Assembly: GCA_902560315.1 (NCBI GenBank)
Contig: CACELG010000003.1
Location: forward strand, 36,306-100,305
Length of the DNA: 64,000 nt
Direction of reading: 5' to 3'
From: an uncultured SAR86 cluster bacterium
Lineage (GTDB): Bacteria; Pseudomonadota; Gammaproteobacteria; Magnimaribacterales; D2472
A model generated the notes under the pieces. That model was not told where the DNA came from, ran no database searches, and was given only the letters and a program-made list of their open reading frames with translations. Shown one piece after another: positions 1-64,000 of this stretch (position 1 is the first letter of the stretch; each line of letters opens with the position of its first letter). The translations under genes were made by a program, and so were the position numbers.

Positions 1-750
1 GTAATCTAAGTAATGTTTACATGATTGGATTAAGGATTTAATAGGATATTTATTATTTATAGGAACTATTTCATTTCTTAGTTTGTCTTCTGCTGCATGG
101 AGAGATATAGCTAGAGAAACATCTATATCCTTCGGTAATTTATTTATATTAGGGACTATACCTGAAGTACTTATTGTTATTCTTTTTCTTGATAATCCAT
201 ATGAAAGCTGGTCTTTCATTATTTTTGCAGATTCAATAACAGCATCATAATTCAATAAAGGCTCTCCCATACCCATAAAAACTACATTGGTAATAGGTTT
301 TGAATTGTTTTTATAAAAATTAGCCAACCAAAGTTGCCCAATTATCTCATGACTTTCAAGATTTTGATCAAATCCTTGTGCTCCAGTAGCGCAGAAAGTA
401 CATTGAAGTGCACAACCTGCCTGAGATGATACACATAAAGTTTTCCTATTTTTTTCTGGAATTACAACCATCTCTATCATTGATCCAGATTTAAGTTGAA
501 TAAGATATTTAATTGTTCCCTCTTCTGATATATGTTCTTGATAAATTTTTGGTGGTTCTATTAATGCAACAGATAATAATTTTTGTCTTAAATCTTTATT
601 GAAATCTGTCATCAAATTAAAATCTAGTACGCCTTTTTGATGTATCCATTTTAATAATTGTTTTGCTCTAAATTTTGGTTCTTGTAGGTTAATAAAAAAA
701 CCTTCAAGGGACTCTAATGAGTAACCTAAAAGATTTCTTTTTTCAGACAA
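1..750 (-). CDS. rlmN: 23S rRNA/tRNA m2A methyltransferase RlmN (runs off the window edge)
   Basis: Manual translation from TTG at 750: MSEKRNLLGYSLESL...KFRAKQLLKWIHQKG. Contains the radical-SAM motif GCALQCTFC and MGMGEP. Follows ndk as in other Gammaproteobacteria. Confidence 0.95.
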   Translation of the reverse strand, partial: MSEKRNLLGYSLESLEGFFINLQEPKFRAKQLLKWIHQKGVLDFNLMTDFNKDLRQKLLSVALIEPPKIYQEHISEEGTIKYLIQLKSGSMIEMVVIPEKNRKTLCVSSQAGCALQCTFCATGAQGFDQNLESHEIIGQLWLANFYKNNSKPITNVVFMGMGEPLLNYDAVIESAKIMKDQLSYGLSRKRITISTSGIVPNINKLPKDIDVSLAISLHAAEDKLRNEIVPINNKYPIKSLIQSCKHYLDY

Positions 751-751
751 C

Positions 752-1177
752 TTACTTATTCAATATTTCTTCAGATGAGAAGAAATATTCAATCTCCCTT
801 TTAGCACTCTCAATTGAATCAGATCCATGAACTGCATTAGCATCAATGCTTTTTGCAAAATCTGCTCTTATTGTTCCTGGATTAGCATCTTGTGGATTTG
901 TTGTGCCCATAAGATCCCTATTTTTCTGGACTGCATTTTCTCCTTCAAGAACTTGAACAAATACAGGTCCTGAGGTCATAAATTTTTTTAAGTCATTAAA
1001 GAATGGCTTACCATCATGCTCAGCATAAAAGCCAGAAGCCAATTCATCAGTTAAATGAATTAGTTTGCCAGCAACTAAATAAAGATTATTATCTTCAAAT
1101 CTTGAAATTATTTTACCAATAACATTTTTACCAACTGCATCAGGTTTAATAATAGATAGTGTTCGTTCAATAGCCAT
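752..1177 (-). CDS. ndk: Nucleoside diphosphate kinase
   Basis: [19 protein letters not shown], active-site NAVHGSDS. Confidence 0.98.
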
Positions 1178-1214
1178 AGTATTATCTCAAAATTTAGTCG
1201 CTATTATATTAGAG

Positions 1215-1418
1215 TTATTGGTATTCTTCTATCCAATGCATCTGAATAGCTTCAAGTATTTTTTCATTAGATTTAGAAGGATCTCCACTAAAATCGCTCA
1301 ATTCACATACTTTTTTATGTAAATCTGGGAAACTAATCCATTGAGGATCAATTTCTGGAAATTTATCGTTAAGCTCAATAGCTATTTCTAATACATCCAG
1401 CCAATCAAGATTATTCAT
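1215..1418 (-). CDS. iscX: Fe-S cluster assembly protein IscX
   Basis: W.D..EIA..L....PEIDP..I.F.DL...SNEKILEAIQ..W; last gene of the isc cluster. Confidence 0.95.
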   Translation of the reverse strand: MNNLDWLDVLEIAIELNDKFPEIDPQWISFPDLHKKVCELSDFSGDPSKSNEKILEAIQMHWIEEYQ

Positions 1419-1759
1419 TAGTGATCTTCCGAAACCATATTTATATTATATTTTGGTAATTCAATTTCGATTTCTTCATCCTCTGGGGGAATTGCTTGAC
1501 AGCTTAATCTTGATGTTTGTTCTAGCCCCCATGCCTTATCAAGTAAATCCTCCTCAATATCACTTGCTTCGGCTAAGGTCTCAAAACCCTTTCTTACAAT
1601 GCAATGACAGGTGGTACACGCAGCAGACATTTCGCATGCATGTTCAATCTTAATATTGTTTCTCAAAGCAGCTTCGCAAATCGTTTCTTTTGGTAAAGAT
1701 TCTATTTCAGCACCATTGGGGCATATTTCCTCATGAGGCCATATTTTTATCTTAGCCAT
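1418..1759 (-). CDS. fdx: ISC-type 2Fe-2S ferredoxin
   Basis: IEHACEMSAACTTCHC, LDKAWGL, SRLSCQ. Confidence 0.97.
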   Translation of the reverse strand: MAKIKIWPHEEICPNGAEIESLPKETICEAALRNNIKIEHACEMSAACTTCHCIVRKGFETLAEASDIEEDLLDKAWGLEQTSRLSCQAIPPEDEEIEIELPKYNINMVSEDH

Positions 1760-1762
1760 GAT

Positions 1763-2104
1763 TTAAAGAGTGAAACTTTCGCCACAGCCACATACAGCTT
1801 TAGCATTAGGATTTACAAATTTAATACCTTTATTTAGACCATCATCAGTGTAATCAATCAAGCTACCTTTTAAAAAAGAAAGACTATTGGAGTCAACAAA
1901 GATCTTGCATCCACTAACTTCAAAGGTTTTATAATCATCAATAACTTCATCAACAAAATCAAAAGTATATTCATAACCGGAACAGCCAGCCTCTTTAATA
2001 CCTAATTTAATACCTTCACCTTTTCCTCTTTGTTTTAAAACATTTTTAAAATGTGAGATAGCGCTATTTGAAAAATTTAAATCTGTAGAATTAAAAGTTT
2101 CCAT
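1763..2104 (-). CDS. iscA: A-type Fe-S carrier IscA
   Basis: GCSGYEY and NPNAKAVCGCGESF; isc context. Confidence 0.93.
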   Translation of the reverse strand: METFNSTDLNFSNSAISHFKNVLKQRGKGEGIKLGIKEAGCSGYEYTFDFVDEVIDDYKTFEVSGCKIFVDSNSLSFLKGSLIDYTDDGLNKGIKFVNPNAKAVCGCGESFTL

Positions 2105-2107
2105 AAT

Positions 2108-2512
2108 TTATTGTTTTGTTTCGTAATCTTCTATTGCTTGTTTTATTGAGTCCTCAGCAAGTACTGAACAATGAATCTTAATAGGTGGTAATTCCAACGC
2201 CTCCACAATTTCAATATTTTTAATTGCTTTAGCTTCTTCGAGTGTTTTACCAATTAACATTTCAACCAATTCACTTGATGAAGCAATTGCAGAACCGCAT
2301 CCGTAAGTTTTAAATTTAACATCTTTTATAACATGCGTATTTCCTTTGGGTTCACACTTAATTTGAAGCTTCATTACATCTCCACAAGCAGGTGCTCCAA
2401 CCATTCCTGTACCAACATTTGAATCTTTCGGATCAAAACGCCCAACTTTAAAAGCCTCAGGGTTATTTAATGTATTTTCAAATTTATCAACTACTTTTTT
2501 ACTGTATGCCAT
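2108..2512 (-). CDS. iscU: Fe-S scaffold IscU
   Basis: GAPACGDVMKLQ, FKTYGCGSAIASSS, LPPIKIHCSVLAED. Confidence 0.97.
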   Translation of the reverse strand: MAYSKKVVDKFENTLNNPEAFKVGRFDPKDSNVGTGMVGAPACGDVMKLQIKCEPKGNTHVIKDVKFKTYGCGSAIASSSELVEMLIGKTLEEAKAIKNIEIVEALELPPIKIHCSVLAEDSIKQAIEDYETKQ

Positions 2513-2521
2513 TTCAATCTC

Positions 2522-3742
2522 CTAGTGTGCATTCCACTTAACCGTGTCAAGATCAATTCCATCGAGGTGCATTTCCCATAATGGTGATAGTTCTCTTAAT
2601 CTGTGAACAACATTGCCTAAAATATCTAATGTATCCTCAACATCATCATCGTTGGTAAATCTTCCGAATGAAAACCTAATAGAACTATGAGCTAATTCAT
2701 CTTTTCTTCCAAGAGCTCTCAAAACATAAGATGGCTCAAGACTTGCAGATGTGCATGCTGATCCTGAAGATACCGCTATATCTTTTAATCCCATAATTAA
2801 TGATTCACCTTCTACAAAATTAAAGCTAACATTTAAAATATTTGGTACTTTATTTTTAAGGTCACCATTAATATAAACATGGTCTATTTCTTTAACTTTT
2901 TCTAAAAACTTTTCGTGATATTTATATATTTTCTCATGATCCTTTTTCATTTCTTTGTTAGCTATCCTAAAAGCTTCTCCCATACCTACAATCTGATGTG
3001 TTGCAAGTGTGCCAGATCTCATTCCTCTTTCATGGCCTCCACCATGAATTAAGGCCTCTAATCTAACCCTAGGTTTTCTTCTAACATATAGAGCTCCGAT
3101 ACCTTTTGGTCCATATGTTTTATGAGCTGAAAAAGACATTAAGTCTATTGGCATTTTTTCTAAATCAATTTTAACTTTACCAGTACTTTGAGCAGCATCA
3201 ACATGAAAGAATGCGCCATGTTCTCTAGTAATTTCACCTATTTTTGCAATATCATTTAATGTTCCGAGTTCATTATTTATATGCATGATCGAAACAAGCA
3301 CTGTTGAGTCCTTTATTGCAGACTTAATAGCGCTAGGACTAACAACTCCTTTTTCATCTGGATCAAGATATGTAACCTCAAAACCTTCCCTTTCTAATTG
3401 CCTGCATGGATCTAGTACAGCTTTATGTTCAATTTTTGAAGTTATAATATGATTACCTTTAGACTTATAAAATCTAGCAACGCCTTTTATAGCTAAATTG
3501 TCTGCTTCAGTTGCACCGGAAGTCCAAACAATTTCTCTTGGATCACAATTTACTAAGTTTGCAACATGAGATCTTGCCTCTTCAACTGCCTCATCAGCTT
3601 TCCATCCAAATCTATGAGATCTTGATGCTGGGTTACCAAACTCACCTTCAGGAGTTAAAAATTCCATCATTTTGGTCGCAACTCTAGGGTCAACCGGTGT
3701 GGTCGATGCGTAATCTAAATAAATTGTAGATTGTGTGCTCAT
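2522..3742 (-). CDS. iscS: Cysteine desulfurase IscS
   Basis: [20 protein letters not shown] (PLP lysine), SSGSACTS. Confidence 0.98.
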
Positions 3743-4177
3743 CTAATTTATCTCTCTATAATTAATATATGGGCTGTCGCTTGATTCTACAAGGTTATTA
3801 ATCGTTATTTTTTCTAAATAATCTTCAACTAAAATATTCAAATCATGCCAGAGATCATGCGTGCTGCATTTCTTTCCATTATGACATGCTGAAGTACCAT
3901 TACATTTAGTTGCATCAAGAACTTCGTCAACCGCATGCATTACTTCTTTAATAGAAATGTTAGAAGGATTTTTGGCATAGGTGTAACCACCATTCCTGCC
4001 TCTAATGCTCTTTACAATACCTGCAATTCTTAACTTTCTAAATAATTGCTCAAGGTAGTTTAATTCAATATTTTGATTAGTAGCTATATCACTCAAAGAA
4101 ACGGGTCCAGAGGATTCTAAAATGCTTAATTCAATAAGAGCGCTTACAGCATATCTGCTTTTAGTAGTTAATTTCAC
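3743..4177 (-). CDS. iscR: Rrf2-family Fe-S regulator IscR (GTG start)
   Basis: [21 protein letters not shown], three Cys plus His (C-x5-C-x5-C-x2-H). Confidence 0.95.
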
Positions 4178-4183
4178 GATTGG

Positions 4184-4211
4184 ATTATAAATACCTGACT
4201 AATTTAGTCAA
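4184..4211 (-). promoter_or_regulatory. Sigma70 promoter of the isc operon
   Basis: TTGACT (4211-4206), 16-nt spacer, TATAAT (4189-4184); 6 nt before the iscR GTG. Confidence 0.75.
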
Positions 4212-4215
4212 GTTT
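4191..4215. promoter_or_regulatory. IscR type-1 operator
   Basis: ATACCTGACTAATTTAGTCAAGTTT matches the type-1 consensus ATASYYGACTRWWWYAGTCRRSTAT at 24/25 positions; immediately upstream of iscR. Confidence 0.9.
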
Positions 4216-4924
4216 CTATATTCATACCTAATCTATCTGCTACTTGGTGATAGGATTCAACAACATCTCCAAGACCTTGTCTAAATCGATCCTTGTCCAT
4301 TTTTTTCATTGTTTTAGAATCCCATAATCTACATCCGTCCGGAGTAAATTCATCAGCAAGTAAGATTTTGTCTTTATGAACACCGTATTCAACTTTAAAG
4401 TCTACTAAAATTAAACCTGAGTCTAAAAATAACTTGGATAATATTTCATTAACTTTATAAGTTTGTTTTTTCATTTCTTGTATTTGCTCATTATTAGCCC
4501 AACCAAATGAAATTATGTGCTCGTCATTAATAAGCGGATCTCCAAGATCATCATCTTTTAAAAAGAACTCAAATAAAGGATTTTCAAGAATTAAGCCATC
4601 TTCGGTACCAAGTCTTTTGCATATTGATCCAGAAGCTCTATTTCTAATAACACACTCGATGGGAAACATATCTAATTTATATACTAAAGAATCAGTGCTA
4701 TCTATTACTTCTATTAAATGAGTCTCAACACCATTACTCTTTAAATGATCCATTATAAAAGCATTGAATTGATTGTTTACTGCTCCTTTACCAAGAAGAG
4801 CTTCTTTCTTTTTACCATCAAAAGCAGAAGTATCGTCGCTAAAATGCATTACTAAATAATCATTATTATCTGTGGTAAACATTGATTTTGCTTTGCCTTT
4901 GGTTATTTCATTTATTTTTTTCAT
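4208..4924 (-). CDS. purC: SAICAR synthetase
   Basis: GKAK, F.DD.SAF.G, LVDFKVEYG, LADEFTPDGCRLWD, DKDRFR. Confidence 0.97.
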   Translation of the reverse strand: MKKINEITKGKAKSMFTTDNNDYLVMHFSDDTSAFDGKKKEALLGKGAVNNQFNAFIMDHLKSNGVETHLIEVIDSTDSLVYKLDMFPIECVIRNRASGSICKRLGTEDGLILENPLFEFFLKDDDLGDPLINDEHIISFGWANNEQIQEMKKQTYKVNEILSKLFLDSGLILVDFKVEYGVHKDKILLADEFTPDGCRLWDSKTMKKMDKDRFRQGLGDVVESYHQVADRLGMNIET

Positions 4925-5910
4925 TAGCTTAGTGATTCATTAATTTTTGACAATAACTTTTCTGACTCCTCAATATTACCATCTTTTGATATTGCTCTTA
5001 CAAATGTTTTATTATCTTCTTGTGTTATTGTGATTTCAAATTCTGAACCTTCACCAAAGTCTACATTTAATGAATTGTTATCAGCATTTCTGCCACCAAA
5101 AAGCCTAAATAGTCTTCTTTCTTGTTCTTTTGCATAACTCACAAAAAATATACCTTTACTTCGATCTCTGTCATTAGTTACTATTTCTGCTGCACTTAAT
5201 GCTTTACTCACTGAAGACCAAGCACGGTCAAAATTTAAGTCTAGTGCTATAACTGTCATCCCATTCTCAGAAAAAATATTAGCTTTTTTCATTTCATTGA
5301 GATTTTGAGCGGCTAATGAAGTTCCTGAAAAGTTACTTAAAGAATCAGCATAATAATCAATCATTTTTTCCATTTCATTTTGAATAAATTCTGGGTCGCT
5401 TTCAATATCACCAGAAGAATTATTAATTTTATATAAAAATATTTCTGTTGAAGCTTCTTTAATTCCGTGCTCAACTCTCATTTGCAATTTTGATTTTTGA
5501 TCAAAATCGATATCTATCTCTCCAGTAACTGGATTAGCATTAATTACATCATATGTCGATGTATCCCAGTAGTTTTTAGATATTGGCCAAGAAGTAGAAG
5601 GCAAAGTTTCAATGTAAATCCACATCAACTCTCCAAGTCTTCTTAATTGAACTGAACTATCTCCTGAAGAAGCAAAAATTTGTCTTGGTTTTGGAACTTC
5701 TAGCAAATTATCAATATCTTTTAAATCACTAACTGGATAATGATTCTCATTAACTGGTGAATCTAATTCATTTGGTATAGAGATATTTTCTGCAACTTCT
5801 TCTTCTAAAAAGTCATATTTTTTTTCTGGAAAGTAACCTTCTTTTCCCCCAAGAATAGAACATGATGAAATTATGAAAAGTAATAAAAAGAAAGAATATA
5901 TTTTAATCAT
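4924..5910 (-). CDS. bamC: Outer membrane protein assembly lipoprotein BamC (NlpB)
   Basis: Lipobox ISSC, RVEHGIK...EI, FDRAWSSV, DRDRSKG; lies between dapA and purC. Confidence 0.85.
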   Translation of the reverse strand: MIKIYSFFLLLFIISSCSILGGKEGYFPEKKYDFLEEEVAENISIPNELDSPVNENHYPVSDLKDIDNLLEVPKPRQIFASSGDSSVQLRRLGELMWIYIETLPSTSWPISKNYWDTSTYDVINANPVTGEIDIDFDQKSKLQMRVEHGIKEASTEIFLYKINNSSGDIESDPEFIQNEMEKMIDYYADSLSNFSGTSLAAQNLNEMKKANIFSENGMTVIALDLNFDRAWSSVSKALSAAEIVTNDRDRSKGIFFVSYAKEQERRLFRLFGGRNADNNSLNVDFGEGSEFEITITQEDNKTFVRAISKDGNIEESEKLLSKINESLS

Positions 5911-6797
5911 AGTAATTCTAATTTTAGCATTTCATTTATAGTATTTTCTTGATATTTTGTATCAAGCTCGAGTAAAGGTGATCTTATTGAATTTTTGATT
6001 AATCCCATTTTATATATCATCCATTTAACAGGAATTGGATTTGATTCTATAAATAAAAGTTCGTATAAATTTGAAAGTTTTTTATCTAATATTATTGCCT
6101 CACTATTTCTGCCTTCCACTACAAAAGAGCATATTCTTGATATATCATTAGGTACAACATTTGCAGCAACTGAAATAACGCCATCTCCACCTTTTTCTAG
6201 TAAAGAAAGAAATGTTGGATCATCTCCTGAAAATAATAAAAAATTTTTATTTTCAGATGATATTTCAATTAATTCATTTATTCTTTCTTCACTGCCGATA
6301 GCCTCTTTGATTCCTATTATATTGTTATGTTCTGATAGAACTTTAACTGAAGATGGCAATAAATCACATGCAGTCCTGGATGGGACATTGTAAAGAATTT
6401 GTGGGATATCGACCTCATCAGCAAGTTTTGTATAGTGATTTATAAGACCATTTTGATTAGGTTTATTGTAATAAGGTGTTACAAGCAAAGCATAATCAGC
6501 TCCAAGCTTTTTTGATTCTTCTGTTAAATCAATTGCTTCTGAAGTTGAGTTTGCACCCGTTCCAGCGATTACAGGTATTCTTGAATTAACATATTCCACA
6601 GTATGTTTGATAACATTTAAATGCTCTTCAACATCAAGCGTTGCTGATTCGCCAGTAGTTCCTACTGATACAATACCATTAGTACCTTCTTGAATATGCC
6701 AATCAACTAATTTTTCTAGTGAGTTATAGTCCACGTCTCCACCCTCTTCCATTGGAGTAACTAAAGCAACTAAACTTCCTTTTAAGGCTTGCATCAT
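5907..6797 (-). CDS. dapA: 4-hydroxy-tetrahydrodipicolinate synthase
   Basis: GTTGESATL, LYNVPSRT, GIKEA, ESNPIPVK. Confidence 0.98.
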   Translation of the reverse strand: MMQALKGSLVALVTPMEEGGDVDYNSLEKLVDWHIQEGTNGIVSVGTTGESATLDVEEHLNVIKHTVEYVNSRIPVIAGTGANSTSEAIDLTEESKKLGADYALLVTPYYNKPNQNGLINHYTKLADEVDIPQILYNVPSRTACDLLPSSVKVLSEHNNIIGIKEAIGSEERINELIEISSENKNFLLFSGDDPTFLSLLEKGGDGVISVAANVVPNDISRICSFVVEGRNSEAIILDKKLSNLYELLFIESNPIPVKWMIYKMGLIKNSIRSPLLELDTKYQENTINEMLKLELL

Positions 6798-6859
6798 TTC
6801 AAAAATAAGTAAAAATACGACTATACACTATTTTATTTTAAATTTATTAAAAGGAAAGT

Positions 6860-7327
6860 ATGGAAAAAAAACTGGAAGGGAAAAAATGTCCTATATTCAA
6901 AGGGGATTCTACAAGCAATAAAGTTATTTCTAATAAAGATTTTTTAGGTAAAAATTTAGTTATATATTTTTATCCAAAAGATAGTACTCCTGGATGTACA
7001 ACTGAAGGGCAAGATTTTAGAGATAATTACAAAAATTTTAAAAAGTTAAATACAGATATACTTGGAGTATCTCGTGATAGCGTTAAATCTCATGAAAATT
7101 TTAAACAAAAACAATCTTTCCCGTTTGAGCTATTGTCAGATCCAGAAGAAATAATGTGTAAAGCATTTGATGTTATGAAGCTTAAATCAATGTATGGAAA
7201 AGAATATATTGGAGTTGATAGATCAACATTCTTGATTTCCTCTGAAGGTAAGATAATTAAAGAATGGAGATCAGTTAAAGTTAAAGGTCATGTCGATGAA
7301 GTTCTTGATGAAGTTAAAAAACTTTAA
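6860..7327 (+). CDS. bcp: Peroxiredoxin Bcp
   Basis: YFYPKDSTPGCTTEG, RSTFLI. Confidence 0.95.
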   Translation: MEKKLEGKKCPIFKGDSTSNKVISNKDFLGKNLVIYFYPKDSTPGCTTEGQDFRDNYKNFKKLNTDILGVSRDSVKSHENFKQKQSFPFELLSDPEEIMCKAFDVMKLKSMYGKEYIGVDRSTFLISSEGKIIKEWRSVKVKGHVDEVLDEVKKL

Positions 7328-8373
7328 GATAAACCAGGCCAAGCATTCCAAACCGCTTTAATAAAAGTTGCTAATGGAATTGAAAAGAAAACTCCCCAAA
7401 AACCAAACATGCTACCAAAGATAAATACTGCAAGAATTATTATAATAGGATGTAATTTGACTGCTTCCGAAAATATAATTGGAACCAAAAGGTTTCCATC
7501 TAGAAATTGAAGTAATAGGTAGAGACCAATTAATAAATAAAATTGAGACCCTAAACCAAATTGTAACAACCCAATTATCACTATTGGAATCGTGATTGAA
7601 AATGCTCCAACATAAGGTATCAATACTGATAAGCCGACTAACACTGCCAATAGAGCTCCATAATTAAGCCCAAATGATGCAAATAAAATTGCAGCAGCTA
7701 TGCCAACAATAAATATTTCAAGAACTTTGCCTCTTACATAATTGCTTAATTGAACATCCATTTCAGACCATACTTGAGATAACATCGCCCTATCTCCAGG
7801 AATAATTTTCAAGATACCTTCAATAATATTTCTTCTATCAAATAAGAAAAAGTAAACTAGTATTGGAAATAAAATTATATATAAAAGAACTGTTATTGTG
7901 CTTTGTATTCCTGAAATTGACGATTTAACTATATTTTGAGTTATTGAATTAAGTTCGGATGATACGGCTTGAAAAAATACCGAAATTTGGTCTGAATTAA
8001 CCAAATCTGGAAATGTTGCAGGTATTGTAGATAAAAAGTTTAAAAATTCATTGAACAGTCTTGGAATATCGAGAACAAAAGATTGTAATTGAACATAAAG
8101 TAAGGGAATAAGCCATACAAACATAGCTGCACCAGTTATGATAAATATTGAAAAAGCTAAAATTGTTGCAAGATTATCTGGCACGTTATACGTTGCTATT
8201 TTTTTTTGTACCCCTACTAAAAGATATGCAACTATAATGCTAATGATAAATGGAGTTAAAACTCCAATAAATAAACTAAAAATAATTAAGGTAAGCAATA
8301 TGACTAAAGAGAACACAATTGTCTCTTCATTGCTAAAAATGCGTTTAAATATATTTGCTAAATGGTTAAACAT
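7324..8373 (-). CDS. perM: AI-2E family permease (PerM-like)
   Basis: Polytopic membrane protein; NYVRGK..EI, LIPYVG, LDGNLLVP..FSEAVKLHP. Confidence 0.88.
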   Translation of the reverse strand: MFNHLANIFKRIFSNEETIVFSLVILLTLIIFSLFIGVLTPFIISIIVAYLLVGVQKKIATYNVPDNLATILAFSIFIITGAAMFVWLIPLLYVQLQSFVLDIPRLFNEFLNFLSTIPATFPDLVNSDQISVFFQAVSSELNSITQNIVKSSISGIQSTITVLLYIILFPILVYFFLFDRRNIIEGILKIIPGDRAMLSQVWSEMDVQLSNYVRGKVLEIFIVGIAAAILFASFGLNYGALLAVLVGLSVLIPYVGAFSITIPIVIIGLLQFGLGSQFYLLIGLYLLLQFLDGNLLVPIIFSEAVKLHPIIIILAVFIFGSMFGFWGVFFSIPLATFIKAVWNAWPGLS

Positions 8374-8472
8374 ATAATCTTAAGGACATTATATATAAGA
8401 TTTAGGTAAAAAATATTAAACTTTTTCTTTGTTTTGATGTTCTAAATATAAATTTTAGTTATTATTTTTCTA

Positions 8473-9909
8473 ATGAAGATTGTTTTTTTATACATATTTA
8501 CATCATTATTTATAATGAATTTGTTTTCATTGGATGAAGAAGTAAATGAATTAACTCTCCCTGAGCTAGGTGATAGAGTTTCTGGAGCGGTTTCATCCTC
8601 TGAAGAAAAAGCTATTGGAGAAATGTTTTTAAAACAAGTCTACTCTCAAGCTCCATTAATTACTGATCCTCTACTTTTTGAATATACGGAGCACCTCTTA
8701 TATAGATTATCCGAATACAGTCAAGTTAATGATAGATATTTTACTATTCTATTAATTGATGATGATTCATTAAATGCGTTTGCCGCACCTGGAGGTATTA
8801 TTGGAATTAATGGTGGTCTTTTTTTATATTCAGATAATGAAGGACAGTTTGCATCTGTGCTGGCTCATGAATTAGCTCATTTAAGTCAAAGGCATTTTGC
8901 TAGAAATGTTCTTAAATCACAAGAAAGTAATCTTGCCTCTGCGCTAGTAATGGTTTCATCTATCGCTATTGCACTTATTAGTAATAATCCTAATGCTATG
9001 GCTTTGGGTCCTGCAATTCTTCAGTCTCAGAGTCTTAGATATAGCAGGCTTTTTGAAAAAGAAGCTGATAGAGTTGGTTTTGCAAATTTAGTAAATGCTG
9101 GATATAACCCCGACTCAATGGGAGAAATGTTTGAAAATATGAATGAACTTAGAAGATTATCTGGTGATTTACCTCCTGAGTTTTTACTCACTCATCCGTT
9201 GTCTTCCTCTAGAATAAGTGATGCGTTTAATGCATCTGAAAATTTATCAAAAGAAGGTACAAAAAAAGATTCTCTAGAATTCTCTTTAATGAAAACAAGA
9301 TTAGAGATTTACTATGAAAGCATCCCCTCAAATTCACTCAGAGAATTTAAAACAAGAGTTGAAAAAGATCCAGTAGACAAAAATATATATGGATTAGCTT
9401 TGGCTTATAAAAAAAATAATAAATATGAAGAAAGCATAGAATTAATCGATGGTCTTATTAATTCTTACCCAAAAAATTTAGTTCTTAACAACACAAAAAT
9501 TGACATTTTATTAGAGTCTGGAGAGTATAAAAAAGCCCTAAATCTCGTAAATAAATTTCTAGACATCTCGCCTCGTAATTATCCTCTATCAATTTCTAAA
9601 TCAAAAATTTTATTATCATTAAATAGATATTTTGAATCTGAAGAAATTATTAGAGATCAGCTACTAAGAAAAAATAGCAATCCTGAGCTTTGGTTTCTTT
9701 TATCTGAGATTCAAAGAAGCAGTAAAAATATCATTGGTTATCATCAAAGTAGAGCTGAATACTTCCTTCTTTTGGGTCAAAATGAAAGAGCATTAAATCA
9801 GTTAGAATTTGCATTGAAGTTAACTAAGAATAATTTTCAAGTTTCTGAAAGAATAATGACAAAAATAATTGAAATCAAAGAAGATATTAATCAGTCTAGA
9901 GGCCTTTAA
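8473..9909 (+). CDS. bepA: M48 metalloprotease/chaperone BepA (YfgC) with TPRs
   Basis: LPELG, NAFAAPGG, HELAH, EKEADRVG, PPEFLLTHP, C-terminal TPR-like helices. Confidence 0.92.
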   Translation: MKIVFLYIFTSLFIMNLFSLDEEVNELTLPELGDRVSGAVSSSEEKAIGEMFLKQVYSQAPLITDPLLFEYTEHLLYRLSEYSQVNDRYFTILLIDDDSLNAFAAPGGIIGINGGLFLYSDNEGQFASVLAHELAHLSQRHFARNVLKSQESNLASALVMVSSIAIALISNNPNAMALGPAILQSQSLRYSRLFEKEADRVGFANLVNAGYNPDSMGEMFENMNELRRLSGDLPPEFLLTHPLSSSRISDAFNASENLSKEGTKKDSLEFSLMKTRLEIYYESIPSNSLREFKTRVEKDPVDKNIYGLALAYKKNNKYEESIELIDGLINSYPKNLVLNNTKIDILLESGEYKKALNLVNKFLDISPRNYPLSISKSKILLSLNRYFESEEIIRDQLLRKNSNPELWFLLSEIQRSSKNIIGYHQSRAEYFLLLGQNERALNQLEFALKLTKNNFQVSERIMTKIIEIKEDINQSRGL

Positions 9910-11134
9910 TCTCAACTTTTTTAGAAATCTTGATACCTAAAAATGATAAGTAACCCGCAATAGGAATTGCAATTAATGGAAAAGAATTAGCTGCAACGCT
10001 AGTTAATTTACCAAGAGCAATAAAACCACTACCTGACAGATCTCCAAATCTTGTAATAAAGGTATCTATGAATACAGTTGATTTGTATCTATCATTTTTC
10101 TTAAAGGTTGTAAAAATAGTTTCTCTGGTGGGTTTGTTTACACCGTATTCAAAAATTCTTAGTAAAACTGTAACAACACCTACTGATATTATTGAAGGAG
10201 CCAGTCCATAGGCTAAATAAGCAAAGAAAAATAATATTCCATATAAAAACATAATATTTCTAATACCAAATTTTTTAATAATAATATTTGTTAAAAAAAG
10301 TTGGACAACAAGCGTTAATGGTGAAGTTACTTGTTCAACTATTGCAAAAAATCTTAGTCTTTGCTCGGGGTTTTGTGACCATTCTTCTACAATGTTTATA
10401 GCTGTTATCCACTGGATTGTCATTAGTGCAGTCCATATCCAAACATATGTAGCTATATTTCTAATTTCATGTACCTTTAGAGAGTTTTTAATAGCATCAA
10501 AGCTTCCGCCACCCACATCACTTAATTTTAAATTAATATCTTTTTGAAATTTTGATAGCATATATAATGCAAGTAACATTGCAAAAAAAAGAAGCAATGC
10601 CGCAGATAAAGTAAATAATTCCAAACCAAGTTCATTAAAAGAACTCGAGAAACGTTTTGAAATTTCTGATCCAAACATTGCCCCTATGGAGCCACCTGCC
10701 ATAATTACCCCATAAAATGATCTTTTATTTGAGTCTCTAAATAAATTTATTACAAGCACCCAGAAGATTGAAACTACAAAAAAAGAATATACATTGCACC
10801 AAACATAAAAAATTCGTCCAAGCCATATTGACTCACCAAAGCCTAGGACTTTCCATGCAAAAAGAAATAGGATTAAGTTCATTATTAAAAATGAATAACA
10901 AAATAAAATAATTTTCTTTAAATTTGATTTTGAAGCTATCCAAGAATAAATAGGATTAACTAACAACATCGCCATTGCTCCAGCAGCTAAAAGGAAAGGA
11001 AGTTCGTCAACATTTGTGACTGCCATTTCGTTCCTTACTGGTCTTAAAACATACCAAGAAGAAAGCACAAAAAAGAATAGCAAAGAACCAAGAAAGGAAT
11101 CTTTTGAGAATGAGCTCTTTATGAGATTAAACAA
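9896..11134 (-). CDS. MFS-fold transporter of the NTT/TLC (ATP:ADP antiporter, AAA) family; TTG start
   Basis: Multiple hydrophobic helices; family motifs YVLRPVRNEM, FYVW.NVY..FVVS.FW, YG.I.AGGS.G, KPTRE..FT...RYK...FIDT...RFGD; SD AGGAG upstream. Confidence 0.8.
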   Translation of the reverse strand: MFNLIKSSFSKDSFLGSLLFFFVLSSWYVLRPVRNEMAVTNVDELPFLLAAGAMAMLLVNPIYSWIASKSNLKKIILFCYSFLIMNLILFLFAWKVLGFGESIWLGRIFYVWCNVYSFFVVSIFWVLVINLFRDSNKRSFYGVIMAGGSIGAMFGSEISKRFSSSFNELGLELFTLSAALLLFFAMLLALYMLSKFQKDINLKLSDVGGGSFDAIKNSLKVHEIRNIATYVWIWTALMTIQWITAINIVEEWSQNPEQRLRFFAIVEQVTSPLTLVVQLFLTNIIIKKFGIRNIMFLYGILFFFAYLAYGLAPSIISVGVVTVLLRIFEYGVNKPTRETIFTTFKKNDRYKSTVFIDTFITRFGDLSGSGFIALGKLTSVAANSFPLIAIPIAGYLSFLGIKISKKVEIKGL

Positions 11135-11149
11135 AAATATCTCCTAAAG

Positions 11150-11225
11150 TGGTGGGTCGCACAGGATTCGAACCTGTGACCAATTGGTTAAAAGCCAACT
11201 GCTCTACCAGCTGAGCTAGCGACCC
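11150..11225 (-). tRNA. tRNA-Lys (anticodon UUU), CCA encoded
   Basis: GGGTCGCTAGCTCAGCTGGTAGAGCAGTTGGCTTTTAACCAATTGGTCACAGGTTCGAATCCTGTGCGACCCACCA, 76-nt cloverleaf. Confidence 0.98.
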
Positions 11226-11248
11226 ACAGTAATACATAAAGATGGTGA

Positions 11249-11908
11249 TTATTCCATATTTTTCAATAACTGCAAGGCTAAGGATGAAGCAGTATTATTT
11301 GGGTATTCCCTTACAACAAAATTATATTTATCTTTAGCATTTTCAATTTCATTTGATCTAAGAAAAATATCTCCTATTTTTTTATGAGCTAATGGAACTC
11401 TGTAATGATTTGGGTAAGAACTTATCAGGTTCATAAAATAATCATTAGATTTTTCTAAATTGTTATTTATTAAACAAATCTCTCCAAGCCAAAAATAAGA
11501 AAGAGGCGTTTTTTCTTCATCATTAAAGCTTTCAACAAAATACTTAAATAAATTTAGTGCCTCTTCAAAACTTTGATTTTCTAGTGCATTGATGGCAGCT
11601 GAATAAACCTGATCTTTGCTTTCAAGATCTTCAACACCTTCAAATCTAATTTCTGCATTTAAGGTTAAATCCTCTAAATTACTTAAATTCTCTTTTTCAT
11701 CAGTATTCATAGATTCTTTTATTAATTTCTCAATCAGATAATTTTGAGATTCAATTTTGTTTCTTAAGTCTGCGATTTCAGATTCTAGCTCTTGAATCTT
11801 TAAGAAAAGAATATCTGTTTTGGCTTCTTCATTTTCATTAGCATTCAATATGGGAATCAGGAACAGACAAAAATAAAAATATTTAAATAAACAAATTTTG
11901 CAATTCAT
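11249..11908 (-). CDS. cpoB: Cell division coordinator CpoB (YbgF)
   Basis: N-terminal coiled coil plus TPRs (YFWLGE, YPN); follows pal. Confidence 0.88.
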   Translation of the reverse strand: MNCKICLFKYFYFCLFLIPILNANENEEAKTDILFLKIQELESEIADLRNKIESQNYLIEKLIKESMNTDEKENLSNLEDLTLNAEIRFEGVEDLESKDQVYSAAINALENQSFEEALNLFKYFVESFNDEEKTPLSYFWLGEICLINNNLEKSNDYFMNLISSYPNHYRVPLAHKKIGDIFLRSNEIENAKDKYNFVVREYPNNTASSLALQLLKNME

Positions 11909-12396
11909 TAATTGACTTCAACTCTTCTATTTTTTGAATAGCTTTTTTCATTTTGGCCTGACACTGCAGGTCTTTCTTCACCATAACTTTTTACAGTAAT
12001 TCTGCTTTTACTAATTCCATTAAGAACAAGGTAGTCACTGACTGTTTCAGCTCTTCTCTGACCCAATGCCAGGTTATATTCTCTTGTTCCTCTTTCATCA
12101 GCATGACCAGCAAGTGTAATTTGAATAGAAGAATTTTCATTTAAAGCATTAACAGTACTTTTTAGTGTTTGAATTGATTTGCTTGTTAAATTTGATTTAT
12201 CAAATTCAAAATATATAGTTGCATTAGCAAAAACTGCCATGCTGTCATATCTTATATTTTCATTATTTATAGATGTTGCTTCTACTGTTTTTACTCCTCC
12301 AGAACTAACTTTTTCTTGAGTTACGTTCATGCTTGAACAAGATGACAAAAAAATTATTACAATTAAAAAATTTAATTTATTTCTAAAAATAAACAT
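11908..12396 (-). CDS. pal: Peptidoglycan-associated lipoprotein Pal
   Basis: Lipobox LSSC; IYFEFDKS, GHADERGTREYNLALGQRRA, NRRVE. Confidence 0.96.
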   Translation of the reverse strand: MFIFRNKLNFLIVIIFLSSCSSMNVTQEKVSSGGVKTVEATSINNENIRYDSMAVFANATIYFEFDKSNLTSKSIQTLKSTVNALNENSSIQITLAGHADERGTREYNLALGQRRAETVSDYLVLNGISKSRITVKSYGEERPAVSGQNEKSYSKNRRVEVN

Positions 12397-12412
12397 ATTT
12401 ACTCCATTAATA

Positions 12413-13669
12413 TTATCTTAAAAATCCTGACCAGGATGGTTCCCTTACAGCTCCTTTTTTAGCAGGTAATCTAAACTTAGCACCACTTAAAGTCACCCCA
12501 GAAAGCAATCCCATGCCCTCATCTGTTATAGAGTAGACTATAACATTTCCATTAGGTGAAATGCTAGGAGATTCATCCATTTGAGCTTCAGTAAGAGGCC
12601 TTATAAAATTTTCATCAAAATATTTGATTGCTATTTGAAAATTCGTATTTGCTCTGTGAACAAATACAATTCCTTCATTATTTGGTAAATAGGCTCCTTT
12701 GGCATTGTAATTACCATCAAAAGTTAACCTTTTAGGTCTTGAATTGAATCTTCTTAATTCCAATTCGTAAAGTTGTGGAGATCCAGATCGACCAGAAGTA
12801 AATAAGATTTTTGAACCTCTTGGTGACCACGAGGACTCAGTATCAATAGAATAATGATTTGTTAATCTTGTAAGGTTTTTATTTTTTAAATTAAGAATAT
12901 AAATTTCTGCATTGCCATCTTGATACATTGTTAAAGATAAAAACTTTCCATCTGGTGAAAATGATGGTGAACTTATTTGAGATGAATTTTCAATTGCAAT
13001 TTCTCTTTTTCCTGAAGCTATGTCTTGAATAAAAACTTTTGCCATTCCAGTTTCGAACGAAACATATGCAACTTTTTTTGAGTCTGGAGACCATACAGGA
13101 GAAATAATTGGCTCTGTGCTTTTAAGCAGGATTTGTTCATTAGCCCCGTCAGCATCAGCAATAACTAAATTAAAATCCTCTTTTTGTGTAACATAAAGAA
13201 TCTTTGTAGAAGCTATTCCTTTAATTCCAGTAATCTCTTCATAAATACCATCACTTATATAATGACCAAGCTGTCTATTCTTGTTAGGAATTCCATAAAC
13301 TGTTGATGTTCTAACTTTTGAACCTTTTTTAATGTCAAAAACCTGATACTCAGCTGAGATATTTGTTCCTTCAGTAAGAATTTCTCCCATAACCAGATAG
13401 TCGATATTTAAAATTTTAAAGTCATTAAAAACAATTTCTTCTTCATTATTTGGTAGGGAAAGTAATTTTTCACTTTCGAATATTTTAAATTCACCAGATC
13501 TAACTAGATTGTTTTGAATAACTTTGTTCAAAGTATCGCTAATTTCTTTATCTCCTTTAAATGGGACTAATGCAACTCGATAAGGATCTTCTGTACCTTG
13601 GGTAATCTCTAGAACAAGCTCAGATAATAAAAAATTAGAAAATATCAATATTAAAAATATCTTTTTCAT
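12413..13669 (-). CDS. tolB: Tol-Pal beta-propeller protein TolB
   Basis: ADADG, SP.WSPD repeats, AYVSFE, REPSWS. Confidence 0.96.
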   Translation of the reverse strand: MKKIFLILIFSNFLLSELVLEITQGTEDPYRVALVPFKGDKEISDTLNKVIQNNLVRSGEFKIFESEKLLSLPNNEEEIVFNDFKILNIDYLVMGEILTEGTNISAEYQVFDIKKGSKVRTSTVYGIPNKNRQLGHYISDGIYEEITGIKGIASTKILYVTQKEDFNLVIADADGANEQILLKSTEPIISPVWSPDSKKVAYVSFETGMAKVFIQDIASGKREIAIENSSQISSPSFSPDGKFLSLTMYQDGNAEIYILNLKNKNLTRLTNHYSIDTESSWSPRGSKILFTSGRSGSPQLYELELRRFNSRPKRLTFDGNYNAKGAYLPNNEGIVFVHRANTNFQIAIKYFDENFIRPLTEAQMDESPSISPNGNVIVYSITDEGMGLLSGVTLSGAKFRLPAKKGAVREPSWSGFLR

Positions 13670-14292
13670 GATGGGTTAAATGTTATAACGATATTTTTAA
13701 AATTAGATAAGTATATGTTGTAAGGAATACTATTAAAAAAATTAAAAGTTTCAATTCTTTGCACTGCCATTAAAGCCGAATTATCAAATCTTATATTTCC
13801 ACTACTTTTGATGAGATTAACATTTATAATTCTCCCGTTTTTATTAATCGTTATCCTCAAGTCGCATATAAGGCCATCCTGAATATTAAGAGGCTTTCGC
13901 CACGCTGACTGTAAACTTTGAATAATTAAAGAACTATATAATTCTACTTGGCTTTGTTCAGACTCTTGAGATATAAGACTGTCTTCCCTTAATAGATCTT
14001 CAAAACTTGTTGATGGAATAAGAGAATCGAATGAAATATATTTTTCAGGGACAATATCTTGAGGGATCTGATTGCTCTCTACAACCTCCTCAGCCTTAAT
14101 TTCTTGTATCTGATTTGAATTACTTTTGATCGGAACTTCATCTTTAAATACTAAATTAACCTCTATTGGTTTGCTCAAGATAGATCTTTCTCTAGCTTCA
14201 AAATAAAAATATCCAAGAAGATATAAAATAATTGATGCATGAATCAAAAATGAAATAAAAGATGCCTCTAGGTATATTTTATTAATTCTCAT
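13666..14292 (-). CDS. tolA: Short TolA-like energy transducer
   Basis: TM helix with SHLS-type motif (SFLIH); C-terminal domain W..P...SSGN..FD.SA..AV; lies between tolR and tolB. Confidence 0.85.
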   Translation of the reverse strand: MRINKIYLEASFISFLIHASIILYLLGYFYFEARERSILSKPIEVNLVFKDEVPIKSNSNQIQEIKAEEVVESNQIPQDIVPEKYISFDSLIPSTSFEDLLREDSLISQESEQSQVELYSSLIIQSLQSAWRKPLNIQDGLICDLRITINKNGRIINVNLIKSSGNIRFDNSALMAVQRIETFNFFNSIPYNIYLSNFKNIVITFNPS

Positions 14293-14704
14293 AACCTGAC
14301 GTTACGATACCAATTTTAGATATTCCAACACTCTGAACAGAAGCCATTCCTTTAGCTACGAAATCAAAGGCAACATCCTTATCGCTTTGAAAAACGACCT
14401 CAATCTCAGGATTGGCATCAAATATTACTCTAGATTTTCTTTTAAGTTCCTCTAGATTTATTGATAAAGATTCATCCCCAACATTGATAAAATAATTACC
14501 TTCCCTATTAATTGAAATCACCAGAGGTTCATTTTGCACAGTCATCTTAGTAGTATCCGTTTGAGGTAAATTCACTTCGATACCTTGTATTAAAAGTGGT
14601 GATAGAACCATAAATATAATTAATAAAACAAGCATTACATCGATATAAGGAACTACATTAATTTCAGCTTTAAGGTTCTTCTTCTTTGCAAGTCTATAAA
14701 TCAT
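14282..14704 (-). CDS. tolR: TolR
   Basis: EINVVPYIDVMLVLLIIFM. Confidence 0.96.
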   Translation of the reverse strand: MIYRLAKKKNLKAEINVVPYIDVMLVLLIIFMVLSPLLIQGIEVNLPQTDTTKMTVQNEPLVISINREGNYFINVGDESLSINLEELKRKSRVIFDANPEIEVVFQSDKDVAFDFVAKGMASVQSVGISKIGIVTSGYEN

Positions 14705-15375
14705 TATTTTTTATTAATCGATTTTTTATAAAAAATACTTGCTAATTCTTCTGCAAAAATTAATGTGCTCTGGCTAATTGTCTCTGATTCAGAAGTAAAT
14801 TTATTAAATGCTACTACAGCAGGAATTGCTGCAAATAATCCCATGCCAGTTGCTATTAATGCTTCTGAGATACCAGGTGCAACAGCATTTATTGTGGCTT
14901 GAGTAGCATCAGATAAGCCTTGAAAAGATGTCATAATACCCCAAACTGTTCCTAATAATCCTACGTATGGACTAACTGAACCAACATTGGCTAAAAAAGA
15001 TAAATGTTTATTCATCTCTTCTTCATCTGAAGCAATCGAAACTCTCATTGATCTATTGATACCCTCAAGATCAAATTCTGAAATATTATCTTCTGAATTA
15101 ATTAAAGAAAACTCATCAAATGAATTCTTAAAAAGATTCTTAGCTCCGTAAAGTGAAGATTCTTTTGATACTTCTTTATATAAAATATCCAAATCTTTAC
15201 CACTCCAAAAAGTTTTAAGAAAATTATCATTCTCGCTTTTTATCTTTCTAAAAAAATTAGATCTTTCAACAATAACTATCCAAGATAAAATTGAAGCAAT
15301 AAAAAGCAATAGCATGACAATCTTTACAACCATTCCTGCTTCTAGAAAAAGATTTAAAACTGAAATATCATCCAT
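14704..15375 (-). CDS. tolQ: TolQ
   Basis: SPYVGLLGTVWGIM, VAPGISEALIAT.MGLFAAIPAV. Confidence 0.96.
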   Translation of the reverse strand: MDDISVLNLFLEAGMVVKIVMLLLFIASILSWIVIVERSNFFRKIKSENDNFLKTFWSGKDLDILYKEVSKESSLYGAKNLFKNSFDEFSLINSEDNISEFDLEGINRSMRVSIASDEEEMNKHLSFLANVGSVSPYVGLLGTVWGIMTSFQGLSDATQATINAVAPGISEALIATGMGLFAAIPAVVAFNKFTSESETISQSTLIFAEELASIFYKKSINKK

Positions 15376-15383
15376 AATTTTTC

Positions 15384-15794
15384 CTACTTAAAAATTAATA
15401 ATAAATCATTCGGAAACTTTTGTGGTTTTTTTGTAGTGAGATTAATAAAACACACTTCTACTTCTCCTTTTACATACTCTTTGTTATCTTTTTTGTTAAT
15501 AACTTTTTGATAGAAAATCATTCTTGCATCAGATTTTTTTTCAACACTAGATTTGATAATTATTTCATCTCCAAGTTCAGCAGGTGATTTATAATGAAGT
15601 TCGATTCTTTTTATAACAAAGGCTGTGTCTGCCTTTATTAATTTTTTTTGTAATATTCCATTTTTTGATAAAAATTCTGATCTTGATCTCTCAAAATATT
15701 TCACATAATTTGAATGATAAACAAAACCTTGAAAATCAGTATCTTCAACATACACTTTGTAGTGTAGGTCATCACACTTGATAATTTTGCTCAT
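15384..15794 (-). CDS. ybgC: Tol-Pal-associated acyl-CoA thioesterase YbgC
   Basis: VYVEDTDFQGFVYHSNYVKYFERSRSE; upstream of tolQ. Confidence 0.92.
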   Translation of the reverse strand: MSKIIKCDDLHYKVYVEDTDFQGFVYHSNYVKYFERSRSEFLSKNGILQKKLIKADTAFVIKRIELHYKSPAELGDEIIIKSSVEKKSDARMIFYQKVINKKDNKEYVKGEVEVCFINLTTKKPQKFPNDLLLIFK

Positions 15795-16197
15795 GAAGCT
15801 CTATATCCTCTTGAAATAGTTCTAATATTATTTGAATAAAATCTGGCCATAACAAATCAATTGTTACAAGATTATTTTTTATATTCTTATTAATTGAGTT
15901 TGCAAGAATTCGAACTTTTATTGGTCTGTTATTAAATTTGTAGACAAGCGCTGGCATTGACCCCTCTGCGCTTGAAGATGCAAGAACTTGCTCCCACCAA
16001 TCAGGTCTGGGCTCTGCACCGGTTCCATAGGCTTTGCATTCAATACACCACCTACCAAGCGTAAGATCCGGCAGCTCTTTAGTTCTAGTTTGTTCAAGAA
16101 TTCTTTTAACAGGATTTTTTAGATTTAAATCATCTATAAGTGCATTTGCTATTTGCCTTTCGAATGCAGCCCCTTTATTTCTTGAATTTATAGACAA
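15772..16197 (-). CDS. PD-(D/E)XK nuclease, Hjc-like/phage-type putative Holliday junction resolvase (TTG start)
   Basis: KGAAFER (E13), PD (D44) and IECK (E53-x-K55) give the Hjc-type motif order; occupies the ruvCAB position. Confidence 0.72.
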   Translation of the reverse strand: MSINSRNKGAAFERQIANALIDDLNLKNPVKRILEQTRTKELPDLTLGRWCIECKAYGTGAEPRPDWWEQVLASSSAEGSMPALVYKFNNRPIKVRILANSINKNIKNNLVTIDLLWPDFIQIILELFQEDIELHEQNYQV

Positions 16198-16200
16198 AAT

Positions 16201-16938
16201 TTAATCCTTAGCCTCAAAACTATCAGGGAATTCAGCGTTAGTATGAACTTCTTGAACATCATCAAGATCATCCATAAATTCCATGATGTTTAAAACTTTT
16301 TCTGACATTTCATTATCTAAACATACGAGGGTCTCAGCTCGTAAAGTTAATTCTGCATTTAAATATTTAATATCATTTTGCTTAAAAATATCTATAATTT
16401 TATTAAAATCATTTGGCTCGGTTGTCACTTCAAAAAAATCTTCTTCATTAGTAATATCAATTGCACCAGATTCAATGACTAATTCCATTAGTTTTTCTTC
16501 GGAAAATTCTTTATTTATATGAATCAAACCAAGCTTTTTAAATAAATATGAAACTGATCCATCTGTACCAAGATTTCCTCCAAATTTTGAGAAAGCATGT
16601 CTAACATCTGAAACAGTTCTATTTCTGTTATCAGTCATAGTTTCAACCAAAATTGCTACTCCACCAGGTCCATAGCCCTCAAAAACAATTTCTTCTAATT
16701 GACCTGTTTCGCCAGTACCTGAACCCTTTTCAATAGCTCTTTTAATGGTATCTTTTGGCATGTTAGCCGCGTTTGCTTTTTCAAGAGCTAATCTCAATCT
16801 AGGATTATCATTTGGGTCAGGCCCATCTTTTGCGGCTACAGTTATTTCTCTAATAACTTTTGTCCAAACCTTACCTCTCGATGCATCCTGTCTGGCTTTT
16901 CGATGTTTTATGTTTGCCCACTTTGAATGACCAGCCAT
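16201..16938 (-). CDS. yebC: YebC/PmpR family protein
   Basis: MAGHSKWANIKHRK, EGYGPGG, TDNRNRT. Confidence 0.97.
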   Translation of the reverse strand: MAGHSKWANIKHRKARQDASRGKVWTKVIREITVAAKDGPDPNDNPRLRLALEKANAANMPKDTIKRAIEKGSGTGETGQLEEIVFEGYGPGGVAILVETMTDNRNRTVSDVRHAFSKFGGNLGTDGSVSYLFKKLGLIHINKEFSEEKLMELVIESGAIDITNEEDFFEVTTEPNDFNKIIDIFKQNDIKYLNAELTLRAETLVCLDNEMSEKVLNIMEFMDDLDDVQEVHTNAEFPDSFEAKD

Positions 16939-16941
16939 AAA

Positions 16942-18708
16942 TTATTCTTCCTTATGAGTACTTATTATTTTTAACTCATCGAGTTGATCTTTATCCACTT
17001 TACTTGGCGCATCGGTTAGCAAACATGACGCACTTTGTGTTTTTGGAAAAGCAATGACGTCTCTTATATTTGAAGTATCAGTTACAAGCATAACAATTCT
17101 ATCAAGACCAAATGCTATGCCTCCATGTGGTGGACATCCTGAGGAAAGCGCTTTCAATAAAAATCCAAATTTACTTTCTGCTTCATCTTTTGAGATATTT
17201 AAAATATCAAAAATAGCTTTTTGCATTAAGGTATCAAATATTCTTAAAGACCCTCCCCCTATTTCATATCCGTTTAAAACAACATCATATGCGTATGCGA
17301 TTACCTCATCAGGATTATCTTGTATTTCTTTAATTGAACATTTTGGTAATGTAAATGGATGATGTAAAGGTGTTAAATTACCTTCGTTATTAATTTCAAA
17401 CATCGGGAAGTTAACTACCCAGCAAGGCGCCCATTTTTTAGAATATAAATCAAGGTCTTCACCGAGTTTCTTAATCAAAGAACTCATTGATAAATTAACA
17501 ACTGATTCTTTTCCTGCTCCAAAGAAAATTAAATCATCTGTTGAAACATCTAAAGACTTAATTATGTTTTCTACTGTTTGTGGTTTTAAAAATTTAAGAA
17601 TCGGAGACTGGATGCCATTTTCTAAATCCTTTACATCATTAATCTTTATATATGCCAAACCTTTGGCTCCAAGTTTAGAAACAAACTTAGTGTAATCATC
17701 TATTTGTCCTCTTGATAATGAATTTCCATTAGGTACTTTTAAAGCAACTACTCTAGATCCTTTTTTAGATGCAGGTTCGGAAAATACTTTAAATTCTTCA
17801 TCTTTTACCTGCTCAGAAATTTCAACCAAACTTAACGGTATTCTTAAGTCAGGTTTATCACATCCATAATCTCGAATTGCATCATGCCAATCGATAACTT
17901 CAAATTTTTCTAGCTTATCTCCACAAAAATCTTTAATGATATTTTTTATCATTTTTTCACTAATACTCATTATTTCTTCTTGTTCTATAAAAGAAGCTTC
18001 GATATCAATTTGTGTAAACTCTGGTTGTCTATCTGCTCTTAAATCTTCATCCCTAAAACATCTAGCTATTTGATAGTATTTATCTAAACCTCCTATCATA
18101 AGAAGTTGTTTAAATAATTGAGGTGACTGTGGAAGAGCATAGAAGCTTCCTGGTTGAACTCTACTTGGAAGAATATAATCCCTAGCTCCTTCTGGTGTTG
18201 CCTTGGTTAATATAGGAGTTTCAATTTCATGGAAATCATTTTTATCTAAAAAGTTCCTTATTAAAGAAGTTATTTTTGATCTAGTTATAATTCTTTCGTT
18301 CATCTCAGGCCTTCTTAAATCTAAAACTCGATTTTTAAGTCTTACATCTTCGTTAACCTCTTGGTATTCATCAATTGGAAATACTGGAGTTTTCGCTTTG
18401 CTTAGAATTGTTAAGTCGCCTACTTCAATCTCAATTTCGCCTGTGTGCATATTTTTATTTATAGTTCCTTCTAATCTTTTTCTTACACTTCCTTTAATTT
18501 GCACTACATATTCATTCCTAATTGATTCTGCTAATTGAAATGATTTTGCATTATCAGGATTGACGACTGCCTGACATATACCTCTTATGTCTCTAATGTC
18601 TAAAAATATTACTCCTCCATGATCCCTTCTTCTATGAACCCAGCCACAAATCATTACTTCCTCTTTAAGGTTCGAAGATGTTATTTCGCCACAATAATGA
18701 GATTTCAT
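16942..18708 (-). CDS. aspS: Aspartyl-tRNA synthetase, probably non-discriminating (Asp/Asn)
   Basis: [44 protein letters not shown]. Confidence 0.98.
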
Positions 18709-18717
18709 GATTATTCC

Positions 18718-19011
18718 CTATTTATCCTTAATTTTATCTTGTTTAGAGTCTTTCTTGGAGTTTGTTTTTGAAGTTTCTGTTGATTTATCACTTTTTGATG
18801 ATTCATTTGATGAAATATTCTTCTTTTTACCTGTTTTAAAGTCAGTTTCATACCAGCCACTTCCCTTTAATCTAAATGATGGTGCTGATATAAGTTTCTT
18901 TAAACTTTTATTACCACATTTTGGACATACTGTTTTAGGATCATCACTGATCTTCTGTATAACTTCCATTTGATGTCCACATTTGGAACATTTATAGTCA
19001 TAAATCGGCAT
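18718..19011 (-). CDS. FmdB-family zinc-ribbon protein
   Basis: MPIYDYKCSKCG...CPKCG...FRLKGSGWYETDF with a Ser/Lys tail. Confidence 0.9.
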   Translation of the reverse strand: MPIYDYKCSKCGHQMEVIQKISDDPKTVCPKCGNKSLKKLISAPSFRLKGSGWYETDFKTGKKKNISSNESSKSDKSTETSKTNSKKDSKQDKIKDK

Positions 19012-19042
19012 AAGTCTTCAAAAAAAGATAAAATTATAAACT

Positions 19043-20323
19043 ATGTTATTTTCAAAGCTACTAGTTCCAACTTTAAAGGATGCCCCTCAAGAAGCAGAAG
19101 TTATAAGTCATAAACTTATGCTTAGATCTGGAATGATCAGAAAAGTAGCATCTGGTATTTATACATGGCTACCTTTAGGATTAAAAGTTCTCAAAAAGAT
19201 AGAAAATATTGTCAGAGAAGAAATGGATGCTTCTGGAGCTCAAGAGGTATTCATGCCAATGGTTCAGCCTAAAGAACTTTGGGATGAAACTAAAAGATGG
19301 GAAAAAATGGGCCCAGAATTATTAAGAATTCAAGATAGACATGAAAGAGATTTTTGTCTTGGGCCTACTCACGAAGAAATTATTACAGACATAATTAGAG
19401 ACAATGTTAAAAGTTATAAAGAACTTCCTCTAAATATTTATCAAATTCAGACAAAATTTAGAGATGAGGTTCGGCCAAGATATGGGGTCATGAGAGGCAG
19501 AGAATTTTTAATGAAAGATTCATATAGTTTTAATATTGATGAAGAATCTCTTCAAGAAACATACCTAAAAATGAGAGAAACTTATAAAAAAGTTTTAGAA
19601 AGAATTGGACTCCAATACAAAATATCTGCTGCAGATTCTGGTTCAATTGGTGGAGATAGTTCTGAAGAATTTCATGTTCTAGCTGAAAATGGTGAAGACA
19701 CAATTGCTATTAGTGATTCATCAGAGTATGCAATAAATACCGAACTTCTTTTAAAAGATGGAGAGGATATTAGCTCACTTGAGGGGAAGCCTTCGCCAGA
19801 TGGTAATGGAACAATACAAATTAAAAAAGGAATAGAGGTTGGACATATTTTTAAACTTGGAAAACTTTATGCAGAATCTATGAAAGCTAATGTCTTAAAC
19901 GCTGAAGGAAAAGCTTCCACATTACATATGGGCTGCTATGGTATTGGTGTGTCAAGACTGGTTGCAGCAGCGATAGAGCAAAACTTTGATGATAAGGGAA
20001 TAATTTGGCCACACAGCATTGCTCCTTTTGATATAAATATCATCTCAATTGGCTTTGATAAAGACAAGAAGATAGCATCTGCTTCTTTAGAACTGTACAA
20101 AGAGTTTTCTGATATGGGTTACGACGTCCTTTTAGATGACAGAAAAGATGGCTATGGTGCCAAAATGAAAGATTCTGAACTTGTTGGAATTCCTTTAAAT
20201 ATAATTATTGGTAAAAAATTTCTAGATAGTAAAGAAGTTGAATTAAAAGGAAGAGATGGACAAAGTTCTTCCAATCCAATAACAGACATCAAAACAATTT
20301 TGGAATTCTTTAAAAATAAATAA
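19043..20323 (+). CDS. proS: Prolyl-tRNA synthetase (short form lacking the INS editing domain)
   Basis: LGPTHEE, KFRDEVRPRYGVMRGREFLMKDSYSF, GIEVGHIF, MGCYGIGVSR. Confidence 0.97.
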   Translation: MLFSKLLVPTLKDAPQEAEVISHKLMLRSGMIRKVASGIYTWLPLGLKVLKKIENIVREEMDASGAQEVFMPMVQPKELWDETKRWEKMGPELLRIQDRHERDFCLGPTHEEIITDIIRDNVKSYKELPLNIYQIQTKFRDEVRPRYGVMRGREFLMKDSYSFNIDEESLQETYLKMRETYKKVLERIGLQYKISAADSGSIGGDSSEEFHVLAENGEDTIAISDSSEYAINTELLLKDGEDISSLEGKPSPDGNGTIQIKKGIEVGHIFKLGKLYAESMKANVLNAEGKASTLHMGCYGIGVSRLVAAAIEQNFDDKGIIWPHSIAPFDINIISIGFDKDKKIASASLELYKEFSDMGYDVLLDDRKDGYGAKMKDSELVGIPLNIIIGKKFLDSKEVELKGRDGQSSSNPITDIKTILEFFKNK

Positions 20324-20337
20324 CCTACTTAAAAAAT

Positions 20338-21519
20338 CTAAACAATTCTTTTAATAATTGTGGCATTAGCTGTTCCGCCACCTTCACATATAGCCTGAAG
20401 ACCATATGTTGATTCTCTTCTCTCCATTTCATGTAAAAGTGTTGTCATAAGCTTTGCTCCAGTTGCACCGAGAGGATGTCCTAGAGCCATTGCACCACCA
20501 TTTACATTAAGTTTTGATTTATCAGCTTTTAAATCATCAGCCCAAGCAAGTGGGACTGGAGCGAAAGCTTCGTTTACTTCATACAAATCCATATCATCAA
20601 TAGATAAGTTAGCAGTTTCTAGAGCTTTCTTTGATGCTGGTATTGGTCCGGTTAACATAAAGACAGGATCATCGCCTACAACAGAAATTGATACAATTTC
20701 AGCTCTTGGATTTGATTGAATCTTTTTCAACCCTGCATCATTGCATATAACAACAGCAGCAGCACCATCAGTGATTTGGCTTGCATTTCCAGCAGTTATA
20801 ACCCCACCCTCAGTTACTGGCTTCAATCCTGCTAATTTATCAAGACTAGCATCAAATCTAATACCCTCATCTGCCATCACTAAATCATTAATACCCTCAG
20901 CATTCTTTCCTTCAACAGGTAAAATTTCTTTATCAAAGTATTTTGATTCTGTTGCATGAGCAGCTTTTTGATGACTTTCCATAGCGAATTGATCTAAATC
21001 TTCACGAGAAAGATTCCATTTATCTGCTACTAGTTCTGCGCCTGTAAATTGTGAAAAGAATATACCAGGATATCTTTCTTTCATGCCCTCAGAATCAAAT
21101 GGCAACCCATGGCCAGCATTATATCCATCTGTAACGGCTGCACCAATAGGCACCATGGACATAACTTCTACTCCTCCACCAATAACAATATCTTGAGTAC
21201 CAGACATTACAGCTTGAATTGCAAAATGAATTGCTTGTTGAGATGAACCGCATTGTCTATCAACAGAAGTTCCAGGAACGGATTCAGGAAATGACGATGA
21301 CAAAACTGCATTTCTAGCTACGTTCCCTGATTGCGCTCCAACCTGATCAACACAACCAAAAATAACATCATCTACAAGTACAGGATCGATATCTAGTCTT
21401 GTTACTAGTTCATCCAAAACCTTTGCTCCAAGATCTGCTGGATGCCATAAACTTAACCTTCCGTCTCTCTTACCACCAGCAGTTCTCACTGCCTCTACAA
21501 TGTATGCTTTCTCTGCCAT
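20338..21519 (-). CDS. Acetyl-CoA C-acyltransferase (thiolase)
   Basis: RQCGSSQQA, EVNEAFA, GHPLGATGA, CEGGG. Confidence 0.95.
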   Translation of the reverse strand: MAEKAYIVEAVRTAGGKRDGRLSLWHPADLGAKVLDELVTRLDIDPVLVDDVIFGCVDQVGAQSGNVARNAVLSSSFPESVPGTSVDRQCGSSQQAIHFAIQAVMSGTQDIVIGGGVEVMSMVPIGAAVTDGYNAGHGLPFDSEGMKERYPGIFFSQFTGAELVADKWNLSREDLDQFAMESHQKAAHATESKYFDKEILPVEGKNAEGINDLVMADEGIRFDASLDKLAGLKPVTEGGVITAGNASQITDGAAAVVICNDAGLKKIQSNPRAEIVSISVVGDDPVFMLTGPIPASKKALETANLSIDDMDLYEVNEAFAPVPLAWADDLKADKSKLNVNGGAMALGHPLGATGAKLMTTLLHEMERRESTYGLQAICEGGGTANATIIKRIV

Positions 21520-21554
21520 AAAAAAATCCCTACTAATTTAAATTAATAGGGATT
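21520..21554 (-). terminator. 30-bp inverted repeat plus U-tract between recA and the thiolase gene (terminator or operator)
   Basis: Minus strand reads AATCCCTATTAATTT-AAATTAGTAGGGATT-TTTTT-ATG; the single DNA mismatch can pair as U-G in RNA. Confidence 0.6.
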
Positions 21555-21568
21555 ATTGTATCAAAAAA

Positions 21569-22576
21569 CTATTTTGATTTACTTGAAATATAGGATGATC
21601 TTATTTCTTTAACAAGTTTGTCTCTAACTTTTGCGTTTTCTTTAAGGAAAATGCTAGCTTTCACCTTGCCTTGCCCAATACTTTCACCATCCAATTTATA
21701 AAAAGCACCTGATTTTTCAACTAGCCCGAGTTTATGTCCAAAGTCGAGTATTTCACCTTCCTGATTAATTCCTTGGCCATACATGATCTGAAACTCAGCT
21801 TGTTTAAATGGAGGAGATACTTTGTTCTTAACGACTTTCACTCGTGTTTCGTTACCCATCACTTCATCTCCCTCTTTAACAGATCCGATTCTTCTAATAT
21901 CTAATCTTACTGAAGAATAGAACTTTAGAGCATTACCTCCAGTAGTTGTTTCAGGACTACCAAACATAACTCCAATCTTCATTCTTATTTGATTAATAAA
22001 AACGACAGTGGCTCCAGATCTTTGGATGTTACCTGTAATTTTTCTAAGCGCTTGTGACATCAATCTAGCTTGAAGACCAACATGATGATCTCCCATCTCT
22101 CCTTCAATTTCAGCTCTTGGAACCAGTGCAGCAACAGAATCAATAATAACTAAATCTACACTCTTAGATTTAACAAGCATATCAGCAACTTCAAGTGCTT
22201 GTTCTCCAGTATCAGGTTGAGATAATAGAAGCTCATCTACATTAACACCTAGTTTCTCAGCATATTGAGGATCTAATGCATGCTCTGCATCAATAAACGC
22301 ACATGTACCGCCTTCTTTTTGACATTGAGCAATAATTTGAAGCGTTAATGTTGTTTTACCAGAAGACTCTGGTCCATATATCTCAGTAACCCTTCCTCTT
22401 GGAATTCCTCCTATCCCAAGCGCTATGTCAAGCCCAAGTGATCCTGTTGAGATTGATGGGATATCAAGATTTTCACGATCACCCATTCTCATTACTGTTC
22501 CTTTACCGAAATGGTCATCAATACTAGCAATAGTATCCTTCAATGATTTTGAAGTAGTATCTTTTGATTTAGGCAT
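21569..22576 (-). CDS. recA: Recombinase RecA
   Basis: [23 protein letters not shown]. Confidence 0.99.
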
Positions 22577-22592
22577 AATTAACTCCTTAATT

Positions 22593-22612
22593 TACTGTAT
22601 ATTTATACAGTA
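22593..22612. promoter_or_regulatory. LexA (SOS) box upstream of recA
   Basis: TACTGTATATTTATACAGTA is the gammaproteobacterial CTGT-N8-ACAG motif. Confidence 0.93.
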
Positions 22613-22693
22613 TAAATCATATTTTCATTTTTTTAAAGAGTTTTATGTAAATTTAAAATTTAGTAAGCTAAAATTCAAGCTTCTTAACTAATT

Positions 22694-23011
22694 ATGACAT
22701 ACGTAGTAACAGAATCTTGCATTAAATGTAAATACACAGACTGTGTTGAGGTGTGTCCGGTTGATTGTTTTTATGAAGGTCCTGATTTTTTAGTCATTGA
22801 TCCAGATGAATGTATTGATTGTGGGTTATGTGAGCCTGAATGCCCTATCGAAGCAATTTACGCAGATGATGAATTACCGCCTGATCAGATAGAATTCATA
22901 GAAATAAACCTCAAGCTTTCAGAAGTATATGAAAATATTACTGAATCCAAAGAGCCCATGCCTGAAGCTGAAAAATATAAAGATATTAAAAACAAAAAAA
23001 AATTTTTATAA
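22694..23011 (+). CDS. fdxA: 7Fe ferredoxin FdxA
   Basis: [33 protein letters not shown]. Confidence 0.95.
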
Positions 23012-23737
23012 AAGGCTATTAGTAAAATCAGCTATATCAAAAATCCCAGCTGCAAAAATTAATCCCCCAAAGAATATCAAAATTGATTTGCCATATTTCT
23101 CATAAGCTATATTAATTAATCTTGGCATAATCAATACTGCAATAAACATTCCACAAGCAAAAGGAATTAAAACATCAAAACTTAAATTAGATATACTTCC
23201 AATAATGTATGGGTAAACACCTACAGCCAATAGAAAAGCACTTCCAGAAATGCCTGGAAATAATAAAAATGAACATGCAAAAAAGCCATATATAACTAAA
23301 GCAACAGAACTCGGAATAAAGGGTCCATCTGGAGGATATGCTCCGGAAATATAAAATCCACTCAATAAAAAACCTATTAAGATTGATAAGAAAACATTTA
23401 AGTAAAAATTTCTTCCTTTATTGACATTTTCTTTTGAATAAGTATTTATTATTAGAAAAATACCATAACCGATCATTAATATTGCAATAGAAATATTGAA
23501 TAATTCTGTAAAATTTGTGTATAAAAAATCTATAAGAGAGGAAAATAAAAAAACAGTAGCTATCATTCCAAATAATAAAGGAATCATTAAGTTCAAATTT
23601 TTAAATTTTGCTAAAAAATTTAATATCTTTTCATATACACCAAACATTAATGCAACAGTCGCACCCGATATTCCAGGTAATAACTCTGATAATCCAATAA
23701 ATACACCTGCTATAAAATATTTAATTTTTTCATTCAT
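23006..23737 (-). CDS. DUF368-family membrane protein (putative undecaprenyl-phosphate translocase)
   Basis: Two PGISG motifs ([23 protein letters not shown]); downstream of pcm. Confidence 0.85.
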
Positions 23738-24414
23738 ACATCATTACCGTCTTCTGATTTTCCTGCCAACATCGGTACAAATGATACATCATCATATTGT
23801 TCTTCTTTAATTTCTCCATCTTTGTTTTTTGTTATTACATTTAATTTTTGTGATGATCCTCCCACAGGAATAACCAACTTAGCATCATCATTTAATACAG
23901 AAACTAAATCATTTGGATATGCTCTTGGAGCAGCTGCACATAAAATACCATCATATTTTTTTTGCTTATCCCAATCTTCATAACCGTCTCCATGCGCAAA
24001 AAGTACATTATTGATTTTAAGATTTGATAGATTCTCTCTAGATTTATGAACTAAAGGTTTAATTCTTTCAATGGCATCAACCTTTTCACTAAAAAATGAT
24101 AAAACTGCTGACTGATAACCACACCCAGAACCAAGTTCTAGTAAATTTTCAAAAACTTTACCTCTGCTATTGGTGTGGGATATTAGTAATTCTGTCATTC
24201 GAGCAACAATGTATGGTTGGGAAATTGTTTGTTTGTACCCTATTGTTAACGATCTATTCTCATAAGCTCTTGACCATAATGCCTCATCAAGAAATATGTG
24301 ACGAGGTATTTGAGAAATTGCATCAAGAACTCTAAAATCCTTAATGCCAAGATCTAGAAGAGTTTCTATCATCTCTTCTCTTACTCTTCTGAAGGTAAAT
24401 CCAGAGTTACTCAT
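23734..24414 (-). CDS. pcm: Protein-L-isoaspartate O-methyltransferase
   Basis: PRHIF, QTISQPYIVARMTE, LELGSGCGYQ, FVPM. Confidence 0.96.
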   Translation of the reverse strand: MSNSGFTFRRVREEMIETLLDLGIKDFRVLDAISQIPRHIFLDEALWSRAYENRSLTIGYKQTISQPYIVARMTELLISHTNSRGKVFENLLELGSGCGYQSAVLSFFSEKVDAIERIKPLVHKSRENLSNLKINNVLFAHGDGYEDWDKQKKYDGILCAAAPRAYPNDLVSVLNDDAKLVIPVGGSSQKLNVITKNKDGEIKEEQYDDVSFVPMLAGKSEDGNDV

Positions 24415-25159
24415 CTAACATCTTTGAAATATCTTTAATAAAACTTGATGAGCTCAAACTATAATCAAGAACTGAAACAGAAACATAGCCAGTCTTGATT
24501 GCCTCTGCATCAGTCATGAAATTATCTTTAAGGGGTTCTCCGGACAGATTATATCTGTATCTATATAGATTTTTCGAATCTTGATTATCAACTCTGATTG
24601 GTTTTGCAGGAATGCCTCTTTTTGATAATCCTGTTGCTAGAATACCTTTAAACTCTTCCTCATTAATATCTGGAAAATTAATATTAATAACTTTTCCATT
24701 AAAAATTTCATTGTAAGAAACAATTTTTTCAATTAATTCAATTGATTTTTTTGTAATAAATTTAATATCTTTTGCATCATACGATGCAACAGAAATTGCA
24801 ATTGGTGGATATTTTAAATTTCTTCCACCTACTGCTGCACCTACGGTGCCAGAATAAAGAACATCATTGCCAATGTTCGCTCCGTGATTGATTCCTGATA
24901 CAACAATATCAAATTCAAAATCAACAATACTTAAAAGACCTAAGTATGAACAATCTGCGGGGGTTCCATCAACAGCATAAATTCTATCATCCACCTTGGT
25001 AACCTCTATCTCATTTAAATATGATATTGCTGCACTCATTCCACTACAATTATTTTTAGGAGCAACCATCCATACCTCATGATTCTTAGATAATTCTTTA
25101 TAAAGAATTTTTATATTTTCAGCATCAAAGCCGTCATCATTGGTAAGTAATATTTTCAT
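24407..25159 (-). CDS. surE: 5'/3'-nucleotidase SurE
   Basis: ILLTNDDG, GTPADC, SGINHGAN, YSGTVGAA. Confidence 0.97.
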   Translation of the reverse strand: MKILLTNDDGFDAENIKILYKELSKNHEVWMVAPKNNCSGMSAAISYLNEIEVTKVDDRIYAVDGTPADCSYLGLLSIVDFEFDIVVSGINHGANIGNDVLYSGTVGAAVGGRNLKYPPIAISVASYDAKDIKFITKKSIELIEKIVSYNEIFNGKVININFPDINEEEFKGILATGLSKRGIPAKPIRVDNQDSKNLYRYRYNLSGEPLKDNFMTDAEAIKTGYVSVSVLDYSLSSSSFIKDISKMLDE

Positions 25160-26301
25160 TTTTTTTCTCTAAGATTTACAAGGCTTTGGACTGCTATTGC
25201 CTTGTTTTTACCAATAATACCAATTTTTTCAGAAGTTGTTGCTTTTAAACCAATCTTAGAAACTGGTATTGATAAAAGATTAGATAATTCTTTTAGAATC
25301 TTTTCTCTGTGGGGTGCAATCTTAGGTTGTTCACATATTATTGTAGTATCAATATTATAAATCTCTAAACCTCTTTCATTTAATTGATCCAAACAATATT
25401 TAATAATTTCTATACTATTTAAGTCTTTATTATTTTCATCTTGATCTGAAAAAAATATTCCTATATCTCCTAATGCAGCTGCACCTAAAATTGAGTCTGC
25501 AATTGAATGAAGCAAAACATCACCATCTGAGTGAGCAATAATTTTATAATCGCATTCTATTTTATAGCCACCTAAAATTATCCCATCTCCAGCTTGATAT
25601 TTATGCAAGTCAAAACCTACACCACTTCTAGTAAGAAAATTATTTAAAATCTCTAAATCCTCTGGTTCGGTAACTTTAATATTTGAACGAGATCCTTTAA
25701 CTTTTGACAAAGTTAAATTTGCATATTCGATAGCAAAAGATTCATCAGGGCAATTTATATTTTCATCAATACACCTTCTTATTGATGATTTTAAATGACT
25801 GAATTTAGAAATTTGAGGTGTCTGAACTAGATAGAATTTATTTTTATCTTTTGTTGTATCTTTAGGGCTTATTTCTTCCTTGAGTGAATCGTATACGGGA
25901 ATATATAAAAAAGAGCAACTTGTCTTGGACTTTTTAATATCTTTATATAAATTAACAATATCATCTTCTGTAATATTTGGTCTGGCCGCATCATGAGTTA
26001 ATACATATTCATATTCTCTATCAGCAGCATTAAGTGCATTATTTATTGATTCTTGTCTTGAATTACCGCCAACAACATATTTAATTTTATTAGAATTATA
26101 AAAATTTTGATTTTTAATATGACTGTCATCTTCAGAAATGGCAATAATTATTTCTGAAACATATGCGGAATCAACGAAAGGCTTAACAGCACTTTCGATT
26201 ATAGTATTTCCATTTACCCTGGCATATTGCTTTGGAATCTTATTGCCAAACCTTTCTCCTAATCCAGCTGCCGCAATGATTGTTAATATATTTTCATTCA
26301 T
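25156..26301 (-). CDS. ispDF: Bifunctional IspD/IspF fusion (MEP pathway)
   Basis: IspD motifs AAGLGERFG..PKQY, HDAARP, QTPQ, NIKVT, followed in frame by IspF motifs GFDLH, HSDGDV, KATTSE. Start moved to ATG 26301. Confidence 0.93.
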   Translation of the reverse strand: MNENILTIIAAAGLGERFGNKIPKQYARVNGNTIIESAVKPFVDSAYVSEIIIAISEDDSHIKNQNFYNSNKIKYVVGGNSRQESINNALNAADREYEYVLTHDAARPNITEDDIVNLYKDIKKSKTSCSFLYIPVYDSLKEEISPKDTTKDKNKFYLVQTPQISKFSHLKSSIRRCIDENINCPDESFAIEYANLTLSKVKGSRSNIKVTEPEDLEILNNFLTRSGVGFDLHKYQAGDGIILGGYKIECDYKIIAHSDGDVLLHSIADSILGAAALGDIGIFFSDQDENNKDLNSIEIIKYCLDQLNERGLEIYNIDTTIICEQPKIAPHREKILKELSNLLSIPVSKIGLKATTSEKIGIIGKNKAIAVQSLVNLREKK

Positions 26302-26590
26302 CTTTTTCTTCATCTTTAAAGGATATAAATTCCTCATCGGGATAGGTTAGATTCAGATTCTCTCTTGCAAAATTTTCAATGTGATCATTTGAATCCTGAG
26401 CGTTTTTAATTTCAAATTCAAGAATTTCATTTTCTTTTCTTAGACTATTATTAGTGTTTTGATGAGTACTAGTTTCTTCTAATAATGAATTTTTTTTCGA
26501 ATAATTATTTTCTCCAAAAAAAATGCTATTTAATAAGAGAAATATTATTAAAAGCAAAGCTGCTAATAACAAATAATAAAACTTATTCAT
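26294..26590 (-). CDS. ftsB: Cell division protein FtsB
   Basis: TM helix plus coiled coil and IE..ARE.L.L..PDE; lies between eno and ispD. Confidence 0.88.
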   Translation of the reverse strand: MNKFYYLLLAALLLIIFLLLNSIFFGENNYSKKNSLLEETSTHQNTNNSLRKENEILEFEIKNAQDSNDHIENFARENLNLTYPDEEFISFKDEEKDE

Positions 26591-27860
26591 TTAACAAAAT
26601 ATTGCTGCTTTCATTTTCTATCCAAAGCAGTCTGTTATATTTTGCAATTCTTTCAGACCTACAAGGAGCTCCAGTTTTTATTTGCCCCACTCCTAATCCT
26701 ACAGCTAGATCTGCAATTGTTGTGTCTTCGGTTTCACCAGATCTATGAGAAATAATTGATTCAAATTTATTATTATTTGCACAATGAATAGTTTGAATTG
26801 TCTCTGTAATTGTTCCAACTTGATTAAACTTAATTAAAATAGAATTTGCTATCATTTCATGGATGCCTTTAATTAAAATTTTTTCATTTGTTACAAACAA
26901 ATCATCTCCAACAAGTTGGCACTTTTCTCCAAGTTTCTCTGTTATTAATTTCCAGCCATCTATATCATTTTCATCTATTGCATCTTCTATTGATGTAATT
27001 GGATATTTGTTTACTAAACCTTCAAGGTAATTTATGAATTGGGATGATGAAAGTGTTTTATTTTCACTTCTTAAAATATAGTTTTTACCATCAAAAAATT
27101 CGCTTGCTGCACAATCAAGAGCAATATTTACATCAATGCCAGGTTTTAGATTTGAGCTTTCAATAGCTTCTATAATTAATTTAATTGCTTCTTCATTTGT
27201 TTTAAGATTTGGAGCAAAACCTCCTTCATCTCCTACAGATGATGAAAAACCTCTAGATTGAAGAATATTCTTTAAGTTATGATAAATTTCTGATGACCAC
27301 TTCATAACCTCAGAGAAGTTTTTGGCGCTTTTTGGAATTATCATAAATTCTTGAATATCTATATTGTTATCAGCATGCTCTCCGCCATTAAGAATATTAA
27401 ACATAGGCATTGGAATTGAGGGTTTTATAAAATCGCCAGTGATATTTTTATATAAATTTGAAAAATGTTCATGAAGATAAATATTTTGATCTTTAGCAGC
27501 AACTTTGGAGATAGCAAGAGAAATAGCCAAAATTGAATTAGCGCCAATTTTAGATTTATCATCAGTACCATCAAAATCAATTAATATTTGATCTATCTCA
27601 AACTGATTTATTGGATCTTTTCCAAGGACTAATGATGCTAATTTATTATTGATATTACTTACTGCTTTAAGCACTCCTTTTCCATTATAGTCTTCCTCAT
27701 TATCTCTTAGCTCCAATGCTTCTTTTGATCCTGTTGAGGCACCACTTGGCACCATTGAAGAAGCTGAAATTCCATTATCAAGAGTAATTTTGCAAGAAAT
27801 GGTAGGGACGCCTCTAGAATCAAAAACTTGAATAGCATTAACTTCTGATATCTTTGGCAT
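26583..27860 (-). CDS. eno: Enolase
   Basis: DSRG.PT, VPSGASTG, GDDLFVTN, SHRSGETED. Confidence 0.98.
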   Translation of the reverse strand: MPKISEVNAIQVFDSRGVPTISCKITLDNGISASSMVPSGASTGSKEALELRDNEEDYNGKGVLKAVSNINNKLASLVLGKDPINQFEIDQILIDFDGTDDKSKIGANSILAISLAISKVAAKDQNIYLHEHFSNLYKNITGDFIKPSIPMPMFNILNGGEHADNNIDIQEFMIIPKSAKNFSEVMKWSSEIYHNLKNILQSRGFSSSVGDEGGFAPNLKTNEEAIKLIIEAIESSNLKPGIDVNIALDCAASEFFDGKNYILRSENKTLSSSQFINYLEGLVNKYPITSIEDAIDENDIDGWKLITEKLGEKCQLVGDDLFVTNEKILIKGIHEMIANSILIKFNQVGTITETIQTIHCANNNKFESIISHRSGETEDTTIADLAVGLGVGQIKTGAPCRSERIAKYNRLLWIENESSNILLNE

Positions 27861-27866
27861 CTTTTA

Positions 27867-28694
27867 TTAGATCTCTATATCCTTTTGATCCTTTATAAAG
27901 TCATCTAAATCTTTAATTTGTTTAAGGAAATCATTAAGTGAAGAAAGAGGTAATGCACATGGACCATCGCATTTCGCTTCATCGGGATTTGGATGTGCTT
28001 CTAGAAATAATCCTGCTATAGATTGAGATATTCCTGCTTTAGCAAGACTTAAAACATACTCCCTTCTTCCTCCTGTTGCACTTCCAAGGCCTCCTGGAAG
28101 CTGAAGTGAGTGAGTAACATCAAAAATTACAGGCTTTGAAAGTTTTTTTAGAATCTGAAAATTCAATGTATCAACCACGAGATTATTATATCCAAAGGTG
28201 TTTCCCCTTTCACATAAGGTAATATTTTCATTCCCAGCAGCTATACATTTTTCAACAACATTTGACATTTCTTGTGCTGATAAGAACTGAGGTTTCTTAA
28301 ACTGAATTATTGATTTTGTTTTTGCTGCGGCGCTTACAAGATCAGTCTGTCTTGCTAGAAAGGCTGGTATTTGAACAACTTCACATATTTCACTTACTGT
28401 TTGAGCTTGAAGTGGTTCGTGGATGTCAGTAATAACGGGAACATCAAAAGTATTAGATATTTCTTCTAAAATTTTAAGTCCTTCTTCTAAGCCCGGACCT
28501 CTATAAGAATTAATTGAACTTCTGTTTGCCTTATCAAAGGAACCTTTAAATATATAGTTGATTTTAAGATTATTGGTTGATTCTATAAATTTTTCTGCAA
28601 CTTCCATAGCTAAATCTCTTGATTCAAGAACATTCATACCACCCATAAGAGTCATTGGCTCAGAGTTATCTATATTAAAATTTCTTAATTTCAT
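27867..28694 (-). CDS. kdsA: KDO8P synthase
   Basis: [33 protein letters not shown]. Confidence 0.97.
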
Positions 28695-28698
28695 CTTG

Positions 28699-30336
<1,638 letters not shown>

Positions 30337-30362
30337 TCATGATGGGATATTAGAATAACAGA

Positions 30363-31424
30363 TTAATCTGCTCTTTTATATACTTTTTTAACCCTAGACT
30401 TAACTCCAGTCATCAAATAATAAGAAATTAGATCATTTGATTTAGCTATATTTGAAATCGATAGGTCTTTTGAAAAAAACTCACACCAATCACCTAAATT
30501 ACAATCATTTATGTTTGTTACATCTATTGTAGTTAAATCCATACTGACTCTTCCAAAAACTTTTGCTTTTTGGCCGTTTATTAATACATCAGTGCCATCT
30601 TTTATATTTAAAGGTAATCCATCAGCATAACCAAAATAAACGGTAGCAATTAGCATATCTTTTTCAGCAATAGCTCTTCCATCATAACCAACTCTTTCGT
30701 CTTTCTTTATCTTTCTTAAATTTACAACTGGCGATCTAAGTGTCATTGCAGTTTGGATTTGATTGTCTTTAAAATAACCGCCATACATTCCTATTCCACA
30801 TCTTACCCAATCATATAATTTATCTGGAAAATTCATAATACATCCAGTATTTGCAATACTTTTATCTACATCTTTATGCATCTTATTGGATAAATCTTGG
30901 AATAACTTAAATTGATTCTGATTTGAAATAGAATCTTTATCATTTGAAGCTGCTAGGTGAGTCATTAGGGTAAATCTTTTATTACTAAGATACTTATTAT
31001 AAATGTCAAGAAAATCATTTATTTCAAACCCCAGTCTATTCATACCAGTGTTAATCTTTAACCATAAATTATCAAAGGTATTATTTTTTTTAACTATTTG
31101 AAATTGGTCTTTATTATGAACAACCATATCAAGATTTAGATCCTTTGCCTCAAGGAATTCATCATGAGAATATATTCCCTGCATTAATAAAATTTTCTTA
31201 TTAGATAAACTTCTAATTTTTCTTGCCTCATCAATCCTTACAACGCCATATCCATCTGTAAGGTCGTCAATATCTCCCGTAACTTCTTCTAGATTATGAC
31301 CGTAGGCATCAGACTTTATGACTGCCATAAATTTTGATTTATTTTCAAGCTTATTTTTTATATAAGAAATGTTTGTCCTTAAAACATTTCCATCAATAAT
31401 TAATTCTGAATTAATTGCTGTCAT
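30363..31424 (-). CDS. alr: Alanine racemase
   Basis: AVIKSDAYGH, TGMNRLG, GYADG, GRVSMD. Confidence 0.95.
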   Translation of the reverse strand: MTAINSELIIDGNVLRTNISYIKNKLENKSKFMAVIKSDAYGHNLEEVTGDIDDLTDGYGVVRIDEARKIRSLSNKKILLMQGIYSHDEFLEAKDLNLDMVVHNKDQFQIVKKNNTFDNLWLKINTGMNRLGFEINDFLDIYNKYLSNKRFTLMTHLAASNDKDSISNQNQFKLFQDLSNKMHKDVDKSIANTGCIMNFPDKLYDWVRCGIGMYGGYFKDNQIQTAMTLRSPVVNLRKIKKDERVGYDGRAIAEKDMLIATVYFGYADGLPLNIKDGTDVLINGQKAKVFGRVSMDLTTIDVTNINDCNLGDWCEFFSKDLSISNIAKSNDLISYYLMTGVKSRVKKVYKRAD

Positions 31425-32791
31425 TCAAAAGATTCGTAAAAACCATCAGACGTAAAGTTTTCAAATCTAGTAAATTCTTTTAGGAATGTAAGATTTACAG
31501 TTCCTATGGGTCCATTTCTTTGTTTACCAATTATAATTTCTGCTTTATTTCCTTGCTCAGAGTCTTCGTTATAAACCTCATCCCTATAAATAAATAAAAT
31601 TACATCTGCGTCTTGTTCTATTGCACCAGAATCTCTTAAATCTGCCATAATTGGCCTTTTATTAGGCCTTTGTTCAACTGCTCTATTAAGTTGTGAAAGC
31701 GCAATTACAGGTACATTAAGTTCTTTTGCTAATGATTTCAATGATCTTGATATTTCTGATATTTGATTAACTCTATTTTCTGTTGAAAGAGGTAGTTGCA
31801 TCAACTGAAGATAGTCAACAACAATAAGAGATAATCCATCTTTTTCAGTTCGAGCCAACCTTCTAGCTTTAGCTCTTAATTCCATTGGCGATAATAATGA
31901 GCTGTCATCAATCCATAATGGCATATTTTTTAGTTTTTCACTTTGTTGTAACAATATTCTTAGCTCATCATCTTTAAGCATTCCAGATCTTACATTTTGT
32001 TGGTTTAATTTTGTCATTCCAGAAAGCATTCTAGTAGTTAGAGATTCTCCTGGCATTTCAAGGCTGAAAATTAAAACTGCGCCATTTGATTCCTCATCAA
32101 GTAAAACATTCTCAGCAATGTTCATTGCTAAAGATGTCTTACCCATACTTGGTCTTCCAGCAACTACAACTAAATCACCTCTCTGGAGACCTTGAAGTTT
32201 ATTATCTAAGTCTTTGAAGCCTGACGATGAACCGATCAAACCCCCAGATTTATTTGATAGTTCGTGGAGTCTATCCATAGTGGATGGAATTAATTCTCGC
32301 ATTGACTGCAAGTTTTGATCATTTTTATTAGTTTCATCATTTAAGGCAAAAATCATACTTTCAGCTTTATCTAATAAAGAAGCACCATCTTGTCCTTGAG
32401 GATTTGTAATTAACTCTGATATTTCTGAATTTGCTTTCATCAATTTTCTTGTAATTGACCTTTGTCTAATTATTTCAGCATATGCTTCTAAGTTTGCTGC
32501 AGATGGAGTTGATGTTGCTAACTCAACTAGATAGTCCTTGCCACCTACTTTATTTAAAGAATTCTTATTATCAAGCTTTTCAGATACCGTCAAAGGGTCA
32601 AGTGGTTTGTTTTCTTCCACTAATTCTGACATTGATTGGAAAATTATTTGATGATCTTTGCCATCAAAATCATTCTCTTTAATCACTTGTATTACAGTGT
32701 CGAATCGGTGAGTTTCAAGCATTAGCCCACCTAAAACTGCTCTCTCTGCTTCCCGAGCTTGTTCGTTTTGATTGATATTTATATCTGACAT
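31421..32791 (-). CDS. dnaB: Replicative helicase DnaB
   Basis: GRPSMGKT, DYLQLM, DLRDSGAIEQDAD, KQRNGP; no intein. Confidence 0.99.
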   Translation of the reverse strand: MSDININQNEQAREAERAVLGGLMLETHRFDTVIQVIKENDFDGKDHQIIFQSMSELVEENKPLDPLTVSEKLDNKNSLNKVGGKDYLVELATSTPSAANLEAYAEIIRQRSITRKLMKANSEISELITNPQGQDGASLLDKAESMIFALNDETNKNDQNLQSMRELIPSTMDRLHELSNKSGGLIGSSSGFKDLDNKLQGLQRGDLVVVAGRPSMGKTSLAMNIAENVLLDEESNGAVLIFSLEMPGESLTTRMLSGMTKLNQQNVRSGMLKDDELRILLQQSEKLKNMPLWIDDSSLLSPMELRAKARRLARTEKDGLSLIVVDYLQLMQLPLSTENRVNQISEISRSLKSLAKELNVPVIALSQLNRAVEQRPNKRPIMADLRDSGAIEQDADVILFIYRDEVYNEDSEQGNKAEIIIGKQRNGPIGTVNLTFLKEFTRFENFTSDGFYESFE

Positions 32792-32829
32792 TGGAATATG
32801 ATTTTTACATCATATTTCAAAATATACAA

Positions 32830-33276
32830 CTACTCTGGTGATACTTTTACTAAAACTTCCACACTTACTTCTGGATGGACACTTATCGAAATATTATGAT
32901 CACCCGTTTCTTTAATAGGACCTTCTGGAAGTTGAACTTCACTTTTATCTATTTGGACACTCATACTTGAAAATGCTTCTGAGATTTCTCTTGTCCCAAC
33001 AGATCCATACAAGGCCCCTTCTTCAGTAACAGGAACTAAAATTTCACATTGAGAACCTTCAATATCCTTGCCTCTAGCTTGTGCATTTATAAGTATGTCC
33101 TCTGATATTGCAGCCAATTCATCCTTTCTAGCTTCAACTTCGGAAATATTCTTTTCACTTGCAAAGGCTGCTTTTTTTTGAGGAATTAAGAAATTTCTAG
33201 CATAACCGCTATTAACCTCGACAACGTCACCAATCTCACCAAGTCTTTGTATCTTGTCTAATAAAATAATTTTCAT
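32830..33276 (-). CDS. rplI: Ribosomal protein bL9
   Basis: LG..GD.V.V..GYARNFLIP, LYGSV. Confidence 0.97.
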   Translation of the reverse strand: MKIILLDKIQRLGEIGDVVEVNSGYARNFLIPQKKAAFASEKNISEVEARKDELAAISEDILINAQARGKDIEGSQCEILVPVTEEGALYGSVGTREISEAFSSMSVQIDKSEVQLPEGPIKETGDHNISISVHPEVSVEVLVKVSPE

Positions 33277-33279
33277 GAT

Positions 33280-33474
33280 TTAATTATGCATATCTGTGTA
33301 TGGTATCAATGCTAAAAATCTTGCAATTTTTATATACCTTGTTAATTTTCTTTGATTTGATGCTGATACACCAGTAACTCTAGCAGGAATAATTTTTCCA
33401 GTTTCTGTGATAAATTCTTTAAGAAGATTAACATCTTTATAGTCAAACTTTTTAGGTAACTCATATTTACTCAT
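33280..33474 (-). CDS. rpsR: Ribosomal protein bS18 (short, Cys-free)
   Basis: [35 protein letters not shown]. Confidence 0.96.
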
Positions 33475-33976
33475 CTTTTTCTTCCTCTTTGCTTTCTTCT
33501 TTGGTTATTTCATCAGAATTTTCTTGTTCTTCTTCTTTGTTGTCTTTACTAGATTTTTCCTCATCAGTAGTTTCTTCTTTTTTTGTCTTTTTAATATTAC
33601 TTTCTTTTTTTTCATCACCCTTTTCTTTGATATCTTCAGAGTCTGATTTCTTGTTTTTGGAGTCTATTAATAATTGAGAATCTTCACCGGAATGCTCTTT
33701 AACTGAAATAAAAAGATGTCTAATTATAGATTCGTTATATTTAATCTTATTCTCTATATCTATTAACTGCAATGAGTCTCCCTCAATATTAAATATTAAA
33801 TAATGTCCTTTATTATGATTATTAATTGAATATGAAAGCTGTCTTCTTCCTATATCTTCCATCTTATTAATACTAAAGGAATGTTGTTTAAGAAGTTTTT
33901 CGAATTCTTTTATAAAAGTTTCTACCTTAGAAGAAAGGTTAGGATTTAAAATAATTACTGTTTCGTATTTTTTCAT
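33467..33976 (-). CDS. rpsF: Ribosomal protein bS6 with long charged C-terminal tail
   Basis: [25 protein letters not shown]. Start moved to ATG 33976 (SD TAAGGA). Confidence 0.95.
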
Positions 33977-34022
33977 ATTTTCCTTATGGTTATAGATTTT
34001 TACAAGAGTAAAAACCAAGGAA
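33977..34022 (-). ncRNA. S6:S18-responsive ribosomal leader (cis-regulatory RNA)
   Basis: TTCCTTG-GTTTTTAC-TCTT-GTAAAAAT-CTATAACCA-TAAGGAA: an SD-sequestering lower stem, an upper stem, and an internal loop ending in CCR. The -10 TAGAAT is at 34033-34028. Confidence 0.8.
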
Positions 34023-34052
34023 TGTGCATTCTAAATGAAATTATTTTTATAA

Positions 34053-35279
34053 TCAATACTCGCTTTTAACGATACGTAAAAGCTTTGAAAACAATCCTAT
34101 ATTTTGCTCTGAGAGCATTTCGTGGTTAATTTGTTTATTGCCATGTTCAATTAAACCTATTGAAGTTGAGTATATTGGGTTCTGTAAAATTGTTTCCATT
34201 CCATTAAATTTTGAAGGAATCCCTAATCTAACAGAAGTTTGAAAGACAGATTCTGCTAGTTCAACAACTCCTTCCATCTTTGATGTTCCTCCTGTAAAAA
34301 CAATTCCAGCTGAAATCTTATCTTCAAATCCATTTCTAGATATTTCAGCTTTTATTAATTCAAATAACTCTGAGTATCTTGGTTGAATAATATCTGCTAG
34401 TGAAGTTCTAGATAACTCTCTAGGAGGTCTTCCGCCTACTCCAAGAACTTCAACAGTTTCATCATCTTTTGTAAATTCTGTAACCGCACATCCATGTTTT
34501 TGTTTTATATCTTCAGCTTGAGGTGTTGGTGTTCGCAAAGCTTGGGCAATATCGCTTGTTACTTGATCACCTGCTATTGGAATTACTCCAGTAAATACTA
34601 TTGAGCCAGAATTGAATATGGCAATATCTGTAGTTCCACCTCCAATGTCTACAAGACATACTCCTAAGTCTTTTTCATCTTCAGACAAGATTGAGTGAGA
34701 ACTAGCTAGTTGTTCTAAAACAAACCCATCTACACTCAGACCACAATTTTTAATACATTTCTCGATATTCTTTATAGCACTGCTTGCACAAGTAACTAAA
34801 TGTACTTTTGCTTCTAGCCTTACACCAGACATTCCAAGAGGATCTAAGCTTACTTCCTGATCATCTATAACAAAAGATTGGGGAAGAACATGCAAGACTC
34901 TTTGATCTGATGGTATTGAAACAGCTTGAGCAGATTCAATAACTCTATCAATATCAAAAGAGGATACTTCATTTTCTTTAATACCAACTGCTCCCTGAGA
35001 ATTTAAACTTTTTATATGATTTCCAGCAATCCCAACAAACACAGAGGTAATTTTTTCTTCAATCATAGATTGAGCTTGTTCAACAGCTTTTTTTATTGCA
35101 TCAGTTGTTGCGTCAATATTTACAACCACGCCTTTTTTTAATCCACTTGACGGATAAGCTCCTAATGCAATTATTTCTAATTTTGAATCATCATTATATT
35201 TCCCAACGATGCAAACTACCTTAGATGTTCCAATATCTAACCCAACAATCATATTTGAATTTTTAGTATTACTTGCCAT
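34053..35279 (-). CDS. ftsA: Cell division protein FtsA
   Basis: VGLDIGTSK, DIGGGTTD, TGGTS. Confidence 0.98.
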   Translation of the reverse strand: MASNTKNSNMIVGLDIGTSKVVCIVGKYNDDSKLEIIALGAYPSSGLKKGVVVNIDATTDAIKKAVEQAQSMIEEKITSVFVGIAGNHIKSLNSQGAVGIKENEVSSFDIDRVIESAQAVSIPSDQRVLHVLPQSFVIDDQEVSLDPLGMSGVRLEAKVHLVTCASSAIKNIEKCIKNCGLSVDGFVLEQLASSHSILSEDEKDLGVCLVDIGGGTTDIAIFNSGSIVFTGVIPIAGDQVTSDIAQALRTPTPQAEDIKQKHGCAVTEFTKDDETVEVLGVGGRPPRELSRTSLADIIQPRYSELFELIKAEISRNGFEDKISAGIVFTGGTSKMEGVVELAESVFQTSVRLGIPSKFNGMETILQNPIYSTSIGLIEHGNKQINHEMLSEQNIGLFSKLLRIVKSEY

Positions 35280-35898
35280 AATTTAAAGCAACTCCATCTT
35301 TATATCTCATATCTATGATACTAGGTATTTTTCCAATATCTAATAAATAATTAGAAGTATCTTTAAAATTTTTAAACCTCTTTTCAGATAAATCATGACC
35401 AAATCTAATTAATGTTTTATCAGAAGTCACTTCCCAACCGTTTACATAACTATAATTAATATTTCGTATTATAAATTGTGTATTAGAAATGGATGATATT
35501 TCTTCAATTAATTTTAATATTTCTTCGGGTTTATCTATAGGTCCTTCAACCATAATTAAATCTCTTTTTGATGAATCATATTTAAATTGATAAAGATCTT
35601 TATCATAAAAAAATTCCTCATTAAGAACAAAAACAGGTTCTCTATTCTTAATATTCAAATATAAGTCTTTTTTAAAGGGTTTATGCGCTAAAGAATAATC
35701 CTTTATCCAATCTTGGTTTCTAATTATATTTTCTATTTCTTTTCTAGATTTAGAGTTTTTTAACTTACTTATTAATAACTGCTGAGATTTAAATTCAAAA
35801 CCTGACTCAAAAACAATATTTATTTTATATTGACTCAATAGTGTTAGTGAGAAAATTAATGGCAATATTAGTACTATTTTTTTAAAACGCAGCATCAA
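35269..35898 (-). CDS. ftsQ: Cell division protein FtsQ (short, divergent)
   Basis: TM helix, remnant POTRA (WIK), C-terminal IDMRYKDGVA; lies between ddl and ftsA. Confidence 0.85.
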   Translation of the reverse strand: MMLRFKKIVLILPLIFSLTLLSQYKINIVFESGFEFKSQQLLISKLKNSKSRKEIENIIRNQDWIKDYSLAHKPFKKDLYLNIKNREPVFVLNEEFFYDKDLYQFKYDSSKRDLIMVEGPIDKPEEILKLIEEISSISNTQFIIRNINYSYVNGWEVTSDKTLIRFGHDLSEKRFKNFKDTSNYLLDIGKIPSIIDMRYKDGVALNYGK

Positions 35899-36811
35899 TG
35901 ATCTTCTTTACCACCTCATTATAAGATAGGCCTAAAAAACTTCCTGACTTTGGAACACAGCTATGATCTGTCATTCCCGGAACTGTATTAATTTCAATTA
36001 CATAAAATTTGCCATCACTGCCTTGTATTAAATCAACTCTTGCCCATCCATCACAATTAAGTGCCTTAAATGCATCGGTTGCTGTTTTATTTATTTCAAT
36101 TAATTCATTCCTATGAAGCTTAGCCTCTTTAAGAATGGTCTCATCTGAAAGATACTTTGCATCGTAATCATAGAATTCGTTTTTTGAGATTATTTCAATT
36201 GGAGGAAAACATTCATCATCAACAATAGTTACAGTGAATTCTTTTCCTTCTATGTATTCTTCATAAATAAATCCTCTATTTGGATTTGAACATGCTTTAA
36301 TAGCATTTCTATTGCTCTCCTCATTCGTAATTTTAAAAATATCTATACTAGATCCATCTTCTTGAGGTTTTAAAAATATTGCATCAAAAGGCCTAAACTT
36401 ATCAAAATATTTAGCACTAAATTTAGCATCAGGACTATCATAAGAGGGTAATTTACTTACTTCAGACCAAAGTGGAGTATTTATATTGTTTTGTTTTAGG
36501 ATTTTTTTTGCAAGTTTCTTATTCCATGTGTTTTTACAACATTTTGAACCTGAGCCTGAATATAAAATATTTAAATCGTCTAAACATTTTTGAAGTGTGC
36601 CATCCTCTCCCTCAAAACCATGAAGAGCAATGAAAACAAAATCAAATGCTCTAAGTTCCTCTAATCCTTCAAGATCATTTATATCAATTAAATCCGCAAT
36701 ATATCCTAATTCAATAATTGATTTGTATACTCCCTCACCACTTTGAATTGAGATTTCTCTTTCAGACGAAGAACCTCCGTATAGAACAGCAATTTTATTT
36801 ATCTTTTCCAT
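35882..36811 (-). CDS. ddl: D-Ala-D-Ala ligase
   Basis: GGSSSEREIS, ALHG..GEDG, YDYDAKY, EINTVPGMT. Confidence 0.97.
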   Translation of the reverse strand: MEKINKIAVLYGGSSSEREISIQSGEGVYKSIIELGYIADLIDINDLEGLEELRAFDFVFIALHGFEGEDGTLQKCLDDLNILYSGSGSKCCKNTWNKKLAKKILKQNNINTPLWSEVSKLPSYDSPDAKFSAKYFDKFRPFDAIFLKPQEDGSSIDIFKITNEESNRNAIKACSNPNRGFIYEEYIEGKEFTVTIVDDECFPPIEIISKNEFYDYDAKYLSDETILKEAKLHRNELIEINKTATDAFKALNCDGWARVDLIQGSDGKFYVIEINTVPGMTDHSCVPKSGSFLGLSYNEVVKKIIDAAF

Positions 36812-38193
36812 TTATCTGTTATAGCCTCACAGACTTTAGACACACTTCCGGCACCTTGGGTAATTAATATATCAAACGAATGTTTCTTTTTGGCAATTAA
36901 ATTAGCTATATCGCTATGATTCTTTAAATAAGTTACGTCCTTATGCCCTTTTTGTTTAAGTGTTTCAACTATTGTCTTAGAGTTAATTCCTTTAATAGGC
37001 TTTTCACTTGCAGAATAGATATCTAATAAAATTAATGAGTCTGTTTTCTTAAGAACTTTTATAAAATCATCAAAAAGTTGTGCGGTCCTAGAAAACCTAT
37101 GTGGTTGGAAAATCATGCAAACTTTTTTATTTTTATATTCTTCTTTATAAGCCTTGATATTTGAATCAATTTCTAATGGATGATGTCCATAATCATCTAT
37201 TAAAGTTATTTTCTTCGAACCAAGCTTGATTTTATGTTTCTCATACCTTCTCCCAACACCAGTAAATTCATATATACCTTGTTTAATTGAGGTTATCGGA
37301 ATTCCTTCTTCTAAGGCAACAGCAATTGAAGCCGCTGCATTAAAAACATTGTGCTTGCCGGGTAGATTTATTTTAAATTTATGTGTTTTATTATTTTTTT
37401 TATTTACGATTTCGAATTTTTGTTTACCTTTGTAAGCTTTTATAGAGGTAATTCGATAGTCACATTTTTTTGACTCTCCAAAAGTAATTTGTGTTCTGAA
37501 TATTCTATTAGAAATCTTTTTTATATTTTTATCATCGCCATTTATGACCATATATCCATAAAAAGGTACATTCTCTGAAAAAAGAACAAAAGAATCTAAA
37601 AGGTTTTCAAAAATATTGTTGAAGTGAGCTAAATGATCATCATCTATATTTGTTAAAACTGCGACATCTGGTTGCAGATGAATAAATGATCCATCGCTTT
37701 CATCAGCCTCCGCAACAATATACTTACCCTCACCTAAATCTGAATTTTCATCTGTACTTAATATTTTTCCTCCAACAACATAGGTCGGACTTAAATTAGC
37801 CACACTCATTATTTTTGCTATTATGCTTGTTGTAGTAGTTTTGCCATGACTTCCAGCAACAGCTATGCTTTCATAGCCAATCATTAAACTTCCAAGCATT
37901 TCTGCTCTTGGTATCGTGGTTATTGAATCTTTTTTAGCTTGGATAAGTTCCGGATTATTTTTGTTTATTGCAGAAGAAACAACTAATAAATTTGCACCTT
38001 TGATATTTTTAGAAGAATGACCAATGTAAACTTTTGCTCCATCCTTACGCAGCCTTTGCAGATCATTTGAATCTGAAATATCTGAACCTGAGATCCTATA
38101 TCCTTTTTGCAACAGAACTTTTGCAATACCAATCATTCCTGCACCACCAATACCAACAAAATGAATATTCTTTACTTTTTTAAAAGGTCTCAT
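36799..38193 (-). CDS. murC: UDP-MurNAc-L-Ala ligase
   Basis: HFVGIGGAGM, GSHGKTTT, EADESD, DDYGHHP, FQPHR. Confidence 0.98.
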   Translation of the reverse strand: MRPFKKVKNIHFVGIGGAGMIGIAKVLLQKGYRISGSDISDSNDLQRLRKDGAKVYIGHSSKNIKGANLLVVSSAINKNNPELIQAKKDSITTIPRAEMLGSLMIGYESIAVAGSHGKTTTTSIIAKIMSVANLSPTYVVGGKILSTDENSDLGEGKYIVAEADESDGSFIHLQPDVAVLTNIDDDHLAHFNNIFENLLDSFVLFSENVPFYGYMVINGDDKNIKKISNRIFRTQITFGESKKCDYRITSIKAYKGKQKFEIVNKKNNKTHKFKINLPGKHNVFNAAASIAVALEEGIPITSIKQGIYEFTGVGRRYEKHKIKLGSKKITLIDDYGHHPLEIDSNIKAYKEEYKNKKVCMIFQPHRFSRTAQLFDDFIKVLKKTDSLILLDIYSASEKPIKGINSKTIVETLKQKGHKDVTYLKNHSDIANLIAKKKHSFDILITQGAGSVSKVCEAITDKWKR

Positions 38194-39236
38194 TTTTTGA
38201 AATAATCCTCTAAATGTTTGAGAATAATTTTAGACGCATTGACATGATCATTTATATGGTATTTTTTCCAATTTAAATATAATTTTTTCTCAATCACTTC
38301 TTTTAATTTGTTTATTAATTTCTCTTTGCCATCTTTCTCTTCGTGCAAAACACCCATATTCATTTTTGTAATAATTTTTGCATTTTTAACTTGATGATTA
38401 TCAATGGATGTTGCTAATGGTATTATTACAGCTCCTCTTTTAAGAGATATTATCTCTGATAGACTTAAAGCACCGGCTCTAGATATAACAAAATCTGACC
38501 ATAAAATCTCTTTCGAAGGATTATCATAAAATTTATATACCTCTGCTTGAACATTTACTGCACTATACAAACTTTTTACTTCATTAAAATAATTTTCTCC
38601 ACATTGATGTTTTATTTTTAAATTGCATGATAACTCTTTTAAAACCACTGGAATCTCTTGGTTAATAAAATTAGCTCCTTGACTTCCGCCAGTGACATAA
38701 ATTCTTATTTCGTTTTGATCATAATCATCATGACCACTATCAGTATTTATAAATGATTTCCTAATAGGATTACCAGAGACAATTGATCGTTTAATTTGCT
38801 TTATTGGAAATCCTAAAAAGTTAATTTTAGCTATCTTTGACAAAAATCTGTTAGCAGTGCCCATAATTGCATTTTGTTCATGAATGAATATTGGCAATCT
38901 TCTTATCCAAATTGCAATTCCAGCTGGTATGCAAATAAAACCTCCAAAACCAATCATTGCATCTATATTTTCTTTTTTGATAATCTTTAAAACTTTAAAA
39001 ACACCTTTTAATGTTTGAATAAGAACTTTAAACTTTTTTAATATTTTTTGTCCTCGAAAACCATCGATTAATATTGAATACTTCTTTGAATCTAATGCTT
39101 TGTATGCATTATTTTCTATTTCATTACCTATTCCCAATAAAATGATTTCGTTATCATTATTAATTAGCTCTTCTGCTATTGCTTTAGCAGGAAAAATATG
39201 ACCGCCTGTCTTGGCGGCTACAATTAAATATTTCAT
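38190..39236 (-). CDS. murG: Lipid II GlcNAc transferase MurG
   Basis: TGGHIFP, HEQN, GNPIR, GGSQGA, SRAGA, HQ..NA. Confidence 0.96.
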   Translation of the reverse strand: MKYLIVAAKTGGHIFPAKAIAEELINNDNEIILLGIGNEIENNAYKALDSKKYSILIDGFRGQKILKKFKVLIQTLKGVFKVLKIIKKENIDAMIGFGGFICIPAGIAIWIRRLPIFIHEQNAIMGTANRFLSKIAKINFLGFPIKQIKRSIVSGNPIRKSFINTDSGHDDYDQNEIRIYVTGGSQGANFINQEIPVVLKELSCNLKIKHQCGENYFNEVKSLYSAVNVQAEVYKFYDNPSKEILWSDFVISRAGALSLSEIISLKRGAVIIPLATSIDNHQVKNAKIITKMNMGVLHEEKDGKEKLINKLKEVIEKKLYLNWKKYHINDHVNASKIILKHLEDYFKK

Positions 39237-40346
39237 CTAAAGTATTTTATTTTCATTATTGATTCTAAGAACTATTCCCATCAAAGATAACATTATAATA
39301 ATACTCGTCCCTCCATAGCTGATAAAAGGAAGTGTAAGTCCTTTTGTCGGTAATAAACCAATATTTACAGCCATATTAAAAAGAGCTTGTATTGAAATTA
39401 AAAGAAAAATACCAAAAACAGTATATCCTTGAAATAATCTGCCTTTTTTAAAAGATTCAAATGATATTGATACTAAGCCAATAAAAAGCATTATGAACAA
39501 TCCAATTAAAAGTAACCCTCCAAGAATACCAAGTTCTTCAATAATAATAGCAAAAATAAAATCTGTATGAGCTTCTGGTAAAAAAAAGCTTTTTTGAAAA
39601 CTATTTCCAAGTCCAACTCCTAACCATCCACCTTGCCCAATACTAATTAAGGAGTTTGATAACTGCCATCCAGCATTTCTTACAACATCAACCGCGAAAG
39701 GATCAGTAAATGCTAAAACTCTTGCAAGTCTCATTGGTGATGTTGTTATAGCAAGATATCCCAATAATGCTATCAATAACATCAGTAAAGAGAGTTGAGA
39801 AAAAGATATGCCAGCATAAAAAAGAATTCCAACCACTAAAGCACAAACTATTGCCGTTGAACCAAGATCAGGCTGCCCCATAATTAATACAGAAATTACA
39901 AACAATAATACCAATGGTTTTAAAAAACTTCTTAAAGAATCTATTTCTGACATCCTTCTTACAGAATATCCAGAAATATATAAAATTAAGCTAAATTTAC
40001 ATATTTCTGAAGGTTGAATATTAATAGGTCCCAACCTTATCCATCTAATACTTCCATTTACGCTTGTACCAACATCAGGAATAAAAAGAGCAATTAATAA
40101 TAAGATACTCAATATCATAAATACCCAATCAGCTTTAAATAATATATCTGAGGGTAAAATTAGAAAGAAAATTAGAGAAATGATGCCAGTAGCAATAAAT
40201 AACGCCTGTCTTTGAGCAAAATGAAATGGGTTTGAAGTCATGTCATCAGCAATATAGATACTGGATGAAGTTACCATTATTAAACCCAAAACAACTAATA
40301 TCACCAGAGGAAAGATAATTAATATATCATTTTTAGTGACCTGCAT
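39237..40346 (-). CDS. ftsW: SEDS peptidoglycan polymerase FtsW
   Basis: RW..LG...IQPSE, QPDLG, LPEAHTDFIF, PTKGLTLPFISYGG. Confidence 0.97.
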   Translation of the reverse strand: MQVTKNDILIIFPLVILVVLGLIMVTSSSIYIADDMTSNPFHFAQRQALFIATGIISLIFFLILPSDILFKADWVFMILSILLLIALFIPDVGTSVNGSIRWIRLGPINIQPSEICKFSLILYISGYSVRRMSEIDSLRSFLKPLVLLFVISVLIMGQPDLGSTAIVCALVVGILFYAGISFSQLSLLMLLIALLGYLAITTSPMRLARVLAFTDPFAVDVVRNAGWQLSNSLISIGQGGWLGVGLGNSFQKSFFLPEAHTDFIFAIIIEELGILGGLLLIGLFIMLFIGLVSISFESFKKGRLFQGYTVFGIFLLISIQALFNMAVNIGLLPTKGLTLPFISYGGTSIIIMLSLMGIVLRINNENKIL

Positions 40347-41376
40347 TTAAATACTTCTCTGCATAAAAATTAAAACATTCGCCTCGTTCTATAAAATCAT
40401 TAAAATCATTACCACTTGGATAGCCTGGAGAAAATAATAAATTATGTTTTATATTGTTGCTCTTAAGAAAATTAAACAAATCTTCAATAGATTTAAATAT
40501 TTGTTTATTAGCATTTTTAATACATTTATTTATTTCATTTGAGTGATTACCAAAAATGAAAATTGTTTCTGGTCCATCAAGATAAATCTCTCTATATTGT
40601 TCTTTTCTAGGGTCTCCACAAATAATTAAGATATATTCAGAATTGAATAATCTTTTGGCTTCTTTCAATGCATAAGAAAGCGAATGGAAGTTTGTAGATT
40701 TTGAATCATTAATAATATTATTAGATATCATTTGAAATCTAAAAGGAAGGTTTTTAAATTCAATTTTTTTAGCCTTCATTTTTGTAATCCATTCAAATAA
40801 CTTATATGGATTCATTTCATATGAAATGCTATCTTTTGATAACAAAATTTTTTCTTTTGATAATTTATATAACTCAAAATCTCCATGGTAATCTAAATGG
40901 TCTGCTTCAATGTTTAACAAAATACCAAAGTCTAATTTGTTAGATCTCATTTTATCTAGTTGAAAGCTGGATAATTCAATAATTGAATATTTTTTATTGT
41001 TATTGATGGAATCAAGAACTGGATTACCAATATTTCCTAGCAAATTAGAAGAGCTGTAAGTATTAAATAGTTGATGTAAATGATATGCGGTTGTACTCTT
41101 CCTATTTGTACCAGTGATACCTATTTTGATCGAGGTGTCATCTTTAAAAAATATATCAAGATCTGTTAAAACATTATTATTTTCTTTTTTAATCTCTTCA
41201 AACTTTTTTTTTGGAATGCCAGGACTGCATAAAATTTGGTCAAAAATTTTTAAATCATATTTTTTATTAAATTTTGAAATATTTGCATCATAAATATCAA
41301 ACTTTAATTTTTTATTATTTAAATATCTTTCAAAAGATTTACCGGTTTTACCATAACCATAGATTAAAGATTTCAT
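40333..41376 (-). CDS. murD: UDP-MurNAc-L-Ala-D-Glu ligase (shortened)
   Basis: SPG, ITGTNRKST, GNIG, ELSSFQL, DHLDYH, NDSKSTN, FSPG...F.ERG..F. Confidence 0.92.
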   Translation of the reverse strand: MKSLIYGYGKTGKSFERYLNNKKLKFDIYDANISKFNKKYDLKIFDQILCSPGIPKKKFEEIKKENNNVLTDLDIFFKDDTSIKIGITGTNRKSTTAYHLHQLFNTYSSSNLLGNIGNPVLDSINNNKKYSIIELSSFQLDKMRSNKLDFGILLNIEADHLDYHGDFELYKLSKEKILLSKDSISYEMNPYKLFEWITKMKAKKIEFKNLPFRFQMISNNIINDSKSTNFHSLSYALKEAKRLFNSEYILIICGDPRKEQYREIYLDGPETIFIFGNHSNEINKCIKNANKQIFKSIEDLFNFLKSNNIKHNLLFSPGYPSGNDFNDFIERGECFNFYAEKYLNAGH

Positions 41377-41382
41377 AAGGAT

Positions 41383-42468
41383 TTATCTTAATTTAAGAGT
41401 AGCTAACGCAACTAAAATTAAAACTAGGGTTATTATCCAAAAACGAACAATTATCTTAGGTTCTGCCATACCTTTTAGTTCATAATGATGATGAATAGGT
41501 GCCATTAAGAAAACTCTTTTACCCCTAGTTTTAAAAGAAATAACTTGAATAGCCACACTTAAAGTCTCCATTACAAAAACACCAGCCATAATCGCAAAAA
41601 CTAATTCATGTCTTAAAAGAATAGCTATTATTCCAAGAATTGCGCCAAGGGTTAATGACCCTATATCACCCATAAATAGTTGAGCAGGATAAGTGTTGTA
41701 CCATAAAAATCCGATTCCAGAACCTATTAAAGCACCGCAAAAAACTATTAACTCACCAGATAAAGGAAGATGTGGTAAATATAAATAATCTGCGATTAGC
41801 TCATTCCCCATTGCATATGCTATCAAGCCTAATGCTCCTCCAATCAAAACTGATGGTAAAATAGCTAAACCATCAAGTCCATCTGTTAAATTTACTGCAT
41901 TTGATGAACCAATGAGCACAAACATACCTGTAAAAATAAAAATGAATGGTGACATTGGTATTATTAAATCTTTAAAAAATGGAACAATAAAAGAGACTTC
42001 AGGAAGAATTTCTGCCGAATAATATAGATAAAGCATAGATATTAATGCGATAACAGATTGAAAGATAATTTTTTGTTTTGAAGAAAGCCCTTCAGAGCTT
42101 TTGTTTTTAATCTTAAGATAATCATCAAAAAAACCTATTAGTGCGAAGCTAACTGTTACGCCTAAAACTACCCATATATACCTATTTCCTAAATCTGCCC
42201 AAAGAAGTGTAGAAATGACTAAAGAAGATAAGATCAACAAACCTCCCATTGTTGGAGTTCCAGTTTTTTTAAAATGTGACTTCGGTCCGTCTTCTCTAAC
42301 GTATTGTTCATACTGCATAGATTTTAAGAAATTTATTATTAATGGTCCTAACAAGATTGAAATTATTAATGAAGTAATAGTTCCACCAATTGTTCTTACT
42401 GTTAAGTATCTCAACACATCAAAGCCGGGATCTACCGATACAAGAACTGACCCTAAATACTCAAACAT
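41383..42468 (-). CDS. mraY: Phospho-MurNAc-pentapeptide transferase
   Basis: GTPTMGG, NAVNLTDGLDGLA, FMGD.GS, MAPIHHHYE. Confidence 0.98.
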   Translation of the reverse strand: MFEYLGSVLVSVDPGFDVLRYLTVRTIGGTITSLIISILLGPLIINFLKSMQYEQYVREDGPKSHFKKTGTPTMGGLLILSSLVISTLLWADLGNRYIWVVLGVTVSFALIGFFDDYLKIKNKSSEGLSSKQKIIFQSVIALISMLYLYYSAEILPEVSFIVPFFKDLIIPMSPFIFIFTGMFVLIGSSNAVNLTDGLDGLAILPSVLIGGALGLIAYAMGNELIADYLYLPHLPLSGELIVFCGALIGSGIGFLWYNTYPAQLFMGDIGSLTLGAILGIIAILLRHELVFAIMAGVFVMETLSVAIQVISFKTRGKRVFLMAPIHHHYELKGMAEPKIIVRFWIITLVLILVALATLKLR

Positions 42469-43804
42469 TTATAAATCTCTCCATTCTCATTCCTCTTGAA
42501 CCCTTTATTAAGATAACATCTTTTGAAGTGATATTTTTTTTTAAATAATTTTTTAGATCATCTTCATTTTCAAAATGAAAGCCGTAATCACCAAAACTCT
42601 CGATTGTATGCCTTGTAAGATCTCCATATCCTAATAAAACATCTATGCCTTTTGCGTTTGCATATTCGCCAACTTCTCTATGAAGCTTTTTTTTATATTT
42701 ACCTAGCTCTAGCATGTCACCTAGTATTAAAGTTGTTCGTTTCTTATAATTACCTAACAAATCAATCGACTTTTTTGTTGAATCCGGGTTCGCATTATAA
42801 GTATCATCAATTAGAGTTGACCCTCTATACCATTTTGATTTAATTTGCCTTATTGTTTGGAAATCATTTGAATTAATTGATTTTATAAAGTCATCAAGCT
42901 TATTATTTAGGCAAAAATTAGTTATACAACCAACCAGTAAATTCTTAATGTTATGCGTTCCCTCAAGATTAGTCTTAATTAAGATTGGTTTATCTAAAAA
43001 TTTAGAAGCAATGTAAAAATCAGTACCATTTTTTTTAGTTTTTATATTTGTTGCATGAAAGTCTGCTTCTTTATTTATTCCAAATGTCAGTATTCTTATA
43101 TCAGTTCTAATCTTTTTCCAATAATTTAAGTATTGTTTTTTTTCATTTGGTACTATAAGAAAACCATTACTTCTAATATTTTTAATAATTTCAGATTTTA
43201 CTTTCAAGACACCTTTTATATTTTGTAGCTTTTCAAGATGAGAGTTTCCAATATTAGTGATAATTCCAATGTGAGGATTTAAAATCTTGCTTAAGTAATC
43301 TATATCTTTAAACTTTGATGCTCCTATTTCTAAAACTAATTGTTTTGATTTAAAAGAAGCGTTAATTAGACTTAATGGCATTCCAATTTCATTATTAAAG
43401 TTTTCTATGGTGCTCGACGATTCTTTTAAAGTGCTGGCGATAATATTTGTTGTTGTTGTTTTGCCGTTGCTTCCAGTAACTGCGATAACCGTTCCATTAA
43501 ATTCTTTAATAATGTTTCTAGATATTTTTCCTAGAGCAAGAATAGTATTTTTAACATATATAATTTTCTTATTTTTTGAATTTAAAAATCTTTTATCGTC
43601 CGTAAGAGCAATTACAGCACCTTTTTTAAGAGCTTCTTCAACATAATCATTACCATTAAAGTTATTCCCCTTTAATGCAATAAACATTGATTTTTTAACA
43701 ATAGATCTAGTATCTGTGGAAATACTTTTTATCAAATTATGTTCTTTAATTTTTATACAAAGATATTTTTCTAAATCATGTGTACTATCTATAAATTTCA
43801 TCAA
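42461..43804 (-). CDS. murF: UDP-MurNAc-tripeptide D-Ala-D-Ala ligase
   Basis: TDTR, TGSNGKTTT, NNEIG.P, DDTYNANP, GDMLELG, KGSRG. Confidence 0.97.
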   Translation of the reverse strand: MMKFIDSTHDLEKYLCIKIKEHNLIKSISTDTRSIVKKSMFIALKGNNFNGNDYVEEALKKGAVIALTDDKRFLNSKNKKIIYVKNTILALGKISRNIIKEFNGTVIAVTGSNGKTTTTNIIASTLKESSSTIENFNNEIGMPLSLINASFKSKQLVLEIGASKFKDIDYLSKILNPHIGIITNIGNSHLEKLQNIKGVLKVKSEIIKNIRSNGFLIVPNEKKQYLNYWKKIRTDIRILTFGINKEADFHATNIKTKKNGTDFYIASKFLDKPILIKTNLEGTHNIKNLLVGCITNFCLNNKLDDFIKSINSNDFQTIRQIKSKWYRGSTLIDDTYNANPDSTKKSIDLLGNYKKRTTLILGDMLELGKYKKKLHREVGEYANAKGIDVLLGYGDLTRHTIESFGDYGFHFENEDDLKNYLKKNITSKDVILIKGSRGMRMERFINV

Positions 43805-45233
43805 CTACCTCATGATCGCTAAAGTGGGATACCTTTCCTAATATTTCTTGAGTATTTTCATGCCCCTTTCCTAAAATAACCATACAATCATTTTTACCAA
43901 TTATTTTACTTCCATAAATGATAGCTTCTTTTCTATCTTCTATAGCAATAACATTATCTAATTTATTGCCTGATTTTGAATCTTCAAAAATATCTTCAAA
44001 AGTCTCATTTCTTGAATTATCAGATGTAAAAATTACTTTTGTTGAATTCTTTAATGCTTCTCTCAACATTTTTGGTCGCTTTATTTTGTCCCTATCTCCC
44101 CCACACCCAAATACCACAACTAGATTATCAAAATACTTTTTTATTGAACTTAAAATAGTTTCAAAAGCATGTTCATTATGCGCATAGTCTATAAGGATAT
44201 TTGCTGGAATATTTCTGACTAACTCTGCTCTACCTTTTGGCAGTCTTAAAAAAGAAAGATCATTTATTGAGTCTTCAAAAAAATTATCAAACCCAATAGA
44301 CGTGATGGCAAAAACGAGATTAGAGATATTAAATTCTGGAAAAATCTGGCAGGTAAATTTATATTTTTTCTTTAGTTCTTGCTCCTGTCCCTGTGGGGGT
44401 TTGTTAATTAAAATATTAAATTCGCATCTAGTTAATGAAATTTTTTTTATTTCATAAAAAATATCAGAAAAATTATTTTTATTGCTTATGCATCTGAGGT
44501 CATAATTATGATTTTTAAGTTTGTTGGAATCATCATTAATTAATTTTATAGAGGAGTTTATTTTAAAAATATCAAATTTTGTATCTATATATGAAGGTAT
44601 ATTTTCATGATAGTCTAAGTGGTCATTAGAAATATTTAGTATAGAAGCTGAATTGAACCAATAAATATTACTTAATCTTTTTTGATCAAGCGCGTGAGAA
44701 GAAATTTCTATACATATGCTTATTGAATCTAGGCCAAAATTAAAAGAATCTATAATTTCAAATAATTCAAATATATCTGGTGTGGTTTTTGATGAAAATG
44801 AAGTATTAAATTTATTATTTTTATATTGAATACCCATAGTACCTACATATAAAGAATCATATTCCATGCTTGTAAGTAATTGATGGCAGAGGTGCGCAGC
44901 TGAGGTTTTCCCGTTTGTGCCAGTGAACGTAAAAAAATTATTATGATTGATATCGATTTCATATAAGGTATTAAGGAAATCTATAATTTTATTTTCAAGA
45001 TTTTTTATATAAAAAATTTTGCTATTTTGAGATGTGAAATTTACGTCATTGTGAACAACGATAGATGCTCCCAAATTTAGTGCCTCTTCTGCATAATTGC
45101 TTCCATGTATTTTTGATCCTTGTAAACCAAAAAAAATTGAGTCTTTCTTTATTTTTTTTGTTGAGTTTGTTGCGCTTAAAATTTTAGTGCCTTTAGGAAT
45201 GTCTATACCTAAAATATCTGCAAATTTACTCAT
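43785..45233 (-). CDS. murE: UDP-MurNAc-dipeptide meso-DAP ligase
   Basis: TGTNGKTS, TTPD, EISSHAL, DYAH, FGCGGDRD, DNSR, GKGHE. Confidence 0.96.
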   Translation of the reverse strand: MSKFADILGIDIPKGTKILSATNSTKKIKKDSIFFGLQGSKIHGSNYAEEALNLGASIVVHNDVNFTSQNSKIFYIKNLENKIIDFLNTLYEIDINHNNFFTFTGTNGKTSAAHLCHQLLTSMEYDSLYVGTMGIQYKNNKFNTSFSSKTTPDIFELFEIIDSFNFGLDSISICIEISSHALDQKRLSNIYWFNSASILNISNDHLDYHENIPSYIDTKFDIFKINSSIKLINDDSNKLKNHNYDLRCISNKNNFSDIFYEIKKISLTRCEFNILINKPPQGQEQELKKKYKFTCQIFPEFNISNLVFAITSIGFDNFFEDSINDLSFLRLPKGRAELVRNIPANILIDYAHNEHAFETILSSIKKYFDNLVVVFGCGGDRDKIKRPKMLREALKNSTKVIFTSDNSRNETFEDIFEDSKSGNKLDNVIAIEDRKEAIIYGSKIIGKNDCMVILGKGHENTQEILGKVSHFSDHEVVDEIYR

Positions 45234-46845
45234 CCTGGAAATACCCCAAATAATTTAGCGAACTTTCAGCTATTTTTGCAAATACAGGTGCTGCTACTGT
45301 ACCACCTGAATATGAGTTAAGTCCTGGTTCATCAATAGAAACAAAAATTGTTAGAGATTTAGTATTAAGGGGGGCTATTCCAATGAATGCAGCTCTATAA
45401 GAATCTTCTGCATACCCTGATCCTCTTTTAATTTGATGAACAGTGCCTGTTTTCCCACCTTCTGAAAAACCATTGATATTTGCAGCTTTTCCTGTTCCAT
45501 CTTTAACTACCATCCTCAAAGCATCTAAAATATGATTTGCTGTTTCAGAAGATATTATTTGTTTTGATGTAACTTCTTGATTTTTTAGAAGTTTAAAGTC
45601 TTTTAATATACCTTCATTTGCAAATACAGAATAAGCAGACGCAATTTGAAAAGGACTTATAGTGATGCCATAACCATATCCCAAACTTGCAAGTTCTTTA
45701 TCATTTACACTTTCTTTAATATTCATATATCCAAATGCTGAGGATGGAAAATTTATTGATATTGGTTTAGTAAATCCAAAATTATAATAATTCTTTTTTA
45801 GTTCTTCATAACCTAATTCAAGCGCGATTTTTGATGCTCCAATCTGGCTAGAAAATGCAATGATTTCTTTAGGACTTAATTTTTCATAATTTTTTGAATC
45901 TACAATGACTTTGTCATTTAAATTTAATCTTCTAGGAATATTAATATCATCATTTACTTCAAGTACTTTGTTATCAAGAGCTTTTGATAAAACTATTGGC
46001 TTTAACACTGATCCTAATTCATAAGCATCAATCAGTGCCCTGTTTTTTTGAATCTCTCTTTGAGGATGATTTGGATTGTAAGATGGGTAACTTGCCATAG
46101 CTAATATCTCGCCTTTTTTATTATCAAGAACAACAACTGTTCCAGACTTAGCATTATTAGTTTTAATAGCTTCTACTAAGTGCTTATATGCAAAAAACTG
46201 AATTGATGCATCAATAGTTAGAATAATGTCACTGCCTTGAATTATCTTATCAACTTCAATTGGCATAGAAATCACTTCTTGTTTTGCATTTTTAAAATAT
46301 TTTTGTTTTCCAGGTAATCCTGCTAATACATTGTCATAACTTTTTTCTAATCCCTCTTGAGCACCATCTCTTCCATAAAAACCTACTAATGTTGAAATTT
46401 GATCGCCTAATGGATAGTGTCTGCTATGTCTCGTCTCTATTTCAGTATTTTTTAACTTTAATTTTTTAACTTGTAATATCTCCTCATTTGAAATATTTTT
46501 CTTTAATAGTGTTTTTTTATTAAATTTTTCTAAAATGGAATTGTTATCTAATTCAATAATCTCTGATAGTTTTAATAATTGAGTCTTTTTAAATCCCTTT
46601 AAAGCATAAAGATCATAATTGACAATTGAAACAGCTAAGGGAAAATTATTTCTATCAAAAATTGTACCTCTCGTTGGAACAATTTTTTTAAATTTAACAT
46701 ATCTCTTAGCTCCTTCATTCTTTAGGAAGCTGCTATCTGAAACTTGTATAGAAAAGATTTTAAATATTATCGCAAACATACAAATGCATATGGTCATAGA
46801 AATTAAAACAAATCTCCAATTTAAAAAAGAAATACTATTTTTCAT
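45226..46845 (-). CDS. ftsI: Septal transpeptidase PBP3/FtsI
   Basis: RGTIFDRN, R.YP, GLE, LTID, GEILAM, SxxK (SVLK), KTG. Confidence 0.95.
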   Translation of the reverse strand: MKNSISFLNWRFVLISMTICICMFAIIFKIFSIQVSDSSFLKNEGAKRYVKFKKIVPTRGTIFDRNNFPLAVSIVNYDLYALKGFKKTQLLKLSEIIELDNNSILEKFNKKTLLKKNISNEEILQVKKLKLKNTEIETRHSRHYPLGDQISTLVGFYGRDGAQEGLEKSYDNVLAGLPGKQKYFKNAKQEVISMPIEVDKIIQGSDIILTIDASIQFFAYKHLVEAIKTNNAKSGTVVVLDNKKGEILAMASYPSYNPNHPQREIQKNRALIDAYELGSVLKPIVLSKALDNKVLEVNDDINIPRRLNLNDKVIVDSKNYEKLSPKEIIAFSSQIGASKIALELGYEELKKNYYNFGFTKPISINFPSSAFGYMNIKESVNDKELASLGYGYGITISPFQIASAYSVFANEGILKDFKLLKNQEVTSKQIISSETANHILDALRMVVKDGTGKAANINGFSEGGKTGTVHQIKRGSGYAEDSYRAAFIGIAPLNTKSLTIFVSIDEPGLNSYSGGTVAAPVFAKIAESSLNYLGYFQDE

Positions 46846-47107
46846 TACTTATCTCTTTTGGTCTTTTCTTTTTCATCCCCAATGATTCTTTTGCTATTTT
46901 TTCAATATTTGCTGGAGAATTTTCTACATTAAACTGTGTAATTAACTTTAAGTTTAAATCTTTTAAATTTTCAAATTCAATTCTTAAAGTTTCATTGTTG
47001 TTATAAAGAGTACTTATTTCCCAAGATAATTTAATCTTCTCAAAAGCTAAAATAGAAATAATAGTTAGAGCTATTAAAGAATTTAATACTTTTCTTTTTT
47101 TAATCAT
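46835..47107 (-). CDS. ftsL: Cell division protein FtsL
   Basis: TM helix plus leucine zipper, IEKIAKESLGM..P; lies between rsmH and ftsI. Confidence 0.85.
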   Translation of the reverse strand: MIKKRKVLNSLIALTIISILAFEKIKLSWEISTLYNNNETLRIEFENLKDLNLKLITQFNVENSPANIEKIAKESLGMKKKRPKEISNEK

Positions 47108-47997
47108 ATCTTTTGAAATACTCTCATAATTGCACTTCTCGAACGTTTGTTTTTATTAATTTCTTCATCAGATGCTCTAATCTTTTTTGCTATGCAGTTA
47201 AAAATTTTATTTTCTTGATTGTTTATAGGAATGTCTTTAGGAAAAAGCTTCTTATTTGGTCTAAAAAAATTTTTAATTATATTATCTTCAAGCGAATGAA
47301 AAGCTATCGTAACGATTAGACCATCTTTCTTTATTATTCTTTTTGCAATCTCTAGAGAATCTTTAAATTCATTTAATTCATTATTAATAAAAATTCTAAA
47401 AGCTTGAAAGGTTTTTGTAGCAGGATGAACCTTTTTATATTTTTCTGGATAAACTTCTTTAATAATATTTGATAGTTCAATAGTCCTTAAAATTGGTTTC
47501 TTTTTTCTAGCTTTATCTATCGCATTTACAATTAATTTTGCATGTTTTTCCTCTCCATACTTATATATAATTTTCATAATATCTTTGCTATCTGCATTCT
47601 GAAGCCATTCAGAAAAAGGTATACCTTCATCATTGTTAAAACGCATATCAAGAGGGCCATCTTTATTGAAACTAAATCCCCTTTCTGCATTATCAAAATG
47701 AGTTGAACATGTTCCAAGGTCATACAGAATTCCATCCACACTTTCATCAACAAAATATTTATCAAGATTTCTAAATGAATCATGATAAATATTGAAGTTT
47801 TCTTTATTAATATTTAAACCAAATCTAAATGCGTCGGGATCTTTATCAAAGCTAGATAAAATACCTTTATTGGATAGCTTACTTAAGATTAATTTAGAAT
47901 GTCCGCCTCTCCCAAAAGTACAATCTACATAATGTCCGTTGATATCATTAATTAAAAAATCTACGGATTCTTCCAGCATAACTGGAAAATGAAGCAT
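47104..47997 (-). CDS. rsmH: 16S rRNA m4C1402 methyltransferase RsmH (MraW)
   Basis: H.PVML.E, DCTFGRGGHS, GPLDMR, HPATKTFQA.RI, FHSLED, RSRSA. Confidence 0.97.
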   Translation of the reverse strand: MLHFPVMLEESVDFLINDINGHYVDCTFGRGGHSKLILSKLSNKGILSSFDKDPDAFRFGLNINKENFNIYHDSFRNLDKYFVDESVDGILYDLGTCSTHFDNAERGFSFNKDGPLDMRFNNDEGIPFSEWLQNADSKDIMKIIYKYGEEKHAKLIVNAIDKARKKKPILRTIELSNIIKEVYPEKYKKVHPATKTFQAFRIFINNELNEFKDSLEIAKRIIKKDGLIVTIAFHSLEDNIIKNFFRPNKKLFPKDIPINNQENKIFNCIAKKIRASDEEINKNKRSRSAIMRVFQKI

Positions 47998-47998
47998 T

Positions 47999-49111
47999 TT
48001 AGTCTACTTGTTTTCTCATAAAAGTCGGCACATCAAGGAAATCAATTTCCTCTGCAGACGACGTGCCAACTTTCTGATTTGTTTTATCTTTATCTAAACC
48101 AACAGGATTTAATTTCATTGATGGTTCGTTATCAATCACTAAAGAAGGTGCTCTCTGATCAACTCCGGTTGCAACAATTGTTACTTTAATTTCATCCTTA
48201 TAGTTTTTATCAAAAACAAGACCGTAAATAATATTTGCATCTTCACTTACAATCTCATCGATTATATCTGCTACTTCAGCTTGATCTCTAAGAGTGGGCT
48301 CTTTACCTGTAATATTTACCAAAACGCCTCTAGCATTTTTAAGATTAATATCATCTAACAATTCACTTTTTACAGCCATTGTTGCAGCAGCTTCAGCTCT
48401 ATTCTTGCCACTTGCTATACCAGTACCCATCATAGCAATACCCTTTTCCGACATAACAGCTTTTACATCAGCAAAGTCAACATTTACGTGTCCTTTTTGC
48501 ATAATAATATCTGAAATACCCTGAACAGCTCCTTTTAGAACATCATCAGATTTTGCAAAAGCATCTTGCATAGATGTATCTAATCCTAATATTTCAAATA
48601 GTTTTTCATTTGGGATAGTTACAAGGCTATCTACCTCTTCAACTAATGATGCAAGTCCTTTTTCTGCAGCACCCATTCTCTTTTTTCCTTCAAATTTAAA
48701 GGGTTTTGTTACTACTGCAACAGTCAATGCTCCTAGTTCTTTCGCGATTGATGCAATTACAGGCGCAGCTCCGGTACCTGTACCTCCTCCCATTCCAGCT
48801 GTAATAAAAATCATATCTGCACCGGATAATAGTTCTTCAATTGCCATTCTGTCACTTTCAGCAGCTCTCCTACCAATATCTGGATCTGCTCCAGCACCTA
48901 ATCCTTTAGTCAAGCCGTTACCAAGTTTAAGTGTAGTCGCACTTTTTACGGATTCTAGAGCTTGAGTATCAGTATTTGCACAAATAAAATCTACGCCCTT
49001 GATATCGTGATTAATCATATGAAGTATGGCATTTCCTCCGCCGCCACCGACTCCAACAACTTTTATTTTTGCATTTTCTTGTTTTGTTTCAACTACCTCA
49101 AATTTCATCAT
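47999..49111 (-). CDS. ftsZ: Cell division protein FtsZ
   Basis: GVGGGGGNA, tubulin motif GGGTGTG, NVDFADV, C-terminal LDVPTFMRKQVD. Confidence 0.99.
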   Translation of the reverse strand: MMKFEVVETKQENAKIKVVGVGGGGGNAILHMINHDIKGVDFICANTDTQALESVKSATTLKLGNGLTKGLGAGADPDIGRRAAESDRMAIEELLSGADMIFITAGMGGGTGTGAAPVIASIAKELGALTVAVVTKPFKFEGKKRMGAAEKGLASLVEEVDSLVTIPNEKLFEILGLDTSMQDAFAKSDDVLKGAVQGISDIIMQKGHVNVDFADVKAVMSEKGIAMMGTGIASGKNRAEAAATMAVKSELLDDINLKNARGVLVNITGKEPTLRDQAEVADIIDEIVSEDANIIYGLVFDKNYKDEIKVTIVATGVDQRAPSLVIDNEPSMKLNPVGLDKDKTNQKVGTSSAEEIDFLDVPTFMRKQVD

Positions 49112-49119
49112 ACTCCCCT

Positions 49120-49587
49120 TTAAAATGACATTTCTTTAATACTTTCAGGCAGTACAACATCTAAAATCTCTGTTGAAAGAGATCCTCCTGTTTGTCGCAT
49201 TTCCCAATTTTTAATGTTCCAAATTTCAAATTTGTTTCCCATGCCAACTAAAGCAACTTGTTTCTGCTCGTTGATTTCAGCATAATTTTGCAGGTCTGAT
49301 GGGATTCTTAATAACATCCTACCTTCAATATCAATCTCTGTTTGATACGCATTACCTAGTATTGTCCATTGCAAATTTCTAACGATAGGATCTAAACCCT
49401 GAAGCGATTGCAGTTTCGTTGAAATCCTTTGCCATTCTGAATAATGATAAAGTTTTAAAGATGGATATTGTGGATCTTTTGTTATAACGATTTCGTTATG
49501 ATTTTGTGTTTTAAAGTCAATTCTATATCTTGCAGGAATAGCTATTCTGCCCTTGCTATCAATAGATGGTGTATTAAATCCAAACAT
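49120..49587 (-). CDS. mraZ: Transcriptional repressor MraZ
   Basis: MFG...IDSKGRIAIPARYR, second repeat DIEGR, VGMGNKFEIW. Start moved to ATG 49587. Confidence 0.93.
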   Translation of the reverse strand: MFGFNTPSIDSKGRIAIPARYRIDFKTQNHNEIVITKDPQYPSLKLYHYSEWQRISTKLQSLQGLDPIVRNLQWTILGNAYQTEIDIEGRMLLRIPSDLQNYAEINEQKQVALVGMGNKFEIWNIKNWEMRQTGGSLSTEILDVVLPESIKEMSF

Positions 49588-49593
49588 CCTCAA

Positions 49594-49653
49594 AATATAA
49601 AGGCTTTTTACACACTTTGCAACACTTTTACACACTTTTTCACACATATGTGT
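49594..49653 (-). promoter_or_regulatory. dcw promoter overlapped by four 10-bp-phased putative MraZ boxes
   Basis: Minus strand GTGTG-N5-GTGTG-N5-GTGTT-N5-GTGTG (plus-strand starts 49641, 49631, 49621, 49611). Promoter is TTGCAA (49622-49617), 17 nt, TATATT (49599-49594). Confidence 0.8.
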
Positions 49654-49682
49654 AAGTTAAAAATATCTACAAAGATAAAGTT

Positions 49683-50011
49683 GAGTTGGTTTGTAAGCCG
49701 GATTCTGTAAATGATGATCATCTATCTTGATATTATGTTGCCATAATATTCTAGCAACCTACCCAAATCCAAAGCGAGCAACTTTATAGGATTTCTATTT
49801 GGTTTTGCTTCAGGCTGGGGTTTGCAATGCCTTAAATGTTACCATTTAAGCGGTAGGCTCTTACCCCACCTTTTCAACCTTACCAAAAAATTGGCGGTAT
49901 ATTTTCTGTTGCACTTTCCGTAAGCTCACACTTCCCAGGCGTTACCTGGCGCCCTGCTCTTTGAAGTCCGGACTTTCCTCTAAATTTAATTAGCGATCAT
50001 CCAACCAACTC
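49683..50011 (-). ncRNA. rnpB: RNase P RNA (type A)
   Basis: GAGGAAAGTCCGG, AGTGCAACAGA, ACAGAATCCGGCTTA; P1 helix GAGTTGGTT/AACCAACTC; lies between rsmI and mraZ; TATAAT at 50024-50019. Confidence 0.97.
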
Positions 50012-50032
50012 GAGCACTATTATAATGATTTT

Positions 50033-50848
50033 TTATTTTTCTATAAGTTTTTTATATATTTCTCTCTTATTTTTACCAGTAATGCTTGCAATAAGTTTTG
50101 AAGCATCTGCAGCTGAAAGCTTATTCAAAAATTCTTTCTTTATTTTTGCGTCGATTTGTAAATTAATTTTGTTTTTTATATATCCTTCCACAACAATAAC
50201 AATTTCACCTTTTAAATTTATTTTATTTTTATCGATATTGTCTAATATATCGGACATTTTTCCTCTTATTACTTTTTCATGTATCTTTGTCATTTCCTTG
50301 CATATTGAGATATGTCTATCGGGTTCAATCCATCTAGATAGATTATTTAAAGTATTCTGAATTCGTTTTGAGGATTCAAAGAATATAGAGGTCTTTTCTT
50401 CATTTTTAAGATTTTCAATAAATTTTTCTTGTTCACTCGATTTTCTTGGTATGAAACCGTAAAAACTAAATTTATCTGTCGGCAGACCAGACATAATAAG
50501 TGCACTGATTACAGATGATGCTCCTGGGATAAGAGTGTATTCAATATCAAGATTGCTACATAGTTTTATTAGCCTATATCCTGGATCAGAAATAGCTGGA
50601 GTTCCAGCATCAGATACAATTGAAATAATTTTTTGATTCTTGATGTGTTTAATTATTTCATGAGAAACCCTATCTTCGTTGTGCTCATGAAAGCTTCTAC
50701 ATTTAATACTTATGTTAATAAAATTTAATAATTTCTTTACATTTCTTGTATCTTCAGCATATAAATAATCTGAAGATCTTATAACATCTATTGCCCTAAG
50801 TGATATATCATTTAAGTTACCGATGGGTGTCGAAATAAAATTTAACAT
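50033..50848 (-). CDS. rsmI: 16S rRNA Cm1402 methyltransferase RsmI
   Basis: TPIGNL.DI..RA, AEDTR, SDAGTP.ISDPG, EMTKIHE, KGEIV. Confidence 0.97.
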   Translation of the reverse strand: MLNFISTPIGNLNDISLRAIDVIRSSDYLYAEDTRNVKKLLNFINISIKCRSFHEHNEDRVSHEIIKHIKNQKIISIVSDAGTPAISDPGYRLIKLCSNLDIEYTLIPGASSVISALIMSGLPTDKFSFYGFIPRKSSEQEKFIENLKNEEKTSIFFESSKRIQNTLNNLSRWIEPDRHISICKEMTKIHEKVIRGKMSDILDNIDKNKINLKGEIVIVVEGYIKNKINLQIDAKIKKEFLNKLSAADASKLIASITGKNKREIYKKLIEK

Positions 50849-50865
50849 ATATAGATAATAGGTAT

Positions 50866-51795
50866 ATGAAATTCAGCTTAACATTAATTTTATTTAGTTT
50901 AATTATTTTTTCATCTTGCTCATCAACGCCTGATGAAAATAATTCAAAACTAAAGCTTCAATTAAATGTTCAAACATCTAATAAAAATAAAGAAAAAATT
51001 ATTGAGTCGTTATTAAAGGATGATGTTATATTTTCAGTAAATTTTAATGATGAAAATACATATCTCATGGAAGATGATGTGTTAAATTCAAATCTAAAAT
51101 ATTTTTGTAATAGTTTTATTCAAGATCAAAGAAATATACTTGAAAACAATATATTTAATACGAAAAAAAATGAAAATAAAAAAGTTTTAGTTATTTATTC
51201 AAATAGTTTTGAAAATATTTATTTTGATTTGGCTAAAAAATATCCTCAACATGAATATTTATTTGTAAATAATAGTAATTATGAATTTGAAATCAAGAAA
51301 ATACTTAATGTTGATTCAAGTCTAGATAAATATTTGTATATATCAAGCATGTACCAAGAAAATGAAATATTACATTCACCCAGGATTAGAAATGACATAT
51401 CAAGTATATATTTTCTGACAGATTACGAATTAGGAAAAACTATTGTTCCAATATTTAGGAATTATTCTTTAGATATTAATTTCTATTCTTCCACCGAGAT
51501 TTTCCATGAAGCAAATGATATTAAAAAATTAGTGGATTTTGAGAGTACTTATATTCCAGTTAATGATAAATTAATTAAAAACATTGCTAATAAAAAAACA
51601 CCTCTAATTAAAGATGAAATAGAAAGAATATTGATCAATGACTTTCTTATGATTGAAAAGATTTACCAAAATAATCTTTTTAGAAAAAACATCTTTCCAG
51701 AATCTGGAAACCTAAAAATTCAAAGAAGTGGCTGTATAAATCGAAATCTGTCTTTATGGAAGGTATCTACATCAAATTATATTAATCAGATTTAA
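50866..51795 (+). CDS. Lipoprotein, probable truncated and divergent LpoA (LppC) PBP1a activator
   Basis: Lipobox FSSC; PRIRNDISSIYF and FYSST resemble LpoA C-domain motifs; divergent from rsmI as lpoA normally is. Confidence 0.6.
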   Translation: MKFSLTLILFSLIIFSSCSSTPDENNSKLKLQLNVQTSNKNKEKIIESLLKDDVIFSVNFNDENTYLMEDDVLNSNLKYFCNSFIQDQRNILENNIFNTKKNENKKVLVIYSNSFENIYFDLAKKYPQHEYLFVNNSNYEFEIKKILNVDSSLDKYLYISSMYQENEILHSPRIRNDISSIYFLTDYELGKTIVPIFRNYSLDINFYSSTEIFHEANDIKKLVDFESTYIPVNDKLIKNIANKKTPLIKDEIERILINDFLMIEKIYQNNLFRKNIFPESGNLKIQRSGCINRNLSLWKVSTSNYINQI

Positions 51796-52393
51796 GATCT
51801 CTTTCTATAGATGAAAGGCTATCAAGAAATCCTGGTCTTTCAAAAATAGAATTTTGATAATCAATCAATGGCTTTAAATGTCTATTAATAGGCAAATTGA
51901 TGCCAACTGATTTTAGTCTCCATAAGATTGGCGCGAAGCAACAATCGACTATAGTAAACTCATCACTCATAAAGTACTTAAATTCTTTGAAGGTGGGCGC
52001 TATCGACGAGATCTCATGCAATAATTCTTCTCTAATCTTCATTAATTCTTTTTCTGTCTTTTTACCTTCAATCAATGTGTCAACTAACGGGCACCACTCT
52101 CTGTCAATTCTTAACATTAAGGTTCTACTATTTGCCCGTGCAACTGGATAGACTGGTAAAAGAGGAGGATGAGGAAATCTTTCATCTAAGTATTCCATCA
52201 TTACTGATGGGTCATGAATGGCTAGGTCTCTATCAACAAGTATTGGTAATTTATGGTAAGGACTTATAGAAAGAATTTCATCAGGGGTCTCTTCCGGTTT
52301 AGCTTCATTAATCTCTGCTGATATGTCTTTTTCAGCAAGCACTATTCTTACCCTTTGACTGTAATGATCGTCTCTATCTGAATATAAAATCAT
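51782..52393 (-). CDS. sspA: Stringent starvation protein A
   Basis: SQRVRIVLAEK, YLDERFPHPPLLPVYPVARA, DCC.APILWRL. Confidence 0.96.
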   Translation of the reverse strand: MILYSDRDDHYSQRVRIVLAEKDISAEINEAKPEETPDEILSISPYHKLPILVDRDLAIHDPSVMMEYLDERFPHPPLLPVYPVARANSRTLMLRIDREWCPLVDTLIEGKKTEKELMKIREELLHEISSIAPTFKEFKYFMSDEFTIVDCCFAPILWRLKSVGINLPINRHLKPLIDYQNSIFERPGFLDSLSSIERDLKSD

Positions 52394-52404
52394 TTTCTCC
52401 TCTC

Positions 52405-53232
52405 TTATTTATTATAATCTTTATGATACTCTCTATAGAGTAACGATGATAAGGCTGTGAAAATTAAAAAATAAAACACAACATACCAACCTATTCTCTC
52501 TCTGGTTGCTTTAATAGGTTCCCCCACATAAACTAAGAAATTTGTTAAATCATATATTAAATTGTCAAATTCTTCCTTTGATAATTTACCTGTATCATCT
52601 TCTACTTCTAGAAATCCACATTTTTCTTGATATATCGGGTTCCCAGATTCATCTCTTTTTTCTCCACCATTTCTAGCAATTACTGGAATATCCTTACAAA
52701 TCAATCTTTGATTACCTTGAAGAGATAACAAAACATTAGGCATAGCGGTACCGGGATAAACCAAATTGTTAACACCATATTGTTTTGATGAATCTTCATA
52801 GTAAGCTCGAAGATAAGAATAAATCCAATCATCCCCCTTGTATCTTGATACTAATGTTAAATCTGGAGGAGCTACTCCAAACCAATTAACAGATTCTTCT
52901 GACATAGCTCCAACCATTAAATCTCCAGGCTTTATTGATTTATCAAAAACAAGATTTTCAAAAAAAATATCTTCTGGTATTTGAAGATCTTTAGCAACTC
53001 TATTCCATCTTGAATATTTTAACGAATGACAGCCATAACAATAATTGATATATGTCGAAGCACCTCTCTGAAGAGATTCAATATCATTTAATGAATATTT
53101 AAATTCATCACATTCACCGTAATCCTTGCATGGTCCTCCCTCTGCGGAGTTGATATTATTTACAAAGAAGATTGAAAGAAAGATACAGAAACTAATTACA
53201 AGATATTTTGAATAGTTTAGATTAATTTTCAT
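52405..53232 (-). CDS. petC: Cytochrome c1
   Basis: LQRGA..Y.NYCYGCH (CxxCH), WFG..PPDL, AMP, C-terminal TM helix. Confidence 0.96.
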   Translation of the reverse strand: MKINLNYSKYLVISFCIFLSIFFVNNINSAEGGPCKDYGECDEFKYSLNDIESLQRGASTYINYCYGCHSLKYSRWNRVAKDLQIPEDIFFENLVFDKSIKPGDLMVGAMSEESVNWFGVAPPDLTLVSRYKGDDWIYSYLRAYYEDSSKQYGVNNLVYPGTAMPNVLLSLQGNQRLICKDIPVIARNGGEKRDESGNPIYQEKCGFLEVEDDTGKLSKEEFDNLIYDLTNFLVYVGEPIKATRERIGWYVVFYFLIFTALSSLLYREYHKDYNK

Positions 53233-54446
53233 AATCTTTTCGGCACTTCTTTAGTTATTTCATATTTTGTATAGATAGGCATTAATAAAAAATATGAAAA
53301 GTAAATTACAGTGCATATTACACTCATAGTTTTTCTAATTTCCGTAACTCCTACTGTTCCAAGATATCCTAAAGTAAGAAAGCTTACTCCAAACATAGTT
53401 AAGGCAATTTTACTATATATTCCCTTATATCTAATCGACGCGACTTTACTTCTGTCTAGCCACGGAACAATAAAGAAAATTGCAACTGCAGCAGCCATTA
53501 CTATTAAGCCACCAAGAGGATCAGGAATAGCCCTTAACATTGTATAGAAGGGCGCGTAATACCATACCGGAGCAATATGTTCAGGTGTTACGAGAGGGTT
53601 TGCTTCCTGAAAGTTAGCCATTTCAATAAAGTAACCTCCGCCTTCAGGAAAAAAGAACATAATTATTGAAAAAACTGTCATAAAGACACCTATTGCAACT
53701 AATGCATTTAAAACTTTATATGGAAAAAATGGAACGCTGTCTAAAGGAACTCCGTCGTCATCTAAATATTCTTCAATGTCTACACCTTCTGGGTTTCCGG
53801 CTCCAACTTCATGTAATGCAACTAAATGTAAAAAAACTAAAGCTATTAATACTAAAGGTAAAGCTACAACATGTAATGCAAAAAACCTAGATACTGTAAT
53901 ACCAGATATGTAGTAATCTCCCCTAACCCAAAGCTCCAAAGATTCTCCAATATAGGGAATAGCTCCAAAAAGTGAAATAATTACTTGAGCGCCCCAATAT
54001 GACATTTGACCGTAAGGTAAAACATATCCAAGAAAACCCTCTGCCATCATTGCCAAATATATTGTGCAACCAAAGATCCATACCAGCTCCTTTGGTTTCT
54101 GATATGAACCATACAAAAGTCCTCTAAACATATGAAGGTATACAACTGCAAAAAATAAAGATGCTCCAGTAGTATGGATATACCTAATAACCCAACCATA
54201 ATCGACATCTCTCATTATGTACTCAATCGATGAGAAAGCTTGCTCTTCTGTATTTGAATATGGCATTATCAACCAAATACCAGATACGATTTGAATAATT
54301 AAAGTAACTGCGGCTAATGCTCCAAACAGATACCAAAAGTTAACTTTAGATGGCACAGGATGTTTAGAAAGATGTCTCTCAAAAGTATTTGCAATTGGAA
54401 GTCTGCTATTAACCCATGAAAATAATTTTCCTGCCATTTCGCTCAT
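53229..54446 (-). CDS. petB: Cytochrome b
   Basis: IMRDV..GW.IRY.H..GAS, LPYGQMSYWGA, RFFALH, HIAPVWY. Start moved to ATG 54446 (SD AGGAG). Confidence 0.98.
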   Translation of the reverse strand: MSEMAGKLFSWVNSRLPIANTFERHLSKHPVPSKVNFWYLFGALAAVTLIIQIVSGIWLIMPYSNTEEQAFSSIEYIMRDVDYGWVIRYIHTTGASLFFAVVYLHMFRGLLYGSYQKPKELVWIFGCTIYLAMMAEGFLGYVLPYGQMSYWGAQVIISLFGAIPYIGESLELWVRGDYYISGITVSRFFALHVVALPLVLIALVFLHLVALHEVGAGNPEGVDIEEYLDDDGVPLDSVPFFPYKVLNALVAIGVFMTVFSIIMFFFPEGGGYFIEMANFQEANPLVTPEHIAPVWYYAPFYTMLRAIPDPLGGLIVMAAAVAIFFIVPWLDRSKVASIRYKGIYSKIALTMFGVSFLTLGYLGTVGVTEIRKTMSVICTVIYFSYFLLMPIYTKYEITKEVPKRL

Positions 54447-54447
54447 T

Positions 54448-55029
54448 TTATAACTCCTTATCCTCTCCAATTGTTAGTATTGTTCCTTCAAACATATGAG
54501 GAGGAACCACTAAATTTGAAGGTGCTGGAACACCTTTATAAACTCTCCCAACAATATCAAACATTGATCCATGACAAGGGCAAAAAAACCCCCCTTTCCA
54601 AGATGCATCCCAAGCCTTTGGCTCTACTTCTGGATGATATTTTGGAGAACAACCTAGATGAGTGCAAACGCCAGACATAACTGAATACTCTGGATTTTTT
54701 GATCTCGATGGGTTTAAACCTTTATATGGTTCAATAATTTGATCTGAGTTAGGATCAGCTAATTTATCTAAAGACAAATCTAAACCTGCAAGACTTTCCT
54801 TTGTATGTCTTACAATGAAAACTGGCTGCTTTCTCCAAGCAACTTGAATTTGTTGTCCATATTGCATTTTTGATACATCTATTTTAACTGCGGCACCGGC
54901 TGCTTTAGCCTTAGCGCTTGGGTTCCAAGCTGCTATAAACGGTGTTGCAACGAAAGGTAATCCTGACAAACCAACAGCGCTTGTTAAGCCAATTAAAACC
55001 TTTCTTCTTGTCTTATCTTTTTCTTGCAT
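54448..55029 (-). CDS. petA: Rieske Fe-S subunit of the bc1 complex
   Basis: Tat signal TRRKVL, CTHLGC, CPCHGS. Confidence 0.98.
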   Translation of the reverse strand: MQEKDKTRRKVLIGLTSAVGLSGLPFVATPFIAAWNPSAKAKAAGAAVKIDVSKMQYGQQIQVAWRKQPVFIVRHTKESLAGLDLSLDKLADPNSDQIIEPYKGLNPSRSKNPEYSVMSGVCTHLGCSPKYHPEVEPKAWDASWKGGFFCPCHGSMFDIVGRVYKGVPAPSNLVVPPHMFEGTILTIGEDKEL

Positions 55030-55129
55030 TTAGGCTGTGTGCTACTCAAATAACGGTCGAAATTATAACATAATAATCAAATATAAAATTCAGTTATAAT
55101 TGAAAATAAGCCTGAAAGATATAATGTAA

Positions 55130-55522
55130 TTATCTTTTTGAAAACTGCTTACTTTTTCTTGCTTTTACTAAACCAGGTTTCTTTCTTTCTACTCTTCTAG
55201 GATCTCTAGTAAGAAGCCCAGCCTTTTTGAGTTGAGGTCTTAGCTCCTCATCAAATAAAGTTAGAGCCCTGGATATACCATGCCTAATTGCACCAGCTTG
55301 TCCAAAACTACCACCACCTTTAACTTTAACTTTAATATCAACTTTTTCAGAAAGTTCAACTAACTCCAAAGGTTGCTTCACCAACATTTGAGCAACTTTC
55401 CTACCAAAATATTCATCTAAGTTTGTATCATTAACTGAAATAATACCCTTTCCTTTTTGAAGATAAACTCTTGCTGAAGAAGTTTTTCTTCTTCCAGTTG
55501 CATAATAGATTTCAGCACTCAT
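55130..55522 (-). CDS. rpsI: Ribosomal protein uS9
   Basis: [40 protein letters not shown]. Start at ATG 55522. Confidence 0.98.
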
Positions 55523-55953
55523 CAGCTTGGATTCCACTCAGTAGGTTGTTGTGATTCATGGTCGTGTTGTGATCCTTTAAAAACTTTAAGTTTTTTTATC
55601 ATTGACTTGCCGAGTTTATTTTTTGGAAGCATACCTTTTACTGCCTCCTCGATAATTCTTTCAGGATTTTTCTCATTAAGTTCTTTAAAAGACTGAGACT
55701 TTAAACCACCAGGGTACAGAGAATGACGATAATACTTTTTATCAGTATATTTCGATCCAGTAACTTTAATTTTTTCAGCATTAATAACGACAACATAATC
55801 ACCTCCATCAGTGTGAGGTGTATATGTTGGTTTGTCTTTTCCCCTGATTCTATCTGCAATCTTTGTTGCTATTCTTCCAAGAACTCGATCAGATACATCA
55901 AGAAGAAACCAGCTTCTTTCTACTTCTTCTTTTTTAAGAGAATATGTTTTCAT
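55522..55953 (-). CDS. rplM: Ribosomal protein uL13
   Basis: MKTYS, LGR.AT..A..IRGK.KP.YTPH.D.GD, AVKGMLP. Confidence 0.98.
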
Positions 55954-55975
55954 AATCATTTAATTTAAGAAGCGA

Positions 55976-56004
55976 ATATTAATGTTTAGAAGAAAATATA
56001 GCAA
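55976..56004 (-). promoter_or_regulatory. Sigma70 promoter of rplM-rpsI
   Basis: TTGCTA, 17 nt, TAATAT, followed by a GC-containing discriminator TCGC. Confidence 0.6.
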
Positions 56005-56023
56005 TATTTATATGCATTTTATT

Positions 56024-57067
56024 TTAATTATTATTTAAATATTCGTAAGTTTGCATCTCAGAAAGTCTGCTAGCACACCTACTCCAGAGCAGATCAATTT
56101 TAGATCCGGTATATAGTTCATTTATATGAAGATCGTTAAAGAAAATTTTAATTTTGGCCTGATTTGCATATGCTATATCAATAAATGAGATAAATCTTCT
56201 AACGATATCAATATTATTATCATCGCTGCTTTGAAGTTTACTAATAAATATCCAATCAAATTTATTGCATATATGTTTATAATCTTTTGCACCAGTGGGC
56301 GCATTAAAGAAACTTGAATATTCTATCCATAAAATATTATTTGAAACTACCTTACATCCAAATTTCCTATGATTTATTTCAACTTTATTTGACTCCAATT
56401 TATCAATGCCAAAATTTTTTTTAATAAGTGTTGATATATCTTCATCAGAATAAATTTTGTCATCATTTTTAGCTAATTTAATGATATTTCTAGTTCTATA
56501 GTCAGTCTCTCCTTTAAGTTCATGAATGGTAATATTCTTCAGAAAAGCATCAATTGATTCTTGAAATTTTTGTCTTTGTAATCCATCTTTATATAAATCA
56601 TTAGGATGAGCATTTGAAGTTAATATTATTTTTGTACCATTTTCTGTTAATCGTAAAAGCAGGTCACCTACTATCATTGCATCAGCAACATCTTCTACCT
56701 GAAATTCATCAATAAAAATCAATCTATTCTTACAAATATTTTTAGAAATTTTCTTTAATGGATTTTTTAAGCCTGAAAAATTATTTAACTGATCATGCAC
56801 AAAATTCATAAAGTCTATGTAATGAAAAGTCTTTACATATTTATCCTTGATATGCTTTAAATATTCATTTGTTATTAGTGTCTTACCTCGGCCTACATCA
56901 CCCCAAATATATAGACCTAGATTTTTTTGTTTAGAAAAAAATTTTAAGTTAAGAAAATTTTTTCTGCTTTGCGTTTCACAAAGTTTTTTTATTAAATCAA
57001 TTTGGGCCAAATCTGGATTTGTACCTTGGTTTTTTAGGGCATCGATGATATTTTGTTCAATTGACAT
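56024..57067 (-). CDS. zapE: AFG1/ZapE-family ATPase
   Basis: GLYIWGDVGRGKT, FIDEFQVEDVADAM, TSN.HP.DLY.DGLQR, RRFI..ID, SRL.EM. Confidence 0.93.
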   Translation of the reverse strand: MSIEQNIIDALKNQGTNPDLAQIDLIKKLCETQSRKNFLNLKFFSKQKNLGLYIWGDVGRGKTLITNEYLKHIKDKYVKTFHYIDFMNFVHDQLNNFSGLKNPLKKISKNICKNRLIFIDEFQVEDVADAMIVGDLLLRLTENGTKIILTSNAHPNDLYKDGLQRQKFQESIDAFLKNITIHELKGETDYRTRNIIKLAKNDDKIYSDEDISTLIKKNFGIDKLESNKVEINHRKFGCKVVSNNILWIEYSSFFNAPTGAKDYKHICNKFDWIFISKLQSSDDNNIDIVRRFISFIDIAYANQAKIKIFFNDLHINELYTGSKIDLLWSRCASRLSEMQTYEYLNNN

Positions 57068-57068
57068 T

Positions 57069-58052
57069 ATGAAATATTTTCAAACAAATTTTTTAAGTTA
57101 TTTTTTAGTAATATTATTAACCTTTGCAGGCACATGGTACTTTATATCTAATGATAAAAACAAATTAGTAACTGCTTCAGAAAAATCAATCCCTTCTGTA
57201 GTCACCATTTCTTCTGAAAATTTATCGTTTTCAAACAATAGAACCGGTATTGGTTCTGGAGTAATTTTTTCAAATGATGGATATATTGTAACCAACCTTC
57301 ATATTCTCTCAGGTCAAAAAATAATTGTAAAAACTAACGATGGTAAAAATTTTCCAGCAAGTATAATTGGTGTTGATAAAAATACAGATATTGCCGTTTT
57401 AAAAATACAATCTGATGAAAAATTAGAGCCTATTAATTTTGCAGATTCAGACAGCCTAAAAATTGGTGATCAAGTTCTTGCTATTGGAAATCCTTATGGA
57501 ATTGGTATATCAGTATCAAATGGAATTATTAGTGCAACGGGACGCGACTATGGAAATCCATATCTTCAATTAATTCAAACTGATGCTGCCATCAATCCAG
57601 GTAATTCTGGTGGAGCGCTTATCAATGAAAATGGCAATTTGATTGGCATTAACTCAAAAATATTTTCTAGGACTGGTGCTTATCAAGGAATTGGGTTCGC
57701 TATACCCTCAAATTTAATAGTCCAAATAGCAACCCAATTAATTAAATTTGGTGAGGTAAGGACTCTTTGGATTGGGAATTTTAGGGTTTTAAGGGTGAGA
57801 ATTAATAATAATAATTCGATAATAAATGGTTTAAGAATAGTTGAAATGCAAAATACAGGTCCACTTTTTGAAAAAGGTATTAAAGTTGATGATATTATCA
57901 TTAGTATTAATGAGGAAAATGCAAATTGGAATAATCTAATAAGTTCTTTAAAATTTGCGACCCTTGGCGAGAATCTTAAACTTGATATAATTTCCAAAAA
58001 TGGTGAATTGATTACAATAAGTTTTGATTATTTGAGTAAGAATTCTAACTAG
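57069..58052 (+). CDS. HtrA-family serine protease with one PDZ-like domain (DegS/AlgW-like)
   Basis: N-terminal TM helix, GSGVI, TNLH, TDIAVL, IQTDAAINPGNSGG. Start moved to ATG 57069. Confidence 0.92.
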   Translation: MKYFQTNFLSYFLVILLTFAGTWYFISNDKNKLVTASEKSIPSVVTISSENLSFSNNRTGIGSGVIFSNDGYIVTNLHILSGQKIIVKTNDGKNFPASIIGVDKNTDIAVLKIQSDEKLEPINFADSDSLKIGDQVLAIGNPYGIGISVSNGIISATGRDYGNPYLQLIQTDAAINPGNSGGALINENGNLIGINSKIFSRTGAYQGIGFAIPSNLIVQIATQLIKFGEVRTLWIGNFRVLRVRINNNNSIINGLRIVEMQNTGPLFEKGIKVDDIIISINEENANWNNLISSLKFATLGENLKLDIISKNGELITISFDYLSKNSN

Positions 58053-59304
58053 GGAGCCTTAATATATTTGCGCCCAAATAATTTAATTTTTCTTCTATTC
58101 GTTCATATCCTCTATCAATATGATAGATACGGTCTACAACAGTTTCACCTTGAGCACATAACCCAGCAAGAATAAGGCTTGCTGAAGCTCTCAAGTCTGT
58201 TGCCATAACTTCAGCGCCATAGATTGATTCTACTCCTCTAATAATTGCATGATTTCCATTAACTTGAATATCACATCCCATTCTATTTAATTCCAATATA
58301 TGCATAAATCTATTCTCAAAAACTGTTTCATAAATATTTGAAGTTCCTTTAGAAATAGCGTTAATTACTGAAAATTGAGCTTGCATATCGGTTGGAAATT
58401 CAGGAAAAGGTGCTGTAGTGATGTCAACTGGCTGTGGATAATCTTGTGTCATGGAAATCGAGATTGAATTATTAGTCAGTTCGATTTCTGCGCCAGTATT
58501 TTTTAGTTTGTCTATTACTTTCATTAGCCTTTCTGGATTTATGCCTTCCACTTTTATACTACCTTTTGTAACAGCTGCAGCAACCAGATATGTGCCTGCT
58601 TCAATCCTGTCTGCAGGAATATCAAAGTTAGTTCCTTTTAAACAATCAACTCCATTTACAGTAATAGTATCTGAACCGGCACCAATAATTTTTGCACCCA
58701 TAGAATTAAGCATATTAGCTAAATCAATTATCTCTGGTTCTCTTGCTGCATTTGAAATAACTGTCTTACCTTTGGCAAGAGTTGCTGCCATCATTATATT
58801 TTCTGTTCCTGTGACAGTTACTCCTTCAAATCTAATATTAGTACCTATTAATTCTTTTGCAGAAGCTTCGATATAACCATTTCTTAATTCTATTTTTGCT
58901 CCCATCTGTTTTAAGGCATCTAAATGATAATTAACAGGCCTTGAGCCAATTGCACACCCACCTGGGAGAGCAATCTTTGCATTACCATATTTTGCAATTA
59001 AAGGACCTAAGACCAATATCGAAGCTCTCATAGTTTTTACTAACTCATATCTGGCTTCGGTATCTTTAAGTGAAAATGATGAGATTGTAAAATTCATATT
59101 CTCATCAAGTAAAATGTCAGCTCCCATCGATCCCAATAGCTCAAACATAGTAGTGATATCTTGAAGGTAAGGTAAATTTTTAAGAATTATTTTTTCATCA
59201 GAAAGAATTGTTGACGCTATCATTGGTAGGGCTGCATTTTTAGCTCCAGAACAAGTTATTGTTCCTGAAAGAGAATTTCCACCTTTAATCAATAATTTTT
59301 CCAT
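58045..59304 (-). CDS. murA: UDP-GlcNAc enolpyruvyl transferase
   Basis: GAKNAALP, MRAS, LPGGCAIGSRP, FPTDMQAQ, TDLRAS, HIDRGYE. Confidence 0.98.
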   Translation of the reverse strand: MEKLLIKGGNSLSGTITCSGAKNAALPMIASTILSDEKIILKNLPYLQDITTMFELLGSMGADILLDENMNFTISSFSLKDTEARYELVKTMRASILVLGPLIAKYGNAKIALPGGCAIGSRPVNYHLDALKQMGAKIELRNGYIEASAKELIGTNIRFEGVTVTGTENIMMAATLAKGKTVISNAAREPEIIDLANMLNSMGAKIIGAGSDTITVNGVDCLKGTNFDIPADRIEAGTYLVAAAVTKGSIKVEGINPERLMKVIDKLKNTGAEIELTNNSISISMTQDYPQPVDITTAPFPEFPTDMQAQFSVINAISKGTSNIYETVFENRFMHILELNRMGCDIQVNGNHAIIRGVESIYGAEVMATDLRASASLILAGLCAQGETVVDRIYHIDRGYERIEEKLNYLGANILRLPS

Positions 59305-59306
59305 TA

Positions 59307-59522
59307 TTAAATTATTTTTGTTTCCAAGCTAAGAGCATGAAGCTCGCCAGACTCAAATTTATCTTCAAGTAATCTCATAACTGTTTTATGTTGTTGTATC
59401 AAAGTCATTTCTGAAAATATTGAAGAAGATACTACTAATCTTAAATTACATTCATCTCCATCAAAATAACACTCAGCATCAGATATATTGTCTATGATTA
59501 TTTCTTCAATAACTTCTCTCAT
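59307..59522 (-). CDS. BolA/IbaG-family protein
   Basis: VSS.F......QQH..V...L......G.LHALSL; upstream of murA; start probably ATG 59522. Confidence 0.85.
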   Translation of the reverse strand: MREVIEEIIIDNISDAECYFDGDECNLRLVVSSSIFSEMTLIQQHKTVMRLLEDKFESGELHALSLETKII

Positions 59523-59523
59523 C

Positions 59524-60150
59524 TTAGGAAATACCTGCATCTCCTGCGTCAGATACCCATTTATTTAAAGTGGATTCAATATCTTCATTATTAGAAATTG
59601 CGAGGGCTTCGAATTGATTCCTGAACGTTAGTCCTAAGTTAACGCCATTTATAATAATATTAACAATCTTCCATCCATCTTGACTTTTTCTTAATTTATA
59701 CGAAATAGGATATTTACTACTTCCAGTATTCAGGGTTTGTTTAACTTCAATATTTTTTATTTGATCGTTTATTTCTACGCTTGAAAAATGTGTAGAAATT
59801 TTTGAATCGCCCCATTGCGCAAGTGTTTCAGCATAGGTATCCAAAAGAGAATCTTTAAAGATTTCTGCAAAATCTTGTCTTTGAGTGCTTGTTGAGAGTA
59901 AATAATATTTCTTTCCCATTACGCTGGCTGCAACTCTCCTGAAATCAATCATTGGTTCAAAAATTTCTTTAATTTTATTTTCATATAACACTCTATCTGA
60001 CGAAAATAAATCAGAATTTTCTTTGAGAATTTTCACCATTTTCTGTGCATTTGAATCAATAAATAAAAAGGGGTTATCCTCTGAATTGATATATGCAGAT
60101 GAAAACAATATTAAAAAAAGAAATAAATAATTTTTATGTGAACATAACAT
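59524..60150 (-). CDS. mlaC: Periplasmic phospholipid shuttle MlaC (Ttg2D)
   Basis: Signal peptide; P.IDF...A..VMG, F...L..TY, WKIVNIIINGVNLG.TFRNQF. Confidence 0.88.
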   Translation of the reverse strand: MLCSHKNYLFLFLILFSSAYINSEDNPFLFIDSNAQKMVKILKENSDLFSSDRVLYENKIKEIFEPMIDFRRVAASVMGKKYYLLSTSTQRQDFAEIFKDSLLDTYAETLAQWGDSKISTHFSSVEINDQIKNIEVKQTLNTGSSKYPISYKLRKSQDGWKIVNIIINGVNLGLTFRNQFEALAISNNEDIESTLNKWVSDAGDAGIS

Positions 60151-60196
60151 TGGTCTATTATAACATTAGGGCAAATAGAAAATTTTTAAATTTAAT

Positions 60197-61162
60197 ATGA
60201 AAAAATATAATTATATAGCTTCTGCTAAAAGAACTTTAAAGATTGAATCAAATTCAATAAATGCAATTGCTGGGCAGTTGGATAAATCTTTCACGACGCT
60301 GTGTGAAAAAGTCTTTAATTCAAAGGGAAAATTTATAATAATGGGTGTAGGAAAATCTGGTCATATAGCTCAAAAGATTTCAGCAACGCTCTCAAGCACA
60401 GGAACCGCCTCAATATTTATTCACCCAACTGAAGCGGCTCATGGAGACATGGGACTAATTAATAAAAAAGATATTGTTCTTTTAATATCAAATTCAGGTG
60501 AAACAGATGAAATTGTAAATATACTCCCTTCCCTTAAAAGGCATGCAAAAGAAATAGCCTCTCTTACAAGTAATAATAAATCTACTATTGCTAATTCATC
60601 AGATATTAAAATACAACTAAAATCAAAAAAGGAAGCTTGTCCTCTAGATTTAGCTCCAACATCATCAACTACAAATGCTCTAGTTTTTGGTGATGCACTT
60701 TCAATAGCTCTTCTTGAAGCAAAAGGTTTTACAAAAAAAGACTTTGCTTCATCTCATCCAGCTGGAAAATTAGGAAAAAAATTAATTACTCAGGTCAAAG
60801 ATTTGATGCATAAAGGAGCTGCAGTTCCTAGAGTATCTCCAAGAACAATTTTAGATAAAGCCTTGATTGAAATAACTAAGAAAAATCTTGGTATTACATT
60901 AGTAACTAACAAATCTAAAGTCGTTGGTATTTTTACTGATGGAGATCTAAGAAGATGCATTACTAAAAAAATTGATATCCAGAAAACAATGATAAAAGAT
61001 GTCATGACAAAAAACTTTAAAACAATTGAATCAGAATCTCTAGCAGTAGATGCTGCCAAAATAATGGAAAAAAATAAAATTTTTACACTTATTGTTATTG
61101 AAAAAGGTAAAGAAGTTGGTGTCATTTCAATGCATGACTTAATTGAAGCAAGGATTCTTTAG
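60197..61162 (+). CDS. kdsD: Arabinose-5-phosphate isomerase (SIS plus CBS domains)
   Basis: GKSGHI, HP.EA.HGDMG, EACPL.LAPTSSTT, HP.G.LG, GIFTDGDLRR. Confidence 0.96.
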   Translation: MKKYNYIASAKRTLKIESNSINAIAGQLDKSFTTLCEKVFNSKGKFIIMGVGKSGHIAQKISATLSSTGTASIFIHPTEAAHGDMGLINKKDIVLLISNSGETDEIVNILPSLKRHAKEIASLTSNNKSTIANSSDIKIQLKSKKEACPLDLAPTSSTTNALVFGDALSIALLEAKGFTKKDFASSHPAGKLGKKLITQVKDLMHKGAAVPRVSPRTILDKALIEITKKNLGITLVTNKSKVVGIFTDGDLRRCITKKIDIQKTMIKDVMTKNFKTIESESLAVDAAKIMEKNKIFTLIVIEKGKEVGVISMHDLIEARIL

Positions 61163-61582
61163 TTGAAAATTAAATTTTCACAAATAATAAATTTATCAAT
61201 AATTATTGTCTTCAGTCTTTCGGTGGCAACTTTTGAAAAAGACATACAAATTAAATCTGATACTGTTGAATTTTTAAAAGAAGTAAATCAAATTAGTTTT
61301 TTAAACAATGTAGAAATCATTTCAAATTTTGTTAGTATTTCTGCAAAATCAGCTATATATGACGATCTTAACCAAGTAATATCAATAAAAGGTATGCCTA
61401 GCTCAATAGAATCAAATAATGGAGAATTACTTTTTAGCGGTTCTGCAGAAAAGATACTTTTTTTTAATGACGAAAAAGTTCACCTGGTTGGCAATGCATC
61501 AATGAAATATGAAAATGTCTCAATTTCTTCTAACATAATCATATTCAATCCAAGAACGGGAAAAATTTCTTCAAAAGAATAG
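61163..61582 (+). CDS. lptA: LPS transport periplasmic protein LptA-like (short; TTG start)
   Basis: Hydrophobic N-terminus; IQIKSD, F..NV.I, G.P, GSAEKI, LVGNA beta-jellyroll pattern; precedes lptB. Confidence 0.78.
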   Translation: MKIKFSQIINLSIIIVFSLSVATFEKDIQIKSDTVEFLKEVNQISFLNNVEIISNFVSISAKSAIYDDLNQVISIKGMPSSIESNNGELLFSGSAEKILFFNDEKVHLVGNASMKYENVSISSNIIIFNPRTGKISSKE

Positions 61583-61585
61583 ATC

Positions 61586-62299
61586 ATGTTAGAAATAAAA
61601 AAAATATCTAAATCTATAAAAGAAAAAAAAATTATTTCAAATATTTCTTTTGATGTTAAGACGGGTGATATTTTTGGATTGCTAGGGCCTAATGGCGCCG
61701 GGAAAACAACAATATTCTATATGATTGCAGGCCTTGTTCATGCAGATAGTGGAAAATTTATTCTCGCTGGTGAAGATATATCTAATATTCCCATGCATAA
61801 AAGATCAAATCTTGGCATAAAGTATTTACCTCAAGAGCCATCTATTTTTCAAAACCTTTCTGTCTATGAAAATCTTTATGGATTAGCAGAGCTATCCTTA
61901 GATAATAAAAAAGATATTAAAAATTTCATAGATATTTCAATGGAAGAATTTAATCTGTCAGATATTTCTAGTCTTAAGGGCAGACAATTATCAGGAGGAC
62001 AGAGAAGAAAAGTTGAAATTGCCAGAACTCTTGTAGCAAAACCAAAAATTATTCTTCTTGATGAGCCTTTTGCTGGCATTGATCCTATTGCAATCGAAGA
62101 TATTAAAAATGTGTTAAAAAAATTATTAAAAAAAGATATAGGAATTTTAATCACGGACCATAATGTTAGAGAAACCCTAGAGATATGTACTAAAGCAGCC
62201 ATTATTAATAATGGTGAGATTATTGCTCAAGGAGATAAACAATCTCTTACCACTAATGATTTGGTTAAAAAAGTTTATCTTGGAGATATGTATAATTAA
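61586..62299 (+). CDS. lptB: LPS export ABC ATPase LptB
   Basis: GPNGAGKTT.FY, YLPQE.SIF, LSGGQRR.VEIAR, LLDEPFAGIDP, TDHNVRETL. Confidence 0.97.
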   Translation: MLEIKKISKSIKEKKIISNISFDVKTGDIFGLLGPNGAGKTTIFYMIAGLVHADSGKFILAGEDISNIPMHKRSNLGIKYLPQEPSIFQNLSVYENLYGLAELSLDNKKDIKNFIDISMEEFNLSDISSLKGRQLSGGQRRKVEIARTLVAKPKIILLDEPFAGIDPIAIEDIKNVLKKLLKKDIGILITDHNVRETLEICTKAAIINNGEIIAQGDKQSLTTNDLVKKVYLGDMYN

Positions 62300-62300
62300 A

Positions 62301-63566
62301 ATGGCAATTGTTTTATCTAAAAACATTAAACTAAGTCAAAGTATAAAACTTACACCTTCATTAAAGAAATCTATCGATTTACTTCAGCTCTCAAGATTTG
62401 AATTAATTAAAAAAATTGAGAATGAAATAATTGAAAATCCATTTCTAGAAAAGACTGAAAATAGTATTAATTCATCAGACTTAAGTGGATTTGATTTTGA
62501 TATCGAATCAAAATTAACATTAAGAGAGGCTTTGATAAAACAACTGGATGAATTTCATCTTGATAAAAGAGAAATTGAAATCTCTAAATTGCTAATAGGC
62601 TGTATTGATGAATCAGGAGAGCTAATTGAAAGCATGGAGCAAATAGAAGAAATATCAAATTTCGATTTTAATCAAAAGGAGGTCGAAAATGTCCTTGAAA
62701 GTGTTATACATAAATTAAATCCAAGTGGTGTAGGTTTTAGAACACATAAAGAGTGTATAAAAATTCAAATTGATAACAATCTAAATATATCGAAAAATAA
62801 AAGAGAGCTAATTTATAGTATTCTTTCAAATGAAGAGCTTGATAACATCGATGAAATAAAGAAGCTAACATTAAAAAATGGTTTTTCAGTAAATGATTTT
62901 AATTCTGCTCTGGATCAAATTAAAAATTGTGATTTAAGTCCAGGACTAAATTATGAAAACACAAATTACATAGAAGCTGATTTAAAAGTATCCATAAAAG
63001 ATAAGGGTTATAAAGTAAATTTTAAAAATGATGGTTTCCCTTTAATAAAACTAGATAATGAGTTGATTGATGATGTAAAGAAAGAATTGAAATCAAAAAA
63101 AAATACTAAAATTCTAGAAAAAATTAATGATGCAAAATGGTTGTTAACATCTGTAAAAAAAAGAAACGAAACAGTTAAGAAAGTCGGAGAATATATTTGC
63201 TCAAAACAAATTGCTTTCTTTGAAAACAATCCTCTTAAAATTAATACTTTAAGTAATAAAGAGATAGCAGACGAGATAGGCGTTCATCCCTCAACAGTTT
63301 CAAGAATACTGAGAAATAAGTATATCGATACACCCAAAGGTATAATGCCTATGAAATCTCTTTTAATGACATCTGTATCAAAAACTAGAGATATATCTGC
63401 AACTCAATTAATGAAACTAATAGAGGGCATAATAAGTTCAGAAAAGAAGCCTAAAAGTGATAAAAAAATCGCAATTGAGTTAAATAAAAGAGGTTTTAGT
63501 CTCGCAAGAAGAACAATCTCAAAATATAGAAAGAAAAATAATATACCATCATCTAGAAATAGGTAA
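62301..63566 (+). CDS. rpoN: RNA polymerase sigma-54 factor
   Basis: Region I LTP.L..SI.LLQLS..EL, NPFLE, HPSTVSR, RpoN box ARRTISKYR. Start at ATG 62301. Confidence 0.95.
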   Translation: MAIVLSKNIKLSQSIKLTPSLKKSIDLLQLSRFELIKKIENEIIENPFLEKTENSINSSDLSGFDFDIESKLTLREALIKQLDEFHLDKREIEISKLLIGCIDESGELIESMEQIEEISNFDFNQKEVENVLESVIHKLNPSGVGFRTHKECIKIQIDNNLNISKNKRELIYSILSNEELDNIDEIKKLTLKNGFSVNDFNSALDQIKNCDLSPGLNYENTNYIEADLKVSIKDKGYKVNFKNDGFPLIKLDNELIDDVKKELKSKKNTKILEKINDAKWLLTSVKKRNETVKKVGEYICSKQIAFFENNPLKINTLSNKEIADEIGVHPSTVSRILRNKYIDTPKGIMPMKSLLMTSVSKTRDISATQLMKLIEGIISSEKKPKSDKKIAIELNKRGFSLARRTISKYRKKNNIPSSRNR

Positions 63567-63590
63567 TTTTTTTCAGGTTAAAATGAAATG

Positions 63591-64000
63591 ATGGAAAGTA
63601 TTGAGAATAAAGATAATTTAAAAATCATCTTAGATGATGCGTCAAATTTATCTTTAAATCAAATAAGAAGATTATTAAATAAGATGACGCCTTCTGAGAT
63701 TGCACATGCACTTGAGTCATCACCACCAAAGCAAAGAACTTTGTTATTCTCACTTCTAAAGACAGATGAGGAAGGAGATGTTCTTTTTGAGTTAGGGGAA
63801 GAGATCCAACAAGACCTTGTTTCAAATATTTCTAATGAAGAGCTTGCAGAGGCTGTAAAAGAACTTGAATTAGATGAAGTTGTAGATATCCTGCAAAATC
63901 TTCCAGAAGAAAGGATGGAGAAGATACTTTCAAGTATGTCTATGGTTGATAGACAAAGAATTGAGATGGGCCTTATATTTCCTGATAATACCGCTGGTGG
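63591..64000 (+). CDS. mgtE: Magnesium transporter MgtE (N-terminal part, runs off the window)
   Basis: Manual translation (ATG 63588 or 63591): MTPSEIAHALESSPPKQR...EGDVL.EL...LDEVVDILQNLP...FPDNTAGG. Confidence 0.9.
   Translation, partial: MESIENKDNLKIILDDASNLSLNQIRRLLNKMTPSEIAHALESSPPKQRTLLFSLLKTDEEGDVLFELGEEIQQDLVSNISNEELAEAVKELELDEVVDILQNLPEERMEKILSSMSMVDRQRIEMGLIFPDNTAG

What the first reader, a model, noticed from the sequence alone, without database searches (positions are those of the whole stretch)
15772..16197. ruvCAB slot occupied by a single Hjc/phage-type nuclease: candidate domesticated Holliday-junction resolvase
Seen: the order is aspS-yebC-[141-aa ORF]-ybgC-tolQRAB-pal-cpoB. 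The ORF starts 3 nt after the yebC stop, overlaps ybgC by 23 nt, and has no flanking phage genes or att sites. It carries KGxxFER (E13), PD (D44) and ECK (E53/K55), then WWxQ...PxLVYK. Established: in Pseudomonas-like Gammaproteobacteria this position holds ruvC-ruvA-ruvB. Archaeal Hjc has the same motif order (KG..xER, D, ExK) and is unrelated to RNase-H-fold RuvC; similar small nucleases occur in phages. Inference: the roughly 2-kb Ruv system was displaced in situ by a 0.4-kb non-orthologous resolvase. Branch migration might then come from RecG, as when RusA suppresses ruv mutants.
Basis: partly seen in the sequence, partly recalled or inferred. Interest (0 to 1): 0.88.

Follow-up and report, generated by a model that had tools for sequence, protein, structure and literature searches.

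The report
Phage-type junction nuclease replaces RuvABC
In SAR86, abundant ocean bacteria that lack the usual three-gene machine for untangling recombining DNA, one small, strongly conserved nuclease gene of a phage family sits exactly where those genes normally are and most likely does the cutting instead; this genome has also lost the back-up helicase RecG.

Summary
Confirmed, on the minus strand. The 141-aa ORF belongs to the phage nuclease family PF24608. Its predicted fold is closest to archaeal Hjc/Hje, and seven residues essential in Pyrococcus Hjc align with residues invariant in 20 of 20 close homologues. It occurs in 55 of 57 well-assembled genomes of the order (SAR86); both misses are contig breaks. 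It lies directly after yebC in 63 of 64 loci, and dN/dS is about 0.05. RuvA, RuvB and RuvC were each found in 0 of 57 genomes, while RuvB was found in 391 of 396 other Gammaproteobacteria. The absence of the Ruv markers is already in a published supplementary table; I found no paper describing the replacement. Prophage relatives occupy the rusA/rap slot. RadA, RecQ, RarA and RecB/AddA were not found either. Best reading (0.72): a domesticated, stand-alone Holliday-junction resolvase. Junction cutting and dimer formation are untested. Precedents are Aquifex RusA and firmicute RecU. This scan noted the same replacement earlier in at least 8 other genomes.

The parts
15772..16197 (-). 141-aa PD-(D/E)xK nuclease, PF24608 (PDDEXK_15) / phrog_244, Hjc-like fold; candidate Holliday-junction resolvase
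16201..16938 (-). yebC, upstream border of the ruvCAB slot
   Evidence: directly upstream in 63 of 64 loci
15384..15794 (-). ybgC thioesterase, downstream border; overlaps the ORF by 23 nt
16942..18708 (-). aspS
14704..15375 (-). tolQ
14282..14704 (-). tolR
13666..14292 (-). tolA
   Evidence: TonB_2 and weak TolA C-terminal match; position
12413..13669 (-). tolB
11908..12396 (-). pal
   Evidence: OmpA domain; position
11249..11908 (-). cpoB (ybgF)
   Evidence: TPR, weak TolA_bind_tri; position
21569..22576 (-). recA: the recombinase that would make the junctions is kept

Best explanation
The ORF is a Holliday-junction resolvase of a phage family. It entered the chromosome of the SAR86 ancestor once, in the ruvC-ruvA-ruvB position of the yebC...ybgC-tol-pal block, and has since been inherited as a core gene. 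By analogy with Hjc (inferred), a dimer binds a four-way junction through its basic N-terminal part (K8, R14, R32, K87). Two Mg2+ sites (E13, D44, E53, K55) nick opposite strands, and ligase seals the products. It needs no RuvAB loader. The junctions would come from RecFOR-RecA gap repair, and XerCD would resolve any dimers. RecG may move junctions in the 36 of 57 genomes that keep it. In this genome no dedicated branch-migration helicase was found, so junctions would be cut near where RecA leaves them. Shown: position, distribution, absence of Ruv, purifying selection, fold and residue match. Inferred: dimer, junction specificity, role in the cell, order of events.
Against: No activity was measured, and I found no characterised member of PF24608. 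Sequence similarity to Hjc is below significance: profile against PDB E 0.18 at best; the Pfam Hjc model hits 4 of 112 members. Foldseek TM-scores are only about 0.5. The Hjc dimer residues V24, V35, F68, F72 (PMC10140301 passage) align with K31, T46, S74, E78 and are not conserved. An Hjc-like bacterial protein (UPF0102) with the catalytic triad was inactive in that paper. YqgF, which cuts junctions in vitro in some species (PMC11466669 passages), is present in 5 of 5 genomes. The lineage has shed many recombination genes, so loss of ruvABC need not have required a substitute.
Confidence: 0.72

Rival explanations
1. A broader branch-specific (debranching) nuclease that cuts forks, flaps and D-loops as readily as four-way junctions. 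It would serve fork restart and gap clean-up rather than act as a strict RuvC equivalent.
For: Viral resolvases are typically more promiscuous (PMC3864405, start of abstract in the listing). SPP1 G44P also cuts D-loops. The Hjc dimer face is not conserved, and in FAN1 loss of the dimer shifts a resolvase-like domain to flaps (PMC4103454 abstract). RecB/AddA was not found, so broken-fork repair looks limited.
Against: Without RecB/AddA, promiscuous fork cutting should be harmful (inference). The exact ruvC position and the full set of Hjc junction residues favour four-way junctions.
Confidence: 0.16
2. The ORF has another job (for example cutting phage DNA intermediates, or a repair step unrelated to RecA). 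Junctions are handled by YqgF, or are reversed by UvrD or RecG without cutting. Its position is then an accident of the event that deleted ruvCAB.
For: YqgF is present in 5 of 5 genomes. Streamlining also removed RadA, RecQ, RarA and RecB/AddA. Some of the closest viral relatives sit among virion and lysis genes.
Against: YqgF co-occurs with RuvC in most bacteria (PMC1193525 passage) and is not interchangeable with it in Acinetobacter (passage). Defence genes are usually patchy and fast-evolving (recalled), whereas this one is single-copy core with dN/dS 0.05. XerC/D-type genes are kept in 57 of 57 genomes, which fits crossovers being made.
Confidence: 0.09
3. A catalytically silent or non-nuclease DNA-binding protein that shares the fold.
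For: The Hjc-like UPF0102 protein bound DNA but did not cut it.
Against: E13, R32, D44, E53 and K55 are invariant in 112 of 112 aligned members, including the motif-I glutamate and the R25 equivalent that UPF0102 lacks.
Confidence: 0.03

Closest known systems
Archaeal Hjc/Hje resolvases (PF01870; PDB 1gef, 2wcw, 1ob8, 1hh1)
   Same: Closest solved fold by two aligners; same motif order; seven essential residues matched; similar size.
   Different: About 20% identity; no Pfam Hjc match for this protein; dimer-face residues not kept; family-specific WWxQ and RxLEQ motifs; core gene of a bacterial order.
Pfam PF24608 PDDEXK_15 / PHROG 244 phage nucleases
   Same: Member: 39.4 bits against a cut-off of 27; 112 of 112 aligned homologues match; 526 of 600 viral stretches encode a relative.
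   Different: Here it is a fixed chromosomal gene in a housekeeping block. The family has no tested function that I could find, and the PHROG label 'RusA-like' is not borne out.
RusA of Aquifex aeolicus / E. coli DLP12 rusA
   Same: Precedent for a phage-type resolvase in a RecA+ bacterium without RuvAB (PMC1193525 and PMC10956419 passages). Prophage relatives of the ORF sit in the rusA slot.
   Different: Unrelated sequence (hhalign probability 0.5%). Aquifex keeps RecG, this genome does not. That Aquifex rusA is not known to lie in the ruv slot is recalled, not tested.
RecU of Firmicutes
   Same: A PD-(D/E)xK resolvase that replaced RuvC in a whole lineage.
Hjc_15-6 of Thermus phage Tth15-6 (PDB 7bgs)
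   Same: Shows that a phage Hjc-fold protein cuts junctions (PMC8805305 passages).

Membership tests
PF24608 PDDEXK_15 | score above the Pfam gathering cut-off | tested here: met
   39.4 bits against 27, E 7e-10
Archaeal Hjc (PF01870) | Pfam Hjc profile match | tested here: not met
   no match for the ORF up to E 1; 4 of 112 homologues match, best E 2.4e-4
Archaeal Hjc (PF01870) | restriction-endonuclease-like core fold as in Hjc | tested here: met
Archaeal Hjc (PF01870) | catalytic E9, D33, E46, K48 and basic R10, R25, K81 | tested here: met
   E13, D44, E53, K55, R14, R32, K87 by the profile alignment to 1gef (that alignment is itself not significant, E 0.18); 20 of 20 in A1; K or R at 87 in 110 of 112 in A2
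Archaeal Hjc (PF01870) | motif I ending G(F/Y) 9-11 residues after the glutamate | tested here: not met
   E13 is followed by a longer helix and loop with no GF/GY (motif from PMC8805305 passage)
Archaeal Hjc (PF01870) | hydrophobic dimer-face residues V24, V35, F68, F72 | tested here: not met
   align with K31, T46, S74, E78; these columns are variable or charged
Holliday-junction resolvases (functional class) | homodimer with two active sites | not tested
Holliday-junction resolvases (functional class) | symmetric, ligatable cleavage of four-way junctions | not testable with these tools
   needs biochemistry
RusA (PF05866) | RusA profile or sequence similarity | tested here: not met
   no Pfam RusA match; hhalign against E. 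coli RusA probability 0.5%
RuvC (PF02075) | RNase H-fold RuvC profile | tested here: not met
   no match; hhalign against an outgroup RuvC probability 0.1%
VRR-NUC | VRR-NUC profile or fold | tested here: inconclusive

The most novel reading that the evidence does not exclude
In this genome's sub-lineage (21 of 57 genomes, five genera) the phage-derived nuclease is the only dedicated junction-processing enzyme left. RuvAB, RuvC, RecG and RecQ were not found, and RadA, RarA and RecB/AddA were not found in the three of its genomes tested. Homologous recombination in one of the most abundant free-living bacteria would then run on RecFOR-RecA plus a stand-alone Hjc-like resolvase, with no branch-migration helicase. 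This would also define PF24608 as a new resolvase family, possibly with a new dimer interface.
Probability: 0.4. Interest if true: 0.85.

Novelty: new variant of a known kind. Interest (0 to 1): 0.72.

Why it matters
RuvAB is nearly universal in RecA-positive bacteria (two exceptions among 117 species in PMC1193525; 391 of 396 outside this order here). An entire abundant marine order lacks all of RuvABC, a fact buried in a completeness table, and how it finishes recombination was unexplained. This gives one 141-aa candidate that can be tested in E. coli. It would be an Hjc-fold resolvase as a bacterial core gene, an in-place swap of a host machine for a phage gene, and a first function for a large phage family. 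With recG also lost, it points to a very small recombination pathway in a free-living cell.

Full report
Observation. The ORF lies at 15772-16197 on the minus strand: 141 aa, TTG start, 3 nt after the yebC stop, overlapping ybgC by 23 nt. Only 406 nt separate yebC from ybgC. Pfam confirms the order aspS-yebC-ORF-ybgC-tolQRAB-pal-cpoB, and recA lies about 5 kb away. The genome is 1.08 Mb, about 31% GC and 90.2% complete. I place it in SAR86 (Magnimaribacterales) because a relative at 83% identity is named SCGC AAA076-P13, a genus that a published table files under o__SAR86 (PMC11582366 supplement row), and because the order has four families in both sources.

The slot. I extended 20 of the best RuvB matches in other Gammaproteobacteria, chosen for score and contig length, not at random. 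In 13 of 20, three genes of RuvC, RuvA and RuvB size lie between yebC and ybgC, over 2.3-3.0 kb. RuvC and RuvA were confirmed by NCBIfam in the 5 loci tested. The yebC-ruvC link is in print (PMC3403352, abstract and section 4 part 1). In the order, the ORF follows yebC directly in 63 of 64 loci from the genome collection, tolQ lies within 900 nt downstream in 62, and ybgC in 48; the one exception is a distant 36% hit. One family has lost ybgC, and in G030 the downstream genes differ.

Mutual exclusion. Among 57 order genomes of at least 90% completeness, the ORF was found in 55. The two misses have contigs that end in or just after yebC. RuvC, RuvB and RuvA were each found in 0 of 57, while the same searches rang in 8, 10 and 10 of 14 control genomes. 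In an even draw from the class, RuvB was found in 391 of 400 scored genomes. The nine without were 4 of this order, 3 of 0.3-0.4 Mb and 2 of 1.1 Mb (one genome unscored; the tally includes four genomes flagged unpublished, G333, G343, G112 and G189). Of those five outside the order, three have yebC. The gene after it is RuvC in the two scanned (G233, G097), and G377 has the same layout as G233. Losing the motor there left the cutter in place. Kin are not independent: the 57 genomes amount to one event. Table S1 of PMC11582366 marks RuvA, RuvB, RuvC and RadA as absent from the closed genome HIMB1674, and as zero in all but 4-5 of about 730 genomes by my count of the rows shown. The main text says only that several missing markers concern recombination and repair (passages). 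Supplement files 13 and 14 were not searched.

Selection and origin. Within the genus dN/dS is 0.044 (this copy against 18 others; 5 with saturated dS left out of the dS mean) and 0.051 on the 18 of 171 pairs with pS<0.5. The same measures give 0.064/0.075 for yebC and 0.080/0.059 for tolQ. Many lie near exonuclease, Sak4, SSB and primase genes; the closest (52-55% identity) lie among virion and lysis genes. Outside the order the family was found in 3 of 397 class genomes and 8 of 400 phylum genomes (at most 10 candidates scored per genome). The nine loci examined are not in the slot; two weak hits were not examined. In three of the nine the gene follows NinB/YbcO or precedes a Q-like gene. 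That is where rusA sits in DLP12 and where lambdoid phages keep their resolvases (PMC4118853 passage). In a 70-row tree all 21 chromosomal copies fall in one clade (100/99) together with 3 viral lineages and 4 unplaced proteins, and host families mostly group together. Holding the chromosomal copies apart from those viral rows is not rejected (p 0.21). One acquisition followed by vertical descent fits. Phage origin is inferred from the family's distribution; the tree has no root, so donor versus recapture is open.

RecG-length matches occur in 36 of 57 genomes (one split over two contigs). In 21, all from five genera of this genome's family, only an Mfd-type hit was found; in two of these the hit is a cut fragment. 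Here the loss is clean: the two genes that flank recG in G060 are 61 nt apart in the middle of contig C5. RecQ was found in 0 of 57. In 5 genomes tested (this one and four single-contig ones), RadA, RarA, RusA and RecU were not found, and the RecB model hit only frames of UvrD size; RecR and YqgF were present in all 5. XerC/D-type genes are in 57 of 57.

Mechanism. Most likely (0.72) a stand-alone resolvase cuts the four-way junctions left by RecFOR-RecA gap repair, with RecG help only where RecG survives. Rivals are a broader debranching nuclease (0.16), an unrelated role with YqgF or helicase reversal handling junctions (0.09), and a non-catalytic binder (0.03). A plausible but untested route is loss of ruvAB first, as in the two outside lineages, then exchange of RuvC for an enzyme that works alone.

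Novelty. Replacement of RuvC by an analogue is known (RecU), as is a RecA-positive bacterium without RuvAB that has RusA and RecG (Aquifex) (PMC1193525 and PMC10956419 passages). A phage Hjc-fold resolvase has been characterised (PMC8805305 passages). I found no paper on this case: SAR86 with ruvC 0 papers; with Holliday junction 0; none among 30 listed; 0; no mention of PF24608 or phrog_244 among 15 listed; two unrelated listings. The library lacks most subscription papers. Other papers seen: PMC11466669 and PMC3485210 (passages), PMC4103454 (abstract). This scan recorded the same replacement in at least 8 other genomes; those notes are not support, but two of them led me to the published table. 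A word search of earlier notes for the recG loss returned nothing. Verdict: real, new variant of a known kind, interest 0.72.

Noticed in passing
G000:C5:31980-34689 (L255): recG is cleanly deleted from its locus between the H+-pyrophosphatase gene and its other neighbour (61 nt gap); not found in 21 of 57 order genomes, all in five genera.
   Followed up: yes
L036 (G066:C4:52016-52387): A second, distant copy (38%) of the family in a prophage with a RecE-like exonuclease, primase and terminase genes.
   Followed up: yes
L258 (G233), L257 (G377), L259 (G097): Gammaproteobacteria outside the order that lack RuvB but keep ruvC directly after yebC; in G233 it is followed by a radical SAM gene and queC.
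   Followed up: partly
family f4 (G027, G030, G033, G036, G039, G074, G075): All 7 give only a RecG-size match and no Mfd-size match, so Mfd may be lost; ybgC is also missing from the slot in those examined.
   Followed up: no
L045, L047-L059, L061: Phage contigs carry the closest relatives (42-55% identity); in L045 and L047-L059 they lie among virion, tail and lysis genes. They may be recaptures from SAR86 hosts or the donor lineage.
   Followed up: partly
L182, L229, L238: Records titled Rhodospirillaceae, Thaumarchaeota and Halobacteriovoraceae carry the same yebC-ORF-tolQ block at 50-98% identity; probably mislabelled or misbinned assemblies.
   Followed up: no
window 25156-26337 (-): IspD-IspF fusion gene, next to surE and pcm.
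   Followed up: no
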